Positions 1 through 52,819 of a stretch of DNA of 52,819 nt are shown here, in pieces. Under the pieces are notes generated by a model. It was not told where the DNA came from. It saw only the letters and a list, made by a program, of their open reading frames with translations, and ran no database searches. This DNA comes from Thermoplasmata archaeon (GTDB lineage Archaea > Thermoplasmatota > Thermoplasmata > Halarchaeoplasmatales > Halarchaeoplasmataceae), in NCBI GenBank assembly GCA_003551065.1, contig PULU01000092.1, positions 1 to 52,819 on the forward strand, in the 5' to 3' direction. Each line of letters begins with the position of its first letter. Position 1 is the first letter of the stretch. A program made the translations under genes and the position numbers.

Positions 1-311
1 ATAGTTCTGTCATCGCCTTCACGCAGTGCCTCAGCGGCCAGCTCATGGGCGTAAAGCGGTGCATCGAGTGCTTCCGATAATTGTTCAGCCCCTCCAACGT
101 GATCGAAATGTCGATGAGATAGTATTATCCGGTCTATATCGAGTTCATTATCATCAACATAATCGACGACTCGTTTGATCGGACCTGCACCAGCGTCCAC
201 GATAAAATTCTTCTGAGACTTGATTATATAGATATTGGACGAGAACGCCTTGCCAGCTATCCTTTTGACTTTAACTGTAGATCTCTGCGAATCTCTCAAA
301 TGATCGGTCAT
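1..311 (-). CDS. MBL-fold metallo-hydrolase (glyoxalase II-like), 3' end cut by window edge
   Basis: Hand translation from ATG 311: [31 protein letters not shown]...IVDAG...[13 protein letters not shown]...LYAH; HxHxDH motif. Not in ORF track; start uncertain (overlaps upstream gene by 41 nt). Confidence 0.85.
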
Positions 312-462
312 AGGTTTCCTCCACGTCATCGGGGAATGCACAGGCCGGCAGTTCTTTGCGGGATAGGTGGTACTGGATACACTCGCAGCATATCCCTTTT
401 CTTGGACATCCAGGGTAAGAACAATTACAGTTATCCATATTTTCAGATTTTTGACACTCCAT
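271..462 (-). CDS. Small Cys-rich protein (DUF6485-like)
   Basis: [19 protein letters not shown]....LPAC.F......TYDRS pattern; BRE/TATA-like (AAAAAA-TTTATAA) about 35-45 nt upstream on the minus strand. Confidence 0.7.
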
Positions 463-881
463 AATATCACGATTCGAACTTTGAGTTCATAGGGAGATTA
501 TAAATTTTTTGCGAGGATGAGTTTCAGCAGAACTAACTTTTCAGTCTTATGAAATGGTCTAGAAACGGATAATCTGGTGAATCGATATGAGTAATGGATA
601 TGGATAAGAGAGGCAAATCGATCTGATTTAGTAGATTTTCATTCATCTAGTTTGCTGAGCGTTCGTATAGTAGTCTTGTAATCACAAAGCTACTATGACC
701 ACAGCAGTGATGGGGCGAGGTGCAGGATTTTTTTCGCTATATCCTACAGATTATGGTGCAGGTTTGATGTGCAAGTTCATCCGTCCAACTTGACTGTTTA
801 TAGATTACAGGTAAATCTGAACCGCACTAAAATCGATATTAAATCAAATATAATAAAAAACATATACATTCAAAAACACCG

Positions 882-896
882 ATATATATATATATA
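882..896. repeat. (AT)7A dinucleotide microsatellite upstream of the surface-protein cluster
   Basis: ATATATATATATATA read directly. Confidence 0.9.
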
Positions 897-967
897 CAGG
901 TAGTCCTTTATGTATTGTTGAGAGTGATAAGATATCAAGCGATGTCTCTGAAAAGAATAAAGTACGG

Positions 968-1612
968 GTGATGGTGCTCACGATCGTATTGGTGCTGGTG
1001 GTAACCATGTTGATCACAGGGTGTTTGGAAGAGGAGGACCCGATCGAAGTAGAGGTAGATGAAGGATACGATGAGATAGTGATACCGGAGGAAGAGCAAC
1101 CGGATGAAGGAGGACCGGTAACTTATCCACAAAATCAGTCGATAGTGACAACTAATGTGAACAATGAGAGTTCCCTGGAATTTGAAGTGGAACCGAGATC
1201 TCTTAAGAGATCTGATGTTATAGATGCCCGGATCAAACTATCGGCTGAAGGAACATTTGAAGAGGAGTTAGACGTGAGCACTTTTAAGTTTAGAATATCA
1301 GAAAAAGAAGAAAGTGAAAGTCCATTTAATATTGCTCGAATTCATCCAGAGTATAGTCAAATCGATAATGGTGATCGTTGGCCTCATGATGAACAGCGAA
1401 CAGGACGTGCTATGGTAGGACCAGGGAATTTTGCGCACGAAGGTTATGACCTGGATTCAAATGAATTTTCAGTAGAAACGATGCTGTACTGGGAGATAGA
1501 TTCAGAAAATATAGGAGAAGAGTTTACCCTACAATTAGAAGCGATAGTAGGCGGACTTTCGGAGGATGTTTCAGCTACGATAGACATTCATTTAGAAGGT
1601 GGTGAAGAATAA
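968..1612 (+). CDS. Putative lipoprotein, surface-protein paralog 1
   Basis: Hydrophobic N-terminus ending in lipobox LITGC; acidic body; C-terminal motif W.I..EN....TL.L.A..GGLSE.V.ATI.I shared with the next two ORFs. Confidence 0.8.
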   Translation: MMVLTIVLVLVVTMLITGCLEEEDPIEVEVDEGYDEIVIPEEEQPDEGGPVTYPQNQSIVTTNVNNESSLEFEVEPRSLKRSDVIDARIKLSAEGTFEEELDVSTFKFRISEKEESESPFNIARIHPEYSQIDNGDRWPHDEQRTGRAMVGPGNFAHEGYDLDSNEFSVETMLYWEIDSENIGEEFTLQLEAIVGGLSEDVSATIDIHLEGGEE

Positions 1613-2667
1613 TGTCAGAGGAGAATAGAATTAGGCTGAAGGTGCTCACGATCGTATTGTTGCTGGTGGTGACGATGGTGGTCGTCGGTTATTATCAGAG
1701 AGAAGATGATGATAAAGAAGAATTGGAGATAGAAAAAGGTTCAGATGAATTGACGATCGAATATTTTCCTTCTGAGGGTGAGGTCGATGGAAGAAATTAT
1801 AACAAAAATAGTAATGCTACTACTCTCGTCGATCAAAATAATATTTTAGCTCTCGAAGTCGAAGTGTGGGATGTTAAAGCAGGTAGTCTATATCAGTATA
1901 TAGATTTAAAAATAAGAGGTGAAGGTAACTTTGAAGAAGATTTTGAGCCAGAAATACTCGAATTGAGAGCTCAGGGTAGAGATGAAGAAAATGCTTCGTA
2001 TAATTCTCATACTTTTTCTCAAGATAGAAATTGGCTAGAGACTGAGAATTGTTCAATTAAATATGATGAGGATTATACATCGCTTGGAAATTCTGGTGTA
2101 GAACCTGCAAAGTTAGGAGCTGATATAGAATCTAACAGATTTTTTGCTGAAAGTCGCTTTCAATGGTCGATACCTGATAGGAATTGGTACGAGTCTTATA
2201 CTCTCGAATTACAGGCGATTTTACATGGATTATCTGAAGAGGTAACAGCTAGTATAGATCTGTCGATAGATGTATACTCACAAGTTCAAGGTATGGAGGT
2301 CGAGACCGATAAAGAGCACTATTATACTAGTGATTACACTTCCGAAGAGGATGCTGAAGAAAACCAGTATTATGTTGAACCAAAACTCTATTACGAGTTC
2401 GAAAATCCGCAAATAGAAGAGGACCATCTCTACGACGTAAAGATATCTTTAAGATTAGATGATGGATGGGAGACTTTCTATGAAGGTGAAGACAAAATCG
2501 TGAATATCTCTTACGAAGCGGATTTTTCTTTGGAAGTCGACGAAGGTACAGAACAGCAGGAATATCAGGTAAGATTCACCATAATTTCGCAGGAGAGTGG
2601 ATGGGAATATGACTCTTCGGAGGATATCGAGATATCATTCTACGTGACAGAAGATGGGGGTGGATGA
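1612..2667 (+). CDS. Membrane-anchored surface protein, paralog 2, with extra ~130-aa C-terminal beta-rich domain
   Basis: TAATG coupling to paralog 1; same signal anchor; shared motif FQWSIPDRNW...TLELQAILHGLSEEVTASIDL, then an extension starting VETDKEHYY. Confidence 0.8.
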   Translation: MSEENRIRLKVLTIVLLLVVTMVVVGYYQREDDDKEELEIEKGSDELTIEYFPSEGEVDGRNYNKNSNATTLVDQNNILALEVEVWDVKAGSLYQYIDLKIRGEGNFEEDFEPEILELRAQGRDEENASYNSHTFSQDRNWLETENCSIKYDEDYTSLGNSGVEPAKLGADIESNRFFAESRFQWSIPDRNWYESYTLELQAILHGLSEEVTASIDLSIDVYSQVQGMEVETDKEHYYTSDYTSEEDAEENQYYVEPKLYYEFENPQIEEDHLYDVKISLRLDDGWETFYEGEDKIVNISYEADFSLEVDEGTEQQEYQVRFTIISQESGWEYDSSEDIEISFYVTEDGGG

Positions 2668-2671
2668 ACAT

Positions 2672-3283
2672 ATGAATTTATCCGAAGAAGCAAAACCTAA
2701 GTTGATGGTGGTCGCGATCGTAGCGATGCTGGCGGTTACGATGATCGTGGCCGGGTATCGTGATGAGGGAGATCCGATTAAAGTGGTTGAAGGATTTGAT
2801 GAAACAAACCTTGAATATCTACCAGAAGAAGTAATGTCGGAAAATTATCCCGCTGATCCGGCAACTGCACTTACATCTATCAACAACGAGAGTTATATAG
2901 AATTACACGTTGTACCTCGATCTATTGCAGCAACTGGCATCCGGCAAATGATAAGGTTGGTAATTATCGTAGAAGGAATGATAGATGAGGAGCTTGAACC
3001 CGAATATATTCTCTTAGAAAATGAAGTATCCCGTTCTTTCACGGATTTCATGCTTTCGGATACCATGCTAAATAATGAATCGATCTCGGAATATCATCCT
3101 CAAACAGATACTATACGTAGAGTAGGGTCTTATATACACACGAACGAATTCGTTTTTGAGACCTTGCTACAGTGGGACATATACCCGGAGAACTGGGGCG
3201 AACCTTTGACTTTAGAGTTAAAAGCTACACTTGGAGGATTGTCTGAAGAGGTACCAGCAACCGTCAATATTCATATAGAATGA
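2672..3283 (+). CDS. Membrane-anchored surface protein, paralog 3
   Basis: Start moved to ATG 2672 (MNLSEE; GGGGTGGA SD-like upstream); signal anchor; LQWDIYPENWGEPLTLELKATLGGLSEEVPATVNIHIE motif. Confidence 0.8.
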   Translation: MNLSEEAKPKLMVVAIVAMLAVTMIVAGYRDEGDPIKVVEGFDETNLEYLPEEVMSENYPADPATALTSINNESYIELHVVPRSIAATGIRQMIRLVIIVEGMIDEELEPEYILLENEVSRSFTDFMLSDTMLNNESISEYHPQTDTIRRVGSYIHTNEFVFETLLQWDIYPENWGEPLTLELKATLGGLSEEVPATVNIHIE

Positions 3284-3699
3284 GGATATGAAGGATAAAA
3301 TGTAACGGTTGATGACGAAATAGAACCTACTGATCATGATGTGTATTTTACATGCCCGATGAGGAATCGTATCATTTGAAGGACCTGACAGAACCTCGTT
3401 AGATATTATGATGTCACGTAACAATGTTCACGATATGACAGATGGGCCGTGACGGTGGACCTGATCCACCACACAATCTACCTTAGGGAGATGATACGTA
3501 GTTTGAAGAGAAGTAGTACGGACAACTAGAACAACCATCTTCCTCCCTAAACCCCTCTTCCTTTCCCCTTTCCGAACGATTGTTGATGTTGGATTTATTC
3601 AAAAGCCTCGTTGGTCCCACTCCAAAATTCAGATCTCGGTTCACCATTTAACATAACTTTCCGAAAAGAATAATTACCGTGACCAGTTCAGCATGAACG

Positions 3700-5616
3700 A
3701 TGGGAACGTTTTGTCAAAGATGTGGGACACTGCTTCCTCCAGATAAAAATGGATCGTACTGCCCAAGATGTAAGAGAGGAGGGATCAAGAAACAAAGAAA
3801 ACCGAAGATGATGAAGGATGAAGGCCCAGGATTATTTCCTTTCAAAGATGTTAGAGATGGACAAAAAGAATTCATGGACGATTCTGAACGAGCCTTCTCC
3901 CAGGGAAAAGTTTTGTTAGCACATGCACCCACGGGTATCGGTAAAACTGCAGCTGTACTCACCTCTGCCGTAAAATCAAAAACGGAGAACAAGAAGATTT
4001 TCTTTCTTACCAGTAAACAGTCTCAACATCGTATAGCGATAGATACAGTACAAAGTATGTCCTCATCTATCAACGCCATCGATATAATCGCTAAGCAGCA
4101 CATGTGTCCCAGGGAGGAATCAAAATTACCGTATCCAGTTTTTGAAAAGTTCTGTAGTGAGAAGGGGAAACAATACTGCAATCTATATAATCGAAAGATG
4201 AAAGATGTTTCAAACCAGTTGAAGGAGGACACGTTGCATGTACATGAGATAGTTGAGATGTGTAGTTCAAAAAACGTCTGTCCTCATAAAGCTGCTCTAG
4301 AAACCGGCAAATACGCAGATATAATCGTGTGTGATTACAATTATATCTTTTCGGACATCAGAGACCAGATATTGGAACAACTCGGTCTTGCCATAGATGA
4401 TTGTCTGGTCATAGTCGATGAAGCACACAACCTCCCAGATAGAGTGAGAGGTCACCTAGAGGAAACGATATCAACTCAGGTACTTCAGGAAGCACATGGA
4501 TTACTGAATATGTCTGATCCATCGCTAGCTAGCTTTATCAAAAGGCTGGTCATGGAGTTCGAAGAACTTGATATACAGGAACAACCTATAGAGAAAGAGT
4601 TCCTTGACGGCATTGTAGATGATGCCCTGAAAGGTGGTCTGATCCACGGCAAGGAGTTCGATACACTGCTGAAGGAATTGGAACAAGCAGCTAGTAGATT
4701 AGTAGAAGATGACCCAGCGGCTTCGGCCCCTTGGAGGGTCTTTTCGTTCTTCACTAAATGGAATAACGAGGGTCCTGAGATATTCAGAGGGTATCGACCA
4801 AATCCCCCGACATTCCAGGTGGGATTACTAGACCCTGCATATATGACAGGAGATATATTCTCACAGATCTCCGGAGCTGTTCTTATGAGCGGAACTCTGC
4901 ACCCTGGTGAGATGTACGCCGATCTTTTAGGTATCGACCGACCGATGATAAAAAGGTATGATTCTCCTTTCCCAGAAAAGAACAGAAAGATGATAAGTGT
5001 GAACAATCTCACAACGTCTTATAAAGAAAGAGGCCTACATATGTACCAGGCCTTTGCAAACAGTATCTCTGATGTTGCTAACAATGTCCAAGGGAACGTC
5101 GCTGTTTTCTTCCCCTCATACAATCTTATGGAGAAGGTCTCGAACAGACTCGAACTAGTACATCTCGATAAAGACCTCATACTGGAAGACAGGAGATATT
5201 CGAAGTGGGAAAAGGAAAGACTAGTAGATTCACTAAAACGCTCGGAAAACAATGTTCTGATGGGCGTCCAGGGCGGTAGCCTATCGGAAGGCGTTGACTA
5301 CGAGGATAATATACTTTCAGTCGTAATTATAGCTGGAATACCCTTCCCTCCTCCATCTATCGAATTGGATTCTTTGCAGGACTACTATACCGAAAAGTTC
5401 GGTGAACAAAAGGGTTTTGATTATGCAAGGGTGTATCCTGCTTTGAACCGTGTACAGCAGGCAGCTGGAAGGTGTATCAGGAGTAAATACGATAAGGGAT
5501 TGATCGTACTGATGGATAAACGTTTCAATTACGATATGTATAAAAATAAGATGCCCGATGATTTTGATTACGATATCGCCGATGACCTAAGATCAGAATG
5601 TGAAGAATTCTTTTAG
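3700..5616 (+). CDS. xpd: XPD/Rad3/DinG-family Fe-S DNA helicase with N-terminal zinc ribbon
   Basis: Walker A APTGIGKT, DEAH box, SGT, SEGVDY, QAAGRCIR; four Fe-S Cys (HMC, FC, YC, VCP); N-terminal CQRC...CPRC. Confidence 0.9.
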   Translation: MGTFCQRCGTLLPPDKNGSYCPRCKRGGIKKQRKPKMMKDEGPGLFPFKDVRDGQKEFMDDSERAFSQGKVLLAHAPTGIGKTAAVLTSAVKSKTENKKIFFLTSKQSQHRIAIDTVQSMSSSINAIDIIAKQHMCPREESKLPYPVFEKFCSEKGKQYCNLYNRKMKDVSNQLKEDTLHVHEIVEMCSSKNVCPHKAALETGKYADIIVCDYNYIFSDIRDQILEQLGLAIDDCLVIVDEAHNLPDRVRGHLEETISTQVLQEAHGLLNMSDPSLASFIKRLVMEFEELDIQEQPIEKEFLDGIVDDALKGGLIHGKEFDTLLKELEQAASRLVEDDPAASAPWRVFSFFTKWNNEGPEIFRGYRPNPPTFQVGLLDPAYMTGDIFSQISGAVLMSGTLHPGEMYADLLGIDRPMIKRYDSPFPEKNRKMISVNNLTTSYKERGLHMYQAFANSISDVANNVQGNVAVFFPSYNLMEKVSNRLELVHLDKDLILEDRRYSKWEKERLVDSLKRSENNVLMGVQGGSLSEGVDYEDNILSVVIIAGIPFPPPSIELDSLQDYYTEKFGEQKGFDYARVYPALNRVQQAAGRCIRSKYDKGLIVLMDKRFNYDMYKNKMPDDFDYDIADDLRSECEEFF

Positions 5617-5620
5617 ATGC

Positions 5621-6058
5621 TTAGTCTTTCTCTTCTTTTAAGAACCTCATCTCGTTCCAGAGGATCTCATGTTCCAGGTCGTTCTTATCTAAGAAATCGC
5701 TGATCTTATTTGTGATCATGTCTATTTCGGATTCTTCCTCATCGATCCTCGGGTAGATAAAGAATTCAACCCTATCTCTATCTATGGGGAAGATCATCCT
5801 ATACCTTGCTTCCCTGTTATGCCCCATAGGTTTCCTGTTCTGCTGCAGATCTTCCAGATTCATCCTGATAAGCATCTCGATATATTCTTCTCCACTGTCT
5901 TCTGGATATTGATCAGCGATATCCATGAATAGATCGAATAACTCGGGAAATATCGGAGCTAGATCTTTGAACTCTACTTCTTCAGCGAACCTGAATAAAC
6001 TGCTCCTCTTTATGATATCGAATTCTTTCTGTTTCATCTGATTCTCAACCCAATTCAA
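5621..6058 (-). CDS. Hypothetical acidic protein downstream of ileS
   Basis: 145-aa ORF with host-like composition, 28 nt after the ileS stop. Confidence 0.75.
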   Translation of the reverse strand: MNWVENQMKQKEFDIIKRSSLFRFAEEVEFKDLAPIFPELFDLFMDIADQYPEDSGEEYIEMLIRMNLEDLQQNRKPMGHNREARYRMIFPIDRDRVEFFIYPRIDEEESEIDMITNKISDFLDKNDLEHEILWNEMRFLKEEKD

Positions 6059-6086
6059 TTACCATTATTTAGTGATTTTCGTCCGT

Positions 6087-9000
6087 TCATTCGATAGCTT
6101 CCACCCAGATAGTGATATCCTTGCCATTTATGGACCAATCCTTTTCTAGTCCTTCACCACTACCTTCATCTAGCGTCTCAGAGAGGGTCTCGTTCATTAT
6201 ATAGCTCTTCATCTCCTCAACAGCCTCGTGAAGATCATGATCTCCTTTGTATCTAGTATGTATCTTCTGGGTGTATCCTAGCTCCAGGTCTTTTCTCATG
6301 GTCTGTATCCTTCTGACGACGTCTCTAGCTAGACCTTCGATCTCCAAGTTCTTATCGATATCTACATCCATGAAGACCTTTACCTCTTTACCTTCACTAG
6401 CCGTGTATCCGCTTTTGATATCCTCTAGTATCTCAACATCTTCTTCGGTGATATCGAAGCCGTCCAATTCAGCTTCACCTTCATCTAAAAGATCTTTCTT
6501 CAGTGAATTTGCATCAGCAAACTCGATCAGTTCAGCGACTTTATCAGCATCACCTTTAAATTTTGGTCCTAAAGAGGAATAGTTCGGTTCTATCCTAGTT
6601 TCGGTAAGACCACTTTCATCACCGGAGAAAACGAGTTCCTTGACGTTCAACTCGTCCATCAAAATATCTTTGAATATCTCGCAAGCTTCTTCAAAGGAGT
6701 CGTTCTCAGAGACCACTACTGCCTGGTTTAATGGTTGCCTGAGCTTGATGTTCTCCTGCTGTCTCGCATTCCTACCCAATTCAGCGATCTTTATGACTGA
6801 ATCCATGTGCTGTTCTAAACTCTCTTTGATATACTCTTCATCGCTCTCAGGATAATCCAACATATGCACGGATCCTGGACCATCTTCAGTTTCTTTGAAT
6901 AAAGACTGATATATCCTTTCGGATAAGAACGGGGTAAAGGGTGCCATCACCTGGGTCAGTGTCTTCAAGGTTTCATAAAGCGTATTATATGCACTCTCTT
7001 TTTCCTTATCAGTCCCTTCCCAGAATCTCCTACGACTCCTTCTGAGGTACCAGTTACTCAGATCGTCTATGAATTTCTCTATAGCCCTGGTCGATCTATG
7101 GACTTCGAGCTCGTCTAATCCATCTCTTACTTCATTGATAAGAGTATTTTTCTTGGATATGAGCCATCTATCGATCTGGTCGTTGACCTCGTATTCACCA
7201 GGTTCAAAATCATCTATATTTGCATTGCTGGTGAAGAAGGATACCACATTCATCAAGGTATTCAAGGTCTTACTGATCTTCTCGGATACCAGCTCATCAC
7301 TGAATTTTGTGGATTTCCAAACCGGTGAACTCAGGAAATATACACGAGTAGCGTCCGCACCCAAATTCTCTAGTACTTCCATGGGTTCCACAGCATTACC
7401 TTTGCTCTTGCTCATCTTTTCCCCATCTTCATCCAGCACCAGACCTAGAGTCATACAGCTCTTGTAAGCCGGTTCGTCGAATAAAAGCGAACTTATAGCC
7501 AATAGACTGTAAAACCATCCTCTAGTTTGGTCTAAAGCTTCTGTGATGAAATCTATAGGGAAAGCTTCGTCGAACCCATCTTCGTTCTCAAAGGGATAAT
7601 GAAATTGTGCGAAGGGTGCGCTTCCGCTGTCATACCAACAGTCGATCACGTAATCTACTCTTTCCATGGTTCTGGAACATTCTGGACATTCTAGCTTCAC
7701 CCTATCCACCCATGGTTTATGGAATTCAAAATCCTCTTCTAGCGGTTCTTTAGCTAGATCTTCTAACTCCTCTCGACTGCCGACACAGTGTTCATGCCCT
7801 TCATCACATATCCATATAGGTAATGGGGTTCCCCAGAAACGGTTCCTACTCAGTGACCAATCCTTCAATTCGTCCAGGAAATTTCCGAACCTACCGTGTT
7901 TAAGATGTTCGGGTTTCCATGTCACCATATCATTATTATCTATGAGTTTTTGTTTCTCCTGAGAAGTTCTGATGAACCAGCTTTCAAGGGCATAGTAAAG
8001 TAAAGGAGATTCACATCTCCAGCAGAACGGGTAAGTATGGGTTACAGTCTTTCTTTTGATCAGATCTCCCCTTTCATCGAGGTTTTTCATTATCCCATTA
8101 TCTGCATCTTTAACGAACTGGCCAGCATGATCCGATACAATATTCTTGAATTTACCATCTTCATCGACAGGATTCACCAGTGAAACACCTTCTTCTTTAC
8201 ATAATTCAAAGTCGTCTTCACCGAATGCTGGAGCTATATGGACGATACCCGTTCCTTCTTCTAAACTAACAAAATCAGCATGGGTAACATAGTGACTCTT
8301 ACTATCAGAATCCACATAATCGAACATGGGTTTGTATTCCTTCCCTAAAAGGTCCTCACCTTTCATGGTTTCAAGGACTTCGGCATCTTCGAATATATCA
8401 TCTACAAGCTTTTCTGCAAGATAGTATCTTTCTTTATCATGTTCAACCAAGGCATAGTTCAGATCTTTTCCCACGACAAGAAGAAGATTCGAGATGAGTG
8501 TCCAGGGTGTGGTAGTCCAGGCCAAAAAGTAAGAATCTTCATCTTCCAACTTGAAACGGACATATATCGAGGGGTCTTCCGTTTGTTCATATCCTTGAGC
8601 GACTTCGTGACTTGATAAAGGCGTCCCACATCTAGGACAATATGGGACAACTTTGTAACCTCTCTCTAGAAGACCGTTCTTCCAGTGCTGTTTTAAACTC
8701 CACCAAACACTTTCGATATAATCATCTCTCATGGTCACGTAGGCGTTTTCATAATCGATCCAGAAGCCTATCCTTTCGCTCATATCCTCCCATTCTTTCT
8801 GATACTTGAACACACTCTCTTTGCAGAGTTCGTTGAACCGTTCTAACCCGAACTCCATTATCTCTTCCTTCGTATCTATACCTAACTGCTTTTCGACTTC
8901 GATCTCGACCGGCAGTCCATGGGTATCCCAACCTGCTATATTTGGGACGATCTGATATCCTTCCATGGTCTTGTATCTAAGATAAACATCTTTAGCGACT

Positions 9001-9200
9001 CTCGTCAAAACGTGACCCATGTGCGGCATACCGTTGGCTGTCGGCGGTCCCTCTGTGAAACTGAATTTTTTATCTCTTCCCCTATCTCTAGAGTTCTCTG
9101 CGATATCATGTGATCTCCAGAACTCGAGTATCTCCTCTTCCTTCTCCGGTATCGGCGCATTCTTGTCCAAGGGCTTGAACTTCCCGTTATTTTCACTCAT
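6087..9200 (-). CDS. ileS: Isoleucine--tRNA ligase
   Basis: EGPPTANG.PHMGH (HIGH), GWDTHGLP, WTTTPWT, DQTRGWF, KMSKS. Start set at ATG 9200 with SD GGAGG at 9212-9208; the ORF track uses in-frame ATG 9233. Confidence 0.97.
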   Translation of the reverse strand: MSENNGKFKPLDKNAPIPEKEEEILEFWRSHDIAENSRDRGRDKKFSFTEGPPTANGMPHMGHVLTRVAKDVYLRYKTMEGYQIVPNIAGWDTHGLPVEIEVEKQLGIDTKEEIMEFGLERFNELCKESVFKYQKEWEDMSERIGFWIDYENAYVTMRDDYIESVWWSLKQHWKNGLLERGYKVVPYCPRCGTPLSSHEVAQGYEQTEDPSIYVRFKLEDEDSYFLAWTTTPWTLISNLLLVVGKDLNYALVEHDKERYYLAEKLVDDIFEDAEVLETMKGEDLLGKEYKPMFDYVDSDSKSHYVTHADFVSLEEGTGIVHIAPAFGEDDFELCKEEGVSLVNPVDEDGKFKNIVSDHAGQFVKDADNGIMKNLDERGDLIKRKTVTHTYPFCWRCESPLLYYALESWFIRTSQEKQKLIDNNDMVTWKPEHLKHGRFGNFLDELKDWSLSRNRFWGTPLPIWICDEGHEHCVGSREELEDLAKEPLEEDFEFHKPWVDRVKLECPECSRTMERVDYVIDCWYDSGSAPFAQFHYPFENEDGFDEAFPIDFITEALDQTRGWFYSLLAISSLLFDEPAYKSCMTLGLVLDEDGEKMSKSKGNAVEPMEVLENLGADATRVYFLSSPVWKSTKFSDELVSEKISKTLNTLMNVVSFFTSNANIDDFEPGEYEVNDQIDRWLISKKNTLINEVRDGLDELEVHRSTRAIEKFIDDLSNWYLRRSRRRFWEGTDKEKESAYNTLYETLKTLTQVMAPFTPFLSERIYQSLFKETEDGPGSVHMLDYPESDEEYIKESLEQHMDSVIKIAELGRNARQQENIKLRQPLNQAVVVSENDSFEEACEIFKDILMDELNVKELVFSGDESGLTETRIEPNYSSLGPKFKGDADKVAELIEFADANSLKKDLLDEGEAELDGFDITEEDVEILEDIKSGYTASEGKEVKVFMDVDIDKNLEIEGLARDVVRRIQTMRKDLELGYTQKIHTRYKGDHDLHEAVEEMKSYIMNETLSETLDEGSGEGLEKDWSINGKDITIWVEAIE

Positions 9201-9330
9201 CTGGAATCCTCCAAAAAACAAAATTATAACCATAACTGGGCGGATGGTTTATCTAATAGCTAATTATGATCCTTTCTTGATTAGCTGCCCAGTTCATAGG
9301 AATATCAGATAAGTATTCGATATTTAAATA
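9201..9330 (-). promoter_or_regulatory. ileS promoter plus structured ~97-nt leader (candidate attenuator)
   Basis: TATA 9328-9321; perfect stems AACTGGGC/GCCCAGTT (8 bp), AGCTAAT/ATTAGCT (7 bp), AACCAT/ATGGTT (6 bp); U-tract TTTTGTTTTTT before the SD. Confidence 0.6.
9253..9297 (-). CDS. Candidate leader peptide MNWAANQERIIISY upstream of ileS
   Basis: ATG 9297 lies 24 nt below TATA box TTTAAATA (9328-9321), i.e. at the expected start site; ATC-ATA-ATT at 9270-9262; TAG at 9255-9253. Confidence 0.5.
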   Translation of the reverse strand: MNWAANQERIIISY

Positions 9331-9343
9331 TTACCTATCGGGG

Positions 9344-10138
9344 TTAGTCTTCTTGGATCGACTCTGGTGCATCTGCGAAAGCGATGAGAGAATCTATCTC
9401 CATGAAATGCAGGTCACCAAATATCACAATGCACTGAAGCCCCTCTCCGAAATCGTGGTTTAAGATATCGGTTGGGTAGCCGGCTTTCAATTCTGGATCG
9501 GACGAACCGGCCCTTGCTATCCCAGCTGCGACCGTTTCTTCGTTGATCACTCCCTCTGATAAGGTCTCTTCGAGATGTAGCAGCGCTTCCATGCCTTCAT
9601 TTACCGTCATGAACTCCTCATTCTTTCCGTTTATATCGAGCAGTACCAGAGAGTGTAACCCCAGCTCCTGATTGTTTCTGATCCCCTGGTAAGGACTCTT
9701 TGGATAATTCTCCATTACTTTGAAAAAGGGCAGGGTCACTGTCTTTCCAAATTTGTAATGTTGAACCCCCAATATCGAAGGAGCAGCGGAGAATATCGAT
9801 GATGAATGTATCACCCTAGTCTCGATCCCTTCTTCTACGGCCCTCAACCTTAGATCGACATGTGTAGTAGCTGCCATGGGATCACCTGCTGTCAAAAACA
9901 CAACTTTTTTGTCCCTAGCTTCTTTGATAGGTGACGCCTGCTGTTCAACACCTTCCCTGTCTAATATCTGAATATCGACTCCCAACTCCTTTTCTATCTT
10001 AGTAAGATCTGTTCCTGCTAGATGACTAGTATAGAATTCAGAATACACTACGTCGGCTCTCTGAACGATCTTTTTACCTTTCAAGCTGATATCTTTTTCG
10101 TCGTACAATCCCAAACCGATGAATATTAATTCTCCCAT
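9344..10138 (-). CDS. dph5: Diphthine synthase
   Basis: LIFIGLGL, EFYTS, GDPMAATTH.DL, YKFGKTVT, GLHSLVLLDI, LHFME. Confidence 0.95.
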   Translation of the reverse strand: MGELIFIGLGLYDEKDISLKGKKIVQRADVVYSEFYTSHLAGTDLTKIEKELGVDIQILDREGVEQQASPIKEARDKKVVFLTAGDPMAATTHVDLRLRAVEEGIETRVIHSSSIFSAAPSILGVQHYKFGKTVTLPFFKVMENYPKSPYQGIRNNQELGLHSLVLLDINGKNEEFMTVNEGMEALLHLEETLSEGVINEETVAAGIARAGSSDPELKAGYPTDILNHDFGEGLQCIVIFGDLHFMEIDSLIAFADAPESIQED

Positions 10139-10156
10139 CTGTTTTACCTCTTTGAC

Positions 10157-11164
10157 ATGCTCTGTTTGAAAGTTCCTAAAACTAAAGGAGAAAAGGTTAG
10201 AAATAAGCTTTTGGAAGAAGATCTACTCGAAAAACGGGGTCGGATCACCTCTGATGAGGAATTCCTATATTTCCCGATAAAGAAAGTACCAAGCGAAGAT
10301 ATGGATTTCGAAGTCGTTGAAAAAGAAGTAGAGATGAGGGAAAATAAATTCAGTGATTACAGGGAGGCCGTTGAGATACCTTCAGGATTCAAAGAGAAAC
10401 TCCCTTCAAGTTATGATATAATAGGGGATATTGCTATAATAAAGATACCAGACGAGTTAAAAGATCACAAAAACGAAATCGGGGATGCTATACTCAGAAC
10501 CCATAATAATGTGAACTCGGTCCTTGAGGATCATGGGGTCATAGGGGAGTTCAGGATCAGAGATGTTGAAACCATAGCAGGTATCGATAAAAAGACCACT
10601 ATACACAAGGAATATGGTATTGAACTAGAGGTAGATATCACGAGTACATATTTTTCACCTAGATTGGCTACTGAACGTTGGAGAGTAGTTAAAAAAACTC
10701 AACCAAAGGAAAAAGTTCTAGATATGTTCGCAGGCGTAGGGCCGTACAGCATATTGATAGCTAAGAATGTAGACGTTGATAGGATCTACTGTATAGATAT
10801 CAATCCTCAAGCTATTGCACTTCTGAAGAAAAACGCTGAGCGAAATAATGTGGTAGATATCATCGATCCTCATCTCGGTGACGCTAAAAGATTAGCTCCG
10901 ATGTTCAAAGCAGATCGGATCATCATGAATCTTCCTCATTCATCCTTTGAATTCCTTGAATCCGCTTTAAAAGCAGCAAAAAGAGAATGTACCATACACT
11001 ATTACGATATGGTAGATGAAGAAGAACAGGAAACTCGGGTTGAGAGAGTGAAGCAAAAAATAATAGACTATGGGTTCGAACCTAAAATAATTGAACAGAG
11101 GGATGTCAGAAGTTATTCAGCTTATACCATACATAAAGCATTAGACATCGAAGTTAGAAGATGA
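10157..11164 (+). CDS. trm5: Trm5-family tRNA m1G37 methyltransferase
   Basis: SYDIIGDIAI, YFSPRLATER, DMFAGVGPY, DINP, IMNLP, IHYY. Confidence 0.9.
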   Translation: MLCLKVPKTKGEKVRNKLLEEDLLEKRGRITSDEEFLYFPIKKVPSEDMDFEVVEKEVEMRENKFSDYREAVEIPSGFKEKLPSSYDIIGDIAIIKIPDELKDHKNEIGDAILRTHNNVNSVLEDHGVIGEFRIRDVETIAGIDKKTTIHKEYGIELEVDITSTYFSPRLATERWRVVKKTQPKEKVLDMFAGVGPYSILIAKNVDVDRIYCIDINPQAIALLKKNAERNNVVDIIDPHLGDAKRLAPMFKADRIIMNLPHSSFEFLESALKAAKRECTIHYYDMVDEEEQETRVERVKQKIIDYGFEPKIIEQRDVRSYSAYTIHKALDIEVRR

Positions 11165-11175
11165 ACTTACCACCG

Positions 11176-11442
11176 TCACTTTTCAAGTAACTCGTTGGCT
11201 GCCAGTAGAATGGTCTTACCCCTTACTTCTACTGCCTTTCCACTGATATTTTCTTCAAGTATTTCGACGATCTCATCTATGTCCTGGATCGGATTGTTTC
11301 TCAGTACCTTGATCTTTATCAATTCTTTGTCTTCCAACTGTCTCTCGATCTCTTCAATCATGTTTTCGTCGATCCCCTTCTTTCCGATCCTCACTGTTGA
11401 GTCGATTTCTTGTCCTTTGATCTTTGCCTTCTTTGCATCCAT
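11176..11442 (-). CDS. yhbY: YhbY/CRM-domain RNA-binding protein
   Basis: VRIGKKGI, ELIKIKVL, VRGKTILL; start moved to MDAKK. Confidence 0.9.
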   Translation of the reverse strand: MDAKKAKIKGQEIDSTVRIGKKGIDENMIEEIERQLEDKELIKIKVLRNNPIQDIDEIVEILEENISGKAVEVRGKTILLAANELLEK

Positions 11443-11443
11443 A

Positions 11444-11755
11444 TTAATCCTCAATCTCTTCATCTAGTCCGAAACGATTTATAGTTTTGCAATTGAGGCA
11501 TTTTGTCAATAATCTTCCTTTGTTAGTTCTTACGGTACAAGTTTTACCAGGAAAAAGATAAGAATAACATCTCTTGCACATCCTTCTTCTATACTGGGAA
11601 GGGATACTGACGTTGTATTTCATGCCTATCTTTCTAGCTAGTTCTACATATCTATTTGAGCGATCGTGATCTCCTTCTAGAGACGCTTTTTCTGCTCTCT
11701 GAAACAGCTTCATGATCCTTTCTTTAGCGATGTTCCTTTGTTTCCATCTAGACAT
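11444..11755 (-). CDS. rnp4: RNase P protein component 4 (Rpp21)
   Basis: IAKERI..LF, RYVELARKI, CKRC...PG...CLNC...R; start moved to MSRWKQ. Confidence 0.93.
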   Translation of the reverse strand: MSRWKQRNIAKERIMKLFQRAEKASLEGDHDRSNRYVELARKIGMKYNVSIPSQYRRRMCKRCYSYLFPGKTCTVRTNKGRLLTKCLNCKTINRFGLDEEIED

Positions 11756-11852
11756 CTTTTTAGCAGGTAATGTGGATATGATATATTTAATCTTCCTTCC
11801 AAAAAGTCGTACCATAATTATTATATAATTTACTCGTATTTTGGCTGAAATA

Positions 11853-12071
11853 ATGAAGTTATACATAGAGTTGTACTTTTCAAGTGAAGGAACCCCCCCT
11901 CAGATTATAATCAAAAAGATGAAAGATATGGGGTTCGAACCCGTAGTTGGTCAGTACGATTTTGCTAAAGAATATAACAGTCCTGAAGAGTATGCTGGTA
12001 TCGTGAAAAGGCTTAGTAAAGAACTTGAAGGCACGAAACTTAGGTATCGTTTAGTCACTAGAGCCGATTAG
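11853..12071 (+). CDS. Small hypothetical protein
   Basis: MKLYIELYFSSEG..P...GFEPVVGQYDF; compact globular-looking ORF divergent from rnp4. Confidence 0.7.
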   Translation: MKLYIELYFSSEGTPPQIIIKKMKDMGFEPVVGQYDFAKEYNSPEEYAGIVKRLSKELEGTKLRYRLVTRAD

Positions 12072-12761
12072 ATAATCTTCTATTATCGATTCATGATCGA
12101 AGGCTAAGTCCGGTAGTTCATCTTTTGAAAAATACCGTGGTTTACGGGCATCACTTCCTCCAGATAGAGTACCTCCTGTTACTTGCAAAGAATATACTAT
12201 TGATACGGTGTGTCCCCTAGGGTCCCTGTTCGGTTCTGAATAAACCCCTACGAGATCGATGATCTTTGTTTCAAGACCGGTTTCTTCTTTTATCTCTCTA
12301 ACAACTGCGTCTTCCACTTTTTCGCCATATTCCACAAAACCTCCCGGGATAGCATAAGTACCTTCAAATGGAGGATTTTTCCTCTCTATCAATAATATTT
12401 TTTTCTCACTTTCTATTATACCATCTACAGTTAAAGATGGTTTTTGAAAGATATCTCCCCTATGGTCTTTCTTCATATTTTCATAGGTTTTCAGTAGTTT
12501 TTTTCCAGATTCTGAAAGTTTAGTTCCACCACCTTTATCTCCTCCTCTTTTGGAAATAACTATCTCTTCATCGGTGGCTTTTTCTATCCTTTTTATAATC
12601 CCCCATGCGTGTCTATACGACATATCCATCCTTTTTGCAGCTCCTTTTATAGAACCTGTCTCTTCAACGAGATTAAGTAGCTTTTTCCTTCCTTCCCCTA
12701 GTAAAAACCTGTCACCTTCTTTAAGCATACACTTACATTCTAGACGATACATATCTTTCAT
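12051..12761 (-). CDS. ModE-type winged-HTH fused to NUDIX hydrolase
   Basis: N-term GEGR..LL..VEETGSI..AA..M.MSY.HAW...RGG..GGGT.L (ModE HTH); C-term GGFVEYGE...AVVREIKEETGL Nudix box, RDPRGH, LAFDH. Start moved to 12761. Confidence 0.88.
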   Translation of the reverse strand: MKDMYRLECKCMLKEGDRFLLGEGRKKLLNLVEETGSIKGAAKRMDMSYRHAWGIIKRIEKATDEEIVISKRGGDKGGGTKLSESGKKLLKTYENMKKDHRGDIFQKPSLTVDGIIESEKKILLIERKNPPFEGTYAIPGGFVEYGEKVEDAVVREIKEETGLETKIIDLVGVYSEPNRDPRGHTVSIVYSLQVTGGTLSGGSDARKPRYFSKDELPDLAFDHESIIEDYLIGSSD

Positions 12762-12808
12762 AACAGAATCATCATTATTATATCTCTCGGTACATATGTA
12801 TACGTATG

Positions 12809-13759
12809 TTAGAAAACGTAAATATAGAACAATATAACGAAGATCGCCAATATTATTTCGAAGACCCATATTATTGTTACCAGCTGCCACTCCTTCAATT
12901 TGAAGTGTTTGACTAATATATGTGTAAGACTTTCGATTTTATCTGTTCTGCTGTGTAGATACCCTTCTTTATCTGGTACTGCAAAGTTTTCAGCTTTGAA
13001 TCCACCTTTAAATTTCAGGAAGAACTCAGCTATCATCGGTAAAAATAGGATTATACCTGGAGTTATAAGATTACTAACTATGGCTGCGATGCCTATCGCT
13101 GCACCACTAAAAAGGGTAAATGTATCACCTGGGAAGATCAAAGATGGATATAGGTTAAAAACTCCGAAACCCATAACAGCTCCTAACAAAGGGAACAGTA
13201 TAAGAAATCCAAGATCAGGTCCGTCGTTCAGGTATATCAAGATTATCAGTGTGGTGGAAACTATTATCGATAATCCTGCCCCTAACCCATTAAAACCTTC
13301 GAGCATATTGGAGGCATTAGCTGCACAGGTGACACCGAAAGGCACTATCAATATCAGGAGGTAAGGATGTTCTATATTGTAACCAAAAAATTCAAGGGAG
13401 TTCCCCATCATCTGTATCCCAAAAGGGATGGTGAATAGATAGGGAAGTATTGCCTTAGATCTTTGACGGATATTCACCATATCATCGACCATGCCGATCA
13501 AACCAGCTCCGATTATACCTATCAATGCTGTAAGAAAAAAAGGCTCTTCTAGACCTCTTTTCTCTCCTAGTAGCAGAGATAATCCAAATACGAATCCCAT
13601 CACCGCCGATAAACCCCCCATCTCCGGAATACGAGGTTTGTGTTTTTTATGCATATCAGTTCCGTCGATGCCAGCATGTCCAAAACTCTTAATCTGCCAT
13701 TTTGTTATGAGTAAAGAAACGAAAAAGGCAATCATTATAGATATGGAAATTACCAACAT
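12809..13759 (-). CDS. Polyprenyl-phosphate HexNAc-1-phosphate transferase (GPT/AglH/MraY family), paralog A
   Basis: G.DMHK...IPEMGG, GMVDD, NASNMLEGFNGL, FPGDT; multi-TM. Confidence 0.9.
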   Translation of the reverse strand: MLVISISIMIAFFVSLLITKWQIKSFGHAGIDGTDMHKKHKPRIPEMGGLSAVMGFVFGLSLLLGEKRGLEEPFFLTALIGIIGAGLIGMVDDMVNIRQRSKAILPYLFTIPFGIQMMGNSLEFFGYNIEHPYLLILIVPFGVTCAANASNMLEGFNGLGAGLSIIVSTTLIILIYLNDGPDLGFLILFPLLGAVMGFGVFNLYPSLIFPGDTFTLFSGAAIGIAAIVSNLITPGIILFLPMIAEFFLKFKGGFKAENFAVPDKEGYLHSRTDKIESLTHILVKHFKLKEWQLVTIIWVFEIILAIFVILFYIYVF

Positions 13760-13858
13760 TTTATTCCTCTGTTTCAGACGTTGACTTTTTATCTCCTAAT
13801 ACATGTATCCAAATATCTATCATATATAAGTATTGTTTGCATATTAGTACAAGGCCTT

Positions 13859-14842
13859 TTAAAATAATAACCAAGCTGCTGTGGAGGATAAAATTACTAA
13901 AACATACATGATGAGTGTGGTCTGTCTTTCGTTTAAAGACCATATATGAGGGAATACCCACATCAACGTTTTGGCATTAGGTGGGTCAATGTTCCCTTCC
14001 TTGTCAACCTTTCCGAATTTTTCTCGTTTCTCTCCTCGTTCTGATAAGAACCAGATGGCTACCATCAGAAAATTTATAATGAGCGGCAGTAGACAAACGA
14101 AAGTAAAAGCCTCCAAATTACCTAAGATTGCAGTGATCCCTATGGCCGCTCCCATCATCATATCCCCGCAATCCCCTGGAAAAACACCTGCAGGATGTAC
14201 GTTGTAGGAGAGGAATGCTATAGTTGCTCCCATGAAAGGTAATAAAAAGAACAGAATATCAGTTTCACCGGTTTCCAATAGTTTAAGGGCCAGGAATGAA
14301 AGGATTATTATAGTAGTTCCTGCAGATTGTCCATTATAGTAGGAATACATGTTGATCAGATTTGCACTAACCATTATGTAAACTGGCATAAACAATAACA
14401 GATAGATAAACCCCAACTCGACTGTCCCTATAAATGGAACATACAATAAGGTATCAACGTATCTTATCAATGGGAATGAAAAGAAGATAGGAACGATTAT
14501 CTTCACAATCTCACTGTGTGTAAATTTAAGAGCACCTCCTACACCTACTATATCGTCGATCAGGCCAAAAAAGAAATAAAATATCAAAATGAATGTTATG
14601 ATGTATACTATGGAAGGAGTTATGCTGGTCGAACTCAAAAAAAGTAACCCAGTCAAGTAAGCGAAAGCTATACCTATACCTCCCAACTCTGGAACGGAAG
14701 GATAACCTATCTTATACATGTCCCTGCCTGTGAACCCCTCCTTTCTTAGCTTTTTAAGTAGAGGCTTGAATAAGATTATTCCTATTATGTACGTTAACAG
14801 CAGGGTTGTTATCAATAAAAGTCTTGTATACACGTTATACAC
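13859..14842 (-). CDS. Polyprenyl-phosphate HexNAc-1-phosphate transferase (GPT/AglH/MraY family), paralog B
   Basis: GRDMYK...VPELGG, GLIDD, NLINMYSYYNG, FPGDCG; multi-TM; GTG start. Confidence 0.88.
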   Translation of the reverse strand: MYNVYTRLLLITTLLLTYIIGIILFKPLLKKLRKEGFTGRDMYKIGYPSVPELGGIGIAFAYLTGLLFLSSTSITPSIVYIITFILIFYFFFGLIDDIVGVGGALKFTHSEIVKIIVPIFFSFPLIRYVDTLLYVPFIGTVELGFIYLLLFMPVYIMVSANLINMYSYYNGQSAGTTIIILSFLALKLLETGETDILFFLLPFMGATIAFLSYNVHPAGVFPGDCGDMMMGAAIGITAILGNLEAFTFVCLLPLIINFLMVAIWFLSERGEKREKFGKVDKEGNIDPPNAKTLMWVFPHIWSLNERQTTLIMYVLVILSSTAAWLLF

Positions 14843-15014
14843 TTATATCTGGAATGTCTTACTAATATTAAAATGTTTGACATCGTCAGATTAGGTATGG
14901 AAACACATAAATAATAGCTTTTCTTAAGAGTATGTAGAGACATTTTGGAAAACCTTTTATTAGATAGAAACTAATTGATAAATAATTTAACTTAAATGGG
15001 TTGAGTGTGAAAAC

Positions 15015-15680
15015 ATGGATGAAATCGATGATATGAAAAAGAAAGGTACTACGACCGTTGGAATCGTGTGCGATGATGGAGTTGTCCTAGCTACTGAAAA
15101 GAGAGCTACCAAAGGACGTATGATTGCACATAAGGATACAAAGAAACTTTTCAGAATAGGGGATAACATGGCCTTGACCATATCTGGTTTAGTTGGAGAT
15201 GGGCAAGCTATTTCACGTTTCTTGAGCTCCGAAGTGGAATTGTACAGATTAAAAAGAAATAAAGATATGACAGTTAAAGCAGCTTCAACTTTATTATCAA
15301 ATATCCTACTCGGTAGAAGGATGATGCCGTATTTTGTAGGGTTGTTATTAGGCGGAGTCGATGATAACGGAGGAAAAGTTTATTCATTAGATATGGCAGG
15401 AGGAGCGATATCGGATGATTATGTTTCCGAAGGATCTGGTTCTCCTTTTGTGTACGGGGTTCTAGATGATCATTATGAAGATGGGATGGATGTAGACGCA
15501 GGTGTGGATCTAGTAATTTTATGTTTACTCGTTTCTAGCAGCAGGGATTCTGCATCTGGAGACGGAATAAAAGTTGTAAAGATCACTGAAGAAGAGGGGT
15601 TCGAGGAGATAGATGATGAAGAAGTTGAGAGAAGGATATCAAAGGTTCGGGAGAAGAAGAAAAATTTACCCCCATTATGA
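15015..15680 (+). CDS. psmB: Proteasome beta subunit
   Basis: Propeptide then G|TTTVGI, ATEKRAT, GSGS, RDSASGDG. Confidence 0.96.
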   Translation: MDEIDDMKKKGTTTVGIVCDDGVVLATEKRATKGRMIAHKDTKKLFRIGDNMALTISGLVGDGQAISRFLSSEVELYRLKRNKDMTVKAASTLLSNILLGRRMMPYFVGLLLGGVDDNGGKVYSLDMAGGAISDDYVSEGSGSPFVYGVLDDHYEDGMDVDAGVDLVILCLLVSSSRDSASGDGIKVVKITEEEGFEEIDDEEVERRISKVREKKKNLPPL

Positions 15681-15736
15681 TATATCTATATGGATTTAGA
15701 ATACTCAAGTAAACAGTAATAAGAAGAGTGAACAGT

Positions 15737-17650
15737 ATGAGCGTAGAAGATATTTTGAATGAGGCAAATAAAGCCATCAGGGATGTTCTGCCTAGACCAG
15801 TTAGAGTCTCAAACATTGAATTTGAAGGATCAACCATCGTAATATATACAAAAGATCTTAAAGAATTTACAAAAGAATCTGGGATCGTTAAAAAACTAGC
15901 TGAAAGGGTTAAAAGAAGGATATCCATAAGACCTGACCCTTCATTACTTGACAACCCTGAAGAAGCAGAAGGAAAGATCAAAGAGATAATACCAGAAGAG
16001 GCTAAAATCACAGATATGTTCTTTAAAGAAGATATGGGTGAGGTAACTATTGAAGCTGAGGCTCCTGGTATCGCTATCGGTAAGAAGGGTAAGATATTGA
16101 ATGAAATAAAAAGGAAAACTGGATGGGCTCCAGACGTTGTAAGAGCTCCCCCTATACCTTCTAAGACTGTCAAGGATATCAGAAGTTATCTAAGAGCTGT
16201 AAGGAGTGAAAGGAGAAAGTTCTTGAACACATTGGGCAGAAAGATCAACAGGGATACTAGACCTGGAGAGAAATTTGCAAGGTTAACGGCCTTGGGTGGT
16301 TATAGAGAGGTAGGCAGATCAGCACATCTACTTCATACCAGAGATAGTAAAGTATTGATCGATTGTGGAGCCGATGTGTCTTCTGATGGTGATGGTAGTC
16401 CTTATCTGAACGCTCCTGAGTTAATGCCTCTTGATAATATCGATGGTATAATCTTAACACATGCTCATCTGGATCACAGTGGATTAATCCCGGCTCTTTA
16501 TAAATATGGGTTCGAAGGGCCGGTTTATTGTACTCCACCGACTAGAGATCTAGCTGCACTTTTACAACTTGATTATATAAAAGTAGCTGTCGGTGAAGCT
16601 AGAGATCCTCCGTATGAATCATCGCATGTAAGAGAGGCTGTAAAACATACAATACCTCTTGAATACGGAGAGACCACGGATATAGCACCGGATATCAGAC
16701 TTACACTTCATAATGCTGGACACATACTTGGGTCAGCAGTTGCACATCTTCACATCGGGGATGGTGATTACAACGTAGCACTCACTGGTGATATAAAATA
16801 CGATAATACATGGTTATTCAACCAGGCGGTTAATAAGTTCCCCCGAGTCGAAACTGTGGTAATGGAATCCACATATGGTGGTTACCATGATCTACAGCCA
16901 AGCAGAAGAGATGCCGTCGCTCAATTGAAGGATATATTAGAACAGCACCTCAACAGTAAAACTGGAAAAGTGCTGATACCAGTATTCGCTGTAGGCAGGT
17001 CTCAAGAAGTCATGTTAGTTATAGAGGAGGCCATGAGAAAAGCTGAAGTACCTGAAGCACCGGTTTATCTAGATGGTATGATATGGGAAGCAACAGCAAT
17101 CCATACCGCATACCCCGAATTCTTAAACAATAAACTAAAAAAGAAGATATTCCACCATGATGAAAATCCATTCTTATCTGAGATATTTAATCAGGTGGAC
17201 AGCAGGGATATGAGAGAAGAGATATGTGATAGTTCAGAACCTGCTGTGGTCCTGGCAACTGCCGGTATGATGAACGGTGGACCAGTGCTCGAATATTTCA
17301 AAGCCTGGGGGGATGATCCTGAGAATGCTATCATATTCGTCGGTTACCAGGCTGATGGTACCATCGGAGATAGGATTCAAAAAGAATACGATCATATAAC
17401 TCTAAAAGAGAATGGAAATAACATCGACATAAAAGTTAAACTGCAGGTATATACATGTGAAGGTTTCTCAGGTCACAGTGATAGGATACAGCTGCTCCAT
17501 TATGTGAGCAGTATGAAGCCTAATCCTGAAAGGGTCATAGTCAGCCATGGTGAAGAAGGTAAGTGTACTAACCTTGCAAGCACTATATACAAAAAATATG
17601 GTATGGAGACAAGGACTCCCAAGAACCTAGAAACTGTAAGACTGTATTGA
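15737..17650 (+). CDS. fttA: Beta-CASP ribonuclease aCPSF1 / transcription termination factor FttA
   Basis: N-terminal KH domains, LGGYREVGRS, THAHLDHSG, AGHILGS, MESTYGG, FSGHSD, HGE; conserved position after psmB. Confidence 0.96.
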   Translation: MSVEDILNEANKAIRDVLPRPVRVSNIEFEGSTIVIYTKDLKEFTKESGIVKKLAERVKRRISIRPDPSLLDNPEEAEGKIKEIIPEEAKITDMFFKEDMGEVTIEAEAPGIAIGKKGKILNEIKRKTGWAPDVVRAPPIPSKTVKDIRSYLRAVRSERRKFLNTLGRKINRDTRPGEKFARLTALGGYREVGRSAHLLHTRDSKVLIDCGADVSSDGDGSPYLNAPELMPLDNIDGIILTHAHLDHSGLIPALYKYGFEGPVYCTPPTRDLAALLQLDYIKVAVGEARDPPYESSHVREAVKHTIPLEYGETTDIAPDIRLTLHNAGHILGSAVAHLHIGDGDYNVALTGDIKYDNTWLFNQAVNKFPRVETVVMESTYGGYHDLQPSRRDAVAQLKDILEQHLNSKTGKVLIPVFAVGRSQEVMLVIEEAMRKAEVPEAPVYLDGMIWEATAIHTAYPEFLNNKLKKKIFHHDENPFLSEIFNQVDSRDMREEICDSSEPAVVLATAGMMNGGPVLEYFKAWGDDPENAIIFVGYQADGTIGDRIQKEYDHITLKENGNNIDIKVKLQVYTCEGFSGHSDRIQLLHYVSSMKPNPERVIVSHGEEGKCTNLASTIYKKYGMETRTPKNLETVRLY

Positions 17651-17680
17651 ACAGTTCTTCCTTTATTTTTTTACTAATAA

Positions 17681-18301
17681 TTATAGTTCTTGTTCGAAAT
17701 CTTCTACTTCGAATGGGAATTCTTCTCGTTCCTCGACGTTTCCCTTTATCATCGCCATCTCTCTAGCAAGTAGCCAAAATACCAATGCTAGTGCTTTTCT
17801 ACCTTTATTGTTAGTAGGTAGAGCGATATCGATATTCTCTAATCTATTATTCGTATCAACTAGACCTACTATGGGGATACCTATACCTATTGCTTCTCTC
17901 ACTGCTTGTCGATCAGCGGCGGGATCAACAACAACCATGACTTCTGGTTCGATAAAAGTATGAAGCGAAGGGTTTGTAAGGGTCCCGGGGATAAATCTTC
18001 CAGCGATGCTCATCGTTCCTACTACTTCCGAGAACGTTTCTATGGGTTTTTTACCGTATTGTCTCGCAGAAACTAAGAGTATCTTTTCTGGTGGATACCT
18101 AGATAAAAGTTTAGCTATGGATGTGATCCTGCTGTCACTCTTTTCTACATCTAAGACAAATAGACCATCATCTCTAACTTTAAAAATAAATGGCTCCATC
18201 GAAGCGCTTTTCTGTTGTGTTCCGATGTGAACTCCTGCGGTCAAATACTGTTCTTCTGGTATCAGCATATCCTCTTCATCTTCAACCATACCTTCTTCCA
18301 T
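17681..18301 (-). CDS. rps2: 30S ribosomal protein uS2
   Basis: [34 protein letters not shown]. Confidence 0.97.
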
Positions 18302-18303
18302 TG

Positions 18304-18483
18304 TTATTCCTCTTTTAAAACTGAGATTGGTATAACACCTTTATCATATTCGGCTATTGCTATATCTACTGGATCGATTATATCCGATGGCACCTCGATT
18401 ATAGGTGGTGCTCCCATAGATATCTGTAAAGATCTTGCGCCTATTATCCTAGCCTTTTCAAATCTGGTGTGTTCCCTAGTCAT
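18304..18483 (-). CDS. rpoK: RNA polymerase subunit Rpo6 (K), 59 aa, absent from ORF track
   Basis: Hand translation [29 protein letters not shown]...[19 protein letters not shown]. Confidence 0.95.
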
Positions 18484-18588
18484 ATTTACTTATCCATCTA
18501 CCCAAAACAAAGTCATATAATAAGCTTTTTGTTCGGGGTCGGTCATTTTCCTTAATCTTATATACATCTTACGCTTAAGAACCCTAAG

Positions 18589-19209
18589 ATGTCAGATAAG
18601 ATCGTAGTTTTGCTTTCCGGAGGTATTGATTCTCCCGTAGCCGCACATCTATTCGCCGAAACGGGTGCAGATGTGGTACTATTGACTATAGATCATCGTC
18701 CCTTCACCGATGATAATACTATCGAAAATGTCTTCGATCTTATGTCTCACTTGAAAAAGCTTCACCCTACTATCCGATGTTTCAGTACGTCATTTGAACA
18801 GATCCACAAAATGATCACAAAGAAAACAAAAGAAAGTTTTAGATGTATATTATGTAGGCGTATGATGTATCGGGCCGCTGAGAAACTCTCAGAACAGATA
18901 GACGCATCATCCATCGGTACAGGTGAATCACTCGGTCAGGTGGCTTCTCAGACGTTATCAAATCTAGCAACTGAGGATGATGCTATTGATATGAACGTAC
19001 ACCGGCCTTTGATCGGCCTAGATAAAAACGAGATCATCGAGATCGCCAAAGATATCGGCACTTATGAGATATCGATCAGACCAGCTACATGCTGTCTACT
19101 CACTCCCTCTGGCCCCCGGATAAAGAGTAGGAAAAATGAAGTCTTTGAAGAAGAAAAGAAACTTGAGATCAGAGCTTTGATCGACAAATTAGAGTTTTAT
19201 GAGATCTGA
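18589..19209 (+). CDS. ThiI-like tRNA sulfurtransferase, PP-loop domain only
   Basis: LLSGGIDSPVA, CILCRRMM, TGESLGQVASQTL.NL, RPLIG.DK.EI...A..IGTY, CC; no N-terminal THUMP domain. Confidence 0.88.
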   Translation: MSDKIVVLLSGGIDSPVAAHLFAETGADVVLLTIDHRPFTDDNTIENVFDLMSHLKKLHPTIRCFSTSFEQIHKMITKKTKESFRCILCRRMMYRAAEKLSEQIDASSIGTGESLGQVASQTLSNLATEDDAIDMNVHRPLIGLDKNEIIEIAKDIGTYEISIRPATCCLLTPSGPRIKSRKNEVFEEEKKLEIRALIDKLEFYEI

Positions 19210-19220
19210 TAACCGACCCA

Positions 19221-20225
19221 TCATCTACCTATGTATTCTGAGTAAAGACTTTTTGCTTTATTGATATCTTCGGTCCCCTTAACTATAATCCGTCCGTCTT
19301 TAAAGATATTCAATTCGTACCCTTCCTTTTTTAATCTTAAAAGACTTTCACCGATTATTTTAGAATCTTCATATCTTTTCTCTAGGTTTTTAAGATCTAG
19401 TTCTTTTTTATCCGATGGTATAATCTGGATCGAATCTCTTCCACATAGTTCTATAGCTTCGTCATCCTCACTTTCTAAAAATTTAAAATCCCGGTCTTCA
19501 CAGCATCCGCAGTCATCTCTTTTTAGGACTTCAGTTTGTTCAAAGTCATTCCTCCAAAGGTCCACAGTGAGAAGGGAATTTCTGGTTTTTTCTCCTATCA
19601 AGAACTTAACCGCTTCTGTAGCAGCGATGTTTGCTATCACCTTGGGTAAAGAGAAAAGGATCCCTTCTGAAGCACATGTGCCCAAACTTTCAGAGTCTGG
19701 TTGGTGTGGTATGATACATCTCAGGCATGGAGAATCCTTTGAAACTATATTCATGGTCATACCGTAGGTGCCCAACACAGCTGAATATATCCAAGGAATA
19801 TCGTGTTTTATGCATGCGTCATTTAATAGATATCTTAGTTTCATATTATCGGAAGCATCCATCACAAGATCAGATCCTTCGATGAGCTCTTCGATATTTT
19901 TAGTGTTGACATCCATTACATGTGCTTTCAGATTGACGTCAGAATTAATACGTGTTAGTTTTTTTTCTGCTACTTCGGCTTTAGCTTTATTTATATCATC
20001 TTCTTCATACAGGGTCTGCCGCTGGAGATTAGATAATTCTACAAAATCTCTATCTACGATAGTGATTTCACCTACCCCACACCTGACCAACCCATCGGCA
20101 ATGACCGTTCCCAAAGCCCCCAAGCCGAGTATAGTGATATTGCTATCGTAGATCCTCTTCTGTCCCTCCTCTCCGATCTCTTTCAGCACTATCTGTCTAG
20201 AGTATCTTTCTTTAAATCCGTTCAT
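19221..20225 (-). CDS. ThiF/MoeB-family (E1-like) adenylyltransferase
   Basis: RYSRQ, GLGALG, DRDFVELSNLQRQ, CLRC, catalytic TCASEG, CGCC, C-terminal LCGRD extension. Confidence 0.92.
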   Translation of the reverse strand: MNGFKERYSRQIVLKEIGEEGQKRIYDSNITILGLGALGTVIADGLVRCGVGEITIVDRDFVELSNLQRQTLYEEDDINKAKAEVAEKKLTRINSDVNLKAHVMDVNTKNIEELIEGSDLVMDASDNMKLRYLLNDACIKHDIPWIYSAVLGTYGMTMNIVSKDSPCLRCIIPHQPDSESLGTCASEGILFSLPKVIANIAATEAVKFLIGEKTRNSLLTVDLWRNDFEQTEVLKRDDCGCCEDRDFKFLESEDDEAIELCGRDSIQIIPSDKKELDLKNLEKRYEDSKIIGESLLRLKKEGYELNIFKDGRIIVKGTEDINKAKSLYSEYIGR

Positions 20226-20320
20226 ACCATAACATATCTGACCTTAATAAATATATTTTTTCGAATGGCTATCATGACCAAGCAAAAATAATAAAGCAGT
20301 GGTATCAAATCTACTTATTG

Positions 20321-21982
20321 ATGAAAAGAAAATCGAAGGTGATATTATTATCATTGCTCTCGATAACCCTGATTTCTTTACTGTTGAGGACCATCCCCCT
20401 CTTCAGATATTCTATGTGGGGAATAGACTGCGGCGAATATATATATTATACGGGAAGATGGACTGAAACTGGTTCGTCTTATCTGAGTATAGACGGATGG
20501 GCCCAGGCTTATCCCTACTTCCCAGGGATGTTCGTCCTTAGCGGTAGTTTTGTTTTAATAAGTGGTTCCTCAACACTGGAAAGTACTGTGTTTTTGCCCG
20601 TCATCCTATCTTCATTTGTACCTCTAATGGTGTTTTTAGTATCCTATAAAATAACCAAAAGATGGAAACCCTCTTTGATAGCATCTATATTTTTAAGTGT
20701 CGTAGCCCCTTTTGTTTACAATCATTCTCAACCGAAACCCGAAACAGTAGGGGTTTTTATCATGATGATACTACTGATTTGCTTTGTGATGCTTTCTAAA
20801 AAGAGTAAAAAATTTTATTTATTGGTTATACCGACTGCCTTAGCTCTAGCGGTCACCCACCATCTTACTTCATATTTCTTGATATTATTCATGCTTGGCG
20901 GTATTTTTATATCCGAACTGTCTAAAAGAAGGACTGATAAAGATAACATTTACAGATTATTTGGTTATATCTCAGTAACAGCTATAGTCATATCCTTTTG
21001 GATGATCTATGCTGATCCATTCCGAGAAAGGAGAATATATCAAGCGCTAGGGACTCCTTCTTATTCTATAATCTTAGGACCTTTTGCAGTTCTTATAATT
21101 GCTTACATTTTAGTAAAGCTCAGGAGAAGGTCAGATTACGTACTACCGATAAACATTCATAAGCAGGATCTAAGGTCTTTTATAAAATTCGCAGTACCTG
21201 CTCTTTTGATTAGCAGTTTGTTATTATTGTTTGCAGGTTACTATAGGGTGCCGGGAAGAGATTTTAAACTGGGTCCACAGGTATTTTTCTATTTCCCTTT
21301 GATTTTCTTAGGTATACTTGCTGTAGAGGCAAGAAAGATAATCAAGTTTTTCAAAGATGGTATGCACGTCGTTGGATGGTTTTTGTTCGCTACGATATCC
21401 ATGATATTAGGTATAATCACTGAAGATTCTTCCCTTCTACCTATGAGACAACTCTCTTTCTTGATCTTACCATTAGCAATATTGTTGGGACTTGGGGTTG
21501 TTCAGGTCTTCGATCTGTATAATCCATTAAAGAAAAAATGGAAAACCACTGGGATGATCGTCTTGGTGATCCTGTTATTATCCTGGTCTATCCCTTTCAC
21601 GTATCCTGAGCAGGAAAGAGCTAGCGGTTATCACGAAGGTAGTGATTGGGAAGATGTCGAAGCAGCAATATGGAGCAGGAATTTGGACGGCAGGATCGCA
21701 ACTGATCATCGGATGAGCGCAGTCCTGTTTGCAGCGAGTAACCAAAATCTAACATGGGTCGATGGGTTCGATATGTATTTTTCTCCCGACCACGATGAGA
21801 TCCGTCGTGAATTAGATGAACTGAATATCAGTTACATATTATGGGACCAGGAGATGTTGAGGGGTGTAACAACTGCCCCTGGAGTCACCCCTTATCCTTT
21901 TGACGAATCAGCATTAGAATTTTATCGGCGAAATGATTATTCAATTTATAAAACTGAGGAATGCGAAGCATATATAGTATGA
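20321..21982 (+). CDS. Polytopic membrane protein, possible GT-C-type glycosyltransferase
   Basis: About 12 hydrophobic segments; G.D..EY motif after TM1, Y..FPG, KPET; soluble C-terminal domain. Confidence 0.55.
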   Translation: MKRKSKVILLSLLSITLISLLLRTIPLFRYSMWGIDCGEYIYYTGRWTETGSSYLSIDGWAQAYPYFPGMFVLSGSFVLISGSSTLESTVFLPVILSSFVPLMVFLVSYKITKRWKPSLIASIFLSVVAPFVYNHSQPKPETVGVFIMMILLICFVMLSKKSKKFYLLVIPTALALAVTHHLTSYFLILFMLGGIFISELSKRRTDKDNIYRLFGYISVTAIVISFWMIYADPFRERRIYQALGTPSYSIILGPFAVLIIAYILVKLRRRSDYVLPINIHKQDLRSFIKFAVPALLISSLLLLFAGYYRVPGRDFKLGPQVFFYFPLIFLGILAVEARKIIKFFKDGMHVVGWFLFATISMILGIITEDSSLLPMRQLSFLILPLAILLGLGVVQVFDLYNPLKKKWKTTGMIVLVILLLSWSIPFTYPEQERASGYHEGSDWEDVEAAIWSRNLDGRIATDHRMSAVLFAASNQNLTWVDGFDMYFSPDHDEIRRELDELNISYILWDQEMLRGVTTAPGVTPYPFDESALEFYRRNDYSIYKTEECEAYIV

Positions 21983-22040
21983 TATTTTAATCGAAACGTT
22001 TATTTTGGATAAGTAAGGATAAAGTATAGTAAAAGATAGA

Positions 22041-22562
22041 ATGTCAGCGAAAGAAAATATAAAAAAAGGACTAACTATTGTTCCTAGATTGATAAAAAAT
22101 GAATTCCATAAAAATAGAAGTTCAGTTCCTTTCTTGATGTGTATTGCATTTTTGATATCATTCGTAGGTGCTAGATTATGGGTGATATATCTCGGAGCCC
22201 ATGAAACCACGCCTCCACCCACTTCTATCGGTAGAAATGTTGTCCTTGGAGGTTATCACATCCATCATATAACCTATGGTATCATACTCATCTCGATTTC
22301 CGCATGGTTGTCCATAAATTATTGGAGTCGCTCGATAGTCAGGATCAGCTCCATATTATATGGGTTAGGACTTGGCCTTATAGTTGATGAACTGGGGTTC
22401 ATAATAGGCGGCATCGAGGCATATAGGGCAGACCGAGAAGTATTCTATCTTGCGGTACTGATAATAGTGATCCTGTTAAGTATAGTTTATTTCCCCTCTT
22501 TTTACAGCAGTATAAAAAGAGATCTGAAGAGATGGAAGCGGGTATTCCTAGAACGGTCTTGA
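22041..22562 (+). CDS. Small integral membrane protein with HIHH motif
   Basis: 4 TM segments; GGYHIHH..YG, G.GLGLIVDE. Confidence 0.75.
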   Translation: MSAKENIKKGLTIVPRLIKNEFHKNRSSVPFLMCIAFLISFVGARLWVIYLGAHETTPPPTSIGRNVVLGGYHIHHITYGIILISISAWLSINYWSRSIVRISSILYGLGLGLIVDELGFIIGGIEAYRADREVFYLAVLIIVILLSIVYFPSFYSSIKRDLKRWKRVFLERS

Positions 22563-22564
22563 AT

Positions 22565-23212
22565 TCAAGACCGTTCACATCTATCTTTTAAAGGACAGTA
22601 AGAACAGTTGGGACTTTTTTTACAGTACTTTTTTCCCAATTCTACCAGTAACGCATGGTATTCCTTGAAGAGATCAACATCCTTAGGTAATCTATTTTCG
22701 AACAGTTCCTGAAGTTCTTTGTATCTCATATTTAGACTAAAAACCCTTTTCATTATCCGCTGGGTATATGCATCTATGACAAAGACAGGTTTCTCTGCAG
22801 CATATAATACGATACTATCTGCAGTCTCGGGGCCGATGCCCTTGATATTTAGAAGTCTCCCTCTAAGATCGTCTCGGTCTAATGTGTTTTCAATACCACC
22901 ATTATCTAGTATAGCGTTGGCTAATCTTTTCAATCTTCTAGATTTCTGTTTATAGAATCCAGTAGGCTTTATAGCACCTTGGATCTCCTTTAATCCCGCA
23001 CTTTTAATCTTACTTGGGTCGATCATATCTTCATTCTTTAGATTATCGATAGCCTTCTCAACATTACTCCAGTTGACGTTCTGGGTCAGTATAGCACCTA
23101 CCATCATCTCAAATTTACTTTCTGCTGGCCACCAGTATTGTTTACCGAACTCATACTTTAGCGTTTCAAATATTCGAAGTAATTCTTCAGTACTTGTCAT
23201 CGTTCTAACCAT
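22565..23212 (-). CDS. HhH-GPD Fe-S DNA glycosylase (endonuclease III-related, MpgII/COG2231-like)
   Basis: WWP, GAILTQN..W, GFYKQK, LLNIKGIGPETADSI (Glu where Nth has the lyase Lys), VIDAY, C-X6-C-X2-C-X5-C. Confidence 0.88.
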   Translation of the reverse strand: MVRTMTSTEELLRIFETLKYEFGKQYWWPAESKFEMMVGAILTQNVNWSNVEKAIDNLKNEDMIDPSKIKSAGLKEIQGAIKPTGFYKQKSRRLKRLANAILDNGGIENTLDRDDLRGRLLNIKGIGPETADSIVLYAAEKPVFVIDAYTQRIMKRVFSLNMRYKELQELFENRLPKDVDLFKEYHALLVELGKKYCKKSPNCSYCPLKDRCERS

Positions 23213-23300
23213 ACTACATCAATATAAATTGTTTTTCTACTTTCATGTATCATTGATGTCTCCCCAAAAAGGTTAAGTTACTATCTTAAGATGACAAGAT

Positions 23301-24401
23301 ATGCGCAGTAAAGGTACCGTGGATCTTCCTTTACACGGTGGTAGAGCCCCCCGATGGTTATTCGAAAAGATGGTGAAACTGAGCAGATGTATAACTGAAA
23401 TAATGATAGAAGAATATGGAAGAAAAGAGTTTCTCGAAAGGATAACTGACCCATACTGGTTTCAGGCCCTATCCTGTACTATCGGTTTTGATTGGCACTC
23501 AAGTGGGACAACTACCACTACATGCGGCGCACTGAAAGTAGCTCTCGATCCTCAGGAACATGGTATAGTTTTCCTAGGAGGTAAAGGTAAAGCCAGTATG
23601 AAGACACCTGATGAGATCTCTACTATGGAGGACCATTTTTCTCTGCCTCCAAAAATTTATGATGAGTTATCACACACATCTAGATTGGTCGCAAAGATCG
23701 ATAATTCTTGTATACAGGACGATTATAATCTCTATCATCATTCTTTTATACTAGCTGAAACAGGGGATTGGGGTGTTATCCAACAGGGTATGAATACAGA
23801 TACCGGTTATGCTAGACGGTATCATTGGCTTTCTGATGAAATCAAAGAACTTATTGTGGAACCACATAAAGGTGTTTGTTGTGACAGGAAAGAATATGAT
23901 GTGTTGAATATGACAGATCGTGCCAGTGAAGAGGCTAGAAAGATATCAGTCGATCTGATAAATGATGATCCAGACCACATTAGAAAGTATTTAAGAAAAC
24001 ATGGCCAAACCACCCTTACAGGTTTTAAAGAAGAAATAGAGATGCCTAGTCGTCATCAAGTTATAGATATGGATATTTCAAGTGAAGGATGGAAGACTTT
24101 GAAAAGAGCCTATGAATTTCAACCATCGGATTATGAAGAGATGGTCTCTTTGAATGGCATGGGCCCCAAGAAGATTAGGGCCTTGGCTTTGGTATCTGAT
24201 TTGATATATGGTTCCGACCCCAGTTGGAAGGATCCTGTGAAATACAGTTTCGCGCATGGTGGTAAAGATGGAATCCCTTATCCTGTAGATGAGGAGGTGT
24301 ACGATAATACCATCGAGAATTTACGGTGTGTTTTAGATAAGACTGAAATTCAAGAAAAAACAAAAAAAAGAGCTCTAAAACGGTTGAGTGAATTAATTTG
24401 A
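23301..24401 (+). CDS. DUF763-family protein
   Basis: LPLHGG.AP.WL, GFDWHSSGTTT, QQGMN....ARRYHW, DPVKYSFAHGGKDG.PYPVD. Confidence 0.9.
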   Translation: MRSKGTVDLPLHGGRAPRWLFEKMVKLSRCITEIMIEEYGRKEFLERITDPYWFQALSCTIGFDWHSSGTTTTTCGALKVALDPQEHGIVFLGGKGKASMKTPDEISTMEDHFSLPPKIYDELSHTSRLVAKIDNSCIQDDYNLYHHSFILAETGDWGVIQQGMNTDTGYARRYHWLSDEIKELIVEPHKGVCCDRKEYDVLNMTDRASEEARKISVDLINDDPDHIRKYLRKHGQTTLTGFKEEIEMPSRHQVIDMDISSEGWKTLKRAYEFQPSDYEEMVSLNGMGPKKIRALALVSDLIYGSDPSWKDPVKYSFAHGGKDGIPYPVDEEVYDNTIENLRCVLDKTEIQEKTKKRALKRLSELI

Positions 24402-24486
24402 TATACCGATTAGGATGCTCTGGGATATGACCACAATCTTTATAACAAACTAATTTCATGAAAAAATAAAGGTAAATGGTGGTCAT

Positions 24487-25695
24487 TTGGAAGAAGAGGA
24501 TCTGAGGAACAGCTCGAAGAAGTTGACACAAAAAATTGATGAGATTCAGCGTAAGCACGAGCAACTTCTCGAGGAAACAAATACACAGAGCTTTAACGAT
24601 GATTACGTTAGGGCGGAACTTGAAAGATTGAAAAGAGATACTAGAGAGCTAAAGAAAGAGGTAGCTAGACTTAAAAAACCTCCACTTATAGTAGGAACTA
24701 TCAAAGAAGCAATGCCAAATGGCCAAGCCGTCATAGAGAGTTCTACTGGTCCAGATTTCATCGTAAATGTAGCAGATTACCTACCAAAGAAGTTGATCAA
24801 GTCCGGGACTAGAGTGGCACTCAATAAACAAACATTATCTGTTGTAAAGACACTCCCCCCATCAGCTGATCCAAGCGTGATGGGTGCTGAGATAGTTAAC
24901 AAACCTGAGATAACCTATGAAGATATTGGAGGTCTGACCGAACAGATCCGTGAAGTACAGGAAACCATAGAGGAACCCTTACTTTTCCCAGAAAAATTCA
25001 AAAATGTGGGGATCGACCCACCTAAAGGAGTCCTTTTAGTAGGTCCACCTGGTACAGGTAAGACGATGATCGCCAAAGCTGCAGCTCACAGGACCAATGC
25101 AACCTTCATCAAGTTTGTGGGTTCTGAACTTGTTCAAAAGTATATCGGTGAGGGAGCTAGGATGGTTAGGGAACTTTTTGATATGGCTAGAGATAAAGCT
25201 CCATCTATTATCTTTATAGACGAACTCGATTCAGTAGCAACGAAAAGATTAGAAGGGGCTACATCAGGTGATAGAGAGGTACAGCGAACTATGATGCAGT
25301 TACTTTCAGAACTGGATGGTTTTGATTCTGTAGGCGAGATCAAAGTTATGGGAGCCACCAATAGACCTGAACTTTTAGACAAGGCACTTTTAAGGCCAGG
25401 TCGTTTTGATAGGATCATCAAGATACCTCTCCCCGATGTGGAAGCTAGGAAAAAGATATTTGAGATCCACATGATGAATATGTCTCTAGAAGAAGAAATA
25501 AATATAGACCGACTAGCCAGGAAAACCGATAACGCTAGCGGAGCAGATATCAAGGCTATATGCACAGAAGCGGGCATGTTTTCTATCAGAGATGATAGAG
25601 ATAGCACCAATTACAATGATTTCCTAAAATCAATAGATAAAGTACTGAGCGAGTCGCCTGAAAGGGAGATAAAAAAGCAAGTTATGTTCGCCTAA
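24487..25695 (+). CDS. pan: Proteasome-activating nucleotidase
   Basis: N-terminal coiled coil plus OB, GPPGTGKT, IFIDELD, ATNR...LLRPGRFDR; C-terminal HbYX-like MFA; TTG start. Confidence 0.95.
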   Translation: MEEEDLRNSSKKLTQKIDEIQRKHEQLLEETNTQSFNDDYVRAELERLKRDTRELKKEVARLKKPPLIVGTIKEAMPNGQAVIESSTGPDFIVNVADYLPKKLIKSGTRVALNKQTLSVVKTLPPSADPSVMGAEIVNKPEITYEDIGGLTEQIREVQETIEEPLLFPEKFKNVGIDPPKGVLLVGPPGTGKTMIAKAAAHRTNATFIKFVGSELVQKYIGEGARMVRELFDMARDKAPSIIFIDELDSVATKRLEGATSGDREVQRTMMQLLSELDGFDSVGEIKVMGATNRPELLDKALLRPGRFDRIIKIPLPDVEARKKIFEIHMMNMSLEEEINIDRLARKTDNASGADIKAICTEAGMFSIRDDRDSTNYNDFLKSIDKVLSESPEREIKKQVMFA

Positions 25696-25704
25696 GTGAT
25701 ATTT

Positions 25705-25866
25705 TTATTCATCTATTTTTTCAACATCTTCTTCTATTATCAAAACTCCGATGTAGTCACAATCCCTACATTGATATTTATATCCAGTCATCATACCCGC
25801 TATTGTAATGACGTCCGTACTACCACATTTTGGGCACCTTTTGATTTTTCTAGTTATAGTTATCAT
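25705..25866 (-). CDS. 53-aa zinc-ribbon microprotein, absent from ORF track
   Basis: Hand translation MITITRKIKRCPKCGSTDVITIAGMMTGYKYQCRDCDYIGVLIIEEDVEKIDE*; CPxCG...CxxC. Confidence 0.85.
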   Translation of the reverse strand: MITITRKIKRCPKCGSTDVITIAGMMTGYKYQCRDCDYIGVLIIEEDVEKIDE

Positions 25867-25877
25867 CCTTTTTTAGG

Positions 25878-26082
25878 GGTTGTCCCCTGGCCGTAACAGT
25901 AGGGTTCATCGTTTGGGACATCCATCTCCCCGTCCTGACTCTAACCAGGGGCATGTTCGGTCCTGGGGTTGTTCCTCGGTCACAGGAGGACAGCTCGTCC
26001 TGACCTCACAAGGGGACCCATCAGAACCATGTCCTGCACTTGCATCACGGTTCATCGTCCTGGGAAACTCATCGTGACCTTC
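25878..26082 (-). ncRNA. Structured sRNA, probable box H/ACA guide RNA with K-turns
   Basis: GC-rich island; 9-bp stem (25951-25943/25892-25884) directly followed by ACA; pocket AGAGTCA/GTTAC 14 nt from ACA; K-turn motifs at 25926-25906 and 26064-26017; TATA-like TATAATA near 26118-26112. Ends approximate. Confidence 0.65.
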
Positions 26083-26206
26083 TATACAGGACAATAAAAA
26101 TATGTGCAAAGTATTATATCAATCCTCCGGAAAACTGGAATAAAGACGAAAAGTATAAATAATTTGGAATTTAGATATTTACATAATCTGGCGATGGAGG
26201 AACCTA

Positions 26207-26686
26207 ATGCCAAAAGGCCAGTACAGCGACGAAAGAATATTGCTAATCGCAAGCTATCGAGAGGAATATGACAAAAAAGCTCTCAGAAAGATTAAGAGAC
26301 TTATTTTAAAGATCAAACCTGATAGGGTAATAGTTACGAAGATCATAGAAGAGGAATCCACTCCAGAACTTGTAGATGCCGCTATTGGTATGGAAGAGAA
26401 GAAAGATTTTTTAGAGACCGTTCGTGAAGAAAAAAAGCACAAAGCGGATGAATATGCAGAAGGTTTGGTCAAGTTACTGAAATCTATGGATATGCCTACT
26501 GAAGTCCGTTTGAGGAAGACTGACCACATCTCAGAAGAGATAATCGACGATTATCAGAAGATCGGAGTTGATTACGTTATAATACACAGGAAGACAAAGG
26601 ACCCAATAAGCAGAGCATTGGGTGGTTCGACTGCAAAGAAAGTAAAAAAAGAACTACCTGATAAAAAAGTGATACCTGTAGATTGA
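26207..26686 (+). CDS. Universal stress protein (UspA-like)
   Basis: RILLIA at N-terminus, ISEEII......VDYVII, ALGGSTAKKV....KVIPV; SD GGAGG. Confidence 0.75.
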   Translation: MPKGQYSDERILLIASYREEYDKKALRKIKRLILKIKPDRVIVTKIIEEESTPELVDAAIGMEEKKDFLETVREEKKHKADEYAEGLVKLLKSMDMPTEVRLRKTDHISEEIIDDYQKIGVDYVIIHRKTKDPISRALGGSTAKKVKKELPDKKVIPVD

Positions 26687-26748
26687 TTTTTTCGGTTTAC
26701 ACATACTTATCCAAAAATCTTTTATTACATCCTAAGAGATGTTGGACT

Positions 26749-28569
26749 ATGTCTATCGTAAGGTTGGGTAAATTACACCTACATTGGTGTAAAAATTGTA
26801 ACGTCCCTATCGTAGAAAAGGGTGAGTGTGGGATATGCTCCGATGAAGGTAGTCAAGTTAAGATCACACCCCCAGGTGATGTACGGCCTGCTTTTGGATC
26901 TGATATCGCACTCATAAAAGAAATCATAGATAAACAGTGGGGTACTTCTTATTCCGACAATATCTTAGATCAAAATGATGTTGTACTTCTGAATAGTTCC
27001 CCCCATCTAGATAGGATGGACGAGGTCATAATCGATGGTCGAGTAATCGGTAATTTACGTTATAATGTCTTCAAGAAAGCTAGAGGAGAAGAACCCTATG
27101 AATTCCTCATCCGTCCCTGGGACGGTCTTGAAGAACCAGAGAGAGGTTATGTAATCGTTGACCGAGGAGCTGTCAATCCGATACTGAACGGGGCTAGTAT
27201 ATTGGCACCAGGAATAATTGATGTTCATGAAGATATCGACGAGGGCGACGAGGTATTGATATTGGATAAAGATCTTGACGTCATCGCCACGGGTCCAGCC
27301 CAGATGGATGCCCAAGAGATGAAAACATCCGATCATGGAAAGGCAGTTAAAAACCGCTGGAGGATCTCTGATAATACATCGAATGGTATTTCGAACGATT
27401 GGGATAAGGTTTTGGAGGCCAATAAACATCTTATAAAAAGAAGAGTAGAAAAGGCTATCAATTTCATAAAAAGAGAGATAAAAAAGAATGATCTCCCTCT
27501 AGCGGTGGCTTACAGTGGTGGGAAGGACTCTTTAGCAACACTTCATTTGGTTTTACATGCTGAAGTCAAACCAGACCTAATGTTTATCGATACTGGCATC
27601 GAGTTACCAGAAACCGTTGAAAATGTAACACATATCGCTGATAAACATGACCTTGATCTGATTTCAAAGAAGGCTGAAAGTGGATATTGGAATAATGTGG
27701 ATCACTTTGGCCCATCTGCTCGAGATTATAGATGGTGTTGCAAAACATGTAAGCTAGGTCCGACAGCTCTTTTGATCGATAAAAATTATCCCGAGGGTGT
27801 TCTGTCATTCATTGGTCAGCGAAGATATGAATCCAAGCAAAGGATGGATAAGGGTAATACTTGGGACAATCCATGGGTCCCGGGTCAGGAATCTGCCTCA
27901 CCTATACAGGAATGGACCGCATTGCATGTTTGGATGTACCTTTTTATGAAGGATGCCGACTATAATCCACTCTACGAAGAAGGTTTTGAAAGGATTGGAT
28001 GCTGGCTCTGCCCAGCTTCAGACCTAGCAGAGTTTGAATCTTTAGAAAACAGATATGATGAGTTCCATAAGCTCGATGAAATGCTTGACGACTTCAAGGA
28101 AAAAGCAGGACTTCCTGGCATATGGAAAGATCTAGGCATGTGGAGGTGGATCGATATTCCTAAAAATATGCAGGAAATATTGGATATTACAGATGAAGAG
28201 TCTATAACTGAGATTGATACCGATATCCCGAAACCCCAAATACCAGATATGCTTGAGGATAAGAGAACCAGGGAATTATTACAGATCATACTTTCTCTAG
28301 ATGATATATTACCAACCGAAAACTGTGATGTAGATGAGCTCCTCGACACGGTCAATAAAAATGGATTAGAACAAGATGAGATATATGAGATATATTTGAA
28401 GGCAAGGTATTGCACCGAATGTGGCATCTGTGTAGCTAGATGTCCCAACGATGCATTGTCTTTTGAAGATGGGATCTCGATATCGTCGGAAAAGTGTAGT
28501 AGCTGTAGGATTTGTTTAGGTAAATGTCCTGTCGTTGAATATCATCAAAGAGTTATTTTGAAAGATTGA
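26749..28569 (+). CDS. PAPS-reductase-family protein with Zn ribbon, PUA domain and C-terminal 2x[4Fe-4S] domain
   Basis: WCKNCNVP..CGIC, PUA (VDRGAV..ILNGA.ILAPGI), SGGKDS, RWCCKTCK, RIGCWLCP, CTECGICVARCP...CSSCRICLGKCP. Start moved to MSIVRLG. Confidence 0.88.
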   Translation: MSIVRLGKLHLHWCKNCNVPIVEKGECGICSDEGSQVKITPPGDVRPAFGSDIALIKEIIDKQWGTSYSDNILDQNDVVLLNSSPHLDRMDEVIIDGRVIGNLRYNVFKKARGEEPYEFLIRPWDGLEEPERGYVIVDRGAVNPILNGASILAPGIIDVHEDIDEGDEVLILDKDLDVIATGPAQMDAQEMKTSDHGKAVKNRWRISDNTSNGISNDWDKVLEANKHLIKRRVEKAINFIKREIKKNDLPLAVAYSGGKDSLATLHLVLHAEVKPDLMFIDTGIELPETVENVTHIADKHDLDLISKKAESGYWNNVDHFGPSARDYRWCCKTCKLGPTALLIDKNYPEGVLSFIGQRRYESKQRMDKGNTWDNPWVPGQESASPIQEWTALHVWMYLFMKDADYNPLYEEGFERIGCWLCPASDLAEFESLENRYDEFHKLDEMLDDFKEKAGLPGIWKDLGMWRWIDIPKNMQEILDITDEESITEIDTDIPKPQIPDMLEDKRTRELLQIILSLDDILPTENCDVDELLDTVNKNGLEQDEIYEIYLKARYCTECGICVARCPNDALSFEDGISISSEKCSSCRICLGKCPVVEYHQRVILKD

Positions 28570-28571
28570 TT

Positions 28572-29654
28572 TCAACCAAAGATATCTAATAAGTCATCCA
28601 CACAGGCATCGGTTTTTAATCCAGTAGGTTTAAAATGGGTTCTAGATGTACAAAATCCATTATCTTTTATCTTTTCTTCAAATTGATCCATAGGTGGTGG
28701 TGCCATCTTAAAATAACTGCTGACCATATTACTATCATAAAAGAATGGAGGCATACCACATTCATCTGACCAAACAGATAAAGCCTCTTCATCGAATTCG
28801 CCTATAGGCTGTATCTTTTTAAGGATTTCTTTAGAAAAGAGATTTCCACTCCATAACGGCCCTGCTTTTCTCAGACCCTTTCCTTGATCATCTAGATACC
28901 AACCTAATTCATCAAAGTAGAACGTATCCAACTTATCCAAGGCTTTATTCCCTCTCTTCGCTCCCTCTCGGATCTTTAAATAAGTTCTAAAATGATGACC
29001 ATTGTAGTATGAAATCAGAGGAGTAGCACCTTTATCAAACCTAGCTGCTTCCCTGATACAGAATCCCATGAGTATCCGTAGACCTATCTCATGACAGCAC
29101 CAGTTATTCACTGGATGTGCAGAGTACCTTCGCTGGCATACCTTAGGATAAGTTCCACACAATGGGGCAGTGTCCGTAGCAGTTACCGCTATAACACCGT
29201 GGTTGGACACCGATCTGACTGCAGGAGAAAAATAAGGTACTGGAGTTCCGAAGGGATCTATATCGATGTAGTCATATTTATAACGGTTTTCTAAAAGATG
29301 GATCTCTATAGCCTCTTGGCTGGTTTTCACATCCTGAAGACTATTCAATTCTATATTCTTCTTTATAAGATCGATGGAGTCTTTATCGACATCGTTTATT
29401 ACAACTGTCTCACAATCTACCTCGTTAGCCATGCGAACACCTCTAGCTCCTGAAGCGGCCGTACCGTCCAATAGCGTTTCTTTCCCTTTACACCAGGTTT
29501 TCAAAAAAGATATGCAGATATCCCTGTTCATTTTCATAGCTGGATTATAAAAAACCTTTGTTCTAGAACTCCTAGGACCGAGATGTTCCTCATGTTCTGG
29601 AACAAGCAGTATAGTCTCTTCTTCTCTGATCTTGATTAAATCCAAAGGTACCAC
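28572..29654 (-). CDS. trm1: tRNA (guanine26-N2)-dimethyltransferase
   Basis: VFYNP.M..NRD, ASGARG.R, IDIDPFGTP, VTATD, E.GLRIL, GPLW.G, RTHF...G.KTDA. Confidence 0.94.
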   Translation of the reverse strand: MVPLDLIKIREEETILLVPEHEEHLGPRSSRTKVFYNPAMKMNRDICISFLKTWCKGKETLLDGTAASGARGVRMANEVDCETVVINDVDKDSIDLIKKNIELNSLQDVKTSQEAIEIHLLENRYKYDYIDIDPFGTPVPYFSPAVRSVSNHGVIAVTATDTAPLCGTYPKVCQRRYSAHPVNNWCCHEIGLRILMGFCIREAARFDKGATPLISYYNGHHFRTYLKIREGAKRGNKALDKLDTFYFDELGWYLDDQGKGLRKAGPLWSGNLFSKEILKKIQPIGEFDEEALSVWSDECGMPPFFYDSNMVSSYFKMAPPPMDQFEEKIKDNGFCTSRTHFKPTGLKTDACVDDLLDIFG

Positions 29655-29686
29655 ATACCATATATGACCTATTTGACCTAGCCGTA

Positions 29687-30229
29687 TCAGATTTCTTCTT
29701 TGAAAAGGTCTACGACTTTATAAGGTAGAAGATCGCGGTTTACATCCGTAAGTTCCAACATCCTTACATCATCTCTTCTTCTTACATCTTGAAGTAATGG
29801 ATTCCTAGATTTCTTGTTGAATGTCAAGATCATCGGTTTGTTAACATCCAGTGCTATTTTAACCATATTGTTGAATTCTTCACTTTCCACTTCCATCTTC
29901 CCGATTTCATCTACGAGTATGAGATCTTCGTTTCGTATGGCGTCTTCGATAGCCCTCACCCCTACCTGGTTCAAAGCATCCAGATCTACTCCATAACCTT
30001 TGATACGTATAGATGAATCTAGGTTAAGGTGAGCAAAAACAGCCTTCTCTTTTGTTTTCCAGTTCATAACTTGGAATCCCATCTGTCTGTTATCTTCGAG
30101 TATAGGTTCGGTGATCATCCCTCCTACACTCACTCCCTCTTCAGAAAGCATATCTATAATCCTCTTCAATGTATCGGTTTTGCCGATACCGATGACACCA
30201 CTTATACCCACTTTTAAGCTTTTTACCAT
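29687..30229 (-). CDS. THEP1-family nucleoside triphosphatase
   Basis: G..GIGKT, VGGMIT, ILVDEIGKME, NRD.L. Confidence 0.92.
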   Translation of the reverse strand: MVKSLKVGISGVIGIGKTDTLKRIIDMLSEEGVSVGGMITEPILEDNRQMGFQVMNWKTKEKAVFAHLNLDSSIRIKGYGVDLDALNQVGVRAIEDAIRNEDLILVDEIGKMEVESEEFNNMVKIALDVNKPMILTFNKKSRNPLLQDVRRRDDVRMLELTDVNRDLLPYKVVDLFKEEI

Positions 30230-30321
30230 CTTTATCTAGTACCCCTAAACGTTCTTCTTATACTTGTATTTTATTTAAATTTTCATCTATTTTCTATTTG
30301 TGAATATTTTTTATCGTAAGT

Positions 30322-30702
30322 TTATTCTAATTTGTCAATATACATAAGAGGGTAGTTCAATTCTTTGATGTATTTCAATATGCCTACAGCTTCAATACCT
30401 TTGTATTCCACGGTTATCTCTGCTTCGATCATGTCTTCAGTAAGAGTGTTGTATTCAAAAACACCTTCCTTACCATCTCTTTTTCCTCTCCCCAGATCGA
30501 TATTAATCTTTGCTGATTTGACGTATGCTTGTCGTTCGGTTGTTTCCTCCATAGCTCTAGACAGTATCTTTGCGTTATCTTCAGTAACAGGAGCTCCGAT
30601 GAATTGATGGAAGAGTGAACCCAGTTTTATACCTAATTCAAAGGCTGTTCTCTCTCGGTCGTCACAATTAAAATAATTATCCGCTATTCCTTCCTTATCC
30701 AT
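30322..30702 (-). CDS. mptD: Archaeal dihydroneopterin aldolase (MptD)
   Basis: RERTAFELGIKLGSLFHQFIGAPV ... YPLMYI; start moved to MDKEG. Confidence 0.88.
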   Translation of the reverse strand: MDKEGIADNYFNCDDRERTAFELGIKLGSLFHQFIGAPVTEDNAKILSRAMEETTERQAYVKSAKINIDLGRGKRDGKEGVFEYNTLTEDMIEAEITVEYKGIEAVGILKYIKELNYPLMYIDKLE

Positions 30703-31429
30703 ATCTATCAACCAACATAGGACCAATTATAATGTATATTATACAGATAAACAGTGTTATCAATATAAATAAATTCCCACCTCCTATGGAGAGATGATCC
30801 ATATACAATCCCAAAAATGCAACCACTAAAAATATCAAACCGATACCCTTTAATTTTATACCACTCAATTTAGGATAGGATATATTACTGTATAGTAAAA
30901 AAGAAACGAACATGATACTTAACAAAGGTATGTATTGAGATATTACGTATTTTTCTCCCCATCCCACGAGGAATGTGATCGAGACTATCAATAGAGTGTA
31001 GAGTGGTGTTGGTAAACCTCTATATATCGACTCGACGTGACTTACATCTGCAAATCTAGAGAGTCTTAATACTCCAAAGAAAACCACCATCATCGGGACT
31101 AACGTGGCTAATGCGTTAATTGGAGATTCCCATGCCCGGCCTAATGTGATATCATAGTATGATGAGTAAACCAGCAAGGCAGGGGCAAAGCAGAAAGATA
31201 TGATATCGGAGAACATGTCCAAGTATGATCCCAATTCATGCACAGTATCTAATTTCCTGGCGACATATCCATCCAATCCGTCGATACCGATACAGACAAT
31301 TAAAAGCATAGAGGAAAGAAGATATCTTTCATCCAATATGTATGTTATAGCGAGGAAGCCTAACAGACCGTTTGATAGGGTGATATAGTCAGCTATACTG
31401 AGTTTTTTAATAGTTCTCCAGAACTTCAT
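30695..31429 (-). CDS. pssA: CDP-archaeol:serine archaetidyltransferase (PssA-like)
   Basis: DGLDGYVARK......G..LD..SD.ISF..APA, LRLSRF, GLPTP; adjacent to the decarboxylase. Confidence 0.88.
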   Translation of the reverse strand: MKFWRTIKKLSIADYITLSNGLLGFLAITYILDERYLLSSMLLIVCIGIDGLDGYVARKLDTVHELGSYLDMFSDIISFCFAPALLVYSSYYDITLGRAWESPINALATLVPMMVVFFGVLRLSRFADVSHVESIYRGLPTPLYTLLIVSITFLVGWGEKYVISQYIPLLSIMFVSFLLYSNISYPKLSGIKLKGIGLIFLVVAFLGLYMDHLSIGGGNLFILITLFICIIYIIIGPMLVDRYG

Positions 31430-32028
31430 TTTATAACACCTATAGTTGATTCTCCGGCTTTCACTTTCATCCCCTCCTGAACAGTAATCTCAAACTTTTT
31501 TGGGAGATCTACTCTGACTCTAGAACCGAAGCGGATAATACCTATACGTTGACCTTTTTTAAGATGGTCTCCTTCTTCTATATAAGGAACTATCCTGCGT
31601 GCAAATATGCCGGTGATCTGGTATATACTCATCTTTCCATGATCTGTGTTTAATATGATCTGATGTCGAAAGTTCCTCTCAGAGGATTTAGAATAAGCGG
31701 GCTTGAAACTTCCTTCCTTCATCTTAGTATTCTCAACCCTTCCTCCGTATGGTGATCTATTTACATGGACATCGGTAATGTTCATAAATATGTCTAATCT
31801 GTTTACGTCTTTATTGACTACGATCACTTTTCCATCTGCCGGGGAAACAACCCCCCCACCTACATCTCTATCTGGGTCCCTAAAGAATATGATAACGGCG
31901 ATCAATAATACGATGAATAGCCCAGCGATATAGTATGACGGGGTCCAAAAAAATGCACCTATTATCAAAGTAATGATGGCGGGTACTGCCGATATGGAAA
32001 TAGGCTTAACTGCTCCACGGGCTATCAT
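31426..32028 (-). CDS. psd: Archaetidylserine (phosphatidylserine) decarboxylase proenzyme
   Basis: FFRDP.R, SPADGKV, IFM...DVHVNRSP, ARRI, IRFGSRV self-cleavage motif. Confidence 0.92.
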   Translation of the reverse strand: MIARGAVKPISISAVPAIITLIIGAFFWTPSYYIAGLFIVLLIAVIIFFRDPDRDVGGGVVSPADGKVIVVNKDVNRLDIFMNITDVHVNRSPYGGRVENTKMKEGSFKPAYSKSSERNFRHQIILNTDHGKMSIYQITGIFARRIVPYIEEGDHLKKGQRIGIIRFGSRVRVDLPKKFEITVQEGMKVKAGESTIGVIK

Positions 32029-32080
32029 AGATATTAAAAAAGAAAGAGGGGTAAATGTTTTTTGTTATCTCTTTTTCTCA

Positions 32081-33220
32081 TCAATCTACCATATCGATGC
32101 CTTCTTTCGTGAATTTCATGGATTCATGGGCTTCCTCATCAGATTCAGCCTGAACGTTGGTTATTACCAGAAGTATCTTTATCTCGTTTTTGAGATCTTC
32201 GATGACATTACAACCCCATATGATCCTAGCTTCACCAGATATCTTTTGGTTGACTAGTTCTGCCGCTCTTTCTGCTTCTGTGACAGTCATATCTGGTCCA
32301 CCTGTAACCCTTATAAGAGCTCCGTTAGCATCGCTTACATCTATGTCGCCGAGGAGTGGTGAACTAATCGCCTGTTCGACAGCATCATCTACTCTGTTAT
32401 TCGGGTCTTTTGAGTCGCCGATACCTATCATAGCTACACCCCCGTCGTCCATTATAGTTCTCAGGTCGTTGTAATCCAAGTTGACAAGACCGGGTTTTGT
32501 AATTATCTCGGTCATCCCTTTGATGGATTCCATCAATATCTCGTCTGCTACTTTAAAGGCTGCATTCAAGGAAAGATTAGGAACAAGTTCCAATAACTTG
32601 TCGTTAGGGATTATAACAGTCGTATCACAAAATCTCTCCATCTTCAAAAGGCCACGTTTAGCATTTTTCATCCTTTCTCTACCTTCTCCCTCGAAAGGCA
32701 ACGTAACGATCCCCATGACTAGAGCTTCTTCTTCCTTTGCCATCTCTGCTATCACCGGGGCTACACCTGTTCCGGTGCCACCTCCCATCCCTGCTGTTAT
32801 ATAAACTATATCAGAACCTTTGATATATCTCTCTAATTCGTCTTTTGACTCTCTAGCGGATTCTTCACCGATCTCTGGTCTCGCTCCTGCACCTAGTCCG
32901 CGTGTTGTGTTTTTACCGATGAGTACCTTTTTTTGAGCGTGAGTATGCAGGAGATGTTTTGCATCAGTGTTACATGCTATCAGGTCTGCTCCTGTGATCA
33001 CTTCTTCTGAAATACGATCTAGGGTATTGCATCCTCCTCCACCACAGCCGAATATTTTTATCTGAACCTCGAGTTGATCCACTAGGTTTCTAAGTTCTTC
33101 ATCTTCTGGAGCTTTTTCGATATCTTCTACATCTTCTACGGTCTTACCTCTCGGTTTTTCCTTATCTTTTTCTTCATCCTTCTCGTGCTTATTTAAAGCT
33201 TGGTTGACTATTGATTCCAT
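32081..33220 (-). CDS. ftsZ: Cell division protein FtsZ
   Basis: GCGGGGCN, NTDA, GLGAGA.P, GMGGGTGTG, PNDKL, NLDYND. Confidence 0.97.
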   Translation of the reverse strand: MESIVNQALNKHEKDEEKDKEKPRGKTVEDVEDIEKAPEDEELRNLVDQLEVQIKIFGCGGGGCNTLDRISEEVITGADLIACNTDAKHLLHTHAQKKVLIGKNTTRGLGAGARPEIGEESARESKDELERYIKGSDIVYITAGMGGGTGTGVAPVIAEMAKEEEALVMGIVTLPFEGEGRERMKNAKRGLLKMERFCDTTVIIPNDKLLELVPNLSLNAAFKVADEILMESIKGMTEIITKPGLVNLDYNDLRTIMDDGGVAMIGIGDSKDPNNRVDDAVEQAISSPLLGDIDVSDANGALIRVTGGPDMTVTEAERAAELVNQKISGEARIIWGCNVIEDLKNEIKILLVITNVQAESDEEAHESMKFTKEGIDMVD

Positions 33221-33454
33221 ATAAGATCCCGTCCATTAAGTTGAAAATGGAACTTATTTAAAGTATTTAAATCATTTGCATCCCGACACTTTTTTATCTA
33301 CCTTTTCACCTAATTTTTGTCCTATATCTCATAAAAAAATCATTTATTCGCGGTTTTGTCATACGTTTTAATTGTAACCGTCTGACATTTTTAAAAAAAC
33401 TTTCATACTTCAACAATCTTTTTATCTGACTGTATTTTAGGTAAGACAGATAAC

Positions 33455-34375
33455 ATGGAAAAAAGAAAGGTTGAAGATTTCGATATAAACGGCGAGATCA
33501 CCATTGATGAATTGACGTCTCAATATTATAATGCCGGTGGGTTCGTTGCTAAGAAAGTAGGGATAGCTGTCAAAATACTTGAACAGATGATAGATAAGGA
33601 TTGTATCAATTTTCTTTCATTTCCGGCCTGTATAATATCCACTGGTACTAGGGGTGTTATCAAGGAGGCTATAAAAAAGGAATACTTCGATGTTATCATA
33701 ACAACATGTGGTACCCTAGATCACGATCTAGCTAGGGTTTGGGAGGATTATTTTCATGGGTCTTTTTCAGCAGATGATCGTGAGCTGCATTCACAGGGAG
33801 TAAATCGTTTAGGAAATATATTCATTCCGAATTCATCTTATGGTGAAGTACTTGAAAAAAATATGCAGCCTATTTTAGACGAGATAGTCGAATCCTGTGG
33901 TCCGGAACTAGGCCCTAGAGAGGTAATACACGAATTCGGAAAAAGGATCGATGATGAAGATTCGATATTATACTGGGCGGCAAAAAAGGATGTTCCTATC
34001 TATGTCCCGGGGATAACGGATGGAGCCTTCGGATCACAGCTTTGGATGTACTGGCAGAATGATAAAGAGTTCAGCCTTGATATGATGAAAGATCAACAGG
34101 AATTATCTGATATCGTCTTTCCTGCAGACGAAACCGGTGCTCTCATGATAGGTGGCGGTATATCCAAACATCATACCATATGGTGGAACCAGTACAGAGG
34201 AGGTCTAGATCATGCAGTTTACATCACAACTGCAGTGGAATATGACGGATCACTTTCAGGTGCTAGAGTTAGAGAGGCAGTCTCATGGGGTAAAGTAAGA
34301 GAGAAGGCTGACTATGTAACTGTTGAAGGCGATGCTACAGTACTGCTTCCACTCATCCTGGGAAAATTTTTATGA
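33455..34375 (+). CDS. dys: Deoxyhypusine synthase
   Basis: STGTRG, NRLGN, TDGAFG, IGGGISKHH, DGSLSGA...EAVSWGK, EGDAT. Confidence 0.95.
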   Translation: MEKRKVEDFDINGEITIDELTSQYYNAGGFVAKKVGIAVKILEQMIDKDCINFLSFPACIISTGTRGVIKEAIKKEYFDVIITTCGTLDHDLARVWEDYFHGSFSADDRELHSQGVNRLGNIFIPNSSYGEVLEKNMQPILDEIVESCGPELGPREVIHEFGKRIDDEDSILYWAAKKDVPIYVPGITDGAFGSQLWMYWQNDKEFSLDMMKDQQELSDIVFPADETGALMIGGGISKHHTIWWNQYRGGLDHAVYITTAVEYDGSLSGARVREAVSWGKVREKADYVTVEGDATVLLPLILGKFL

Positions 34376-34945
34376 TTATTTCTCTTCCAGTATTTTTTTG
34401 ATATCCTTATAGGTTTCATCGATGGGTTTGTTCGTATCTATAACGTGCCAATCAGAATCAATGATAGAAAATACCTTATTTCTTACTCTTGAAATATCTC
34501 TAAAATTTTCAAAGATCTCTCTATCTTCCCTTTTGTTCAGCCTTTTTAAAGCCTCTTCTGGATTGACATCTAGGAAAAACATATGTTCTGAGGTAGGCAA
34601 TATCTTTCTGAATACCTCATAACTTATACCACATAATGGATCAGGTAAGTAAGCTGTTCCCATCAAGTATCTAACCAATATCAGAACATCGACTTCATCC
34701 TCATCGTAATACTTTTTAAGGGACCGGAACACATCGAGGGCATAAAATATTGATGCCTTTAACTTATTTACAGCGCTTCCATCTTTAAGTAGGGCATCTT
34801 TAGCTATTCTTCCGAATAGGTTATCTCCTTCTGGATGTGATCTAATTTCTACTTTTTTATCCATTCTTTCGAACATATCTTTTATCTTATATGCATGTGT
34901 GTCTTTACCCGACGCATCACATCCATCTATTATGATGAGGTCCAT
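34376..34945 (-). CDS. tmk: Thymidylate kinase family protein
   Basis: IIIDGCDASGKDT, RY..GTAY, FFLDV.PEEA..R...R...E.FE. Confidence 0.82.
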   Translation of the reverse strand: MDLIIIDGCDASGKDTHAYKIKDMFERMDKKVEIRSHPEGDNLFGRIAKDALLKDGSAVNKLKASIFYALDVFRSLKKYYDEDEVDVLILVRYLMGTAYLPDPLCGISYEVFRKILPTSEHMFFLDVNPEEALKRLNKREDREIFENFRDISRVRNKVFSIIDSDWHVIDTNKPIDETYKDIKKILEEK

Positions 34946-35003
34946 AATGTCACCTTAAACATAAATTATAAAATGCCACACATATTTGAACTTACCTCAT
35001 AAC

Positions 35004-35879
35004 TTATAGCAATGCGCCCGAAAGAAATGCTACTAAGCCAAGCATCATAGCTATAAGGGTGAGTTTTCTAAATAGTTTGACGTTCGGTTTGTTTTTTATA
35101 ACCAACGAAGCCGTTACCCAAAGGAAAAGTATGTTCGGTACTGAAACGACTCCGAGATAGACCAAATTACCGTAGAATGTGGAATCAATTTTAACCAAGA
35201 AAGGCAACAAACTGATAATTACGGCACTCAGGAAGAAAATTCCAGCAATGAAAAAGGAATTTTTGTTACCGATGTATAGCGGTAAAGATTTGACTTTCTC
35301 TTTTTTGTCGCCTTCGATGTCCATCACATCTTTAATGATCTCTCTACCAACTCCCGATAGAAAAGCCATCAAAGACAGTACCCAGATGATTGGAGGTATC
35401 ACAGGGGAAAATGCCACCCCACCGAAAAGAAAAGGAACCGCCATGGTATATGCTATGTAGTAATTGCTGAAGACTTTTATTTTTTTCAGCTTGATATCGT
35501 ATGAAAGTGCTAACAACCCAGTTATCAAGGCGATGATAAAACAAGTAATATTTACAAAGAATGCCGATAATAAACCTAAAGGAAAGAAGATAATAGTGAT
35601 GAGTAATGAGGTTTTTGGCGAGATATCACCTCTTACTAAAGGTCTGTCCATGCGCTTATTTAATTTGTCGATGGGATAATCGAAGTAATCGTTCAAAGAA
35701 AACGTGCTTATCTCTAGGAAAATAGCTGTTGATACAGCTAGTGCCAAATTAACTAGATCACCGGGGATACCTTTTTTTGCTATCACTGCACCTATCAATA
35801 CTGCAACAGCTAACATCAATCCATGGTCTAGTCTGATAAGATCCCAAAGACCTTTTAATTTTCGCATGTCTATCCACAT
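35004..35879 (-). CDS. UbiA-family digeranylgeranylglyceryl-phosphate synthase
   Basis: NDYFDY.IDK.N...RPL..G, REIIKD..D.EGD; multi-TM. Start may be 35867. Confidence 0.88.
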   Translation of the reverse strand: MWIDMRKLKGLWDLIRLDHGLMLAVAVLIGAVIAKKGIPGDLVNLALAVSTAIFLEISTFSLNDYFDYPIDKLNKRMDRPLVRGDISPKTSLLITIIFFPLGLLSAFFVNITCFIIALITGLLALSYDIKLKKIKVFSNYYIAYTMAVPFLFGGVAFSPVIPPIIWVLSLMAFLSGVGREIIKDVMDIEGDKKEKVKSLPLYIGNKNSFFIAGIFFLSAVIISLLPFLVKIDSTFYGNLVYLGVVSVPNILFLWVTASLVIKNKPNVKLFRKLTLIAMMLGLVAFLSGALL

Positions 35880-35914
35880 ATCATATAGTGCTTGTTTGAG
35901 GTGAAAATGTATGC

Positions 35915-36385
35915 TTATAGAACGTTTTCAGAGATCTCTTCTCCCTTCATATCCCTTTCACAATAGACGCATTTTAGAGTAACCGGGTCCTTCCCGATAA
36001 CATCGAATTCAGGCTCTACGGGTTCGTTCTGATTAGTTATGCAGGTGTTATTTATGCAACTTACTATACCTTTCACCTTTTCAGGGAGTTTAACATCGTG
36101 TTTTTTTATGACTTCATAATTTCTGATTATGTTTACAGTAGCCCGGGGTGAGATAAGAGAGATTTTGTCCAATTCATCACTTTTTATCTCAATATTCTCG
36201 ACTTTTACTATATCTTTTTTACCCATGCTGCTGTTGACGTTCATCGCTACACTCACAATACTATCCATCTTTTTATCTAGGACTCCAATTATCCTTAGAA
36301 CTTTCATAGCATGACCGTTCTTTATATGATCTATAACTGTTCCATATTCAATTGGGGTTATCTTTATCTTCTTATCTTTATTCAT
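35915..36385 (-). CDS. pyrI: Aspartate carbamoyltransferase regulatory chain
   Basis: GTVIDHI, KKDIVK.E, ATVNII, C.N..CITN, C.YCE. Confidence 0.96.
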   Translation of the reverse strand: MNKDKKIKITPIEYGTVIDHIKNGHAMKVLRIIGVLDKKMDSIVSVAMNVNSSMGKKDIVKVENIEIKSDELDKISLISPRATVNIIRNYEVIKKHDVKLPEKVKGIVSCINNTCITNQNEPVEPEFDVIGKDPVTLKCVYCERDMKGEEISENVL

Positions 36386-37316
36386 TGTATCCCTCCGTTA
36401 GAAGTTTTAAAAGGGCCATCCGTATCGGAACACCATTTGCAGCTTGTTTGAAATATTTTGCATGGGTTGTTGAATCCACATCTGAGTATATCTCATCAAC
36501 CCTAGGTAATGGATGCATTATGATCATATCATCCTTCACATTTTCCAACATATCCTTTTTTATTTTGTAGGTTTCAGCAACTTCTTCGTATTCTTCGTCG
36601 CTTGGGAACCTTTCTCTTTGGATCCTAGTCATGTATAGAACATCAAGATCGTCCAATACATCGGTTATGTTCTCTGCCTTTCTGTATTTTATGTCCATCT
36701 TTTCTATATCTTTGATGATCTCATCTGGAATCTGTAAAGATGCTGGGGCTATGAAGGTCAAATCACAATCATACATCGACAAAGCGTGGGTTAGTGAATG
36801 GACCGTTCTACCGTATTTCAAATCTCCAGCTATGCCTATCTTTTTGTTCTCGATCTCGTCTTTTTCTTCTCTTATGGTGAATAGGTCTAGAAGGGTTTGA
36901 GTTGGATGTTGACCAGCACCATCCCCAGCGTTGATTATAGGTTTTTCTGAAAACTTAGCAGCCAACCTAGCAGCCCCTTCTTGAGGATGTCTTAGAACTA
37001 TTATATCGACGTAGCTGGAGATAACTTGGACCGTATCAGCCAAAGTCTCACCTTTTTTTACAGAAGAGGTACCCGCTCTAGCAAAACCTATGCATGCCCC
37101 TTCCAATCTTTTCATTGCGCTTTCGAAGGATAATCTCGTTCTAGTACTGGGTTCAAAGAACAGTGTACCAAGGATATTTCCTTTCAAAGAGTCGTCACTT
37201 TTATTTCCTTTAGCGATCTCCGTCATATCTCCTGCTAGATCTAGAACAAAGTCTATCTCTTCTTTTGAAAAATCTTTTATGGAAACCACATGTTTTTTAT
37301 TGAATTTCGATACCAT
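36378..37316 (-). CDS. pyrB: Aspartate carbamoyltransferase catalytic chain
   Basis: FFEPSTRTRLSF, NAGDG..QHPTQ, GDLKYGRTVHS, RIQRER, MHPLPR. Confidence 0.97.
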   Translation of the reverse strand: MVSKFNKKHVVSIKDFSKEEIDFVLDLAGDMTEIAKGNKSDDSLKGNILGTLFFEPSTRTRLSFESAMKRLEGACIGFARAGTSSVKKGETLADTVQVISSYVDIIVLRHPQEGAARLAAKFSEKPIINAGDGAGQHPTQTLLDLFTIREEKDEIENKKIGIAGDLKYGRTVHSLTHALSMYDCDLTFIAPASLQIPDEIIKDIEKMDIKYRKAENITDVLDDLDVLYMTRIQRERFPSDEEYEEVAETYKIKKDMLENVKDDMIIMHPLPRVDEIYSDVDSTTHAKYFKQAANGVPIRMALLKLLTEGYNE

Positions 37317-37414
37317 GATTCTCAAAGGGTAATAATGAGAGATAAATATATGATTTTGGATGCCCTTTATATTATTGTTTGAAAGAAAATAAAATCCGTT
37401 TAAAAAGTATATCT

Positions 37415-38284
37415 CTATAGAAGACCTGCTTTTTGAAGGGTCATGATATCTTCTGTGCCGAGTTTTTCTCCCTTTTTAAATTGCTCGTAGAGTTTTTCAG
37501 CTTCTTCCTTAGTATCCTCTTCTTCCTTACGTTTCTTTGCCATTCTCTGCTTTTTCTGTAGACCCGAGATGATCTTGTTGTAATCCTGTACTTCATTTAC
37601 GGCTTCTATGTGTTTTTGATGATAATCGTCTGCTTCGACTTTTGCCTCGACAAATTTGGCCTGAGCCTCATCGGCTTTTTCACGGATTTCATCTGCTTCG
37701 TTGAATATCTCTATCATCTTGTCGTGCTTGTTTTGTGCTTCCTCGGCCTTCTTAGATACTTCCTTGTGGTAATGTTCAGCCTTCTCTTTTGCTTCCTCTA
37801 AGTCTTCGGATAACTTTTTCAATTCTTCGTTCTCGTTCAAGAGTTTTTCTCTTTCCTTGACTTTTTCCCTTAATGAAGAGATCTCATCTATCATCTCTTT
37901 TTCTTTATCTGGTGATAGAACATTGGTCATCTGTTTATATTCGAGTTTTTCAATCTTCTTATTGAGCTCCTCGATAGAAGTGCCATCTTTAGGTAGTATC
38001 TCCCGTTTCTTTTTCTTCAAGTTACTGGATAGGTTTCTTACCTTTTTGTTCCATTCATTTCTTTTTTCCTTGGCTGTTTTAACATCTTTATTTAGTTTGT
38101 TTCTTTCTTCCTTCAACTCGTTACCCTCTTCTATGAGCTCTTTGACCTTAGAATTGAGTCCATCTCTATTTTGAACCCACTTCTTAGCCTCTTGGTTCAT
38201 CTCGTTTCTGAGACGCTTATATTTTTCAGCCTGGGAATTGGCCCTTTTTCTTTTTTCTTCCAATTCCTTTAGAAGTTCAGTCAT
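37415..38284 (-). CDS. Archaeal coiled-coil protein (COG1340-like)
   Basis: Heptad K/E-rich throughout; LEY.Q.T..L, A...H repeats, C-terminal FKKGEKL.TEDI..LQ. Confidence 0.85.
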   Translation of the reverse strand: MTELLKELEEKRKRANSQAEKYKRLRNEMNQEAKKWVQNRDGLNSKVKELIEEGNELKEERNKLNKDVKTAKEKRNEWNKKVRNLSSNLKKKKREILPKDGTSIEELNKKIEKLEYKQMTNVLSPDKEKEMIDEISSLREKVKEREKLLNENEELKKLSEDLEEAKEKAEHYHKEVSKKAEEAQNKHDKMIEIFNEADEIREKADEAQAKFVEAKVEADDYHQKHIEAVNEVQDYNKIISGLQKKQRMAKKRKEEEDTKEEAEKLYEQFKKGEKLGTEDIMTLQKAGLL

Positions 38285-38470
38285 GTTTTCAGCACTATCC
38301 AGTCATTTAATATTTGATGAGTCAATCTTATCAATATGTGACCCCTTTATAACACTTTCGGATTAATCCTTGAAACTTTGGGGGTAAACCCTATCCTTAT
38401 ACATTAAAACATCTGTATGGACACGCAAATGTAATATATTAGTTCTTTATTTTAGCCTATAACTGGTAAT

Positions 38471-39892
38471 ATGGCTGAAGAAAAATCTAACCTCGAGGAC
38501 GAACTTACATTCTCTATAAAAAATGCCTGGGAACAATCAGACGAAGAAGAATTGGATGACATAACTGAATTTGCAGAAAAATACAAGGAGTACATTACCG
38601 AGTCTAAAACAGAGAGAGAGATCATAGATAACACGGTAAAGTTATTGGAAAAGAATGGTTTTGTTTCTATACAAGAGTGTGATGAACTGGATCAAGGGGA
38701 TAAGATATATATCTTAAACAAAAACAAAGCCATCGCAGTTGCTGTCATAGGAAATAAGGAAGTTACAGAAGGTTGTCATATATTAGCAAGCCATATAGAT
38801 TCTCCAAGACTAGACCTTAAGGCTAGACCAATATATGAGGATAATGACGCCTCTCTTGCACTTTTTAACACACATTATTATGGAGGGATCAAGAAATACC
38901 AATGGGTGAGTACACCATTAGCTATCCACGGAAAAGTAGTCAAGGAAGACGGAGAAATTATAAACATATCTATAGGAGAGGACAAGGAAGACCCTGTATT
39001 TGCGGTCAGTGATCTTCTTCCGCACCTTTCGAAAAAGAAGCAATCAGAGAGGAAGATGAAGGATGTTATCAAAGGTGAAGAGTTGAATGTCATCTTAGGA
39101 GGAAAGCCCATAGACGACGATGATATCGATAAGAAGGTTAAGATCAATATTTTAAAGATATTGAACGATAACTACGGTATCAAAGAAGAAGATTTTACGA
39201 GTGCTGAGATCGAGATAGTTCCTTCAGGTCCTGCTAGAGATGTGGGTTTGGATAGGAGTATGGTTGGAGGATACGGTCATGATGATAGGGTATGTGCTTT
39301 TACGAGTTTGATGGCCTGTATAGACTTGGAACCTCAATCTAAAACTAGTTTAGTGTTTTTGTTTGATAAAGAGGAAATAGGCAGTGAAGGTAATACTAGT
39401 GCCAATTCTAGATTCACCGAATCGGTATTCCAACAGATATTAGCGAAATCAAAAGGGGATTATAGTATGGAAGATTATCGATTGACACTTGAAAACAGTA
39501 ACGCAATGTCTGGCGATGTAAATCCTGGAGTGAACCCCTCTTTCAAAGGTGTTCATGATCTAAGGAACGCTGGCAGGATGGGAAAAGGTATAGTTTTAAC
39601 CAAGTATACTGGTTCAGGTGGAAAGTTCATGGCCAACGATGCTCATGCAGAATATGTGGCATATATACGACGTATTTTGAATGAAAATGATATATGTTGG
39701 CAGACTGCTCAACTCGGCAAGGTCGATGAAGGTGGCGGTGGGACCGTTGCAAAATTCCTGGCCAATTTGAATATGGACATCATAGATGCAGGCCCACCAC
39801 TTTTAGGTATGCATTCACCTTTTGAGATAGTGTCCAAGGTGGATATCTATCACACATATAAGGCCTATAGAGCGTTCTTAGAAGCCGAATGA
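38471..39892 (+). CDS. M18-family aminopeptidase
   Basis: KTERE, HIDSPRLDLK, HYYGGIKKYQW, GHDDRVC, DKEEIGS, GGGTVA, MHSPFE. Confidence 0.93.
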   Translation: MAEEKSNLEDELTFSIKNAWEQSDEEELDDITEFAEKYKEYITESKTEREIIDNTVKLLEKNGFVSIQECDELDQGDKIYILNKNKAIAVAVIGNKEVTEGCHILASHIDSPRLDLKARPIYEDNDASLALFNTHYYGGIKKYQWVSTPLAIHGKVVKEDGEIINISIGEDKEDPVFAVSDLLPHLSKKKQSERKMKDVIKGEELNVILGGKPIDDDDIDKKVKINILKILNDNYGIKEEDFTSAEIEIVPSGPARDVGLDRSMVGGYGHDDRVCAFTSLMACIDLEPQSKTSLVFLFDKEEIGSEGNTSANSRFTESVFQQILAKSKGDYSMEDYRLTLENSNAMSGDVNPGVNPSFKGVHDLRNAGRMGKGIVLTKYTGSGGKFMANDAHAEYVAYIRRILNENDICWQTAQLGKVDEGGGGTVAKFLANLNMDIIDAGPPLLGMHSPFEIVSKVDIYHTYKAYRAFLEAE

Positions 39893-39898
39893 TAAAAC

Positions 39899-41827
39899 CT
39901 ATTTCTCTTCTTTTTCTAAAATCTTTACTCCCCCAGGCGGGAGTATCTTCTGAATCTCTTTTACAGGTACATTGTAGTATTTCCCCATCTCCTTTGCGAA
40001 TTCATTTTGATCCTTTGTCCCCGGGATAAAGATAACCCGTCTTCGGAACAGTTCATCATCTCTATTTTCAAGAGCGAAACTCGGGGCGCACATTATCTTT
40101 TTATTCTCCTCATAAGTTATCTCGGTCAATACCGCTTTTAGTGGTAGTTTATCGATATAATTCCTTTTACCTCTGATCACGAAAGCTCCGGTGGGTAAAG
40201 ACTCTCCAGCTTCAGCTGTTTTACTCACCTGACTAGGTTTTACCCAGTACGCTCTGCCTGATGCTATACCTCTTTTCCATTCTTTAGAATGGATCAAGGA
40301 ATACTGACATGCTTCGTTGAGCGATGCCTCTCCGATACCGTTGTCATTTTTTACCACTACACTCGGTGCACCTCCTGCATCGGCATGTGCATATCTTGTA
40401 TCATTTTCCATATATTTCTTAACGACTTCTTCATTGGTTTTAGTGTCTTTACCGGCTATGACCAGATTCTCCTCACTGGATATGAACCATTTGTAACGGT
40501 CGAACCAGAATTTCTCTGTAGGTTTTGTTGGTTCTTTTTGTAATTCTTCTTCTCTACCTTCCTCGATCTGCTTCTCCGTTTCTTTGATAGCTCTTTTAGC
40601 CCCAATTAATTTTTTCTTGGCTTTTTTACTTTTGTTGTAGTATTTTTGAGCATTCTCGTTCACATCTTTTCTAAAATCCAACTTGACATTTTTCTCGAGG
40701 TCTTCATCATCGATCTTACCCTTCAGTTTCACTACGATATATTCATCTTGGTCATTAACCTGTAAGACATCGTCTATCTCCCTCATCTTTTCAAATATCT
40801 CATCTCTTCTTCCTTCTTCTCTGGCACGATGTACAGCTTTTAGATATTCCTCGCATGCCTTGTAATTCTGATATATCATATCACCGATCTTCTTGTATTC
40901 ATCGATGTCTTTATCTAGATTTTCAACAGCCCTTTTCTGCTGGTCTAGCTTTCTTTCCAACTTCGAATCTTTCTTATCCTTTTCTTCCTTTGCTTCGTCG
41001 GGCTCAGGTATAGCTTCATCGAGTGCTTTGTTATATGAGTCCATCTTAGTTTGTTCGTACTCCTTATATATCCTAAGAGGGAAAGGGACTGCATCTATTT
41101 TGTTGTCTTCATCTTCGACAAGACATGGTGAGAGTTCATCCATATGTTTTATACGGCTATGAAAAATATTCAGTATTTGAAAAATATCTTCTGAATATTG
41201 AGTAAAATCATCTGTGTTCTTATCGACTCCAAGCCTTCTGCATATTTCCTCAGAGTACTTCCCTCCCAAATTAAGATCTACAGCTAATGTCCTAACTAGA
41301 TCCTGTTCAGAATCTTCCAATATCTGAATCAGCTCGCTTTCATTTATCATGAACGGGTTCAATCTGTGAGGGGGGAACCTGTAGAGTTCGCCCTTTTTCA
41401 ATTCCCTATGACTCCACGATTCGGACCTATAAGGTAAAAGTATCCTATCCTCACCTTCCAATATAAGATTCCCTTTACCGAATACCTCGAATATCAGTCT
41501 AGCACTTTTCTCCCTTTGTAGATCTATGACCACAACCCTATCGAACTCGTGTTGATATACATCGGAAATTATTGAATTGCTTAGGTATTTTCTCATGAGC
41601 ATGGTATAGTCCCCGGGATGCATTGGATTCTCTCTATCTCTTTGGCTTAAATAGAGAGCTTTACCCACCCTGAATATCAACATTTTTTTTCCGATGCCAG
41701 GAACATGGATACGAAAAGATATCTCCTCTTTATTAGGCTTGTATACTTTCTGGATATAACCTCCGACCAGGTCCTTTAATTCACTTACTACTGCCGATAT
41801 CTCTAGAGACTCCATCTTATCTTTCAT
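39899..41827 (-). CDS. rqcH: Ribosome quality-control factor RqcH/NEMF homolog (NFACT)
   Basis: LMRKYL, QHEFDRVV, EVFGKGN, coiled coil, ENAQKYY...KK, WFDRYKWF.S, GKD...NE, QVSKT...GE.L..GAF.IRG.RNY. Confidence 0.92.
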   Translation of the reverse strand: MKDKMESLEISAVVSELKDLVGGYIQKVYKPNKEEISFRIHVPGIGKKMLIFRVGKALYLSQRDRENPMHPGDYTMLMRKYLSNSIISDVYQHEFDRVVVIDLQREKSARLIFEVFGKGNLILEGEDRILLPYRSESWSHRELKKGELYRFPPHRLNPFMINESELIQILEDSEQDLVRTLAVDLNLGGKYSEEICRRLGVDKNTDDFTQYSEDIFQILNIFHSRIKHMDELSPCLVEDEDNKIDAVPFPLRIYKEYEQTKMDSYNKALDEAIPEPDEAKEEKDKKDSKLERKLDQQKRAVENLDKDIDEYKKIGDMIYQNYKACEEYLKAVHRAREEGRRDEIFEKMREIDDVLQVNDQDEYIVVKLKGKIDDEDLEKNVKLDFRKDVNENAQKYYNKSKKAKKKLIGAKRAIKETEKQIEEGREEELQKEPTKPTEKFWFDRYKWFISSEENLVIAGKDTKTNEEVVKKYMENDTRYAHADAGGAPSVVVKNDNGIGEASLNEACQYSLIHSKEWKRGIASGRAYWVKPSQVSKTAEAGESLPTGAFVIRGKRNYIDKLPLKAVLTEITYEENKKIMCAPSFALENRDDELFRRRVIFIPGTKDQNEFAKEMGKYYNVPVKEIQKILPPGGVKILEKEEK

Positions 41828-41958
41828 ATGGTTGAAAATCGAGCCTTAGTGTTTAAATATTTTTGCTTGGAAAAGAATTTTCCTTAGAGATACTATGATG
41901 TCTGAGATTACACAAATATTAAATCAACCTTTTTTCATCTATCTTTAGGAGGATTATA

Positions 41959-42597
41959 ATGAGGATAAGATGGCATGGACATTCGTGTTTCGAAATAGAA
42001 AATGAAAAGGTAGTTGTAACTGACCCTCATGATGGAAAGAGCATCGGTATCAGGTCACCAAATGTGAAAGGTGATATAGTTCTGGTCAGTCATGATCATT
42101 TTGACCATAATGCTGTGAGGCTAGTTGAAAAAGGTGAAACTAAAGTGATCAGGGAGCCTGGTGAACACCAAATAAACGAAATAGAAATCAGGGGAATCAA
42201 AACCTACCATGATGAGAAAGATGGAAAAAAAAGAGGAGAAAATATAGTTTATATTTTTGAAACAGATGGATTATCCTTCTGCCATCTAGGTGATCTAGGT
42301 CACGAACTGTCTGGTGATCTTATGGAAAAAATAAAACCTATTGATTTTCTTTTCATCCCCGTAGGTGGTACTTTCACCGTCGGACCTGTGGAGGCCGCCA
42401 ACATCGTTGATGAGATCGAACCAGCTATAGCGGTACCTATGCATTTCAAGGTTGGGGGTCTTTCTTTAGATATCAAAAATGTTCAACCCTTTTTAGATAA
42501 ATATCCCGATGAAAAAATCCACAAAGTCGGCGTTGAACTTGACTTTTTGAAAACAGATCTTCCTGAAGAAACAGAGGTTTGGGTTTTTTCATTATGA
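41959..42597 (+). CDS. MBL-fold metal-dependent hydrolase
   Basis: W.GHSCF, TDP, SHDHFDH, HLGDLG, PVGG, PMHF. Confidence 0.9.
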   Translation: MRIRWHGHSCFEIENEKVVVTDPHDGKSIGIRSPNVKGDIVLVSHDHFDHNAVRLVEKGETKVIREPGEHQINEIEIRGIKTYHDEKDGKKRGENIVYIFETDGLSFCHLGDLGHELSGDLMEKIKPIDFLFIPVGGTFTVGPVEAANIVDEIEPAIAVPMHFKVGGLSLDIKNVQPFLDKYPDEKIHKVGVELDFLKTDLPEETEVWVFSL

Positions 42598-42600
42598 CGA

Positions 42601-43251
42601 TCAGTCTAGATAACCCAATCCTTCTTCTATCCTACCCATCTCTATCGGAGTAGTTCGGTCACCGATGACGGCTCCCTTCGTGTTAGCTATCAAGCACGTA
42701 CCTATCCAGGCTGAGCCATGATTGGCCGTGGTCTTCATAACCGGAACGTCGAACAATTCCTCCATCATCTTTTTCTCGTCATCTTTCACATGGGGATGAC
42801 AGAGTAAACCTTTATTGGTAGCCACTGCCACCGATCCTACCATCTCTATTCCAGCGATTTTCCCTCTCTTCACAGGTACTTCCAAAAATGATTTCAAGGC
42901 ATCTTCGGTTTTTTTATGAAGTTTAGGATGTATCAAAGCCCCGTAATCATTGATCAATATATTATTTCCCAGAGCGTTGAATCGGTCAGGGACTAGAGTA
43001 ACATCCTTATGATCTAAAATAGGTTCTATCTCTCTTCTCTCTGCTATATCAGAAACGAGTATCCCGTTAGTATTAGCTGCCATCAAGGAACCCAGGACTC
43101 TAGTTCCTCCTACAGTTGTTCTAACGACAGGGGTCTCCATGGCTTCTTCGAAAACCTCTTCCTCTACTAAAGGGATTATAGATAAGTCTTCAGTTGCTAT
43201 GGAGAAAACACCGATGTACGGTTTTTGATCGATAGAATGTTTTTTTAGCAT
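42601..43251 (-). CDS. eif6: Translation initiation factor 6 (aIF6)
   Basis: PYIGVF, GN.IL.ND.GAL.HP, VGS.AVATNKG.L.HP, AN.KGA..G..TT..E..RIE. Confidence 0.95.
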   Translation of the reverse strand: MLKKHSIDQKPYIGVFSIATEDLSIIPLVEEEVFEEAMETPVVRTTVGGTRVLGSLMAANTNGILVSDIAERREIEPILDHKDVTLVPDRFNALGNNILINDYGALIHPKLHKKTEDALKSFLEVPVKRGKIAGIEMVGSVAVATNKGLLCHPHVKDDEKKMMEELFDVPVMKTTANHGSAWIGTCLIANTKGAVIGDRTTPIEMGRIEEGLGYLD

Positions 43252-43254
43252 AGA

Positions 43255-43521
43255 TTATTCTCTCGGAACGGAGACCTCTACTATGCCATCTTCGAATTTT
43301 ATCGCACGGACTTTAATCTTCGATGGAGGTTTCTTGATGCCCTTTTTCCAGATCTCCTCATTTGTACTGGAATCTATCCAAACATCTTCCGAAGGAACAT
43401 TCATATGATTTGAAACGAAGTCTCTTACACGTTTCATAGCCAAAGAAGCACGTTTGCTGGCTGGAGATTTTTTGATCTCATTTAAAGGGATATTCATTAT
43501 TCTTTCTTCTTGGTCAACCAT
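43255..43521 (-). CDS. rpl31e: 50S ribosomal protein eL31
   Basis: ERI..IPL, KRA..A...R.F...HM, NE.IW.KGI.KPP.KI.V. Confidence 0.96.
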   Translation of the reverse strand: MVDQEERIMNIPLNEIKKSPASKRASLAMKRVRDFVSNHMNVPSEDVWIDSSTNEEIWKKGIKKPPSKIKVRAIKFEDGIVEVSVPRE

Positions 43522-43535
43522 ATCCTCACCTGATA

Positions 43536-43691
43536 TTATTCGTCAAGATCATCCCTGCGCCAATTCCTTGATTTGGGGTGTCGAGTGAACCTTCTGTTTG
43601 TCCTCTGCATCACCCATGCAGGTACCCTTTTGTTCTCTTTACCTTTTTTGAGTAATCTCCTTTTTTTTGGTCCTGGTTTATTACTTGACAT
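43536..43691 (-). CDS. rpl39e: 50S ribosomal protein eL39, 51 aa, absent from ORF track
   Basis: Hand translation [51 protein letters not shown]. Confidence 0.96.
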
Positions 43692-43694
43692 AGT

Positions 43695-44024
43695 TTATCT
43701 CCTTTTAATATTGATATCTTTCTTATTGCCTGTTATCTTTTTAAGTAGGTCCTTTAAAGTTTTATCGGTGATCCTATCTTGGATAGCCCCTCGTTGAGCG
43801 AGCATTATTATTTGGGATTCGATATTTTCTGCGATTTCAGGTCTAGCTATCCTTACCCTGCCTAGTCTCTCCCTTGCTTCAGGAGTCATCACCTGCCGGA
43901 GCAGGGCTTTCTTTTGAGCTTCGAACCGTTCTTCTGAATCTTCCTGTTCCTCTGCAGCTTCCCTTTGTTCTTTTAGCTGCTGTAGCTTTTGCTTTTTGAT
44001 CTTCTCTAACTCATCTTCATCCAT
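43695..44024 (-). CDS. PDCD5-like dsDNA-binding protein
   Basis: ELE.I....L.QL, LLRQ..TPEARERL......RPE.A..IE..II.LAQ.G, I.IKRR. Confidence 0.93.
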   Translation of the reverse strand: MDEDELEKIKKQKLQQLKEQREAAEEQEDSEERFEAQKKALLRQVMTPEARERLGRVRIARPEIAENIESQIIMLAQRGAIQDRITDKTLKDLLKKITGNKKDINIKRR

Positions 44025-44037
44025 ATTTATCTAGCCT

Positions 44038-44490
44038 TCAGAGATACTTAGTCAATTCAGGCTCATCTTCAGCCATCTTTTTCAATATCTCATACGCGGA
44101 ATTGTCTAATAAAGACTGTCCCTCAGATGTGATAACTCTACCTTCTTTTTCCTTTTTGATGAGTCCTTCTTTTTCTAGCTGCTGAAGAGCGGTTCTGACG
44201 ATGGCCCCCGATCCTTTAGCGGCTCTACTCGGTTTCGATCCTCTCTCCTGTTTTCCACCATATTTACCCCTCAATTTGGATATACCGACAGGTCCTTGGA
44301 TATATACACTCCTCAAGATGGCCGACGTTCTTTTATACCACCAATCGTCCTCTAAAGGAGCTTTCTCCTTATGGATCCCTGTCTTCACATAGGGTGACCA
44401 GTCAGGACTCTTTATACTATCCATATCCTTCAGCTTTTTGCTTATATCCTCTATCAATTTGTTCGGAGGGACTTCGTATACTGTGACCAT
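44038..44490 (-). CDS. rps19e: 30S ribosomal protein eS19
   Basis: TVYEVP, P.W...VKTG..KE, WWY.R..AILR, GSG.I.R..LQQLE. Confidence 0.97.
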   Translation of the reverse strand: MVTVYEVPPNKLIEDISKKLKDMDSIKSPDWSPYVKTGIHKEKAPLEDDWWYKRTSAILRSVYIQGPVGISKLRGKYGGKQERGSKPSRAAKGSGAIVRTALQQLEKEGLIKKEKEGRVITSEGQSLLDNSAYEILKKMAEDEPELTKYL

Positions 44491-44574
44491 GATATATTAC
44501 TCTCCAGTGAACTCAATATTAGACCTTATTTAAAGGTTGTTATTAAATATTTCCCACGGTACGACGACATCGGA

Positions 44575-45522
44575 CTACTCATTATCGTAAATTTCACCGT
44601 TCATCCTAGGCAGTAGAGCCTCTGTAAGGGCAGACTTGATATAACCTTTTTTTCCCTCGTTTCCACCGGTTATCAAACATATGGGGTCTAGTTCATCTCT
44701 CTCCTCTCCTATAACAACGTTCAGAGAATCTAATGTATGTATATTCTCTCCAGATTCCATCCATCTTCTTGGCACGCGTATACCTGGACTGTGGCCATGA
44801 GAGATGTATCCCGAGGTATCTTTTATCACTGCATGTTCGAACACTAATAGTTCTTCACCTAATTCAAAACTACCTGGTATTATGGCGATGCCGTATTCGA
44901 ATCCTTTCGGGACTTCTACTATTCTTTCTCCCCTTTCATTTATCTCAGTTCCATCATTATTTAGATCATTCTTATCGATTGGTTTCGTTTCGAATTCACA
45001 TTCAAAAAAATTTGAAAGTGTATCTATAGCGACATCGAAGGCATCGTCGTCCAAGCACTTTAGATATACCTTCACAGGCGTTAATCTATCTCCGTATTCG
45101 TTGATATCTCCATCTCGTATCCTGGTAGAGCTTATCCGTAGAAAATCCTCAGCTACCACCGGTTTTACCTCTATGATATCCAAAGGATCCTTACCCTTTT
45201 CTTTCCTTTTCTCGTTGATCTTTTCTCCTCTTTTTCTCGTTTCTGAAGACACCACCAGTTTATCGTAATCTCCTTCTACAGCTTTCTCGTATGGGTCCGA
45301 TATCTCTACGATCTTCCAATCTTCTTTATCCGCTAGATAATTTTCTAGATCGAGTTTCCGTTCTTTAAAACTCCTTTTCACCTCGGGCTTCCAATCCTTC
45401 AGCATCTCATCGGATACCAGACCGATGGTAACCTCCCCTTCCTCGAAAGCTCTGTCGATGAGTTTCATATGTCCCAGGTGTAGTTTATCGAAAGTCCCTC
45501 CGAGTATAACCTTATTTTTCAT
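44575..45522 (-). CDS. coaD: Phosphopantetheine adenylyltransferase fused to a degenerate YjjX-like ITP/XTPase domain
   Basis: GGTFDKLHLGH, LVVS.ET, IN..R...G..PL, ISSTRIR.G.I; C-terminal half keeps G.S.G...P and AL.PR of the YjjX fold. Confidence 0.85.
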   Translation of the reverse strand: MKNKVILGGTFDKLHLGHMKLIDRAFEEGEVTIGLVSDEMLKDWKPEVKRSFKERKLDLENYLADKEDWKIVEISDPYEKAVEGDYDKLVVSSETRKRGEKINEKRKEKGKDPLDIIEVKPVVAEDFLRISSTRIRDGDINEYGDRLTPVKVYLKCLDDDAFDVAIDTLSNFFECEFETKPIDKNDLNNDGTEINERGERIVEVPKGFEYGIAIIPGSFELGEELLVFEHAVIKDTSGYISHGHSPGIRVPRRWMESGENIHTLDSLNVVIGEERDELDPICLITGGNEGKKGYIKSALTEALLPRMNGEIYDNE

Positions 45523-45523
45523 A

Positions 45524-45712
45524 TTACCATATCCCGGATATCTGTAAAAACATCAATGCAAGCAGAACTGCTAATAGGACATAGAAGATGTAAGTCCTTT
45601 TTTTCCTTTTTTGGAGATACTCATCATATTCTTCTCGGCATTTCTCGGAGCAGAATTTTTTATCCAAGGGCACAGGTTTGCTGCACACTTGACAATGGGT
45701 ATGTGGTTCCAT
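45524..45712 (-). CDS. DUF2116-like Zn-ribbon membrane protein
   Basis: PH.HC.VC.KP.P....FCS..C followed by basic patch and one TM helix. Confidence 0.88.
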   Translation of the reverse strand: MEPHTHCQVCSKPVPLDKKFCSEKCREEYDEYLQKRKKRTYIFYVLLAVLLALMFLQISGIW

Positions 45713-45751
45713 GGTAAGGAAATAAGCATCAGGGTTTTAATCATTTTCCCT

Positions 45752-47413
45752 TCATCTATGTCCGTAGGCAGCGGTCCAAGGATCATCATCCAGTATCCTT
45801 ACGAAACCATATCTTTCGAACTGTATTATATCTCCCATCTCTACCTCTTCGATATTCTTCTCCACTATCCCTTCATCAAAACTCCCGTCAGGCATCTCTA
45901 CTGAACAATCTTCACCGTCCGGTAGCCACTGTATCTTCAGAATGTCTTTGTTTTCTAGATCCGTGATATGTGCTTTTTTTTCCTCAAGTTCGATGTTGAA
46001 GAGATTCTTCAGTCTGACTTCTTTTCCTTCGTTCTCTTCCCAGTCCTTCTTTGATATGTACAATCTATCACTTATACCGATCTCTCTGTTACCCCTTTCA
46101 GGGAAATCTGGATGCCTGGGGATCTCTGAGGTCTGTAATGGTGCCTCTCCGATGAGCTCTATGCAGACAGGGTCCTTCACGAAAAAATATCTGTTAGCTT
46201 TTTCGTCAATCAACTCCCTGTTTTTTGCGTACAGTTTGGATGCAGGGACTTCTATATCTGTTTTGGATAATCCAAAATCCAAGATGAACTCTCTCAGCGC
46301 ATCTGGTTCAATACCTCTTCTTTCTAGTGACTGCATAGACCACGTCCTGGGATCGTCCCATCCTCTGAGTTGATCGTTTTTGATCTGCTGCTGGAACTCG
46401 CTCTTACTCAACTTTATATCTTTCAACCTGAGCATCCCATAGTGTAGGAACTCACAGTCTTCCCAACCGAAAAGATTCCAGATGTATTCTTCCATCTTGT
46501 CTTCCATGACCAGGTCTTTTCCCCGCAATATATGTGTCATTCCTAAAAGATGATCATCTATGGCCCATGAGAATTCTAAGAGAGGCCAAACGTGATATTT
46601 ATCCCCGACTTTTGGATGTTCATTATGGGATACACGGAACAGGACCCTATCCCTGAAAGCCGGGTCTGGGTACTGCATGTCTGTTTTCAATCTGACAGTC
46701 ACTTCTCCTTCCTTGAACTCTCCTTCAAGCATCTTTTCCCACTCTTCGAGGTTCTTTTCGATACTCCTCTCTCTGTGTTCGCAACCCACGCCCTTTTCCC
46801 GATTTTTTCTCAAGCTTTCAGCATCACATTCACATACGTAGGCTTCACCCATCTCTATTATCTTTTCACCGTATTCGTAATAGATCTCCATCCTCTCTGA
46901 TTTATAATAGTTTTCATGCCACTCCACATCCAGCCATTCAAGCCCTTCCTTTATAAGATCATAGGCTTCGAGGAGAGGTTTCTTTTTTTCTGATCCGATG
47001 GTATCATCATAAAAGAGCACGAGTTTACCATCGTACCTCTTCACGTACTCGTCGTTGAGTATGACCATCCTTGAGTTCCCAATGTGCAGGGGACCGCTGG
47101 GATAAGGGGCCATCCTCATGACTACGTCATCTGCATCGAGTTCTGGTAAGGTATCTTCTTCTTGTTTCTCCTTCTCTTCAAAAAACTCAGGCATCAATCC
47201 TTTCAGTTCTTTTTTCTGTTCTTCGAGAGAGAGTTGATTCACCTGTTGTATAGTTTTCATTATCAGATCCTTGGTGCCATCGGGATCCTCTCTACATTCT
47301 TCTGACTCCCCCATAACCTTCCCCATAACCGGACCTAAATTTGCTTCTCCATCGAACTTGACAGCGTTTCTGAGTGCGTATCTTTTGATGAGTTCTTCCC
47401 TTTCATCAGACAT
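45752..47413 (-). CDS. gltX: Glutamate--tRNA ligase (archaeal type)
   Basis: AL.NA....G.A, RMAPYPSGPLHIG, AYVC.C, DDHLLG.THILRGKD, LSKS, QFERYGF. Confidence 0.96.
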   Translation of the reverse strand: MSDEREELIKRYALRNAVKFDGEANLGPVMGKVMGESEECREDPDGTKDLIMKTIQQVNQLSLEEQKKELKGLMPEFFEEKEKQEEDTLPELDADDVVMRMAPYPSGPLHIGNSRMVILNDEYVKRYDGKLVLFYDDTIGSEKKKPLLEAYDLIKEGLEWLDVEWHENYYKSERMEIYYEYGEKIIEMGEAYVCECDAESLRKNREKGVGCEHRERSIEKNLEEWEKMLEGEFKEGEVTVRLKTDMQYPDPAFRDRVLFRVSHNEHPKVGDKYHVWPLLEFSWAIDDHLLGMTHILRGKDLVMEDKMEEYIWNLFGWEDCEFLHYGMLRLKDIKLSKSEFQQQIKNDQLRGWDDPRTWSMQSLERRGIEPDALREFILDFGLSKTDIEVPASKLYAKNRELIDEKANRYFFVKDPVCIELIGEAPLQTSEIPRHPDFPERGNREIGISDRLYISKKDWEENEGKEVRLKNLFNIELEEKKAHITDLENKDILKIQWLPDGEDCSVEMPDGSFDEGIVEKNIEEVEMGDIIQFERYGFVRILDDDPWTAAYGHR

Positions 47414-47547
47414 GTTTAGATGTTACATGTCGTATGATATATGGGTTTTTGCCTTAGGAGTTTGTTTTAGATATATTGAATTTTCATTGAAAGAGAAGAT
47501 ATAGTAGTATGACAACCTCTAGATGATTTTACTCCTTCGATAGATCT

Positions 47548-47979
47548 CTAGTCCTTTGAACAGCTCTCATCATTGCATGAGGGTATCTCATTACCATGTG
47601 GACAATTACTAGGTCTTCCGAGTTTTTCACATAAGATGTCTATCATTTCAGCATCGAAGATATGCTCCAACTGACAGGCTTTATCGTGAAGTATTTCTTC
47701 ATCGAGTGAAAAGTATTTCTTGAGAAAAACTTCTAGTATCCTGTGGCTCCTCACTATGCGTTCCCCTTCAGTATATCCCTTTTCAGTGAGTTTCACTCCA
47801 TGATAGGGTATGTATTCGATATAGCTCTCTTCCTCAAGCTTGGGTAGGACTTCTGTTACCGTAGGAGGAGAAACGCCTAGATGATCAGCTATCTCACCGG
47901 TCTTGATATTATCTCCCTTGGATCCCTTGTATAATTTGTACATAGTTTCAAGATATTCTTCCTCGGTTTCTCTCTTCAT
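47548..47979 (-). CDS. DtxR/MntR-family metal-dependent regulator
   Basis: EEYLE.MY, IA..LGVSPPTVTE....L, GVKLT.KG, HRILE.FL, AC.LEH, CPHGN.IP. Confidence 0.93.
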   Translation of the reverse strand: MKRETEEEYLETMYKLYKGSKGDNIKTGEIADHLGVSPPTVTEVLPKLEEESYIEYIPYHGVKLTEKGYTEGERIVRSHRILEVFLKKYFSLDEEILHDKACQLEHIFDAEMIDILCEKLGRPSNCPHGNEIPSCNDESCSKD

Positions 47980-48044
47980 AATCACTTTCAATCTTATAAA
48001 ATATTTATAGGTTTGGAATTGTAAATATTAGTAAAAAACTGAAA

Positions 48045-48144
48045 TAGCGGGGAGTGGATTTGAACCACTGGTCTCCGGGTTCCTCAGGTGCATTTAGCTG
48101 CACCATATGAGCCCGACGGGTTTTCCTAGCTACCCTACCCCGCT
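48045..48144 (-). tRNA. Initiator tRNA-Met(CAU) with 25-nt intron (48081-48105) at 37/38
   Basis: Cloverleaf AGCGGGG/CCCCGCT (A1-U72), D stem GGGT/ACCC, three G-C pairs in anticodon stem, CAT anticodon, TTCAAAT loop; BHB CTCA/TGAG with TAT and GAA bulges; CCA not encoded. Confidence 0.95.
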
Positions 48145-48242
48145 ATTATGGGAAAATCGAGATCAACTTTCTCTGGGATTCCTATATTAGGATGCATTTT
48201 ATAAATCTTTCTATGGTCGAGAGTTCAAAGGGCGGAACTTTA

Positions 48243-49961
48243 TCATGTTCGTTTGAACATCTTCTCCAATTCCTTTTCTGAGAAATTGATTATAGTGGGT
48301 CTCCCGTGAGGACATGTATATGGTATCTCCGTCCTGCCCAACTCATCGAGTAATCTTTTCGCCCTTGTGGGAGATATGTTGTCACCTGCCATGACAGACG
48401 ACCTACAGGCCATGTACTTGATCAGTTCTTCTTTCCTCTCTTCCAGACTGCTGTTCCTGAGCTCTAAAAGTTCGTCGAGTATAGAATGTATGATCTCATC
48501 TCCCTGCAGTTCTCCTAATACAACCGGTACTCCCGTGAGCCTGAATGTTGTCTTACCGAAGGGCTCTATCTTGAAGCCCAGTCGTTCTAAAAGCTCCTCG
48601 TTGGCCTTGATGAGAGCTGCTTCTCTGGGTTTTAGATCCATGGTTTTTGGAGATAATAGATCTTGGCATCCGATCTTTTCTTCGTATTTATCTTTCAATC
48701 TTTCGTAGTTCACCCTTTCATGGGCTGCATGTTGGTCTATTATCACGAACCCATCAGGGACTTCGGCCAATATGTAAGAATCCTTGATTATATCCATTAT
48801 CCTCATTTTTGGTAACTTAGATCCAGATACATCGACAGCTTCCTTTATACCCAATCTAGTTTGAGAGTAGGCATCTGTTATTGAGGCAACACCATTACCT
48901 TCAGTTGTTTTACTGTTTTTTTCCTCCTTGGGTTTTACCTCATTTACGTCCTTTTTTGGGGTAGGTATCAGGTCATTATCTAATAAACTCTTTCTGACAC
49001 CTTCAAAGACTATCCTTTTAACCTTCTCCTCCTCTTTGAACCTGATCTTGGTCTTAGTAGGATGTACATTAACATCGATCTCTTCACCAGGTATAGAGAT
49101 ATTTAATACAGTTATGGGGTATCGTCTTTTGGGCAGTAACGTCTTGTATCCCTCCATGAGTCCATCTCTCAGGAGGTTGTTTTCGATGAATCGATCGTTC
49201 ACATAGGTGTACATATGTTTCCTGCTAGCTCTTGTAACTTCTGGCTTGCTGACGAATCCTTCGATGTACATACCTTCACTTTCATAATCTACAAGGAACA
49301 TCTTTTTTGCGACCTGGGTTCCGTATATGGCCTTGATATTCTCCAGTATCGAATCTGACTTTGGAGCAAAGAACAATTCATTACCGTTGTGGATCAGTTT
49401 GAAACGGACCTCCGGTTTAGATAGTGCGTTCTTAGTAACTACATCCGTTACGTGGGCTAATTCAGTGTTCGTCTTTTTAAGATATTTCCGTCTAGCAGGA
49501 GTATTATAGAAAAGGTCGTTGACTTCTATCAGTGTTCCAGTAGGAGACCCTTTTGTATTTAACTCCTTGACATTTCCTCCATGTATCTTGGTTTCCACAC
49601 CTTCTAATTCGTCCTCTCTCTTTGTGACACATCTAACCTTCGAGACCGCAGCGATACTGGGAAGGGCTTCGCCCCTAAAACCCAGACTTTCGAGGTCATC
49701 TAGATCTTCTATCTCGTGTATCTTGCTAGTTGCATGCTTTTCGAAGGCCAGTTCCACTTCTTCTTTATTCATACCACATCCATTGTCTTTCACGAGTATG
49801 CGATCCTTACCTCCTCTCTCTATCTCCACCAGTATATCGTCCGCACCAGCATCTAAAGAATTTTCGATCAACTCCTTCACAACCGACGCTGGACGCTCGA
49901 TAACCTCACCAGCAGCTATCTGGTTGACGGTCTGTGATGATAACTTGTGGATCCGTGACAT
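48243..49961 (-). CDS. mutL: DNA mismatch repair endonuclease MutL
   Basis: IAAGEVIERPASVVKELIENSLDAGA, GFRGEAL, DVNVHPTK, DQHAAHER, MAC, CPHGRP; TGATG coupling to mutS. Confidence 0.97.
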   Translation of the reverse strand: MSRIHKLSSQTVNQIAAGEVIERPASVVKELIENSLDAGADDILVEIERGGKDRILVKDNGCGMNKEEVELAFEKHATSKIHEIEDLDDLESLGFRGEALPSIAAVSKVRCVTKREDELEGVETKIHGGNVKELNTKGSPTGTLIEVNDLFYNTPARRKYLKKTNTELAHVTDVVTKNALSKPEVRFKLIHNGNELFFAPKSDSILENIKAIYGTQVAKKMFLVDYESEGMYIEGFVSKPEVTRASRKHMYTYVNDRFIENNLLRDGLMEGYKTLLPKRRYPITVLNISIPGEEIDVNVHPTKTKIRFKEEEKVKRIVFEGVRKSLLDNDLIPTPKKDVNEVKPKEEKNSKTTEGNGVASITDAYSQTRLGIKEAVDVSGSKLPKMRIMDIIKDSYILAEVPDGFVIIDQHAAHERVNYERLKDKYEEKIGCQDLLSPKTMDLKPREAALIKANEELLERLGFKIEPFGKTTFRLTGVPVVLGELQGDEIIHSILDELLELRNSSLEERKEELIKYMACRSSVMAGDNISPTRAKRLLDELGRTEIPYTCPHGRPTIINFSEKELEKMFKRT

Positions 49962-52555
49962 CAATCTTCAGCCTCCTTTCTCAACTTCCACAATTCGTTC
50001 ATGGCTTCTAAAGGGGTCATATTCTCTAGATCCAATTCTTTCAACTCCTCGACAACGGGATGACTTTCTGAGGACGTATCACCGGATTCTGGATCGAAAA
50101 CCACCTGTTTCAATCTAGGGCCGTCATCGGTCTCCATCTTGATGGTATGATCTTTCTCGATCTGCTCGAGTACATCACCAGCTCTTTCGACAACTGGATC
50201 TGGAACACCTGCTAGAGAGGCAACATGGATACCATAACTTTCATCCGTGTGCCCATCACGTACTTTTCTGAGGAAGGTCACATCTCCTTCACTTTCCTTC
50301 ACTGCTACGTGGAGATTTTTGACCCCTTTCAGTGATCTCTCTAATTCGGTGATCTCGTGATAGTGGGTAGCGAAGAGTGTTTTAGCTCTCACATATTCGT
50401 TTATATACTCTGTCACGGCCCACGCTATACTCAGTCCATCGAATGTACTAGTTCCGCTGCCGATCTCGTCTAGAAGTATGAGGCTGTTCTCAGATGCGTT
50501 ATGTAGGATGTTAGCCAGTTCTACCATCTCTACCATGAATGTTGATTGTCCTTTGGTAAGGGCATCCAATGAACCGACCCTAGTAAATATCCTATCCACG
50601 ACACCGATATGAGCCTTTTCAGCAGGTACGAAACTGCCTATATGAGCTAAGAGGGTTATCAGAGCCACCTGTCTCATGTAAGTAGATTTACCGGACATGT
50701 TAGGACCGGTGATGATCAGGTACCTGTTATTATCCATATCTAGGAGTGAATCGTTGGGGATAAAACTTTCAACCGTTTTTTCCACAACTGGATGACGTCC
50801 TTCACTGATATCTATCCTTCCGTCTTCTCCAATCTCTGGTAGATTATAATCGTTCCGGACAGCTATATGTGCAAAATTACAGATCACGTCCAACCTTGCT
50901 ATCGTGTCGGCAGTGGTTTGAAACCTTTCAGACTCATCCCCAACCTTCTCTCTCACCTTCTTGAATATCTCGTACTCAAGGGCCTCCATCTTTTCTTCAG
51001 AACTGATGATCTCCTCCTCTTTTTCCTTTAATTTCTGGGTATAGTATCGTTCACTGTTTTTCAGGGTCTGTTTCCTGGAATATCCTTCTGGAACCTTGTC
51101 GATCTTGGACTTCGGCACTTCGATGTAATAACCATGGACCTTGTTATAACCCACCTTCAATCTTTCTATCCCTGTCTTATCCTTTTCTTCTTCTTCAAGT
51201 GAACTGATCCACTCTTTCCCTTGTTTCGTCTTCTTTTTCAGTTCATCCAACCTTTCGTGAAATCCTTCCTTGATTATACCCCCCTCTTTTACCGTAGCTG
51301 GTGGGTCTTCGATGATAGCGTTATCTATCATCTCTTTTACATCTTCCATGGGGTCTAGAGAATCTTTTATCTCCCTAAGATAACCACTATCTAGATCACA
51401 AATCAAATCTTTTAAAGGCTCTAGTCGAATCAATACATTCTTGATGGATATCAGGTCTCGGGCATTTGCGTTCCCATAAACGACCCTACTGATCAGCCTT
51501 TCTATATCGGACATACCGTTCATCTGCTCCCTGATATCGTCTCTTAAGAACAACTCGTTTTTAAGTTCCTGTACCGACTCCAATCTTTTTTCGATCTGCT
51601 CGATGTTCAACAAGGGCTGTTGCAGCCATTTTCTTAATTTTCTCGAGCCCATGGCGGTGACTGTTTCGTTCAATATATCCAATAGGGTACCTTTCTTTCC
51701 ACCATCCCGTAGATTTTGAAATATCTCCAGGTTCTTCAAAGTTGTGGCATCGATGGTCATGTAATCGTCGTGAGAGTAGCTCCTTATCCTTTGGATGTTA
51801 TCCATGGTCCTTTTTTGGGTATCCTCAATATAATCCAATACTCCGCCTGCGGCTTTGACGGCTTGTTTACTACCCTGTATTCCCAGGGGTTCTAAAGTTT
51901 CGATATCGAAATGAGCGAGTAACCTCTGTTTAGCTGGATGGTACCTGAAGGCATCGTCTTGGAATTTATTGACCATCATCGGTACATCTTTCTGTATCTC
52001 AGATAAGAACTCCTCTTCTTGGTAGATCCCCGAAGGTAAAATACATTCTGAGGGTTCGTATCGGATTATTTCAGAGATAAGACCTTCTTTATTTTTGAAT
52101 TCTGTCACTAAGAATTCTCCAGTAGAGATATCAACTGCAGCTAGACCGAAACCATTCCCTTTGGTGATGCTGATTAGATAGTTATTGCTGGCACTTTCCA
52201 GAATACCTTCGTCTATGACTGTACCAGGTGTTACCACCCTTACGACTTCCCGATCTACCAAACCCTTGGCTTTGCTCGGATCCTCGACCTGCTCAGCTAT
52301 CGCAACGGTGTAACCTTTTTTTATCAAACGCTGGAGGTAAGAATCGACGGAGTGGTAAGGTATTCCTGCCATAGGGATGGGATCATCCTTACCTTTATCC
52401 CGGGTGGTTAGGACGATATCGAGTTCGTCAGCAGCCGTTTTTGCATCCTCATCGAACATTTCGTAGAAATCACCCATACGGAAAAATAGGATAGACTCTG
52501 GATATTGTTTTTTGAGTTCATAATACTGTTTCATCATCGGAGTCCTGTCAGTCAT
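49961..52555 (-). CDS. mutS: DNA mismatch repair protein MutS1
   Basis: TPMMKQY, GDFYEMF, GRHPVVE, TGPNMSGKST, STFMVEM, LLDEIG.GTST.DG, FATHYHE, SYGIHVA. Confidence 0.97.
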   Translation of the reverse strand: MTDRTPMMKQYYELKKQYPESILFFRMGDFYEMFDEDAKTAADELDIVLTTRDKGKDDPIPMAGIPYHSVDSYLQRLIKKGYTVAIAEQVEDPSKAKGLVDREVVRVVTPGTVIDEGILESASNNYLISITKGNGFGLAAVDISTGEFLVTEFKNKEGLISEIIRYEPSECILPSGIYQEEEFLSEIQKDVPMMVNKFQDDAFRYHPAKQRLLAHFDIETLEPLGIQGSKQAVKAAGGVLDYIEDTQKRTMDNIQRIRSYSHDDYMTIDATTLKNLEIFQNLRDGGKKGTLLDILNETVTAMGSRKLRKWLQQPLLNIEQIEKRLESVQELKNELFLRDDIREQMNGMSDIERLISRVVYGNANARDLISIKNVLIRLEPLKDLICDLDSGYLREIKDSLDPMEDVKEMIDNAIIEDPPATVKEGGIIKEGFHERLDELKKKTKQGKEWISSLEEEEKDKTGIERLKVGYNKVHGYYIEVPKSKIDKVPEGYSRKQTLKNSERYYTQKLKEKEEEIISSEEKMEALEYEIFKKVREKVGDESERFQTTADTIARLDVICNFAHIAVRNDYNLPEIGEDGRIDISEGRHPVVEKTVESFIPNDSLLDMDNNRYLIITGPNMSGKSTYMRQVALITLLAHIGSFVPAEKAHIGVVDRIFTRVGSLDALTKGQSTFMVEMVELANILHNASENSLILLDEIGSGTSTFDGLSIAWAVTEYINEYVRAKTLFATHYHEITELERSLKGVKNLHVAVKESEGDVTFLRKVRDGHTDESYGIHVASLAGVPDPVVERAGDVLEQIEKDHTIKMETDDGPRLKQVVFDPESGDTSSESHPVVEELKELDLENMTPLEAMNELWKLRKEAED

Positions 52556-52767
52556 CCAAGTTCCTCCTTTGGGTTTTTCATCGGCTTTATATCTCCTTTG
52601 GATTCGAAAGTCAAGATGTTAGTAATAAACCTTTTTTCTTAGTTATCTGTTAATTTCTCTATGCGCTCAAAAATTATATATAAAATATCTTGGTTACAAA
52701 ATTTAGTCCTTCGATAAAAATCAGATAAACTTAGATAAAAAAAGAGAATAATTTTTTTGATGGGTAA

Positions 52768-52818
52768 TTATTTTTCTATCTTAACTTCTATTTTTCTTTT
52801 CAATGTATCTTCGATAGG
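52768..52818 (-). CDS. 3' end of a CDS entering from outside the window (...PIEDTLKRKIEVKIEK*)
   Basis: Open frame to TAA 52770-52768 followed by AT-rich intergenic DNA; too short to assign (weakly OsmC-like). Confidence 0.35.
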   Translation of the reverse strand, partial: PIEDTLKRKIEVKIEK

Positions 52819-52819
52819 G

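Follow-up and report, generated by a model that had tools for sequence, protein, structure and literature searches.

The window, by which we mean the whole stretch of 52,819 nucleotides analysed here, belongs to a metagenome-assembled genome (MAG) of a soda-lake Thermoplasmatota that is 64% complete. On its minus strand it carries an isoleucine-tRNA ligase gene, ileS, identified by TIGR00392 (937.9 bits; cutoff 621.4). Upstream of ileS lies a short leader, and the gene upstream of the leader is dph5. The leader contains a mini-ORF, hereafter the upstream ORF (uORF), with the codons ATG AAC TGG GCA GCT AAT CAA GAA AGG ATC ATA ATT AGC TAT TAG, which runs from the ATG at 9297-9295 to the TAG at 9255-9253 and leaves 52 nt between its stop and the ileS ATG at 9200. 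A first-pass annotation of this DNA had located the TATA box, the ATG, the Ile codons, the stop and the 52-nt gap on the minus strand, and all of these coordinates hold on re-reading; the features of the leader are collected in Table 1. Two other arrangements of the locus were rejected. An in-frame ATG at 9233, which gives the longer ORF-finder call, is not taken as the ileS start because the closest relative (G002) has an in-frame TAG there, and a second promoter (TTATAATT) that would make ileS itself leaderless has an A/T block that is not conserved, whereas the GGAGG is. The 11 sequencing runs that contain window positions 8200-10200 are DNA runs from salt or soda-lake metagenomes. Elsewhere in the window, Rfam places a tRNA at 48045-48144, for which ARAGORN gives no tRNA.

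Table 1. Features of the ileS leader and its gene, in window coordinates.
Feature	Position	Strand	Basis or remark
TATA box TTTAAATA, leader/ileS promoter	9321..9328	(-)	read directly; ends 23 nt before ATG 9297
Leader mini-ORF MNWAANQERIIISY*	9253..9297	(-)	predicted start within ~2 nt of transcript 5' end
Ile-Ile-Ile candidate sensor codons ATC ATA ATT	9262..9270	(-)	read directly
P1 5' arm AACUGGGC (codons 2-4)	9287..9294	(-)	covariation, 6/8 pairs compensatory
P1 3' arm GCCCAGUU	9234..9241	(-)	begins 12 nt past uORF stop
Candidate anti-SD CAUCCGCC	9239..9246	(-)	abuts and overlaps P1 3' arm; moderate support
U-rich tract UUUUGUUUUUU, candidate termination site	9213..9223	(-)	immediately 5' of SD
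ileS Shine-Dalgarno (SD) GGAGG	9208..9212	(-)	conserved column block in alignment
ileS, isoleucine-tRNA ligase, 1037 aa, putative controlled gene	6087..9200	(-)	TIGR00392

The leader was compared across 55 distinct ileS leaders, 44 of which entered the tests of reading frame and promoter; all of the sequences are from MAGs, many closely related, and the counts overstate independence. In 55/55 leaders a short ORF is kept where the transcript is predicted to begin, and 49 of these leaders contain at least three consecutive Ile codons, the run being weakened in the other six (II in five, I-M-I in L153). Together with its TATA distance, the uORF with its Ile run is kept at 20/20 evaluable ileS loci of the family. 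Forty relatives yielded 26 evaluable ileS loci, and uORF and run are present at 23 of these, the 20 family loci among them, at 24/24 loci from named MAGs of the family, in four further families and in 10/10 further covariance-model matches that were checked. The run lies in frame 0 with the 5' ATG in 44/44 leaders, across eight distinct ATG-to-run offsets, and its codons turn over synonymously (ATC 52, ATA 38 and ATT 36 in 34 runs), with A, C or T in the third position. In a few leaders an ATG interrupts or flanks the run (L026, IIIMIS; L153, IMI). Isoleucine accounts for 29.8% of 500 uORF codons versus 7.9% of the proteome, and a stop codon follows one to three codons past the run. The central part of the peptide is variable in both sequence and length (9-18 codons), while an N-terminal MNWA or MSWA and a C-terminal Glu recur. 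The kept frame and the synonymous turnover of Ile codons form an evolutionary signature that argues for translation of the uORF. The first-pass annotation had proposed the Ile-run leader peptide as a candidate ribosome-dependent attenuator, a reading that would suffer if the uORF or its Ile codons were absent from relatives. The opposite is found within the family and in four further families, the run persists with its three codons interchanging, and the comparative data lend that reading their support. A GAU before the run, considered as a tRNA mimic, was judged by eye not to be conserved.

Within the window's own genome, III is found in 14 of 2610 “intergenic” ATG-started small ORFs of 6-30 codons (0.54%), a frequency that matches the earlier estimate of under about 1% for a chance Ile run. 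Of 71 small ORFs that follow an A/T octamer at TATA distance and lie no more than 200 nt before a same-strand gene, only the leader ORF has III, and one other has LLL. A single genome is insufficient to settle chance versus function; the comparative data settle it. No other leader of this kind was found in the 64%-complete genome by covariance model or small-ORF scan, and its ValRS-like and LeuRS-like genes are without a cognate-run uORF.

In 43/44 leaders the uORF ATG follows the end of a TATA-like octamer at 20-24 nt, and the 44th (L009) has the same spacing if its upstream ATG is the start. By ordinary archaeal promoter geometry this spacing fits a transcription start site at the uORF ATG, and on that geometry the uORF is predicted to be leaderless.

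The uORF is embedded in a long-range stem, P1, formed by pairing of codons 2-4 with a segment shortly after the uORF stop, so that the stem encloses the Ile codons; this covarying stem is new here. Over 52 aligned leaders 94.6% of 409 cells are paired (94.6-96.9% across alignments), six of the eight pairs have compensatory changes on both sides, and 0/500 shuffles reach the observed values, slid controls giving 16-48%. The result is the same on a MAFFT alignment that was not fitted to structure, and divergent members keep P1 with a different sequence. G-U pairs put the RNA on the ileS strand, and P1 is present in the minimum free energy structure of 43/44 leaders. The 3' arm lies 12-18 nt beyond the stop of the uORF. 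Between the arms a loop of roughly 26-57 nt holds the Ile codons, and 8-20 nt, in most cases 11-14 nt, separate the first of these from the 5' arm. Where codon 2 changes from N to S (AAC to AGC), the 3' arm changes from GUU to GCU (GC 25, AU 24), and because the codon tracks its partner base it is RNA pairing, and not the function of the peptide, that shapes this N-terminal part. RNAalifold returned no structure on the first MAFFT alignment, in which divergent rows were misaligned; P1 was then scored as a named structure on a cleaner alignment and on covariance-model alignments. L043 was dropped from alignment A4 to remove the best-scoring antisense row, and L017, L024 and L027, which are below threshold, lie outside alignments A4 and A5. 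A hairpin inside the window's P1 loop (AGCUAAU/AUUAGCU) is not conserved; P1 is the one conserved helix found, next to a candidate anti-SD:SD pairing, and no antiterminator was found. P1, the U-tract and the anti-SD were absent from the first-pass annotation. Taken together, these three would make the element an RNA switch and not a bare uORF.

The covariance model matches the window's genome once, at 9195-9299 (E 1.5e-17), and across a 151-genome sample of the class there is one match per genome, in 17/17 genomes of family f1, 13/15 of f4, 5/8 of f9, 4/5 of f17 and 3/4 of f20. The true matches examined all adjoin ileS on its 5' side; L112, L136, L150 and L155-L158, which have no uORF and are not next to ileS, were set aside as false positives. 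No Ile-run leader precedes the eleven second-type ileS-like genes (36-38% identity) of other families, and the DHVE2-labelled loci L057-L063 have no leader. At the gathering threshold no Rfam family, the T-box included, matches the leader in the window, and at E up to 10 positions 9150-9350 give only three chance hits, far below cutoffs. With its 52 aligned members, its compensatory pairs and no Rfam match, the element is a clean new RNA family.

The platform 3' of P1 differs by family. In f1 a U-rich tract abuts the SD and the longest U run averages 5.6, in f4 a hairpin is predicted to sequester the SD, and f4 and f9 are mostly without a U run. The median distance from P1 to the f1 U run is 4 nt, and the run lies within 3 nt of P1 in only 11 leaders. 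A T run of at least five within 15 nt 5' of a GGAGG SD is found at only 4/127 genes of the window's genome. A scan for bacterial-type promoters and terminators gave no terminator here, because the P1 loop exceeds 8 nt. Hairpins stand before T runs at similar rates after genes and within them in this genome (9.3% vs 9.8%), so termination here is normally hairpin-independent and a hairpin-dependent attenuator would be unusual. At bacterial-like terminators, archaeal termination in vitro can be strengthened by a hairpin (PMC13675443).

From the comparative evidence, the leader is very probably a translated Ile-sensing regulatory element in which ribosome occupancy senses Ile-tRNA. The best explanation in full, to which we give an even chance of being correct, is a leader acting in cis, in which the dwell time of the ribosome on the leaderless mini-ORF would report the supply of Ile-tRNA. 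By an estimate from usual footprint sizes, a ribosome on the uORF and P1 would be mutually exclusive, because the loop barely exceeds a ribosome footprint in length and the 5' arm is close to the first Ile codon. Since P1 buries the 5' AUG, sensing would happen once, during RNA synthesis. With plentiful Ile-tRNA the ribosome would complete the uORF and depart, and P1 would close; in f1 the closed stem, followed by a U run and then by a second U run abutting the SD, would raise termination, leaving little ileS mRNA. A ribosome awaiting Ile-tRNA would hold P1 open, RNA polymerase would read through and IleRS would rise, giving a homeostatic response. We lean towards this sign, in which stalling raises ileS expression, and are more tentative about hairpin-assisted termination as the f1 output, which we would place somewhat short of even. 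In f4 the same sensor would be joined to a different platform, the SD-sequestering hairpin, an exchange of sensor and platform resembling that of riboswitches with interchangeable expression platforms. Held just as tentatively is the wider idea of a modular “ribosome riboswitch”, in which the pioneer ribosome would decide co-transcriptionally whether RNA polymerase stops at the U tract and the platforms would have been swapped in evolution.

The sign of the response bears directly on the strongest alternative. In nested folding of 34 leaders the mean probability that the SD is unpaired is 0.62 in the free RNA, 0.29 with a ribosome stalled on Ile and 0.41 with a ribosome at the stop; the stalled case was modelled by folding only the RNA 3' of the ribosome, with the anti-SD next to the 3' arm released, and the anti-SD lies 3' of the predicted stalled footprint. 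The SD is thus more open with P1 formed, which at the translational level goes against the homeostatic sign. The leader might then be a translational switch of opposite sign: P1 would normally tie up the anti-SD region, a ribosome on the uORF, more so if stalled on Ile, would free the anti-SD to mask the SD, and ileS translation would fall at low Ile-tRNA as a feed-forward or stringent-like brake. Cognate anti-SD:SD duplexes are more stable than non-cognate ones (-8.49 vs -7.84 kcal/mol, permutation p 0.005) and their flanks covary (UUCCUCC/GGAGGAA, ACCUCC/GGAGGU, CAUCC.CC/GGAGGAUG), yet this helix, P2, barely beats composition (z only -0.54 against shuffles, 6/34 below -1) and is weak in L007 and L020 (-4.6). 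In 32/44 leaders the end of the best anti-SD 10-mer is 0 to +9 nt from the start of the P1 3' arm, and f20 and f9 share the layout with other sequences (CCCUCC; AACCUU/AAGGUU), but in f4 the SD is masked whatever P1 does (0.23-0.34 in all three states). We consider a switch of this sign unlikely, as low IleRS would lead to low charging and hence to still lower IleRS, a self-reinforcing loop, and every aminoacyl-tRNA synthetase control known to us works the opposite way. Steady-state sampling would, moreover, end after the first ribosome, with P1 hiding the uORF AUG.

The same two helices could be arranged differently, in the manner of the mycobacterial poly-Cys attenuators. Where the anti-SD ends exactly at the start of the 3' arm, P1 and the anti-SD:SD helix could stack and not compete, forming an H-type pseudoknot in which the uORF AUG and the ileS SD are both hidden; P1 would be broken by a stalled ribosome, the abutting helix would lose its stacking partner and the SD would open. 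The anti-SD does end at this point in L012, L126, L131, L133, L027 and L127 (offset 0 to +2), whereas in the window's genus it overlaps the arm by 2-3 nt and leaves only AUCC/GGAU. Such a pseudoknot would act in the homeostatic direction and has precedents in the leaderless poly-Cys sORFs and the actinobacterial LEU-element pseudoknot (10.1101/834739 and PMC1262725, respectively). Support for P2 is, however, moderate and the conserved U tracts of f1 would go unexplained, and we judge this arrangement unlikely too, by a shade more than the switch of opposite sign.

It is improbable that the leader senses nothing. P1 pairs the extreme 5' end of the RNA, where it could shield the transcript from a 5' exonuclease, so one may picture a stem at the 5' end that stabilises the RNA, takes part in its processing or acts as a thermometer, with an incidental ORF in an A/U-rich loop where ATH triplets are common, and the fold z-score of the window leader alone is just -1.44. 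An incidental ORF does not, however, account for an ATG at TATA distance in 43/44 leaders, a run kept in frame in 44/44 over the eight offsets with A, C or T in its third positions and a stop one to three codons later, or an element found once per genome and before ileS only. Most improbable of all is a functional micropeptide, or direct, T-box-like and ribosome-free binding of tRNA-Ile by Ile codons displayed in the closed loop: the recurring MNWA/MSWA and C-terminal Glu would suit the former, but the N-terminus tracks RNA pairing (N to S with the partner base) and the middle is variable (9-18 codons), a direct tRNA sensor would need no start codon, kept frame or nearby stop, and the leader has no T-box or other Rfam match.

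Little is known of how archaea adjust their aminoacyl-tRNA synthetase levels to demand, and they are not known to have T-boxes. A full-text literature search, judged mainly from titles and the openings of abstracts, returned no archaeal leader-peptide attenuator. Transcription attenuators with leader peptides are well established in bacteria, in trp, his, ilv and pheST. The ileS leader shares with them a short ORF with a cognate codon run directly upstream of a supply or charging gene, an RNA folding proposed to depend on ribosome position and, in f1, a GC-rich stem followed by U runs. Their starts are SD-led, whereas that of the ileS leader is predicted to be leaderless; in place of overlapping 1:2, 2:3 and 3:4 segments it has one long-range helix that encloses the whole ORF, with the control codons in the loop and not in a stem arm; and it would act on an archaeal polymerase, in a genome whose terminators are normally hairpin-independent.

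The mycobacterial polycysteine sORF attenuators (10.1101/834739) come close in combining a leaderless mini-ORF and consecutive cognate codons with an RNA duplex that takes in the SD downstream and with control through pausing of the ribosome; in the ileS leader the leaderless start is predicted, the duplex a candidate and the control proposed. They are bacterial and serve cysteine metabolism operons at several loci, whereas the ileS leader has one locus and a synthetase target, and in their case the stalled ribosome blocks the SD-sequestering structure, while folding of the ileS leader predicts that stalling masks the SD more (10.1101/834739). The actinobacterial LEU element upstream of leuA (PMC1262725) likewise embeds a cognate-run uORF in a conserved, compact structure, possibly with a pseudoknot involving the SD, as the ileS leader may; its Leu codons pair with the SD, in contrast to the unpaired Ile codons in the P1 loop, and codon mutations are reported there to be without effect on regulation. 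T-boxes on ileS, including the translational ones of Actinobacteria, share with the leader the gene and, as proposed here, the signal, tRNA-Ile charging, and T-boxes come with transcriptional and SD-sequestering platforms, as is proposed for the leader; they work without translation, by binding uncharged tRNA themselves, whereas the ileS leader has an ORF signature (PMC1262725).

If the proposed sensing is real, bacteria are not alone in using a stalling ribosome as an amino-acid sensor, and the leader would be the first amino-acid-sensing attenuator in archaea and a direct regulatory use of transcription-translation coupling. It would also offer a natural, sequence-defined test of whether a hairpin and a trailing ribosome influence archaeal termination, and a compact recodable sensor, which should respond to another amino acid once its codon run is exchanged. 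Searches for the new RNA family can extend to other lineages and to the upstream regions of other genes. Within the run itself, 31 of 34 examples, counted from alignment rows, mix ATA with ATC or ATT, a pattern suggestive of a leader that senses both Ile isoacceptors; AUA is not rare in the window's genome, where it makes up 48% of Ile codons.

The ileS gene of the window, identified by its match to TIGR00392 (937.9 bits against a cutoff of 621.4), is preceded on the minus strand by a short leader open reading frame, the uORF, which the first-pass annotation had proposed to encode an Ile-Ile-Ile leader peptide acting as an archaeal attenuator, and whose coordinates proved correct throughout when the minus strand was read. 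An ATG at 9233, in frame with ileS, was rejected as the start of the gene, since a TAG interrupts this part of the sequence in the closest relative. Near-identical ileS loci belong to Thermoplasmatota MAGs (Candidatus Saliniplasma, Candidatus Natronoplasma and other Thermoplasmata), and the window sequence is present in DNA runs of salt-lake and soda-lake metagenomes; the window's genome is 64% complete. Directly 3' of ileS lies a 145-aa ORF without an NCBIfam match (5621-6058, minus strand), possibly co-transcribed with it.

Features of the leader region upstream of ileS, in order of transcription
Feature	Position	Strand	Remark
dph5 end	9344	minus	upstream gene
TATA box TTTAAATA	9328-9321	minus	sequence reading
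uORF ATG	9297	minus	23 nt past TATA box
uORF, product MNWAANQERIIISY and stop	ATG 9297 to TAG 9255-9253	minus	
P1 5' arm AACUGGGC	9294-9287	minus	uORF codons 2-4; reverse complement of 3' arm
Ile codons ATC ATA ATT	9270-9262	minus	within uORF
P1 3' arm GCCCAGUU	9241-9234	minus	starts 12 nt past uORF stop
U-rich tract UUUUGUUUUUU	9223-9213	minus	
Shine-Dalgarno (SD) GGAGG	9212-9208	minus	
ileS ATG	9200	minus	

Forty relatives provided 26 ileS loci with readable upstream DNA, and 23 of these (20 of 20 in the family) have a short ORF with at least two consecutive Ile codons in the same place; together with its presence in four further families, reached by covariance-model searches, this upholds the earlier expectation that uORF and Ile run would persist in relatives. 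Such an ORF is absent upstream of ileS at L022, L023 and L029, and L024 is a doubtful member, with II only and a weak stem, missed by both covariance models. The uORF is likewise present at each of the 24 named loci of the family (L031-L054), which add 11 distinct sequences. Among 55 distinct leaders the run comprises at least three Ile codons in 49, II in five and I-M-I in one (L153); 34 runs use ATC 52, ATA 38 and ATT 36 times, and Ile makes up 29.8% of 500 uORF codons versus 7.9% of the proteome. With all three frames searched, the longest (ATH)n run is in phase with the 5' ATG in all 44 leaders, at eight different offsets from 15 to 36 nt, so that indels have respected the frame. On these comparative grounds the uORF shows the signature expected of a translated ORF. 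In 43 of the 44 leaders a TATA-like octamer lies upstream, its end 20-24 nt from the ATG, and, as the TATA element of archaeal promoters is centred near -26/-27, the transcript is predicted to start at or next to the uORF ATG. Within the window's genome, III occurs in 14 of 2610 small ATG ORFs of non-genic DNA (0.54%), and the uORF is the only III carrier among 71 small ORFs that have an A/T octamer at TATA distance upstream and a same-strand gene downstream; this rarity is suggestive of a non-chance origin but not decisive. In many family leaders among L002-L050 the last sense codon is Glu (GAG/GAA, varying synonymously), as in uORFs ending SE, TE, GE or EE, which hints that either the C-terminal residue or termination is under constraint.

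Codons 2-4 of the uORF can pair with a segment past its stop in a long-range stem, P1, which encloses the Ile codons in its loop and had gone unnoticed in the first-pass annotation; its alignment pattern is that of a covarying stem. Counted without regard to kinship, among leaders that are kin rather than independent, 96.9% of 224 cells are paired in a MAFFT alignment of 28 leaders (family only, not fitted to structure; one pair splits into 15 GC and 13 AU, shuffles 0/500, slid controls 25-52%), and model-fitted alignments, which lean towards the structure, give 96.0% for 41 leaders (compensatory changes in 6 of 8 pairs, shuffles 0/500) and 94.6% of 409 cells for 52 leaders (6 of 8 pairs, 43 cells; none of 500 shuffles reaching the observed value, slid controls 16-48%). 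Divergent leaders keep P1 with other sequence, as AACUCGGCA/UGCCGAGUU, AGCUCGGCA/UGCCGAGCU, AACUCAGCA/UGCUGAGUU, GAACCG.UACAUG with its complement, or AUGAGCU/AGCUCAU, which takes in the start codon. The strand of the RNA follows from G-U pairs, and the minimum-energy fold contains P1 in 43 of 44 leaders. At codon 2 an N-to-S change travels with its pairing partner; the conservation of MNWA/MSWA therefore reflects a constraint on the RNA rather than on the peptide.

In the window's genome the family covariance model finds a single significant match, with E 1.5e-17 as against 0.85 for the runner-up. A broader model, run on an evenly drawn sample of 151 genomes of the class, gave one match per genome in 17 of 17 members of family f1 (besides the window's own genome, also f1), 13 of 15 of f4, 5 of 8 of f9, 4 of 5 of f17 and 3 of 4 of f20; these counts are lower bounds, since a leader in G032 (f9) was found by eye and missed by the model. 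Four weak matches in f18 and f3 were false, no true leader appeared outside the class in a phylum sample of 151 genomes, and no Rfam family matches the leader. Every true match examined immediately precedes an ileS-like gene, which in f20 is the divergent ileS, and the leader is absent from 11 of 11 second-type ileS-like genes in other families. One f4 genome (G027) has two ileS-like genes, 48% (L026/L151) and 37% (L141) identical to that of the window, with the leader only before the first. These comparisons show a putative sensor module, an Ile-run ORF within P1 that is predicted to be leaderless, which is specific to ileS, and we consider it highly probable that the leader is a genuine sensor of Ile-tRNA.

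Judged by sequence and predicted folding, the platforms downstream of P1 are modular and differ by family. In f1 (33 leaders) the stretch from P1 to the ileS AUG is unstructured, at a mean of -1.4 kcal/mol, and rich in U, with a longest run of 5.6, the first U run lying at a median of 4 nt 3' of P1 and the second abutting the SD; just 4 of 127 genes of the window's genome, ileS among them, have a T run of at least 5 in the 15 nt before a GGAGG SD, so the U tract is not ordinary SD context. In the ten f4 leaders the SD is part of a hairpin (mean -8.6 kcal/mol) and the longest U run is 3.0. Those of f9 (five) and f20 (two) are intermediate, and the four of f17 have a CCAGA/UCUGG hairpin that abuts the SD, U5-U7 lying between the latter and the AUG. 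The f17 arrangement (L135, L159, L162, L164) has the shape of an intrinsic terminator in an odd place. The class does contain elements that join a hairpin to a U tract, as shown by L136 (G090:C135:1145-1207), a false-positive match consisting of a simple GC hairpin with UUUUUGUUUUUU behind it; it has no ORF and does not adjoin ileS.

The P1 3' arm is immediately preceded, and in part overlapped, by a C/U-rich block (CAUCCGCC in the window; UUCCUCC, ACCUCC, CCCUCC or AACCUU elsewhere) that is in each case complementary to its own SD and flank, making it a candidate anti-SD. Cognate duplexes average -8.49 versus -7.84 kcal/mol for non-cognate ones (permutation p 0.005), but comparison with shuffled anti-SD segments yields a z-score of only -0.54. 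In 32 of 44 leaders the best 10-mer has its end 0 to +9 nt from the start of the arm; the candidate pairing is moderately supported.

A ribosome covers about 28-30 nt, reaching relative to the P site from roughly -12/-15 to +15. With a P1 loop of about 26-57 nt, 8-20 nt (mostly 11-14 nt) between the 5' arm and the first Ile codon, and a 3' arm that starts 12-18 nt past the uORF stop, a ribosome anywhere on the uORF would leave too little slack for P1, which could form only on a ribosome-free uORF. Since P1 buries the 5' AUG, the measurement would be made once, by the first ribosome, during transcription, and we favour a co-transcriptional decision. On the reading that we prefer, with ample Ile-tRNA the ribosome would depart, P1 would close and termination would be enhanced at the following U runs; under scarcity the ribosome would wait on the Ile codons, P1 would stay open, the polymerase would read through and IleRS would rise. 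According to a 2026 review, archaeal termination at terminators resembling bacterial ones can be strengthened by hairpins in vitro, while oligo-T can be enough by itself (PMC13675443); another source describes archaeal terminators as generally without hairpins (PMC7515710).

Several findings speak against the termination reading. In the window's genome a stable hairpin precedes 9.3% of T runs after genes versus 9.8% of intragenic ones, a U run lies within 3 nt of P1 in only 11 leaders, and f4 and f9 mostly have no U runs. At the translational level the opposite sign is predicted, with stalling lowering ileS expression unless a pseudoknot stacks P1 on the anti-SD:SD helix: nested folding of 34 leaders gives an SD openness of 0.62 with P1 formed, 0.29 with the ribosome stalled on Ile (only RNA 3' of it being free to fold) and 0.41 with it at the stop codon. 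For f4 leaders a masked SD is predicted in each of the three states. We nevertheless lean towards stalling raising ileS, chiefly for a physiological reason: a loss of IleRS that reinforces itself seems untenable.

The ileS leader would work like bacterial leader-peptide attenuators but lacks their alternation of terminator and antiterminator, and it is a functional analogue, not a relative, of ileS T-boxes. Its closest likeness is to the mycobacterial leaderless poly-Cys sensory ORFs (10.1101/834739); the LEU element of Actinobacteria (PMC1262725) also comes near, and both place control codons and anti-SD differently. Full-text searching, judged on titles and the openings of abstracts, returned no archaeal leader-peptide attenuator. 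Leader-peptide attenuation is already known as a kind of mechanism but not established in archaea, and the ileS leader would be a new version of it.

The IleRS itself (6087-9200, minus strand) scores nearly as well against models of the mupirocin-resistant, type 2 MupA/MupB as against ileS. N-terminal regions from bacterial MAGs (loci L064-L110; Bacillota, Atribacterota, Solirubrobacterales and others) are 53-63% identical to it, which suggests transfer of IleRS between domains. Elsewhere in the same genome (G000), a TATA-positioned 7-codon ORF, MGRSYFL and stop, without a cognate codon run, precedes a LeuRS-like gene (contig C32, about 2000-2060), and a ValRS-like gene on contig C43 itself lies at TATA distance and is apparently leaderless. 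At 48045-48144 of the window (minus strand), Rfam reports a tRNA over 100 nt against a 71-position model where ARAGORN reports none, probably an intron-containing archaeal tRNA.

Follow-up and report, generated by a model that had tools for sequence, protein, structure and literature searches.

The DNA ahead of ileS in a Thermoplasmata archaeon (contig PULU01000092.1, assembly GCA_003551065.1) raises the question of whether, and how, an archaeal ribosome reading a short upstream frame could control the synthetase gene that follows. Leader-peptide attenuation is textbook bacterial gene control: in E. coli, pheM-pheST and the trpL, ilvL and thrL leaders hold a short ORF with cognate codons, and the position of the ribosome picks the RNA structure. 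In these bacterial attenuators a U-run comes after a GC-rich helix, and pheST is itself a tRNA synthetase gene. Archaea likewise couple transcription to translation. In the window, by which we mean the whole stretch of 52,819 nucleotides analysed, the leader element spans 9328–9198 on the minus strand, and ileS (6087–9200, minus strand) encodes an isoleucyl-tRNA synthetase (IleRS) of 1037 amino acids (TIGR00392 at 938 bits, and close to the MupA/MupB profiles as well). The host is a salt-lake archaeon whose genome is 64% complete; the runs listed for 8300–9800 are all DNA, labelled salt-lake or soda-lake metagenome, with none of RNA among them. The leader is a 14-codon upstream ORF (uORF) with three Ile codons, one conserved helix around it and a U-rich stop signal after it. 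A ribosome stalling on the uORF most likely raises IleRS production. Ile sensing by the leader is well supported, and we infer the output step as follows: in our main reading, to which we assign a probability of roughly 45%, the leader would act in cis to sense the charging of Ile-tRNA(Ile), and closure of the helix, P1, and termination at the U-tract would control ileS.

From the single sequence, the support for structure is modest: the leader from 9300 to 9198 has a minimum free energy of −24.5 kcal/mol, which 8 of 200 shuffles match (z = −1.81). Relatives separate signal from chance. A preliminary description had placed in this region an ileS leader with a short Ile-codon reading frame, several hairpins, a U-tract and an anti-Shine-Dalgarno (anti-SD) motif; direct inspection of the sequence found all of these motifs at the minus-strand coordinates it gave, and its reading frame is borne out by a conserved uORF and Ile run. 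The uORF (MNWAANQERIIISY, 9253–9297, minus strand; 14 codons plus stop) recurs in relatives, an in-frame uORF with an Ile run being found in 62 of 63 aligned leaders. Four leaders whose ileS 5′ end is cut at a contig end (L021, L025, L028 and L030) were left out, and L166, which has no Ile run, was excluded from the masked-fold and Ile-run counts. The uORF is 9–17 codons long, its length differing by whole codons, and it ends in TGA (42 leaders), TAA (11) or TAG (9). The regulatory codons AUC AUA AUU (Ile-Ile-Ile; 9262–9270, minus strand) stand two sense codons ahead of the stop, and the distance from run to stop is 1–2 codons in 57 of 61 leaders. The longest Ile run has at least three codons (3–5) in 56 of the 62 distinct leaders; Ile codons are used as ATC 104, ATA 76 and ATT 75 times, with AUA found together with AUC or AUU in 59 of 62. 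As in leader-peptide attenuators, an ORF with cognate codons thus stands ahead of the matching gene, and that gene is always ileS. The free interchange of AUA, AUC and AUU, the whole-codon insertions and deletions and the use of all three stops suggest that selection acts on translation of the uORF.

The promoter points to where such translation would begin. A TATA box (TTTAAATA, 9321–9328, minus strand) lies 23 nt from the uORF AUG; across the alignment, a TATA-like box matches 7–8 of 8 positions in 53 of 61 leaders, and its 3′ end lies 20–26 nt ahead of the AUG in 59 of 61. This spacing suggests that the uORF is probably leaderless, with its AUG at, or 1–2 nt past, the 5′ end of the transcript.

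The helix P1 had been described as AACTGGGC (9294–9287) paired with GCCCAGTT (9241–9234), and it proves to be present, conserved and covarying. Its 5′ arm in the RNA, AACUGGGC (9287–9294, minus strand), consists of uORF codons 2–4, and its 3′ arm, GCCCAGUU (9234–9241, minus strand), lies 15 nt past the first base of the stop codon; in the minimum free energy fold the 5′ side reaches 9299, start codon included, and the 3′ arm is prolonged to 9230. Among 62 distinct ileS leaders from six Thermoplasmata families, P1 is paired in 92% of 477 cells, and six of its eight pairs have changed on both sides (50 cells); none of 500 shuffles reached the paired share or the covariation score. The covariation in homologues that had been proposed as a check on the stems is therefore found for P1. 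The helix emerges from a MAFFT-only alignment as well as from a model-fitted one. The two arms of one leader pair at −17.3 kcal/mol, a value that none of 2000 permutations reached, whereas arms of different leaders give −13.2, and the probability that the 3′ arm pairs with the 5′ arm averages 0.84, exceeding 0.3 in 59 of 62 leaders. When the 5′ arm was masked in the 62 leaders, no conserved alternative partner for the 3′ arm was found; it paired with the SD region in 26, with the interior in 15 and with the coding region in 11. In 34 of 62 leaders, among them every one from families f9, f17 and f20, the bases of the start codon have a probability above 0.5 of pairing with the region of the P1 3′ strand.

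The geometry of P1 is that of a helix closed around a reading frame. Its loop measures 30–55 nt overall, 38–55 nt in f1, the family of the window, and 30–36 nt in f9 and f17, the latter being about one ribosome footprint by bacterial and eukaryotic sizes. Counted from the first base of the stop codon, the 3′ arm begins after 11–20 nt (most often 14–15 in f1 and 18 in f4), which is just outside a terminating ribosome, given footprint sizes that come from bacteria and eukaryotes. Since the loop is the uORF itself, P1 would be open while a ribosome occupies the uORF. The earlier proposal that formation of an RNA helix depends on ribosome position thus finds support in the geometry of P1. As judged by the alignment, the leader is a single closing helix with the uORF as its 30–55-nt loop rather than a three-hairpin switch.

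Downstream of P1 lies a U4-G-U6 tract (TTTTGTTTTTT, 9223–9213, minus strand), abutting the SD GGAGG of ileS (9212–9208, minus strand) as first described; its two U4 tracts are the archaeal U-tract terminator signature, and it is conserved in f1. The GGAGG-like purine motif is itself nearly invariant in the alignment. Every one of the 36 f1 leaders carries one or more U4 tracts between P1 and the SD, and 28 carry two or more; the tracts of U4 or longer begin within 4–10 nt after P1, and in 34 of 36 leaders the U-rich stretch includes the position 14 nt beyond the P1 3′ arm. A T run of at least 5 within 2 nt of an SD is rare in this genome (5 of 1218 crude gene starts). Archaeal RNA polymerase is not known to depend on hairpins at U-tract terminators, and the window shows no enrichment of hairpin-plus-T sites (12 against 13.2 ± 4.0 expected). 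The termination factor aCPSF1/FttA is encoded in the window, as had been stated (15758–17644, plus strand; 931 bits, the cut-off being 580). Since all archaea have this factor, the nearness of its gene to the ileS leader is meaningless. The leader has the at least two nearby U4 tracts by which archaeal U-tract/aCPSF1 terminators are recognized; in Methanococcus maripaludis, according to PMC8716108, aCPSF1 binds U4 tracts, and two such tracts are the minimal efficient aCPSF1 site, with the highest termination. Double U4 tracts occur in none of 12 f4 and none of 6 f9 leaders; being confined to f1, they imply that termination cannot be the output common to all families.

In our main reading, transcription would start at or just before the AUG of the leaderless 14-codon uORF, and the first ribosome would load there, at the 5′ AUG of a still growing RNA. 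P1 would join the first ~12 nt of the transcript to a segment that starts right after the stretch covered by a ribosome at the stop codon; P1 would be kept from closing by any ribosome on the uORF, and closed P1 would hide the uORF start. When Ile-tRNA is plentiful, the ribosome would leave and P1 would close, with the polymerase on the two tracts of U4 or longer 4–22 nt downstream, and most transcripts would end at the U-tracts by intrinsic or aCPSF1/FttA-assisted termination, aided by the GC-rich helix. When Ile-tRNA is scarce, the ribosome would wait at AUC-AUA-AUU, a run that takes both Ile tRNA species to read, P1 would stay open, the polymerase would read through, and an ileS mRNA with a free SD would be made. 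It counts against this reading that timely closure of P1 would require the ribosome to terminate and depart before the polymerase has left the U-tracts, and hence a putative pause. The direction of the response would follow from the genomes with two synthetases: f4, f9 and f20 genomes hold an additional IleRS of another clade in a quick IQ-TREE phylogeny, without the leader, and a back-up synthetase would make sense only if it were induced when charging falls. In f1 there is one IleRS only. Induction of ileS2 as charging falls is reported for Bacillus in bioRxiv 10.1101/2022.02.09.479832.

The same sensor might have a translational output, a reading we consider unlikely. In the closed leader, the spacer CAUCC (CCUCC in relatives) would here mask the SD as the second, P1-stacked stem of an H-type pseudoknot; a ribosome on the uORF would melt P1 and, at the stop codon, would cover the spacer, so freeing the SD. 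The pyrimidine-rich spacer from stop codon to P1 (AUAAACCAUCC, 9242–9252, minus strand) carries the anti-SD-like CAUCC at 9246–9242, is anti-SD-like in most families and is as long as the stretch that a terminating ribosome would cover, by bacterial and eukaryotic footprints. The distance from the P1 3′ arm to the SD has family medians of 16–21 nt in every family, and an output of this kind could be common to families without U-tracts. In 47 of 62 leaders, a control segment pairs less well with the SD region than the spacer does. Pairing of a spacer with its own SD region (−6.29 kcal/mol) is stronger than with that of another leader (−5.74 kcal/mol), a value as low being reached in 12 of 5000 permutations, and spacers and SD flanks have changed jointly in some lineages (ACCUCC/GGAGGU, UUCCUCC/GGAGGAA, and UCACC/GGUGA in L009). 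Compared with shuffled spacers, on the other hand, the real ones do no better (mean z −0.35, with z below −1.64 in only 7 of 62). The duplex is strong in one f1 genus group (L133–135, L151 and L155; −8.3 to −10.7 kcal/mol) and in f20 (−14.0 kcal/mol), whereas the genus of the window pairs only AUCC with GGAU (−3.4 to −5.3 kcal/mol, z about 0), and the anti-SD duplex of the window itself (−4.3 kcal/mol, z 0.0) is no better than those of shuffled spacers. The preliminary description had ATCCGCC hiding the SD; it can indeed pair at 6 of 7 positions with GGAGGAT, but such pairing is weak in this genus. Furthermore, the register varies among groups such that no single covarying helix can be drawn, and this reading assigns no part to the double U4 tract that f1 conserves. 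In a pseudoknot-free nearest-neighbour model, predicted SD accessibility is 0.47 for the free leader, 0.39 with P1 blocked and 0.43 with a ribosome at the stop; blocking P1 lowers it in 40 and raises it in 8 of 61 leaders, and the shifts under ribosome masks are small, with a sign that varies by family (f17 up; f1, f4 and f20 mostly down). Masked folding of this pseudoknot-free kind leaves the output step undecided, and the lower modelled accessibility would speak slightly against a translational output.

A reversal of the logic is improbable in our view. P1 would be an anti-terminator that shields single-stranded, C/U-rich RNA trailing the polymerase from aCPSF1/FttA, smooth translation of the uORF would give read-through, and a stalled ribosome would leave naked RNA for FttA termination, with ileS following translation capacity in a polarity-like manner. 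Such a role would fit the binding of aCPSF1 to U4 tracts (PMC8716108) and the uptake of RNA by FttA straight out of the exit channel, by contacts proposed to be incompatible with a coupled ribosome (PMC11616081); the SD is also slightly more open with P1 formed in the thermodynamic model. However, f1 would then shut off its only IleRS as charging falls, a self-reinforcing loss, the leader-controlled second IleRS of f4, f9 and f20 would be pointless, and the specificity of the codon run for Ile would go unexplained.

It is very improbable that no amino acid is sensed at all, with P1 stabilizing the 5′ end of the mRNA or tuning uORF translation and the peptide or Ile run serving another role. 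P1 does involve the 5′ terminus and, in the 34 leaders given above, the start codon. The leader peptide, however, is unconserved except for the residues that come from the P1 arm and the Ile run, and the run is kept at the level of codon identity in six families and ahead of the cognate synthetase only. There is, moreover, one leader match per genome, and no other amino-acid-run leader was seen among the best 25 of 283 short ORFs of this genome.

There remain the two further stems of the preliminary description. P2 (AGCUAAU, 9286–9280, with AUUAGCU, 9264–9258, minus strand) is present and nested in P1, with the Ile codons (9270–9262) in its loop and 3′ arm as stated, but it is lineage-specific: it is the best interior fold only in the leader of this genome (L132; interior z −1.60, against a mean z of −0.69 over 62 leaders), and leaders of the same genus fold their interior otherwise, as UAUGA/UCAUA plus GAGU/ACUC. 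P3 (AACCAU, 9249–9244, with AUGGUU, 9233–9228, minus strand) likewise exists and has the P1 3′ arm as its loop, but a stem of at least 5 bp flanks that arm in 9 of 62 leaders, the share among shuffled flanks being 13.8%, and the nearest relative, L130, is outside those nine. P3 is most likely a chance match, to judge from this comparison. As conserved helices, both P2 and P3 were rejected by the 62-leader comparison; no mutually exclusive terminator and antiterminator hairpins were found among these leaders, P1 being the sole conserved helix. A classical switch, in which P1 and P3 exclude each other, P2 is nested and a ribosome over the P3 5′ arm decides, is hardly credible, since the footprint argument falls with P3 at chance level and, although the three stems occur in the sequence with the P1 3′ arm as the P3 loop, P2 is unconserved and RNAalifold on 26 leaders returns P1 alone.

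How, then, does this leader compare with known systems? First of all, it shares with the pheM/trpL class a cognate-codon ORF; closure of its helix would likewise depend on the ribosome, and in f1 U-tracts come after that helix. It conserves one helix where that class has overlapping terminator and antiterminator hairpins; the 5′ arm of P1 is the 5′ end of a probably leaderless uORF, the loop is the whole uORF, and the host, unlike those of bacterial attenuators, is an archaeon with U-tract and aCPSF1 termination. Second, in the mycobacterial Ms5788A class (bioRxiv 10.1101/834739), a leaderless polycysteine short ORF is read and a stalled ribosome blocks an inhibitory duplex. The ileS leader is similar to this type in that a sensory short ORF with cognate codons would open the transcript and no competing-hairpin terminator is needed. 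The mycobacterial Cys codons pair with the SD region. For the Ile run, pairing of this type was rejected (mean −3.0 kcal/mol, z +0.53, ensemble probability 0.001), z being below −1.64 and hence significant in none of 61 leaders; the conserved duplex of the ileS leader instead has the 5′ end as one partner and a post-stop segment as the other, and is followed by U-tracts. Third, T-boxes control ileS and ileS2 in bacteria, namely Actinobacteria (PMC1262725, which also mentions pheST-type attenuators) and Bacilli (10.1101/2022.02.09.479832). The gene and the tRNA(Ile)-charging signal are the same, including the inducible type-2, MupA-like second IleRS; a T-box, on the other hand, binds uncharged tRNA directly, while in the ileS leader a ribosome would read Ile codons. 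No T-box was matched: at gathering threshold, Rfam returned for the whole window only a tRNA at 48045–48144 and nothing at the leader, and a permissive scan of 9150–9360 gave three noise hits. Finally, the leader is like archaeal aCPSF1 terminators in having two tracts of U4 or longer within about 20 nt and aCPSF1 in the genome (PMC8716108 and PMC11616081). Those terminators end genes, whereas the ileS tract lies in a 5′ leader, adjoins an SD and has a covarying helix before it, and its use would be conditional.

In the order of the window, a search matched 39 of 44 genomes, including all 23 that are at least 90% complete, each with a single match that invariably lies at ileS; in three of the five genomes without a match, ileS is cut by a contig end. 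A class sample of 151 genomes placed it in 17 of 17 f1, 12 of 15 f4, 8 of 8 f9, 4 of 5 f17, 3 of 4 f20 and 1 of 1 f12 genomes. Of 20 weaker class-level matches that were fetched, 13 were confirmed as adjoining an IleRS with an Ile uORF; the other 7 had no adjacent IleRS and were discarded as spurious. Outside the class, three weak matches came from a phylum sample of 151 genomes, none beside an IleRS-like frame or an Ile uORF. Among relatives of this IleRS type elsewhere, 1 of the 80 loci kept, almost all bacterial with two archaeal records, had an upstream III short ORF, and the Asgard locus L206 (58% identical, IleRS N-terminal part) has no Ile uORF.

Our full-text search of the literature found no comparable leader-peptide attenuation device in archaea, and ribosome-read leader control of this sort has so far been described from bacteria only. 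We tentatively suggest, at somewhat less than even odds, that the leader represents an archaeal ribosome-mediated attenuation of distinct build, with a leaderless uORF and a single closing helix, in which occupancy of the loop gates U-tract and aCPSF1/FttA termination; it would be ancestral to one IleRS clade in at least six Thermoplasmata families, with the type-2 (MupA-like) IleRS as an inducible back-up where there are two. The roughly 62 natural variants with clear covariation form a compact test set, and the leader makes testable both the gating of RNA folding by archaeal ribosomes behind RNA polymerase and conditional termination by U-tracts and FttA. It also suggests how archaea with two IleRS switch on the second synthetase.

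In this genome, a scan for short ORFs with repeated residues gave 326 noisy hits. Among the 283 short ORFs from a stricter scan, which combined a TATA box with an ATG, the ileS leader ranks third in pairing of the 5′ arm (−17.1 kcal/mol), and the top-ranked one resembles a tRNA gene.

The ileS leader of the window lies on the minus strand between the end of dph5, the diphthine synthase gene (9344; TIGR00522, 301 bits), and the start of ileS itself (9200; 1037 aa; TIGR00392, 938 bits). It comprises, in order, a TATA box (TTTAAATA, 9328-9321), a short upstream reading frame (uORF) of 14 codons, MNWAANQERIIISY, whose ATG at 9297 stands 23 nt past the TATA box and whose stop occupies 9255-9253, a pyrimidine-rich spacer of 11 nt, the 3′ arm of helix P1 (GCCCAGTT, 9241-9234), a U-tract (TTTTGTTTTTT, 9223-9213) and the Shine-Dalgarno (SD) sequence GGAGG (9212-9208), followed by the ileS ATG. 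All the stems that a preliminary description had placed here, P1 to P3, lie at the coordinates given there. An in-frame ATG at 9233 adds 11 codons (MVIILFFGGFQ, window 9201-9233) to the ileS frame, spanning the 3′ flank of P1 and the U-tract, and the ORF listing starts the ORF there. Relatives have no equivalent ATG, and their ileS begins at MSENN with an SD ahead of it; automated gene calling could thus place the ileS start of the window wrongly and hide the leader.

Of the 26 ileS ortholog loci in relatives that retain upstream DNA, 23 have a short ORF with consecutive Ile codons ahead of the gene. We built a covariance model from 26 leaders, with P1 as its sole structure, and used it for genome searches. 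Exactly one match per genome was returned in 39 of the 44 genomes of the order (a single family, f1), including 23/23 of those at least 90% complete, and in three of the five missing genomes ileS is broken off at a contig end. When 151 genomes were sampled evenly across the class, the element was found in f1 (17/17) and in other Thermoplasmata families, namely f4 (12/15), f9 (8/8), f17 (4/5), f20 (3/4) and f12 (1/1). Of the 20 weaker matches that were fetched, 13 have an IleRS gene immediately downstream and contain an Ile uORF; the other seven, without the adjoining gene and uORF, were dropped. A further sample, 151 genomes of the phylum from outside the class, yielded three weak matches; on inspection none adjoins an IleRS-like frame or carries an Ile uORF. 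The leader-bearing genomes with named records (e.g. Candidatus Saliniplasma, Thermoplasmata archaeon) are all metagenome-assembled.

The aligned leaders (63, of which 62 are distinct) share an Ile run in 62/63, the longest run being three to five codons in 56 of the 62 distinct leaders and ending one or two sense codons upstream of the stop in 57/61. The uORF itself varies from 9 to 17 codons in steps of whole codons, its stop codon differs among leaders, and the three Ile codons substitute for one another (ATC 104, ATA 76 and ATT 75). AUA is read by a different Ile tRNA species from AUC and AUU, and the 59/62 leaders with both kinds thus contain codons for both species. This pattern is the one expected of selection for translating Ile codons and not for an RNA motif. 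A TATA-like box matches seven or eight of eight positions in 53/61 leaders and ends 20-26 nt before the uORF AUG in 59/61, with no SD ahead of that AUG; because of this promoter spacing and the missing SD, the uORF is probably leaderless. In one f4 leader (L166, genome G121; uORF MNSATQLMIMIS) the Ile run is broken by Met codons and P1 is retained, as might be seen in a sensor that is decaying or has been retuned.

P1, which closes the uORF into a loop, dominates the minimum free energy fold of 9300-9198, with P2 nested inside. In this fold P1 is extended to CUAUGA.CUGGGC paired with GCCCAGUUAUGG, and the uORF start codon thus lies within the helix. At −24.5 kcal/mol (z = −1.81; 8 of 200 shuffles as stable), the fold of this single sequence is by itself not strong support. 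The covariation sought in homologs, on the other hand, was found: in a plain MAFFT alignment of 26 leaders, RNAalifold predicts P1 alone, with six pairs, four of them with compensatory changes. When the 62 distinct leaders are aligned to the model, 92.0% of 477 cells are paired, six of eight pairs show two-sided changes (50 cells; e.g. pair 2, G-C 28 and A-U 27, and pair 5, G-C 36 and C-G 15), none of 500 shuffles matches the paired share or the covariation score, and shifting the partner by one to three columns lowers pairing to 16-50%. These latter figures overstate independence, since the structure guided the alignment and the leaders share ancestry. The MAFFT-only result, together with the arm variants across families (AACUGGGC/GCCCAGUU, AGCUGGGC/GCCCAGCU, AACUCGGCA/UGCCGAGUU, AACUCAGCA/UGCUGAGUU and AUGAGCU/AGCUCAU), is the sturdier evidence. 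In f9, f17 and f20 the start codon itself is inside the helix, and in 34/62 leaders, including all of these three families, the AUG pairs with the P1 3′ strand region at an ensemble probability above 0.5. The P1 loop measures 30-55 nt overall; in f9 and f17, at 30-36 nt, it is about the size of a single ribosome footprint. The 3′ arm begins 11-20 nt past the first stop-codon base (mostly 14-15 in f1, 18 in f4). P2 does exist in the window as described, and is the best interior fold in the window's genome only: leader interiors are weakly structured (mean z −0.69; 8/62 below −1.64) and their folds differ even within the genus, with a small hairpin around the stop codon recurring by eye.

Downstream of P1, each of the 36 distinct f1 leaders carries one or more U4 tracts before the SD, and 28 carry at least two (median T fraction of this stretch 0.65). 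At least one tract occurs in f4 (6/12), f9 (1/6), f17 (4/4) and f20 (3/3), and two or more in no family other than f1; three of four f17 leaders have a further T5-7 run past the SD. Of 1218 crude gene starts in the window's genome, 5 have an SD with a run of at least five T no more than 2 nt away. Two U4 tracts are described in Methanococcus maripaludis as the minimal efficient binding site of the termination factor aCPSF1/FttA and as marking the strongest terminators (PMC8716108). The window does encode this factor, as the preliminary description stated (15758-17644, plus strand; TIGR03675, 931 bits, cut-off 580); the 638-aa ORF at 3700-5616 is a Rad3/XPD-type helicase and not aCPSF1.

The sequences show a conserved, probably leaderless Ile uORF, a single covarying helix that takes this uORF into its loop and, in f1, a double U-tract of terminator type where P1 would first be able to form. 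We propose that these elements act together as a sensor. A ribosome footprint is about 28-30 nt, so any ribosome on the uORF would keep P1 open, and one at the stop codon would cover the spacer with both P1 arms just outside. First, the uORF ribosome would block P1 on steric grounds, firmly so for loops of 30-36 nt. Second, stalling would have to raise ileS output on physiological grounds, since f1 has no other IleRS and f4, f9 and f20 have this one as a back-up; Bacillus ileS2 is likewise described as induced when charging falls (bioRxiv 10.1101/2022.02.09.479832). Taken together, these two steps would make closed P1 the OFF state. Assuming that the polymerase conceals some 14 nt of the nascent transcript, P1 could first close with the active site inside the U-rich stretch, which holds in 34/36 f1 leaders; in f1, termination or pausing at the U-tracts would be the obvious route. 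The weak points are that a helix is not known to be required for archaeal U-tract termination, that hairpin terminators are not enriched in the window, and that the timing requires a polymerase pause. Families without U-tracts would have to use another output, as with riboswitch expression platforms. In f17 (L167, L169, L172, L173) and f9 (L171, L174, L177), P1 is followed at once by a short stem-loop (CCAGA...UCUGG or CUAG...CUGG) that overlaps the SD at its leading G's and is a putative different platform behind the same sensor.

The main rival is that the spacer masks the SD, possibly as a pseudoknot on P1. The anti-SD pairing suggested earlier is strong in one f1 genus group and in f20, and weak in the window's own genus (−3.4 to −5.3 kcal/mol, z about 0); a spacer pairs a little more stably with the SD region of its own leader than with that of another (−6.29 vs −5.74 kcal/mol; 12 of 5000 permutations as low). 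No pairing of the Ile codons with the SD was found. An inverse, FttA-shielding logic stays compatible with the leader sequences. The switch between P1 and P3 put forward in the preliminary description is not supported by this comparison, P3-like stems being at chance (9/62 leaders vs 13.8% of shuffled flanks) and no conserved alternative partner for the P1 3′ arm emerging from the 62 leaders with the 5′ 18 nt masked.

In a quick maximum-likelihood tree, Thermoplasmata IleRS split into two clades. Clade B (SH-aLRT 100), which resembles type-2, MupA/MupB-like IleRS, holds all 24 leader-bearing genes and three leader-less ones (f10, f14 and f11), the remaining eight leader-less sequences lying outside it. 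The f4, f9 and f20 genomes have both types, with the leader ahead of the clade-B copy only, and clade B alone is present in f1 and in the one f17 genome checked. The relatives of clade-B IleRS that were kept (80 loci) are bacterial except for two archaeal records, and such uORFs are absent from them, a III short ORF lying upstream at 1/80 loci. No uORF precedes the clade-B ileS of L022 (f10) or L023 (f14). The ileS ATG of L023 follows a TATA-like box by about 24 nt; ileS itself thus looks leaderless there, its own start holding the position taken by the uORF AUG in other families.

Full-text literature searches found no archaeal leader-peptide attenuator, and the nearest published systems are bacterial. 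In the 64%-complete assembly of the window's genome, identical short ORFs at matching coordinates on the contig pairs C115/C35 and C67/C82 suggest duplicated contigs. The top match of a TATA-plus-ATG short-ORF scan of this genome, on contig C161 at about 1924-1971 (minus strand), was a false positive that translates through an apparent tRNA gene (GGTTCGAACCC-type arm). In the window, the tRNA model of Rfam, 71 positions long, matches 100 nt at 48045-48144 (minus strand), suggesting an intron in this tRNA gene.
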